A DNA stretch of 14,885 nucleotides from Pseudomonadota bacterium (GCA_043718025.1 JAYSWN010000039.1:1-14885); one strand, 5' to 3'. Positions 1 to 14,885 are shown, counted from the stretch's first letter. A program made the numbers and translations. Notes: a model not told the origin generated them from the letters alone.

Positions 1-202
1 CATGGCAGGTGGCGATCGTGATTCCACGCTCTTTCTCTTCGGGAGCCGCGTCGATCTGATCGTAACGCTTGGCTTCCGCCCACCCTTTTTTTGCTAATAC
101 CGTAGTCAATGCTGAGGTCAGCGTCGTTTTGCCATGGTCAACGTGACCGATGGTTCCCACGTTCACGTGGGGTTTTGTGCGTTCAAACTTTGCCTTTGCC
201 AT
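1..202 (-). CDS. tuf: Elongation factor Tu, 5' part (runs off the left edge)
   Basis: Manual translation from the ATG at 202 gives [67 protein letters not shown], the canonical EF-Tu N-terminus with G1 GHVDHGKT and switch I RGITI. A purine-rich SD-like GAAAGGTGAG precedes it. Absent from the ORF track because it is truncated. Confidence 0.99.
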
Positions 203-237
203 AACTCACCTTTCAGAAGCTTGTGCTAAACCAAAAA

Positions 238-313
238 TGGAGCCCTCGACGGGACTCGAACCCGTGACCTCGTCCTTACCAAGGACGTGCTCTACCACCT
301 GAGCTACAAGGGC
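238..313 (-). tRNA. thrT: tRNA-Thr, anticodon GGT, CCA encoded
   Basis: Reverse complement GCCCTTGTAGCTCAGGTGGTAGAGCACGTCCTTGGTAAGGACGAGGTCACGGGTTCGAGTCCCGTCGAGGGCTCCA (76 nt). Acceptor GCCCTTG/CGAGGGC, D-arm GCTC/GAGC, anticodon arm CGTCC-TTGGTAA-GGACG, T-arm ACGGG-TTCGAGT-CCCGT. Position just upstream of tuf matches the classic thrT-tufB arrangement. Confidence 0.98.
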
Positions 314-521
314 AGTATTAAACAAATGCTGCCCAAATTTTGAGGAGTTTCCTCGTAAAATTGACCCCCATTTTTAGCTGCTGGTATTGGATGTGTCTAT
401 ATTAAAAACGTGAAAAACCTTTGGTCTAAGGCATTTGCGCCGTTTCTCTAAAAAACCAACCGGTCTCGCCCAAAGTTCTCTCTAGCGGCAAATGATGCGG
501 AGTGTTATAAATCCCCCGTTC

Positions 522-812
522 ATGCGTAACTCATTAAAAATTCTGCTTTTAAACGTGATTCCACCTGAACAAACCTCTTTTCAGAGGGGGGTTGGGCACT
601 TCATTCACACGATCCGCAAAGCCTTCGAGAACTTTCTGACCGACACTCTCTCCCTCGGCGGCTACTTTGTCGAGGTTGTCGGTAAGGCAAAAGAGCCAGC
701 TTGCCAGTCGCTTACCGACCTTGATCGACGCATTCGCCAGTTCAACCAGCGAACCGACCGCTTTATGGCCATCGTTGCCGGCGGCATTGTCCTGCTGGCC
801 TTGCTCTATTAA
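522..812 (+). CDS. Small hypothetical protein (about 96 aa) with a C-terminal hydrophobic anchor
   Basis: ORF 492..812, with ATG 522 chosen as the likelier start. It ends in FMAIVAGGIVLLALLY (TM-like), stops 10 nt before the next ATG on the same strand and fills an otherwise empty gap. No recognisable family. Confidence 0.45.
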   Translation: MRNSLKILLLNVIPPEQTSFQRGVGHFIHTIRKAFENFLTDTLSLGGYFVEVVGKAKEPACQSLTDLDRRIRQFNQRTDRFMAIVAGGIVLLALLY

Positions 813-822
813 ACTCACCTGC

Positions 823-1134
823 ATGAAAGCCATTGCTGATCTTTGTGTCATTCCCCTTGGGGTGGGCCTGTCCGTATCGAGCCAGGTCGCCGAGTGCGAA
901 AAGATTCTAAAACGGTATAAATTGAAGACTCATCTCCATGCTTATGGAACCAACATCGAGGGCGAGTGGGATGAGGTCTTCGCCGCGATCAAGGAATGCC
1001 ACGAAACCCTTCATGAGCAAGGCGTTCCCCGCCTCTCATCCAGTATCAAAGTGGGAACGCGCATCGATAAAGCCCAGTCGATGGCCGATAAGATAAAGAG
1101 CGTTGAAATGAAATTGGTCGCGAAAAAGAGGTAA
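823..1134 (+). CDS. MTH1187/YkoF-like (UPF0045) thiamine-binding family protein
   Basis: From ATG 823: MKAIADLCVIPLGVGLSVSSQVAEC...LHAYGTNIEGEWDEVFAAIKECHE...PRLSSSIKVGTRIDK...DKIKSV (103 aa). These are the family-typical motifs and length. The 667 start in the ORF track is an upstream extension overlapping the previous ORF. Confidence 0.92.
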   Translation: MKAIADLCVIPLGVGLSVSSQVAECEKILKRYKLKTHLHAYGTNIEGEWDEVFAAIKECHETLHEQGVPRLSSSIKVGTRIDKAQSMADKIKSVEMKLVAKKR

Positions 1135-1149
1135 GCGCACCGCCTCGAC

Positions 1150-2835
1150 TTGCCCCAGGTCACCGTTACCTTTAACGTCACTTTCGTGGGCAATCGATAT
1201 CAACATTGGACAGCGCGCACCTCGCGTCAGATTTCTAGGCTAGATGAGTTAAAGACCGCCCTATTTGAAGGACGGCATTTCACTCCGTTAGATAAGCTTG
1301 AGTACGGTGACCACGGGGTTGAGGCCATTGCCGAGAAAATGAAGGGCGCCATTCTAGCCGGTAAGCGCATCGCGCTTTACGCTGATTACGATGTTGATGG
1401 TACGCTGAGTTGCGTGAGCTGGATCTGGTTTTTCAACGCTATCGGCTTCACCAATTTTCTTTCTTACATCCCGTGCCGTTTTAAAGAAGGCTATGGCGTA
1501 AATCTAAACGCCGTTAAAAAATTGATCGAAGACGATCACGCTGACGTTATCATCACGATGGATACCGGCATCACGGCCAATGAAGAGGCTGCCTATTGCC
1601 GAAGCCGCGGAGTTGATTTTTTATGTACCGATCACCATAAGATTCAAGCGGAAAAAATGCCCGAGGCATTGCTGCTAAATCCAAAGTTGCATCCCGAACC
1701 GGTGTATCAAGAGCTTTGTGGGTGCGGAATCACGTTTGTTTTGCTTCGCCGCTTGGCCGAAAAACTGGGGCAACCACTTCCCGGCGTGTGGGGCGATTTG
1801 TTGGCGTTGGCGGGAATGGCGACGATTTGCGATGTGGTGCCGCTCAACGCGGTAAACCACAGCTTAGCCCGACAGGGGATTCGCGCCTTGATAAAAAGTC
1901 AGCGGCCGATCTTTTCGAAACTGCGCGATGCTTGTTCACTATTTGGAGATATCGACGAAAGCGACGTGGGGTTTCGGCTCGGTCCCCGCATCAATGCGGT
2001 GGGGCGACTAGAACATGCCGAACTGGTGGTGAAAGCTTTTTTAGAAGAAAATGCTGATCCGCTGGTCGAAAAGATGGAAAGCTGCAACACCCGGCGAAAA
2101 TCGATTCAAGAAGTGATTGTCGCTGAGGCGTTGAAAGAGGCCATGGCTTATAAAGACGCCCCGATCTTATTTTTGGGCGGTGACTGGCATCCGGGAGTGG
2201 TGGGAATTGCCGCAAGCCGGATTGCCGAAACTTTTTGGAAACCCACCTGGCTTTTCGCAAGGCAAGGGGGCATCGGCAAAGGCTCGGCCCGCTCGATAGC
2301 CGGTTTTGACGTCACCGACGCGATGAGCGCAGCAAAAGATCTCTTCACCAAATTCGGTGGGCATCGCGCCGCCGGCGGTTTTACTTTTTCTCTGGAGAAC
2401 GAACAAAAAATTCGCGATCGCATGGGTGAATTTGCCCAAGGGATGCGCACCGCGAAGCCCGGAATGTGGGAGAGCTCGTTTAAGTATGATTTTGAAGTGA
2501 CCCCGCAGGGCCTGGGCGGCGATTTTGCGGACACGGTGTTAGGCCTTCGTCCGTTCGGCCATGGCTTTGAGGAGCCGTGCTTTCGTTTGAAGGGCCGAGT
2601 CGAGAAGGTGGTGCACATGAAGGATAAGGCCACCGGACTCGATAAACACACCGCCCTTACGTTGGTCGACCCCCGAAAAACACCGCTCCGCGTTGTTTTT
2701 TTCGGCGAGGTTTTGCCGCAGGGCTTAAAGAATCAGGACGTCGATTTGCTTTTTCGTGTGCAAAAGAAGCTCTTTCGCGGCGTACCTGAGGTATCCTATT
2801 TAGGTGTGGACTATTCTCTGTCCGCCCTACATTAG
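1150..2835 (+). CDS. recJ: Single-stranded-DNA-specific 5'-3' exonuclease RecJ (start uncertain: TTG 1150 or GTG 1186)
   Basis: DHH-family motifs in order: YADYDVDG, YIPCRFKEGYG, TMDTG, TDHH, LCGCG, ATICDVVPL, LGPRINAVGRL, WHPGVVGIAASRI, GSARS, FGGH..AGG, LRPFGHGFEEP. About 550 aa. Confidence 0.96.
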   Translation: MPQVTVTFNVTFVGNRYQHWTARTSRQISRLDELKTALFEGRHFTPLDKLEYGDHGVEAIAEKMKGAILAGKRIALYADYDVDGTLSCVSWIWFFNAIGFTNFLSYIPCRFKEGYGVNLNAVKKLIEDDHADVIITMDTGITANEEAAYCRSRGVDFLCTDHHKIQAEKMPEALLLNPKLHPEPVYQELCGCGITFVLLRRLAEKLGQPLPGVWGDLLALAGMATICDVVPLNAVNHSLARQGIRALIKSQRPIFSKLRDACSLFGDIDESDVGFRLGPRINAVGRLEHAELVVKAFLEENADPLVEKMESCNTRRKSIQEVIVAEALKEAMAYKDAPILFLGGDWHPGVVGIAASRIAETFWKPTWLFARQGGIGKGSARSIAGFDVTDAMSAAKDLFTKFGGHRAAGGFTFSLENEQKIRDRMGEFAQGMRTAKPGMWESSFKYDFEVTPQGLGGDFADTVLGLRPFGHGFEEPCFRLKGRVEKVVHMKDKATGLDKHTALTLVDPRKTPLRVVFFGEVLPQGLKNQDVDLLFRVQKKLFRGVPEVSYLGVDYSLSALH

Positions 2836-2873
2836 CCCCAACCCCTGAATAAATTGAGGTCTTAGAGTCTCCG

Positions 2874-4055
2874 ATGAAAGCCGCCGCTTTACGCCAGTCT
2901 TGTGTATTGGCGCTGGACGCCAGACCGTTATCGGGCGGCCAAGGGCTGAACTTGTTTCACTGGGTGCAAGCCCTAAACGGCTTTTTTGACGTGACGCTGT
3001 TTTGCCGTGGCGTCATGACCGGCGTACGGCCGGCGCTCGTACCGCCTTCAAAGTTGGCTGAGATGATTAAAAAAATTCCGATGCTAAGGCGTCGAACCGA
3101 CTGGATCACCCTTTGTGAGTCAAATCAGTTTGATCGCATCGTTAAGCAGGGGTTAGGTTCACCAAGGTATTTTGTCGGCGGAGCAGGGCAGTGCCCGCAG
3201 AGTTTACAAACGGCGAAAGAGCGGGGCGCGCGCGCCATTCTCGATGTAATTAATGTTCACGTTGATGACCTGGCTAGTGAACTTCAGCCCGAGTTCGCGC
3301 GCTTTGGCATTACCAGTTTTCTGCATCCCCTACAGCAAGAGTTGACCCGCCGTTCGTATGGGGTTGCCGATAAGATCAGGGTGATGTCGGACCACGCCTA
3401 CGCTTCCTTCATAAAGCGCGGCATTCCCGCGCACAAACTCGTCACGGCGCCTCCGCCGATTGAAGACATGGCAAAATTCACGGCGTGTCAATTTGAGAAT
3501 CCCAAGTTTCGCATCAGCTGCGCGGGCCTGTTGCATCCGGGAAAAGGTTTTTCGTATCTTATCGATGCTTACGAGCAGCTAAAATTGAAAAACGCCGAGT
3601 TGATATTTTGGGGCACCGCCGGAAACCGGACATTGAATAAATTTTTTAATGAGGTGACCGGGCGCAATCCTTCTATTTCGCTCAACCCCGTTGAAATTCG
3701 CGCCTCTGGTTACGATAAGGTTTACGGCAGTTCGCATGTGCTGGTTCACCCCTCGGTATCCGATGGGTTTGGTTACGTGGTAGCCGAAGCCATGGCCTCA
3801 GGCATTCCGGTGATCGTTACCGATCAGACCGGTGCTAAAATGATGATTGAAGATGGTAAAAGTGGTTTCATTGTTCCGTCGAGAAATCCGCAAGCCATCG
3901 CCGAAAAGTTAGAGCTCTTGTACCGCAATCCTGAACTGGTGCGAGAGATGGGCCGGCAGGCCCGCCGGGCCGCCGAGGCCTTTACTGAAGGCAGATTTCA
4001 AAATGCCGTTCTGGGTTTGTTTCACGAGCCCAAGGAAGAAGCTGCAACTTTATGA
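2874..4055 (+). CDS. Glycosyltransferase family 4 (GT-B fold)
   Basis: C-terminal Rossmann motifs AGLLHPGKG and VLVHPSVSDGFGYVVAEAMASGIPVIVT (D-x7-E variant of the E-x7-E motif), then IEDGKSGFIVP and EMGRQARR. 393 aa. Stop overlaps the next start (ATGA). Confidence 0.93.
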   Translation: MKAAALRQSCVLALDARPLSGGQGLNLFHWVQALNGFFDVTLFCRGVMTGVRPALVPPSKLAEMIKKIPMLRRRTDWITLCESNQFDRIVKQGLGSPRYFVGGAGQCPQSLQTAKERGARAILDVINVHVDDLASELQPEFARFGITSFLHPLQQELTRRSYGVADKIRVMSDHAYASFIKRGIPAHKLVTAPPPIEDMAKFTACQFENPKFRISCAGLLHPGKGFSYLIDAYEQLKLKNAELIFWGTAGNRTLNKFFNEVTGRNPSISLNPVEIRASGYDKVYGSSHVLVHPSVSDGFGYVVAEAMASGIPVIVTDQTGAKMMIEDGKSGFIVPSRNPQAIAEKLELLYRNPELVREMGRQARRAAEAFTEGRFQNAVLGLFHEPKEEAATL

Positions 4056-4756
4056 AAGACACCACCGCGATTTTATTGTGTGGAGGAAAAGGCGTTCGAT
4101 TGAGACCCCTCACGCAACACCTTCCAAAGTCGATGGTTGTTTTGCGCGGACGCCCCATTTTGCAGCATCTGCTGCAATTTTTGAGCGACTCAGGGGTTAA
4201 ACGGTTTGTGATCTGTACCGGATACATGTCCGAAGTTATCGAAAACTTCATAAAAAAAGAGAAAAAGAGAGACTGGGTAGTCGAAATAGTGAATTCGGGC
4301 GACGCCTCGATGACCGATCGAATTTTAGACGCTTTACCGCACGTAGAGGGGCGTGCCCTCATCTGCTACGGCGATACCTTAGCCAATTTGTCTTTGGCCG
4401 AATTGAAAAACCGACACGAAAAAAGTAAAGCGCTGGCCACTTTGTCGGTTCATCCGCTGAATTGCCCATTCGGGGTGGTGAGTTTTGACGATAAAAATCG
4501 AATTATTAAGTTGGAAGAAAAGCCGGTGCTGCCGCATTGGATAAACATTGGCTTTATGCTTTGCGAAAAGAAAGCGTTGTCGCTGATCTCCCGCGGTCAA
4601 GAGATGACCGATTTTTTTGCCGCTCTTCAGAGCAGTCAACAGTTTTTTTGCTACCCCCACAACGGAAAGCACCTGACGGTGAATACCGAAAATGAATTAG
4701 CCAATGCCGAGAAGGAAATTGTGGATTTCTACACGGTAACAGAGGAGGCCGCTTGA
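4052..4756 (+). CDS. Sugar-1-phosphate nucleotidyltransferase (NTP_transferase family; RfbF/HddC-like size)
   Basis: Motifs AILLCGGKGVRLRPLT..LPKSMV...GRPIL, ICTGY, CYGDTL, FGVV, EEKP, WINIG. Single domain, 234 aa. Substrate cannot be determined. Confidence 0.92.
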   Translation: MKDTTAILLCGGKGVRLRPLTQHLPKSMVVLRGRPILQHLLQFLSDSGVKRFVICTGYMSEVIENFIKKEKKRDWVVEIVNSGDASMTDRILDALPHVEGRALICYGDTLANLSLAELKNRHEKSKALATLSVHPLNCPFGVVSFDDKNRIIKLEEKPVLPHWINIGFMLCEKKALSLISRGQEMTDFFAALQSSQQFFCYPHNGKHLTVNTENELANAEKEIVDFYTVTEEAA

Positions 4757-5721
4757 AAAATAAACGATGCGTGGTAACCGGTGGTTCGGGTTTTATCGGC
4801 AGCCATTTGGTTGACCGGCTGATTCGGGACGGGGCCACCGTTGCCGTGACTGCCCGCTACGGAAATGAAATTAAGAATGAGCGACTCAAATCATGCTGGA
4901 ACCACATTACCGTTCTCGAAGCTGATTTACGTAACCGCGGAGCTTTGAATCTGGTGGGAGAATTTAATCCCGACTATGTGTTTCACCTCGCCGCCTACAA
5001 TCACGTCGGGGGGAGCTTCCATCAAGTGGAAGAGTGCTTCGATGTGAACGCAAAAGGGACGGCAAATATCTTGGATATGTTGCCTAAGACCGTAAAGAAA
5101 TTTATCTACATGTCGACGTCAGAAGTTTACGGTAAACAGGATTCGGTCCCCTTTGTCGAGACCATGACCCCACAGCCTATTTCGCCTTACTCCATTACCA
5201 AGTACGCGGGTGAACTTTACTGCCGCATGTCGCAGGGGATCGCTAATTCCGTGCCCATTGCCATCGTACGCGCCTTCAATACCTTTGGGCCTTACCAGAG
5301 CAGCAAGGCAATCATTCCTGAGTTAATTGGAAAATGCCTACGCGGAGAATCGGTGCAAACCACAAAAGGTGAGCAGACCCGTGAATTTAATTTTGTAAGT
5401 AACATCGTCGATGGTCTCATTCGGGCAGCCGTTAACCCCAAACCATTTGAGGGACCGGTGAATTTAGCTAGCGGCGTAGAAGTGCGCATTTGCGACTTAG
5501 TGCGCTTGATCGCCAAACTTACCCACAGCACCTCCAAAATTGAGATCGGGGCGCTGCAATACCGTCCGACCGAAATTTGGAGAATGTACGCCGACAATCG
5601 CCGCGCCAAAGAGATCTTGGGTTGGACGCCGCAAGTGAGCTGGGAAGATGGTTTACGCCAGACCGTAGAGTGGTACCAACACTACTTAAAGGGCGAGACG
5701 ATGACGGCGATCGCCGCCTAG
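4753..5721 (+). CDS. NAD-dependent nucleotide-sugar epimerase/4,6-dehydratase (extended SDR)
   Basis: Motifs VTGGSGFIGSHL, FHLAA, STSEVYG, catalytic YSITK, RAFNTFGP, REFNFV, GWTPQVSWEDGL. TTG start overlaps the upstream TGA and follows a strong SD GAGGAGG (4742-4748). Confidence 0.94.
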   Translation: MKNKRCVVTGGSGFIGSHLVDRLIRDGATVAVTARYGNEIKNERLKSCWNHITVLEADLRNRGALNLVGEFNPDYVFHLAAYNHVGGSFHQVEECFDVNAKGTANILDMLPKTVKKFIYMSTSEVYGKQDSVPFVETMTPQPISPYSITKYAGELYCRMSQGIANSVPIAIVRAFNTFGPYQSSKAIIPELIGKCLRGESVQTTKGEQTREFNFVSNIVDGLIRAAVNPKPFEGPVNLASGVEVRICDLVRLIAKLTHSTSKIEIGALQYRPTEIWRMYADNRRAKEILGWTPQVSWEDGLRQTVEWYQHYLKGETMTAIAA

Positions 5722-7947
5722 AATTGAATTCACAAGGTCGCTGTAGTCACTCCCCACTCGCTGCCAGTCAAAGTACGGGGCGAGGGTGAACGGCACATCG
5801 GCGAGCGGGGTACTTAAGATACCCGAGATGAGTGAGTTTCGCGCGTTGTGGGCGCGGGCATCGTTGGCGAAAGACAGATCTTGAAAAGAGACCGCCGTGG
5901 TCCCGGCGTCGGTGCGGAGCACCTCGTACGCTGGGGTATTGGCGTTTAAGAACACGGGCGCACCGGTTCTTCTCGCCTCGATCGCCGGTAAGGAAAACCC
6001 CTCGTAGAATGACGGAATCAGCACGGCGTGGGCGCGGCGGTACCAGTTCCAAACCTCCTCATTACTTTGGCCACCCGTCTCGCGCACGCGCGATTGCAGT
6101 TTATGGCGTTTAATCCAAGCCCGCTGCTGGGCGGTAAAGTGACTGCCCACCTGAACTAAAAAGTAGTTTTCTGGCAGCAACGTAAGCAGGGTAAGAAGTT
6201 TCTCGATCCCTTTGCGCGGCGTGGTGCCGCCGACATGCACCAGGCAACCGTGCTGGCGTTCCACTGAAACTTGGGGAGGGCAGGGGGGCTGGGCGCCATA
6301 TAAAATCGTGTCTTCGAAAGTCACTCCCCATTTTTTGCCTTCGGTTCGCACCGCCTCGGAAATCGCCACCCGAACGTCGGCCAGTTGAATGCCTTTCAAA
6401 ATTCGGCTTCTTACCACCGCATTTAGGGGGGTCTGAGTGTGAAGAAAATAAAAGTCGTTCACCACCACCACAATCTTTTCGAAGCTAGAGCGTAAACTCA
6501 CGATGCAGTCGGCGTAAGAGTGGTCGAGAAGGCACAGCACTTTGCGTTTGGGCATCCAAGCGGGGTAGCGAAGCCTGCGATCCCACAGGCGTGGTTTTCT
6601 GCCAAGTGACGGGCCAAATAAATAGGGAGTCCATTCCAGTCCCGGCTCGTTTTCGAAAGCGTTGAATAGTTGGGAAGCTACGTTGCGCATAGAATGCCAC
6701 CCATCTTCGCAAAAGCCCGTGGCCACCAGAACCGATGGGCGGGCATCTAAACCCACCGCCTGTCGGTAAATTTCGGTCCAGTTTTTTGCGAGCTCGGTCG
6801 TCGAGAAACAGCGTTCGGCGCGCTCTTTGGCCAGGGCCCCCATTTTTCTTCGCAGCGGCGCATTGTTGCCAAGACAATCGATAGCGTCGGCCAGAGCGTA
6901 AGCATCAGCCGGAATGAAATGCAGCCCTTCGATTTCATGTCGGGCAATTTCAGTGACGCCTCCGTGGGCAGGTAGAATCACACTTTTTCCTCGAATCATT
7001 GCCTCGGCGATGGTGCGACCGAATGGTTCGGGTTCGACGCTAGCATTTACGACGACATCAAGCGCGTCATAAACTTTGTCGAGGGAAGCGGTGAAAGGCA
7101 CGAGTGTGACCAGCGATTCGATGTCTAGATGTTGAAGTTGTTTCTTAAGTTCTTCCTCGGTCCACTGCGAGCCGGCCGAACGATAGATGGGCCCACCGAC
7201 AACAAAAAATTTAAGTCCTTTGGTTTTCTTCTGCCTTTTAAGCTGAGCGATCGCTTCGAAAAAAAGATCGTGCCCTTTCCACCGGGCGTAAGTGGCGACC
7301 AAACCTATGCGGCAGGTGGCGTGCTCAACTGCCTTCTTTTTGCTTACCGTGGTCGCCACACTAACGCCGTTGTAAATTCGCAGTAAGGAACAGCGAAGTA
7401 CCGAATGGGCTTTTTCAAGCGTAGCGCTCGAGTTGGCAACGCTAACAAAGGCTTTGCGACTGAACCAACGTAAAAGGGCGCGCGAAAAGCGTCGCGAGGT
7501 CAGAAAATCGTGAATATGCCAAATGGTGGGAATCTCTCCGTTTCCATTCGAAAGCGTTGAGCGAAGCGAGCAGAGGCCCCATAAAAGGTGCGTCTTAATG
7601 CCGTTGGAATGAATGACATCGGGGGCCATTGTAGAAACCTTTTCCCTCAGGCGCTGGGTCCAACGGAAAAGAACGACGACTTGCGTTATAAAAAAAAGGG
7701 GGTGCTGCCAAAGCCCGCGATGCCCGTTTTCACCGAGAGCCGCCCAAAACGGGGGTAACGGAAAAAACTCAGTCTCCACGCCAGCTTTACGCAATCGGTC
7801 AACCAGAATGCCGGCGCTTAAGGTGAGAACACAGGGCGTAATTTCGTGCCTCTTATTGCTGACAAATTCTATCGCCAGATCTTCAAGGCAACGCTCCGCC
7901 CCACCGAGGTTGGCTTCAGGATTTAGAAAAAGGACACGTAGCGCCAT
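5686..7947 (-). CDS. Tandem double GT4 glycosyltransferase (two fused GT-B enzymes)
   Basis: 753 aa. Unit 1: RVLFLNPEANLGGAER, DVIHSN, WHIHD, ATYARWKG, EPFGRTIAE. Unit 2 starts near SVLVATGF (about 6740): HVGGTTPRKG, PSFYEGFSLPAIEA. Both units carry an E-x7-E motif. Confidence 0.92.
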   Translation of the reverse strand: MALRVLFLNPEANLGGAERCLEDLAIEFVSNKRHEITPCVLTLSAGILVDRLRKAGVETEFFPLPPFWAALGENGHRGLWQHPLFFITQVVVLFRWTQRLREKVSTMAPDVIHSNGIKTHLLWGLCSLRSTLSNGNGEIPTIWHIHDFLTSRRFSRALLRWFSRKAFVSVANSSATLEKAHSVLRCSLLRIYNGVSVATTVSKKKAVEHATCRIGLVATYARWKGHDLFFEAIAQLKRQKKTKGLKFFVVGGPIYRSAGSQWTEEELKKQLQHLDIESLVTLVPFTASLDKVYDALDVVVNASVEPEPFGRTIAEAMIRGKSVILPAHGGVTEIARHEIEGLHFIPADAYALADAIDCLGNNAPLRRKMGALAKERAERCFSTTELAKNWTEIYRQAVGLDARPSVLVATGFCEDGWHSMRNVASQLFNAFENEPGLEWTPYLFGPSLGRKPRLWDRRLRYPAWMPKRKVLCLLDHSYADCIVSLRSSFEKIVVVVNDFYFLHTQTPLNAVVRSRILKGIQLADVRVAISEAVRTEGKKWGVTFEDTILYGAQPPCPPQVSVERQHGCLVHVGGTTPRKGIEKLLTLLTLLPENYFLVQVGSHFTAQQRAWIKRHKLQSRVRETGGQSNEEVWNWYRRAHAVLIPSFYEGFSLPAIEARRTGAPVFLNANTPAYEVLRTDAGTTAVSFQDLSFANDARAHNARNSLISGILSTPLADVPFTLAPYFDWQRVGSDYSDLVNSILGGDRRHRLAL

Positions 7948-7976
7948 GAAATGACTTCGGAAAGAGTTAAGTGCGA

Positions 7977-8001
7977 TTCTTATTTTACCGATAAATAAGA
8001 A
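7977..8001. promoter_or_regulatory. Perfect inverted repeat in a divergent intergenic region; candidate operator
   Basis: TTCTTATTT-taccgat-AAATAAGAA: 9-bp perfect arms with a 7-nt spacer, inside the 69-bp gap between divergent genes. It overlaps a minus-strand TAAAAT -10-like hexamer (7982-7987). Function is inferred. Confidence 0.5.
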
Positions 8002-8016
8002 GATTCACCCACACTT

Positions 8017-9522
8017 ATGACTGATCGACTTACACAATCTTTTAATGTTCGCGCTCTGACCCTAATCGCCATTTGTGTGGTGAGCGGGCAGTTTGCCTTG
8101 CAAATGTCTTCGCCGGCGATCCCGATTCTCGTTTTCCTCGTGTTGGGAGCCGCAGTTTGCTTTCTGCTTCTTCCTACTTCCGCGCTTGTGCCGTTGTACT
8201 TTTTCTATTTACTCTTCGAAGGCGCGATCAAAATATTGTCGAACTATCATCCTGTGTTGCACATTGGTAGTGACCTTGTTTTTATCGCCGTCTTCTGGAG
8301 GCTGTACCAGAGAAAAAAAACGCAACCTAATATTGCTGCATTGAGTTCTCTACAGATAGCCGACCTGCGGACCGCGGTGGTCTTCTTTTGTCTCTATTGG
8401 ACTTGGGTAGTGGTGCAATTTGCTAATCCAGTGGCTCTGGGCTTTTTGCCCTCCATAGCTGGGTTAAAACTTCATCTAATCCCCTTCTTGTTTTTTTTCA
8501 TAGTTTGTTTCTATTTGTCGGCCGACGAAATTAAGATCATCCCCCCATTTTTGCTCGGTCTCGCTGCCTTCGAGGGATTGTTTTCCATTTTCGATTGGTA
8601 TCAGGGCGTTGGATTTTTGGCGAAAATCAGCCCGCGTTATTACTCAACTTACATGACTTTTTTGCCCGGTTATCCTTACCGACCATTCGGAACCACTGCG
8701 CTGCCCGGTGCGCCGGGGGTTTGGATTTCAGTTGGGATTATCGCTCTGTTTTTGGTTGTCTACTCATTCAAAAAAAATAAGGGTGATAAACTCGAGGCCG
8801 CAGAAAAACCAAACCCATGGTGGTTTCGCTTACAGGCCGGCGTTTGGCTATACATTCCCATTGCCATCCTGACTCTGATTGTCTGTCAGGTGCGAACGAC
8901 GTTAATTAAAGCCTTGTTAATGATTTGCTTTGCGATTGCAATTCAGGGACGGCGTCAGCTGACGCTGGTATGCTTGGGAATTTTGGCGGTTGTGTTTTGG
9001 AACCAAGTCAGCTCACCAGGTAATAATGTGAATTCCGTTTCAAAAAGAGCGAGCGCATCAGATCGGTTTGATTCAGCAATCAGCCGAATACTTACCTTGC
9101 GGTCAGCCGAGACTTACAAGAATGCTCGTGGCGGAAATTGGGCTATGAATGAGCTTGGTCGTCGATCGGAAGTCACCATGACTGGCATCGGCTTATCTCG
9201 TATGTCTGCTTCGGCGGGCCCCTGGTACGCGCTGATCGCTAAAGACTCTCGTTTCGGTCCGAGCTGGTCATTTAGCGACAATTTAGCCTTAGCCGTTTTT
9301 ACTGAACTGGGAGCATTCGGCTTTATCGCGTACTTCTCGCTTCATGCGGCGATGTTTTTTTTACTGTTACGTCGCCAAAACCTTAGTGCACGACTTATCG
9401 CTATATTCTTGGTCATCACCTTGGCTTCTGGTTACGCTTCTGAGGGCATGTATTATCAGCCGGAGGCCTCACTTTTTTGGACCTTTCTCGGGATCGGCAT
9501 TCGATCGGAGTCGGCCGCATGA
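8017..9522 (+). CDS. wzy: Wzy-like polysaccharide polymerase (O-antigen ligase/polymerase superfamily)
   Basis: 501 aa with more than 10 hydrophobic segments. RPFGTTALPG loop, QVRT, a large polar loop followed by GIGL...DNLALAVFTELGAFG (Wzy_C-like pattern). Coupled by ATGA to a co-polymerase gene. Confidence 0.75.
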   Translation: MTDRLTQSFNVRALTLIAICVVSGQFALQMSSPAIPILVFLVLGAAVCFLLLPTSALVPLYFFYLLFEGAIKILSNYHPVLHIGSDLVFIAVFWRLYQRKKTQPNIAALSSLQIADLRTAVVFFCLYWTWVVVQFANPVALGFLPSIAGLKLHLIPFLFFFIVCFYLSADEIKIIPPFLLGLAAFEGLFSIFDWYQGVGFLAKISPRYYSTYMTFLPGYPYRPFGTTALPGAPGVWISVGIIALFLVVYSFKKNKGDKLEAAEKPNPWWFRLQAGVWLYIPIAILTLIVCQVRTTLIKALLMICFAIAIQGRRQLTLVCLGILAVVFWNQVSSPGNNVNSVSKRASASDRFDSAISRILTLRSAETYKNARGGNWAMNELGRRSEVTMTGIGLSRMSASAGPWYALIAKDSRFGPSWSFSDNLALAVFTELGAFGFIAYFSLHAAMFFLLLRRQNLSARLIAIFLVITLASGYASEGMYYQPEASLFWTFLGIGIRSESAA

Positions 9523-11582
9523 TTTTTTTATCTGCTCAGCGAATAGTCACTTTATTGAGAGTGCACTGGCGCTTGCTTGTTCTTTGCGCCTGTCTAAGCT
9601 CTTTTGCCTCTTTCATGTTTGGATCTCTTACCCCGTATCTCTTTCGTTCCGAAGCCATGTTGATGCTTCCGGTTCCGAAGACTATTGATCCAATGGCAAG
9701 CTTGGATAATACGGACGTGCTGCGGGTGGCGAATCTCTTCAAAAGTCCCAAGGTTCTTGCTCCCGTTGCGGAAGCACAATTGAAGCGGTATGGCGCGAAG
9801 GCAAATTTTCTCATTCTTAACTCTTGGTCTTGGTTTGATTTTACCCAGCGTTGGAATATTTTTAAGTCAAAAATGATCTATTCCTCTAAGGAGAACAGTG
9901 AGGCTCCGGATTTAGGGAATTACTCGGTCGACACGTTTGTTAGTCTGATCGCCAAGGAGATTGTGGCCGAAGCAGACCCTAGCATGAGAACGATTCGCGT
10001 AGTCTACGATGCCGGGGTACCGGAGTACGCGCAGGCCACCACTCAGCTCCTAATCGACGAGTTTATTCGGGTCCTGGCCGAAATGGAACAGCAAGAGCTA
10101 CAGCGGCAAGAAAAATACCTCCTGGGCGCAATCGATCAGCAACTTCAGTCCATTCGCGAAACCGAGGAGAGCATGCGTCTTATCGTTGAGAAACACCCCG
10201 AGCTAAGCGTTGCCGGGGGAACTGGCGGTGGGGCGGGTACTTTGGCGCAAAAGTTTTTGGAAAGACAGGAAGTTCTAAAGAAACTCGAGGGTGAATTTGA
10301 TGCCAATCGCAAATTTCTAGATTCGATTCAAGGCGACCTCTCTCAGATGTCTCAGAATCGCGGCGTGGCCAGCAAGGTAAGCCCTGAACTTTCGACAAAA
10401 TTGGCGGAAGAGATTGGCGAACTAGAATTTAAAAAGATGCAGTATCTGCAAGTTTCCGGATACGAGGAGGATCATCCCGAGATCCAAAAGATCGTTTTGC
10501 GGATTCAAACCCTAAAGAACTTGTTGGGTAGTAGCAATGGCGCCGGGAATGGGCAAGGCACCTACAAATCTCTCTTCCAGAAACGGGCTCAGATTAACGA
10601 GCGCAACAAATCGTTGGATGTCGAAAAAGAGACCGTTAGCGGCGAGATGCATCGTGAACAGAATAAATTTCGTGAGCTGGTAAAGCGCAATTTTGACCTT
10701 GATTCTTTAATGAGAAATCTCAACGTAAATGTGACCATCACTGGAGAATTGTACCGTGAACTTCAGAAAGCACGGTTAAATATGGCCGGGGCGCAGGGAA
10801 AAGCCAGCGTATTGATGGCGCCTTCACTTTCGGTGCACGCCAGCAACATCTCGGTAAAGAAGCGTACCTTTTTTGGATTCGTCATTGGCATTGGCATCGC
10901 CATCTCTCTGCTTCTATTATTTGACCTTTTTTCCCCCATTCTTTTGCATGAAGATGACTTTGTCTGTTTTGGTGAAAAAGTATTTGGCCCTTTCCGTGGC
11001 ACCGAACGTGGAAAGCATCAACTTTTTTCCTGGTTTTCGGCAATGCGAATGGAAAAGGCAAAGCGCAATGGAGGGATCTCGGTTCGGCTAACCGTAGGTC
11101 TATTAGGGCAAAGCGACCACCGGCGTGCCTGGGAACCTTTTATTCATAGCTCGCTTCGCGAAATGACCGCAAAGGGTGAGAAAATTGGGATTGTGGTAGT
11201 GCGCGATCCCGAAGGATGGGAAGAGCGTTTTGATTGGGGATTGAGCGAAAGCGCCGTGGAAGAATTGATTATTGACGATGTTCCCAACACACTCGGGAGC
11301 AAAGTGGCTGAGATGCAAAAGCGGTTTGAGTACGTATTCGTTATCATGAACGAGAACCGCTCGGGCATTCCGGTAGAGACTTATCTTGAAGAACACACCG
11401 ATCTTACGCTGATTGTTTCGCAGCTGGGGATCAGCTCCTTAAAGACGGTACGAAAGCTCTCGTTGATGATGCCCGACGTTCTAAAAAAGGGGCATCTCGT
11501 GCTTGCGCCTTACCACGTGGCAAATCGCAACCCGTTTTCAAAACTCATTTCAGATAGATTGTTCCCAAAAAAGGCGGCCTAG
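9519..11582 (+). CDS. wzc: Wzc/GumC-like polysaccharide co-polymerase with a degenerate C-terminal BY-kinase-like domain
   Basis: ATG 9519 overlaps the wzy stop. N-terminal LLRVHWRLLVL-TM-TPYLFRSEAML (Wzz-like), long coiled-coil region with YEEDHPEI (Y..dHP motif), LYREL, second TM (FFGFVIGIGIAISLLLLF), then a cytoplasmic alpha/beta domain of about 215 aa. Confidence 0.85.
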   Translation: MIFLSAQRIVTLLRVHWRLLVLCACLSSFASFMFGSLTPYLFRSEAMLMLPVPKTIDPMASLDNTDVLRVANLFKSPKVLAPVAEAQLKRYGAKANFLILNSWSWFDFTQRWNIFKSKMIYSSKENSEAPDLGNYSVDTFVSLIAKEIVAEADPSMRTIRVVYDAGVPEYAQATTQLLIDEFIRVLAEMEQQELQRQEKYLLGAIDQQLQSIRETEESMRLIVEKHPELSVAGGTGGGAGTLAQKFLERQEVLKKLEGEFDANRKFLDSIQGDLSQMSQNRGVASKVSPELSTKLAEEIGELEFKKMQYLQVSGYEEDHPEIQKIVLRIQTLKNLLGSSNGAGNGQGTYKSLFQKRAQINERNKSLDVEKETVSGEMHREQNKFRELVKRNFDLDSLMRNLNVNVTITGELYRELQKARLNMAGAQGKASVLMAPSLSVHASNISVKKRTFFGFVIGIGIAISLLLLFDLFSPILLHEDDFVCFGEKVFGPFRGTERGKHQLFSWFSAMRMEKAKRNGGISVRLTVGLLGQSDHRRAWEPFIHSSLREMTAKGEKIGIVVVRDPEGWEERFDWGLSESAVEELIIDDVPNTLGSKVAEMQKRFEYVFVIMNENRSGIPVETYLEEHTDLTLIVSQLGISSLKTVRKLSLMMPDVLKKGHLVLAPYHVANRNPFSKLISDRLFPKKAA

Positions 11583-11595
11583 TAATAAGTGTGGA

Positions 11596-12849
11596 TCACC
11601 GCTGAATTCTGCGCGGGGCAACCGGATGTTCAGCTACGATTTTCGTAGTCATTTCGGCGGTCTTGAAAGTTGGAGCGCGATGGCGATTGTGGCTCGCGCC
11701 AATTTTTACGACTTGGGCGCTGCTCGTCAGGGCAGAGTAGACGTCAAAGATCTGGTCGACGCAGGTGCTGAGTTCGTAGTTTTTCGTTACACGCGAAAGA
11801 GCGTTGGCGGAAAAGGCGGCGCGCATATTCGGGTTCTCATGAATCTTGATCGCGGCTGCGGCAATGGCCGTAGCGCTGCCCACCGGGACCGTAAATCCTG
11901 ATTCGCCGTTAACGCTAACTTCAGCAACGCCGCTTCCTTCAATACTACAATTAATAACGGGTAGGCCTGCGGCCATGGCCTCAATTTGGATGATTCCAAA
12001 AGCCTCTGCACGGTTTATGGACGGTAGCCAAAGCGCGGTGGCCGCCATGAAATAGGGCAATAGATCAGCTTGGAAACCTAAAAAGTGGACGCGATCGGAA
12101 ATGCCGTGTCTTTCGCAAAGGCGGCGCAATCGATCTCGTTCTGGTCCGTCGCCTAAAATGAGGAGTTGGCCAGGGGCCTCCTTCATTGCTTGAATGGCAA
12201 ATTGAATTCCTTTGTATGGAACTAGACGAGAGCAGGTTATCCACAGGGGAGAGCCATAGTGCTTTCGGATCTCCTCACTCTGTTGAATTTGCATCGGCGT
12301 CGGATTTCCGATTTTTTCCGTGGGAATGCCTAGCGGTACGACGGTGACTCTATCTTTAAAGCGGCGCAGGAGGGGGGAACTGTTGCGGTAGGATTCACTC
12401 GTGGCGAGAATACGGTCCACCGAGGAATAGAAATAGTTTTCGATTGGGCTAAAGAAGAGGCCACGCAACGGCTGGTTCACGTGATCGCTCTGGTAGGTGA
12501 CTACTACCGGAATGCGCGGGAGGCGATTGGTAAATTGTGCAATCGCGTAGGACAAGATCATCGATGGATTGGGAACTTGCAGATGAAAAATGTCGGCGTT
12601 CGAGTCAACGATCGCTTTCGTGAGTTCCGCAACGTAGGCCAGTCTTGCAAAGTTGTAATTGACCCTAAAGCGAAAAATTTTCACGCCACCATCCATAAAA
12701 ATTTCGGTGGGTTGGCCGACCTGATGATTGAAACAAAAAACCTGAACTTGATGGCCGGCTTTGGCTTGGGCGAGTGCCATGGTGCGCAGATGCGTCTCGA
12801 TGCCGCCGGCCGCAGGGTGATAGTATTTTCCTAGATGGGTGATTTTCAG
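11596..12849 (-). CDS. Glycosyltransferase family 4; probable CTG start at 12849 (ORF track uses ATG 12780)
   Basis: Motifs SRLVPYKG, LGDGPER, LPSINRAEAFGIIQIEAMAAGLPVI, NGESGFTV. The in-frame upstream extension (L/M)KITHLGKYYHPAAGGIETHL is the typical GT4 first strand plus GG loop, with SD GAGG 5 nt before the CTG. Confidence 0.92.
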   Translation of the reverse strand: MKITHLGKYYHPAAGGIETHLRTMALAQAKAGHQVQVFCFNHQVGQPTEIFMDGGVKIFRFRVNYNFARLAYVAELTKAIVDSNADIFHLQVPNPSMILSYAIAQFTNRLPRIPVVVTYQSDHVNQPLRGLFFSPIENYFYSSVDRILATSESYRNSSPLLRRFKDRVTVVPLGIPTEKIGNPTPMQIQQSEEIRKHYGSPLWITCSRLVPYKGIQFAIQAMKEAPGQLLILGDGPERDRLRRLCERHGISDRVHFLGFQADLLPYFMAATALWLPSINRAEAFGIIQIEAMAAGLPVINCSIEGSGVAEVSVNGESGFTVPVGSATAIAAAAIKIHENPNMRAAFSANALSRVTKNYELSTCVDQIFDVYSALTSSAQVVKIGASHNRHRAPTFKTAEMTTKIVAEHPVAPRRIQR

Positions 12850-12864
12850 ACAGACCTCTCGTCG

Positions 12865-13407
12865 TTAGTGTGAGCGGAGAATGAGAAAGAGCGAAAGGCT
12901 TGCCGTGATGGTTCCTAGAATGCTTCCGTAAACGGAAAGGAATCTTAAAAAATTATCGGTTTTAGGGGGAGAATTAAAGTGAATGATGTCGCCGTTTTGT
13001 AAGGGAAACGAGCGGTAGTCGGGGCGATCAATCATTTCTCGGCCTTCAATTGTCAGTAGCGACGGTTTGTCTTTTCTCACTGGGCTTGCCTCTTGAGTGG
13101 CCGTCAAGGAAATGACGGTTTTGTCGAACGAGCCGGAGGGGCCCCCGGTTAGGCCCATCAGATCCATCATTGTGGCATTGTCGGGTAAATAAAAAATTCC
13201 GGTGATAGGAGAATCCCCCCATACCTGTACTTTAATTAAGAATCTATTTTCTCGGTTGGAAGAATAGTGCTCGCGAAGGGAAGAGCGGATGGCGCTTGAG
13301 GAAAACGACTCTTCCTGAGCCTTGGCCACCGGCGACATGACGAGCAAAAAACAGATTAGCTGCATAAAACTACGCACGAAAAAAGAGGTTTCAGTATTTG
13401 TTTTCAT
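12865..13407 (-). CDS. Small secreted SLBB (beta-grasp) protein with a C-terminal hydrophobic helix; truncated Wza/OPX- or GfcC-like export protein (start ATG 13407 or 13365)
   Basis: Signal peptide LICFLLVMSPVAKA|QE. SLBB pattern IKVQVWGDSPITGIFYLPDNATMMDLMGLTGG...LQNGDIIHF. C-terminal NFLRFLSVYGSILGTITASLSLFLIL. The GTG at 13452 is disfavoured because it lies in a -10-like element. Confidence 0.78.
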   Translation of the reverse strand: MKTNTETSFFVRSFMQLICFLLVMSPVAKAQEESFSSSAIRSSLREHYSSNRENRFLIKVQVWGDSPITGIFYLPDNATMMDLMGLTGGPSGSFDKTVISLTATQEASPVRKDKPSLLTIEGREMIDRPDYRSFPLQNGDIIHFNSPPKTDNFLRFLSVYGSILGTITASLSLFLILRSH

Positions 13408-13442
13408 GGTGGTTTTGAATTTGGGGTAACGGCTATGTGTAA

Positions 13443-13451
13443 ATTCTATCA
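13443..13451 (-). promoter_or_regulatory. Candidate extended -10 promoter for the SLBB-GT4 operon
   Basis: Minus strand reads TG-A-TAGAAT, about 35 nt upstream of ATG 13407. Confidence 0.5.
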
Positions 13452-13480
13452 CGAGTGCCTGGTTCGGATAACCCGACCTC

Positions 13481-13489
13481 TGATATAAT
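13481..13489 (+). promoter_or_regulatory. Candidate extended -10 sigma70 promoter for the CDS at 13540
   Basis: Perfect TG-A-TATAAT, 50 nt upstream of ATG 13540. No clear -35. Confidence 0.6.
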
Positions 13490-13539
13490 TTGAAGTATTC
13501 GGCTTTTACCCGTAGCCCCTTCTTTCAGAAATACCACCT

Positions 13540-14885
13540 ATGCGAAATTCATCCTTTTTACTTTTATTCTTTTTCTTAACGACTCAGGCTTTCGGCATCA
13601 CCTTTTTTGAAAGAAATTCGCTGTCACTTCAAAGCATTTCCGACATACCAGTTCCGGTGCCGCCGCCTAGTGATTCGGTGCCCCAGCAAGACGCTGGCCT
13701 AAATTCAGCTCCGGGTGTGAATGATGGTTATCAAGGCACTCCCGAAACACCCGGTCGTACCGGTGAAATTGGTGGGGGAAACGGGGGCGAGGGCAACGAG
13801 CCGGGACGTGGCGACGCGGCTGGTCAAGAGGGAGCCCGTGAACAAGAAATTAGAACTCGTCAGGGCGAATCCAAAGAGCGCGAAACCCGCGAAGGTGAGT
13901 CAAAAGAGCGCGAAACCCGCGAAGGCGAATCCAAAGAGCGCGAAACCCGCGAAGGCGAATCCAAGGAGCGCGAAACCCGCGAAGGCGAATCCAAGGAGCG
14001 CGAAACTCGCGATAAGAACGATAGGATAAAGGATAGAAACGATCGCGAAGAACGCGATGGCGAAAAGAATAAGCAAAAAAATGATGCAAAACCGAAGAAG
14101 GGCGTAAAACCGGATGGCGCAAAGCCGTCTAAGGACAATGGCGACGGGCGGTTTTTCGAACGCAGCGGTTCTAATTCCGATTATAGGGAAGTTGCCCGTC
14201 TGGCCGAAGGCCCCTCCGGCTCGGTGTCCGACATGCCCAATAAAATTAATCGCCCGCGCACGCACGAGGCCCCTTTGCCCTACTGGCCAATTGCGGCGAC
14301 CACCATCGGTACCCCGAGTGCGCACGGTGCCGACTGGACCGACGTGTTCGCCGGCATCGGCGTGCAAAATCGGGCCCGTTACGGAACGTTGGCCAATAGC
14401 ACCGCCATTGTCGGTTTAGGGTTTGGCGATGCGCGAAAAAATGTGGGCCTTGAAATGGGTATTTCAAGTTTCGGCCTGATTCGCCACGGCCTACCCTTCA
14501 CCACCGGCGGCGTCAGTTTGAAGTTGCACCACTATTTTCAGGATTGGGCTCTGGGCGTCGCCGCCGGTTATGAAAATGCCATTTACTGGGGATCGCCCGA
14601 TAGCGGACAGAGTTTTTTCATGGTGTTTTCGAAGTACATTCAGCTGGGCCAGGGCTCAAAGCACGAACCCTTTCGTACGCTATTTATTCACTTCGGGTTG
14701 GGCGATGGCCGTTTCCGTAACGAGGGGAGTGTGATGGCCGGCCGCAACTCGATTAGTCCCTTTGTTTCGATGGCCCTGCGGGTCGCCGACCCTATCAATA
14801 TGATTGCCAACTGGACCGGTTCGGATCTGTCTTTGGGCATTTCTACAACCCCGTTTCGTTCCACCCCCATCGGTGTGGGCATCTC
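13540..14885 (+). CDS. Secreted protein: signal peptide, long disordered repeat region and probable outer-membrane beta-barrel (3' truncated by the window)
   Basis: Manual translation is open for 448 codons to the edge. MRNSSFLLLFFFLTTQAFG signal peptide; P/G-rich then highly charged linker; from about 14290 TPSAHGADWTDVFAGIGVQNRARY..AIVGLGFGDARKNVGLEMG..GGVSLKLHHYF..LGVAAGYEN..LFIHFGLGDGRFR..MIANWTGSDLSLGISTTPF (alternating Gly/aromatic amphipathic strands). Variation among the repeat copies is synonymous in this frame. Confidence 0.88.
   Translation, partial: MRNSSFLLLFFFLTTQAFGITFFERNSLSLQSISDIPVPVPPPSDSVPQQDAGLNSAPGVNDGYQGTPETPGRTGEIGGGNGGEGNEPGRGDAAGQEGAREQEIRTRQGESKERETREGESKERETREGESKERETREGESKERETREGESKERETRDKNDRIKDRNDREERDGEKNKQKNDAKPKKGVKPDGAKPSKDNGDGRFFERSGSNSDYREVARLAEGPSGSVSDMPNKINRPRTHEAPLPYWPIAATTIGTPSAHGADWTDVFAGIGVQNRARYGTLANSTAIVGLGFGDARKNVGLEMGISSFGLIRHGLPFTTGGVSLKLHHYFQDWALGVAAGYENAIYWGSPDSGQSFFMVFSKYIQLGQGSKHEPFRTLFIHFGLGDGRFRNEGSVMAGRNSISPFVSMALRVADPINMIANWTGSDLSLGISTTPFRSTPIGVGI
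13861..14010 (+). repeat. Coding tandem repeat, 5 x 30 bp, encoding (E/Q)GESKERETR
   Basis: Units start at 13861, 13891, 13921, 13951 and 13981; consensus GAAGGCGAATCCAARGAGCGCGAAACCCGC; no spacers. A degenerate unit EGAREQEIRTR precedes them. Confidence 0.97.

Follow-up and report, generated by a model that had tools for sequence, protein, structure and literature searches.

Gene content of the window

The window, 14,885 nucleotides long, is the entire contig C167 of its source genome (G000; 4.14 Mb in 234 contigs, 92.4% complete). It holds three GT4 glycosyltransferase genes, a nucleotidyltransferase, an epimerase, a Wzy-like gene and a Wzc-type gene, together with a gene for a short SLBB protein, here called mini-OPX, and a divergently transcribed secreted barrel gene (Table 1). 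The contig stops within the barrel reading frame, whose last residues lie on contig C219 of the same genome, followed there by ThiF/TatD-type genes that also occur in loci L054 and L124; the opposite end of the contig joins C171. A shared divergent promoter had been proposed for the mini-OPX and barrel genes: the divergent arrangement is as described, but no sigma-70-like site was found in the 132 nt that separate their start codons.

Table 1. Features of the mini-OPX locus, in positions of the window.
Feature	Position	Strand	Description
Wzy/O-antigen-ligase-like membrane protein	8017..9522	+	PF04932, E 3.9e-4, below cut-off
Wzc-type polysaccharide co-polymerase	9519..11582	+	two membrane helices, periplasmic part of ~412 aa whose helical arms are lengthened, degenerate kinase region
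GT4 glycosyltransferase	11596..12780	-	directly downstream of mini-OPX, same strand
Mini-OPX gene, 180 aa	12865..13407	-	signal peptide, one SLBB, C-terminal membrane helix, PES-less
C-terminal helix of mini-OPX, aa 152-178	12874..12954	-	basic tail; candidate pore helix or inner-membrane anchor
SLBB beta-grasp domain of mini-OPX, aa 57-147	12967..13239	-	model and structural superposition
Likely signal-peptidase-I signal peptide of mini-OPX, aa 1-29	13321..13407	-	A-K-A|Q, by eye
Intergenic region between divergent start codons	13408..13539	.	132 nt
Secreted barrel gene	13540..14885	+	signal peptide, low-complexity charged linker, predicted 12-stranded FapF/KdgM-like outer-membrane barrel

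The mini-OPX protein

The ATG start of mini-OPX at 13407 is matched in position by a 71%-identical homologue (P0004); an alternative GTG start would lengthen the product to 195 residues. As the original prediction held, this export-type protein combines a single SLBB domain and a hydrophobic C-terminal helix with a signal peptide of the cleavable type that lacks a lipobox. The N-terminus is hydrophobic and ends in what reads by eye as a signal-peptidase-I site, and the lipobox pattern is found in none of 64 family members and in none of 84 short matches from the Ignavibacteria-type loci described below.

Searching 1.84 billion representative sequences with mini-OPX gave 87 matches, of which about 60 are 150-190 residues long and mostly align across much of their length; the remaining, larger multi-repeat matches align to the central domain only. 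Sixty-five short proteins, with the long matches and a few fragments left out, make up our family alignment (A1). The window protein by itself has no Pfam SLBB match, 47 of the 65 family members match SLBB (PF10531), and the only other family hit was SLBB_2. Poly_export (PES, PF02563) is matched neither by the window protein, nor by the 65 members, nor anywhere in G000, and no Wza_C Pfam match occurs among the 65. A plasmid search with a family member and a genome scan with P0086 as query found nothing, and an apparent split or fused form in locus L059 was rejected, its 450-residue frame being due to a false start upstream.

The AlphaFold model of mini-OPX (pLDDT 87.7) consists of the signal helix, the beta-grasp domain and the C-terminal helix, confirming that a PES domain would not fit. 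The best PDB sequence matches of the family profile are WzaB (9n9a) and Wza (2j58), and in Foldseek, which had been suggested as a check, the top five matches of the model are all Wza. Using VIA-align, the SLBB domain superposes on Wza D2 (residues 172-252; Z 9.2, rmsd 2.2 A, 78 residues), and the SLBB domain with part of the helix superposes on Wza 253-369 (Z 8.4, rmsd 5.7 A). SLBB domains of NuoF tie at Z 8.5-8.7, thus the fold by itself does not reveal function. Atlas look-alikes of 164-191 residues come mostly from Ignavibacteriota, Fidelibacterota and Rhodothermota. Complex prediction with four copies of residues 41-180 scored 0.48, 0.21 and 0.24 against a mark of 0.42, and was counted neither way on oligomerisation.

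Distribution across genomes

The phylum of the source genome, which we take to be Bdellovibrionota from the Bdellovibrio and Bacteriovorax names borne by proteins of its other genomes, was surveyed in 301 genomes. A1 matched 157 of these; the 130 with a best E value of 1e-17 or better were kept as holding full-length members, and the 27 weaker rows were dropped, 21 of them, with a Poly_export match, probably being OPX proteins of the ordinary kind. In all, 35 of the 301 genomes have Poly_export, which was not detectable in 122 of the 130 with mini-OPX. A profile of the Wzc periplasmic part matched 123 genomes: 100 of these have mini-OPX only, 14 Poly_export only, five both and four neither. 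The profile found no Wzc in 25 of the 130 mini-OPX genomes, and it also missed the second Wzc of G000 itself. As the profile was built from mini-OPX loci, which inflates co-occurrence, and as the genomes are related rather than independent and many are incomplete, the co-occurrence P values overstate the association.

A strict mutual exclusion of mini-OPX and PES, which we considered, is only partly true of the phylum (PES in 8/130 mini-positive genomes versus 27/171 others), and it is not general, since in all five Ignavibacteria-type genomes examined PES proteins are encoded at other sites. The idea that a canonical wza lies just beyond the window was likewise rejected: the genome search for a full-length wza that had been called for gave no Poly_export match in G000 (92.4% complete), and a small home-made PES profile was also negative. 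G000 holds two mini-OPX genes and two Wzc-type genes, with the second mini-OPX copy sitting between pepA and groEL and having no polysaccharide gene as a neighbour. Family members from Bdellovibrio bacteriovorus, where the protein is XGC80332.1, and from B. reynosensis and Bacteriovorax stolpii are annotated only as 'SLBB domain-containing protein'.

Genomic neighbourhood

Within the phylum, we took about 10 kb on each side of 40 stronger matches and used 39 of these loci, L063 being dropped because its gene was not called; genes were labelled from local profiles, with representatives checked. Here wzc adjoins mini-OPX in 22 loci and lies no more than about 10 kb away in 27; 10 loci have an adjoining wzy-like gene, and 38 carry some polysaccharide marker. 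Scanning with an Ignavibacteria alignment yielded 64 loci, of which 54, at least 6 kb long and with a short member present, were used. In these mostly Ignavibacteria loci, where wzc was found mainly with E. coli Wzc as query, wzc adjoins mini-OPX in 42, and a PES gene is present in four. Many carry two pairs of mini-OPX and wzc, and four have the order mini-OPX, wzc, long PES-bearing OPX, short co-polymerase, so that every exporter-type gene there comes with a co-polymerase of its own. The expected co-occurrence is seen, mini-OPX being closely paired with wzc and wzy-like genes. The family is widespread, occurring in predatory Bdellovibrionota and in Ignavibacteria beside co-polymerase genes.

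In some complete genomes mini-OPX belongs to a small cluster of wzy-like, MFS and co-polymerase genes without glycosyltransferases. Such clusters, like the second copy in G000, would suit a relic, or an SLBB protein of general envelope function that accompanies polysaccharide loci without being needed for export. We regard this as very improbable: in at least two phyla the protein keeps one architecture and its gene lies directly beside wzc, and G000 has two mini-OPX genes with two Wzc-type genes.

The adjacency to wzc, the 100 of 123 Wzc-positive genomes in which mini-OPX is the only exporter-type protein detected, and the Wza/WzaB-like fold argue for the self-contained pore proposed below, while the mini-OPX genomes with no Wzc match and the PES proteins elsewhere in Ignavibacteria-type genomes count against it. 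That mini-OPX belongs to Wzc-coupled export is, in our judgement, highly probable, and the originally predicted tie of a PES-less, non-lipidated OPX-like protein to a Wzx/Wzy-type locus is borne out. Our preferred reading, to which we give a probability of about one half, is that mini-OPX is a self-contained helical outer-membrane pore, a minimal Wza-like OPX that probably works without the neighbouring barrel.

The partner Wzc

In the window Wzc, only the periplasmic part matches the chain-length-determinant model TIGR03007 (E 1.9e-13, below cut-off). Neither a Walker A motif nor a C-terminal tyrosine cluster was found in this protein, in agreement with the kinase-dead Wzc of the original prediction. 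A dead kinase is not, however, a feature of the module: Walker A is kept in 51 of 56 Wzc proteins of the Ignavibacteria-type loci, and the second Wzc of G000 has it as well.

Compared with E. coli Wzc, the profile of the partner Wzc has about 52 and 46 extra columns (~98 in total) flanking residues 336-341, and is shorter in the jellyroll region. According to one report (PMC12881504), K332, Y334, T335 and H338 at the tip of E. coli Wzc bind Wza D1, and mutating residues 332-338 abolishes export. The ~98 extra residues, if helical, would add a reach of ~70 A, near the height of the domains that mini-OPX is missing; a longer Wzc reach fits a shorter outer-membrane partner, and this speaks for the pore. 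On the other hand, some partner Wzc proteins have only ~335 periplasmic residues, and long arms (387-442) also occur beside PES-bearing OPX genes, both of which weaken the argument from arm length. It also counts against the pore that PES, the Wzc-docking surface in E. coli, is absent from mini-OPX.

The C-terminal helix and membrane location

Along the mini-OPX helix, small or polar residues are conserved at positions 158 (92%), 161 (95%) and 165 (98%), and also at 168 and 169, so that a stripe of small residues (158, 161/162, 165, 168/169) runs along it with hydrophobic residues in between. This conserved face argues for the pore. The estimated insertion energy (dG_app), computed with approximate parameters, has a median of -0.06 kcal/mol in the family, with 34 of 65 members below zero, and is +0.29 kcal/mol for the window protein; the same approximate parameters give +4.9 for E. 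coli Wza D4 and a median of -1.7 for Wzc TM2 of the same loci, with 27 of 27 below zero. Helices of PES-bearing OPX proteins of 199-239 residues lie near the mini-OPX values (-0.5 to +1.9). The hydrophobic moment is 0.15, versus 0.38 for Wza D4, and the C-terminal tail is net positive in 56 of 64 members. As outer-membrane OPX helices are described as having positive dG and inner-membrane anchors negative dG in PMC11845990, the mini-OPX helix is borderline between the two membranes.

Its high hydrophobicity relative to Wza D4 and its basic end resemble an inner-membrane anchor and count against an outer-membrane pore. So does the lack of a lipobox, given that, for Wza, lipidation is stated to be important to its integration into the outer membrane (PMC9601211) and that WzaB is stated to need it in order to function (PMC12819527). 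Mini-OPX could instead be held in the inner membrane by its C-terminal helix, its SLBB domain facing the periplasm, and serve the Wzy/Wzc polymerase as a glycan-binding or scaffolding accessory, in which case the polymer would stay on the envelope or leave by another outer-membrane exit. An insertion energy around zero with a low hydrophobic moment, the positive tail and the missing lipobox are all compatible with this, and so are the 10 of 39 loci with an adjacent wzy-like gene, where several co-polymerases are shorter and without a kinase domain. Nevertheless, true inner-membrane helices such as Wzc TM2 score lower, and a conserved stripe of small residues points to assembly of the helices with one another. 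In about 100 genomes, moreover, nothing identified in the outer membrane would be left for the long Wzc arms to meet, and the gene holds the position of wza directly beside wzc. We consider such an anchored accessory somewhat unlikely.

The neighbouring barrel

Within the barrel gene, 30-nt repeats near 13860-14010 fall in the charged linker, and the barrel begins at about 14263. A 73%-identical homologue (P0096) is modelled with pLDDT 89 and 12 predicted strands, so the divergent neighbour is, as predicted, a secreted protein whose C-terminal domain folds as a barrel. The closest folds are FapF (Z 17.2), KdgM (Z 16.4) and COG4313 (Z 16.0), at rmsd 2.3-3.1 A and 7-12% identity. The domain has no Pfam or PDB sequence match, and PF06082 is matched neither in G000 nor in 39 barrel relatives, the protein being a single rather than a double barrel. 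The atlas gave a look-alike to a YjbH cluster at 0.92, which we treat as a lead only. Relatives are hypothetical proteins, many of them cyanobacterial.

The original prediction combined the mini-SLBB protein, this barrel as the pore and the kinase-dead Wzc into one composite channel, which could hold at least in the window's family. Consistent with this, the divergent arrangement is conserved in genome G002, 12-stranded KdgM/NanC-type porins are among the closest folds, and in the single-protein search the barrel occurs in 18 of 130 mini-positive versus 5 of 171 other genomes, nearly all of them from one family. Barrel homologues are also enriched at polysaccharide loci, as anticipated: markers are present in 14 of 23 phylum barrel loci (one of these is beside Mur ligase genes, probably mraY) and in 23 of 40 metagenome barrel loci (at least 5 kb, with several near-duplicates), versus 17-20% of random G000 windows.

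The distribution nevertheless speaks against a single dedicated channel of this kind. The barrel was found in 23 of the 301 phylum genomes by one protein and in 22 by profile; it is present in 17 of the 130 mini-OPX genomes and not found in 113, and it occurs in three of the 39 phylum mini-OPX loci and in none of the 54 Ignavibacteria-type loci. Conversely, only six of the 23 phylum barrel loci contain a mini-OPX gene. An SLBB gene is present in 12 of the 40 metagenome barrel loci, and all seven compared with Pfam proved to be complete OPX proteins with PES; the barrel is thus also found next to complete OPX genes whose products have a C-terminal helix of their own. The barrel has, moreover, a recurring partner: most barrel genes adjoin a gene for a secreted protein of ~200-290 residues. 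In the window's genus this partner gene is absent, and the barrel instead has a long charged N-terminal extension. Partners upstream of the barrel in the window's family and downstream of it in other loci show weak homology only (best E ~1e-3 in a set of a dozen proteins).

Architecture points the same way. Known polymer barrels have 16-18 strands, and short OPX proteins coupled to barrels lack the C-terminal membrane helix, D4 (PMC9601211); the window barrel has 12 strands and mini-OPX keeps its helix. In YjbH/GfcD, according to Saidi et al. (bioRxiv 10.1101/2022.02.11.480155), the FapF-like barrel is N-terminal and the polymer barrel is the PgaA-like one at the C-terminus, so that the best fold match of the window barrel is not to the polymer barrel. 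We therefore hold the composite channel to be improbable. The barrel is likely to be an accessory that polysaccharide loci can do without, working with a secreted partner of its own; it may have a local role in the window's family.

Other recognised barrels were tried as candidate partners and rejected. Wzi-like genes are found in 46 of the 301 genomes and in none of the 36 of family f8, while all 14 genomes of the PES-bearing family f11 have them; the Wzi-like copy of G000, on contig C73, has no polysaccharide neighbours by eye. BBP2_2 was found in none of five genomes. Three near-complete genomes with mini-OPX and Wzc (G222, G140 and G234) have no match to the window-type barrel, BBP2_2 or Wzi, and these count in favour of a pore that is independent of the barrels searched for.

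Relation to known export systems

Class 1 OPX, represented by E. coli Wza (PDB 2J58; Wza-Wzc 9R60 series), is the closest structural match, with an SLBB domain followed by a C-terminal helix and a gene beside wzc. Mini-OPX differs from Wza in its length (180 versus 379 residues), in having one SLBB domain rather than two, in the absence of PES/D1 and of the lipobox, which is a class 1 feature, and in a helix that is much more hydrophobic and less amphipathic.

The class 3 or D1D2 OPX proteins with an 18-stranded barrel (Myxococcus EpsY/EpsX and WzaB/WzpB) resemble mini-OPX in being short, with one SLBB domain and a long-armed co-polymerase, and a barrel gene is also next to mini-OPX here. Class 3 proteins, however, keep PES, are mostly lipoproteins and have no helix, the reverse of mini-OPX, and the window barrel has 12 strands instead of 18 and is missing from most mini-OPX genomes. 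Mini-OPX thus has neither the PES-bearing helixless architecture nor the coupled 16-18-stranded barrel gene of this class.

A stand-alone beta-grasp protein, GfcC, belongs to the E. coli group 4 capsule system; it has a D4-like helix and matches mini-OPX in fold at Z 7.9 with 8% identity. The window barrel resembles FapF, as does the N-terminal half of YjbH/GfcD. With two beta-grasp domains, GfcC has one more than mini-OPX, and it works alongside a full OPX (GfcE), whereas G000 has no YjbH or Poly_export match and the window barrel has no PgaA-like second barrel. The 12-stranded barrels of FapF, COG4313 and KdgM share its fold at low identity.

A further group to compare is that of OPX proteins of 199-239 residues with PES, one SLBB domain and a hydrophobic helix (in L158, L185, L186, L190 and L201), which have no obvious lipobox by eye and adjoin wzc in L185, L186 and L190. 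Unlike mini-OPX they keep Poly_export, and it is plausible that the mini form arose from such proteins by loss of PES. With their similar helices they provide a bridging form, which supports the pore model.

A possible new class of exporter

Under the pore model, mini-OPX would be exported by Sec and its signal peptide cleaved; the protein would oligomerise into a ring, and its helices would insert in the outer membrane with the small residues facing the lumen or adjacent helices. With D1 missing, the tips of the Wzc arms would dock on the SLBB ring instead, and mini-OPX would fill the OPX slot of the Wzx/Wzy pathway.

In two recent surveys, all OPX proteins are said to share Poly_export (Saidi et al.), and OPX candidates were collected with PF02563 (Schwabe et al.). 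Mini-OPX has the SLBB domain and a polysaccharide locus with a co-polymerase but no PES; it most likely works like an OPX protein while failing the formal definition of one. Since PES serves as the survey marker, the mini-OPX family would be invisible to PES-based OPX surveys, under which Bdellovibrio-type genomes would seem to have Wzc but no exporter. A description of the SLBB superfamily (PMC1796856) makes no mention of a PES-less exporter in its available portion, and full-text searches of a collection with few subscription journals gave no description of the family, a negative on which the supplementary tables of the two surveys could bear.

We tentatively suggest, then, that mini-OPX may represent a fourth exporter class: a mature protein of ~150 residues, lacking PES and lipid anchor alike, that forms a single ring of beta-grasp domains and crosses the outer membrane as an alpha-helical pore. 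This would imply a novel route to the outer membrane and a new interface with the lengthened Wzc arms. It would be the main OPX of Bdellovibrionota and common in Ignavibacteria and related phyla. If mini-OPX works in this way, PES and lipidation are both dispensable, with consequences for two questions: how helical proteins get to the outer membrane, and what Wzc requires for docking.

Mini-OPX proteins and their relatives

Homologues of the mini-OPX, the PES-less SLBB protein of the window, lie immediately 5' of a Wzy_C gene in small clusters that lack glycosyltransferases (loci L079-L082, L085-L087, L089 and L090), and in six of these nine loci there is also a co-polymerase, of 404-488 aa and without a kinase domain. 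We also find OPX proteins of 199-239 aa (L158, L185, L186, L190 and L201) that have PES, one SLBB and a hydrophobic C-terminal helix, with no obvious lipobox. These short, PES-bearing proteins are likely to be intermediate between Wza and the mini-OPX.

The source genome, G000, encodes a second PES-less mini-OPX on contig C119, flanked by pepA and groEL, with polysaccharide genes absent beside it. A second Wzc-type gene stands alone on contig C190, its product having a Walker A motif and tyrosines close to the C-terminus; it is possible that this protein is the partner of the C119 paralogue. The same genome carries, on contig C73, a Wzi-like barrel gene that is not within any polysaccharide locus, and the Wzi-like family is present in 46 of the 301 genomes of the phylum set.

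The start of the window contig shares a 98-nt overlap with the end of contig C171. Together with a match of window bases 130-202 to the C171 end in reverse strand, this overlap suggests that the join (window 1-202) either contains an inverted repeat or is an artefact of the assembly.

Features located in the source genome and at a related locus
Feature	Location	Strand	Description
Repeat in barrel gene	window 13860-14010		30-nt unit, about five copies, in the N-terminal extension; codes for a charged decapeptide
Mini-OPX paralogue	C119 (L224:10005-10544)	+	180 aa, matches SLBB
Second Wzc-type gene	C190 (L223:8054-10183)	-	stand-alone
Wzi-like barrel gene	C73:6220-7704		PF14052 over cut-off
Barrel protein	L135:9016-10308		431 aa; by eye, N-terminal part resembles the secreted partner fused to the barrel

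The barrel and its secreted partner

In the barrel homologue of the related genome G002, the charged repeat differs from the decapeptide repeat of the window.

The gene of the predicted 12-stranded barrel is usually adjoined by one for a secreted protein of 200-290 aa that belongs to no known family. This partner gene follows the barrel in L146, L147, L151-L153, L163, L169, L185, L186, L190, L191 and L205, and precedes it in L129-L134, L136, L139, L140 and L075. Many of the partners encoded downstream begin with a G-N-Q-S-D-type motif, and the same motif opens CHAT-domain proteins encoded after the barrel in L167, L170, L171 and L173. The barrel and its secreted partner may constitute an undescribed two-gene module for secretion or surface display.
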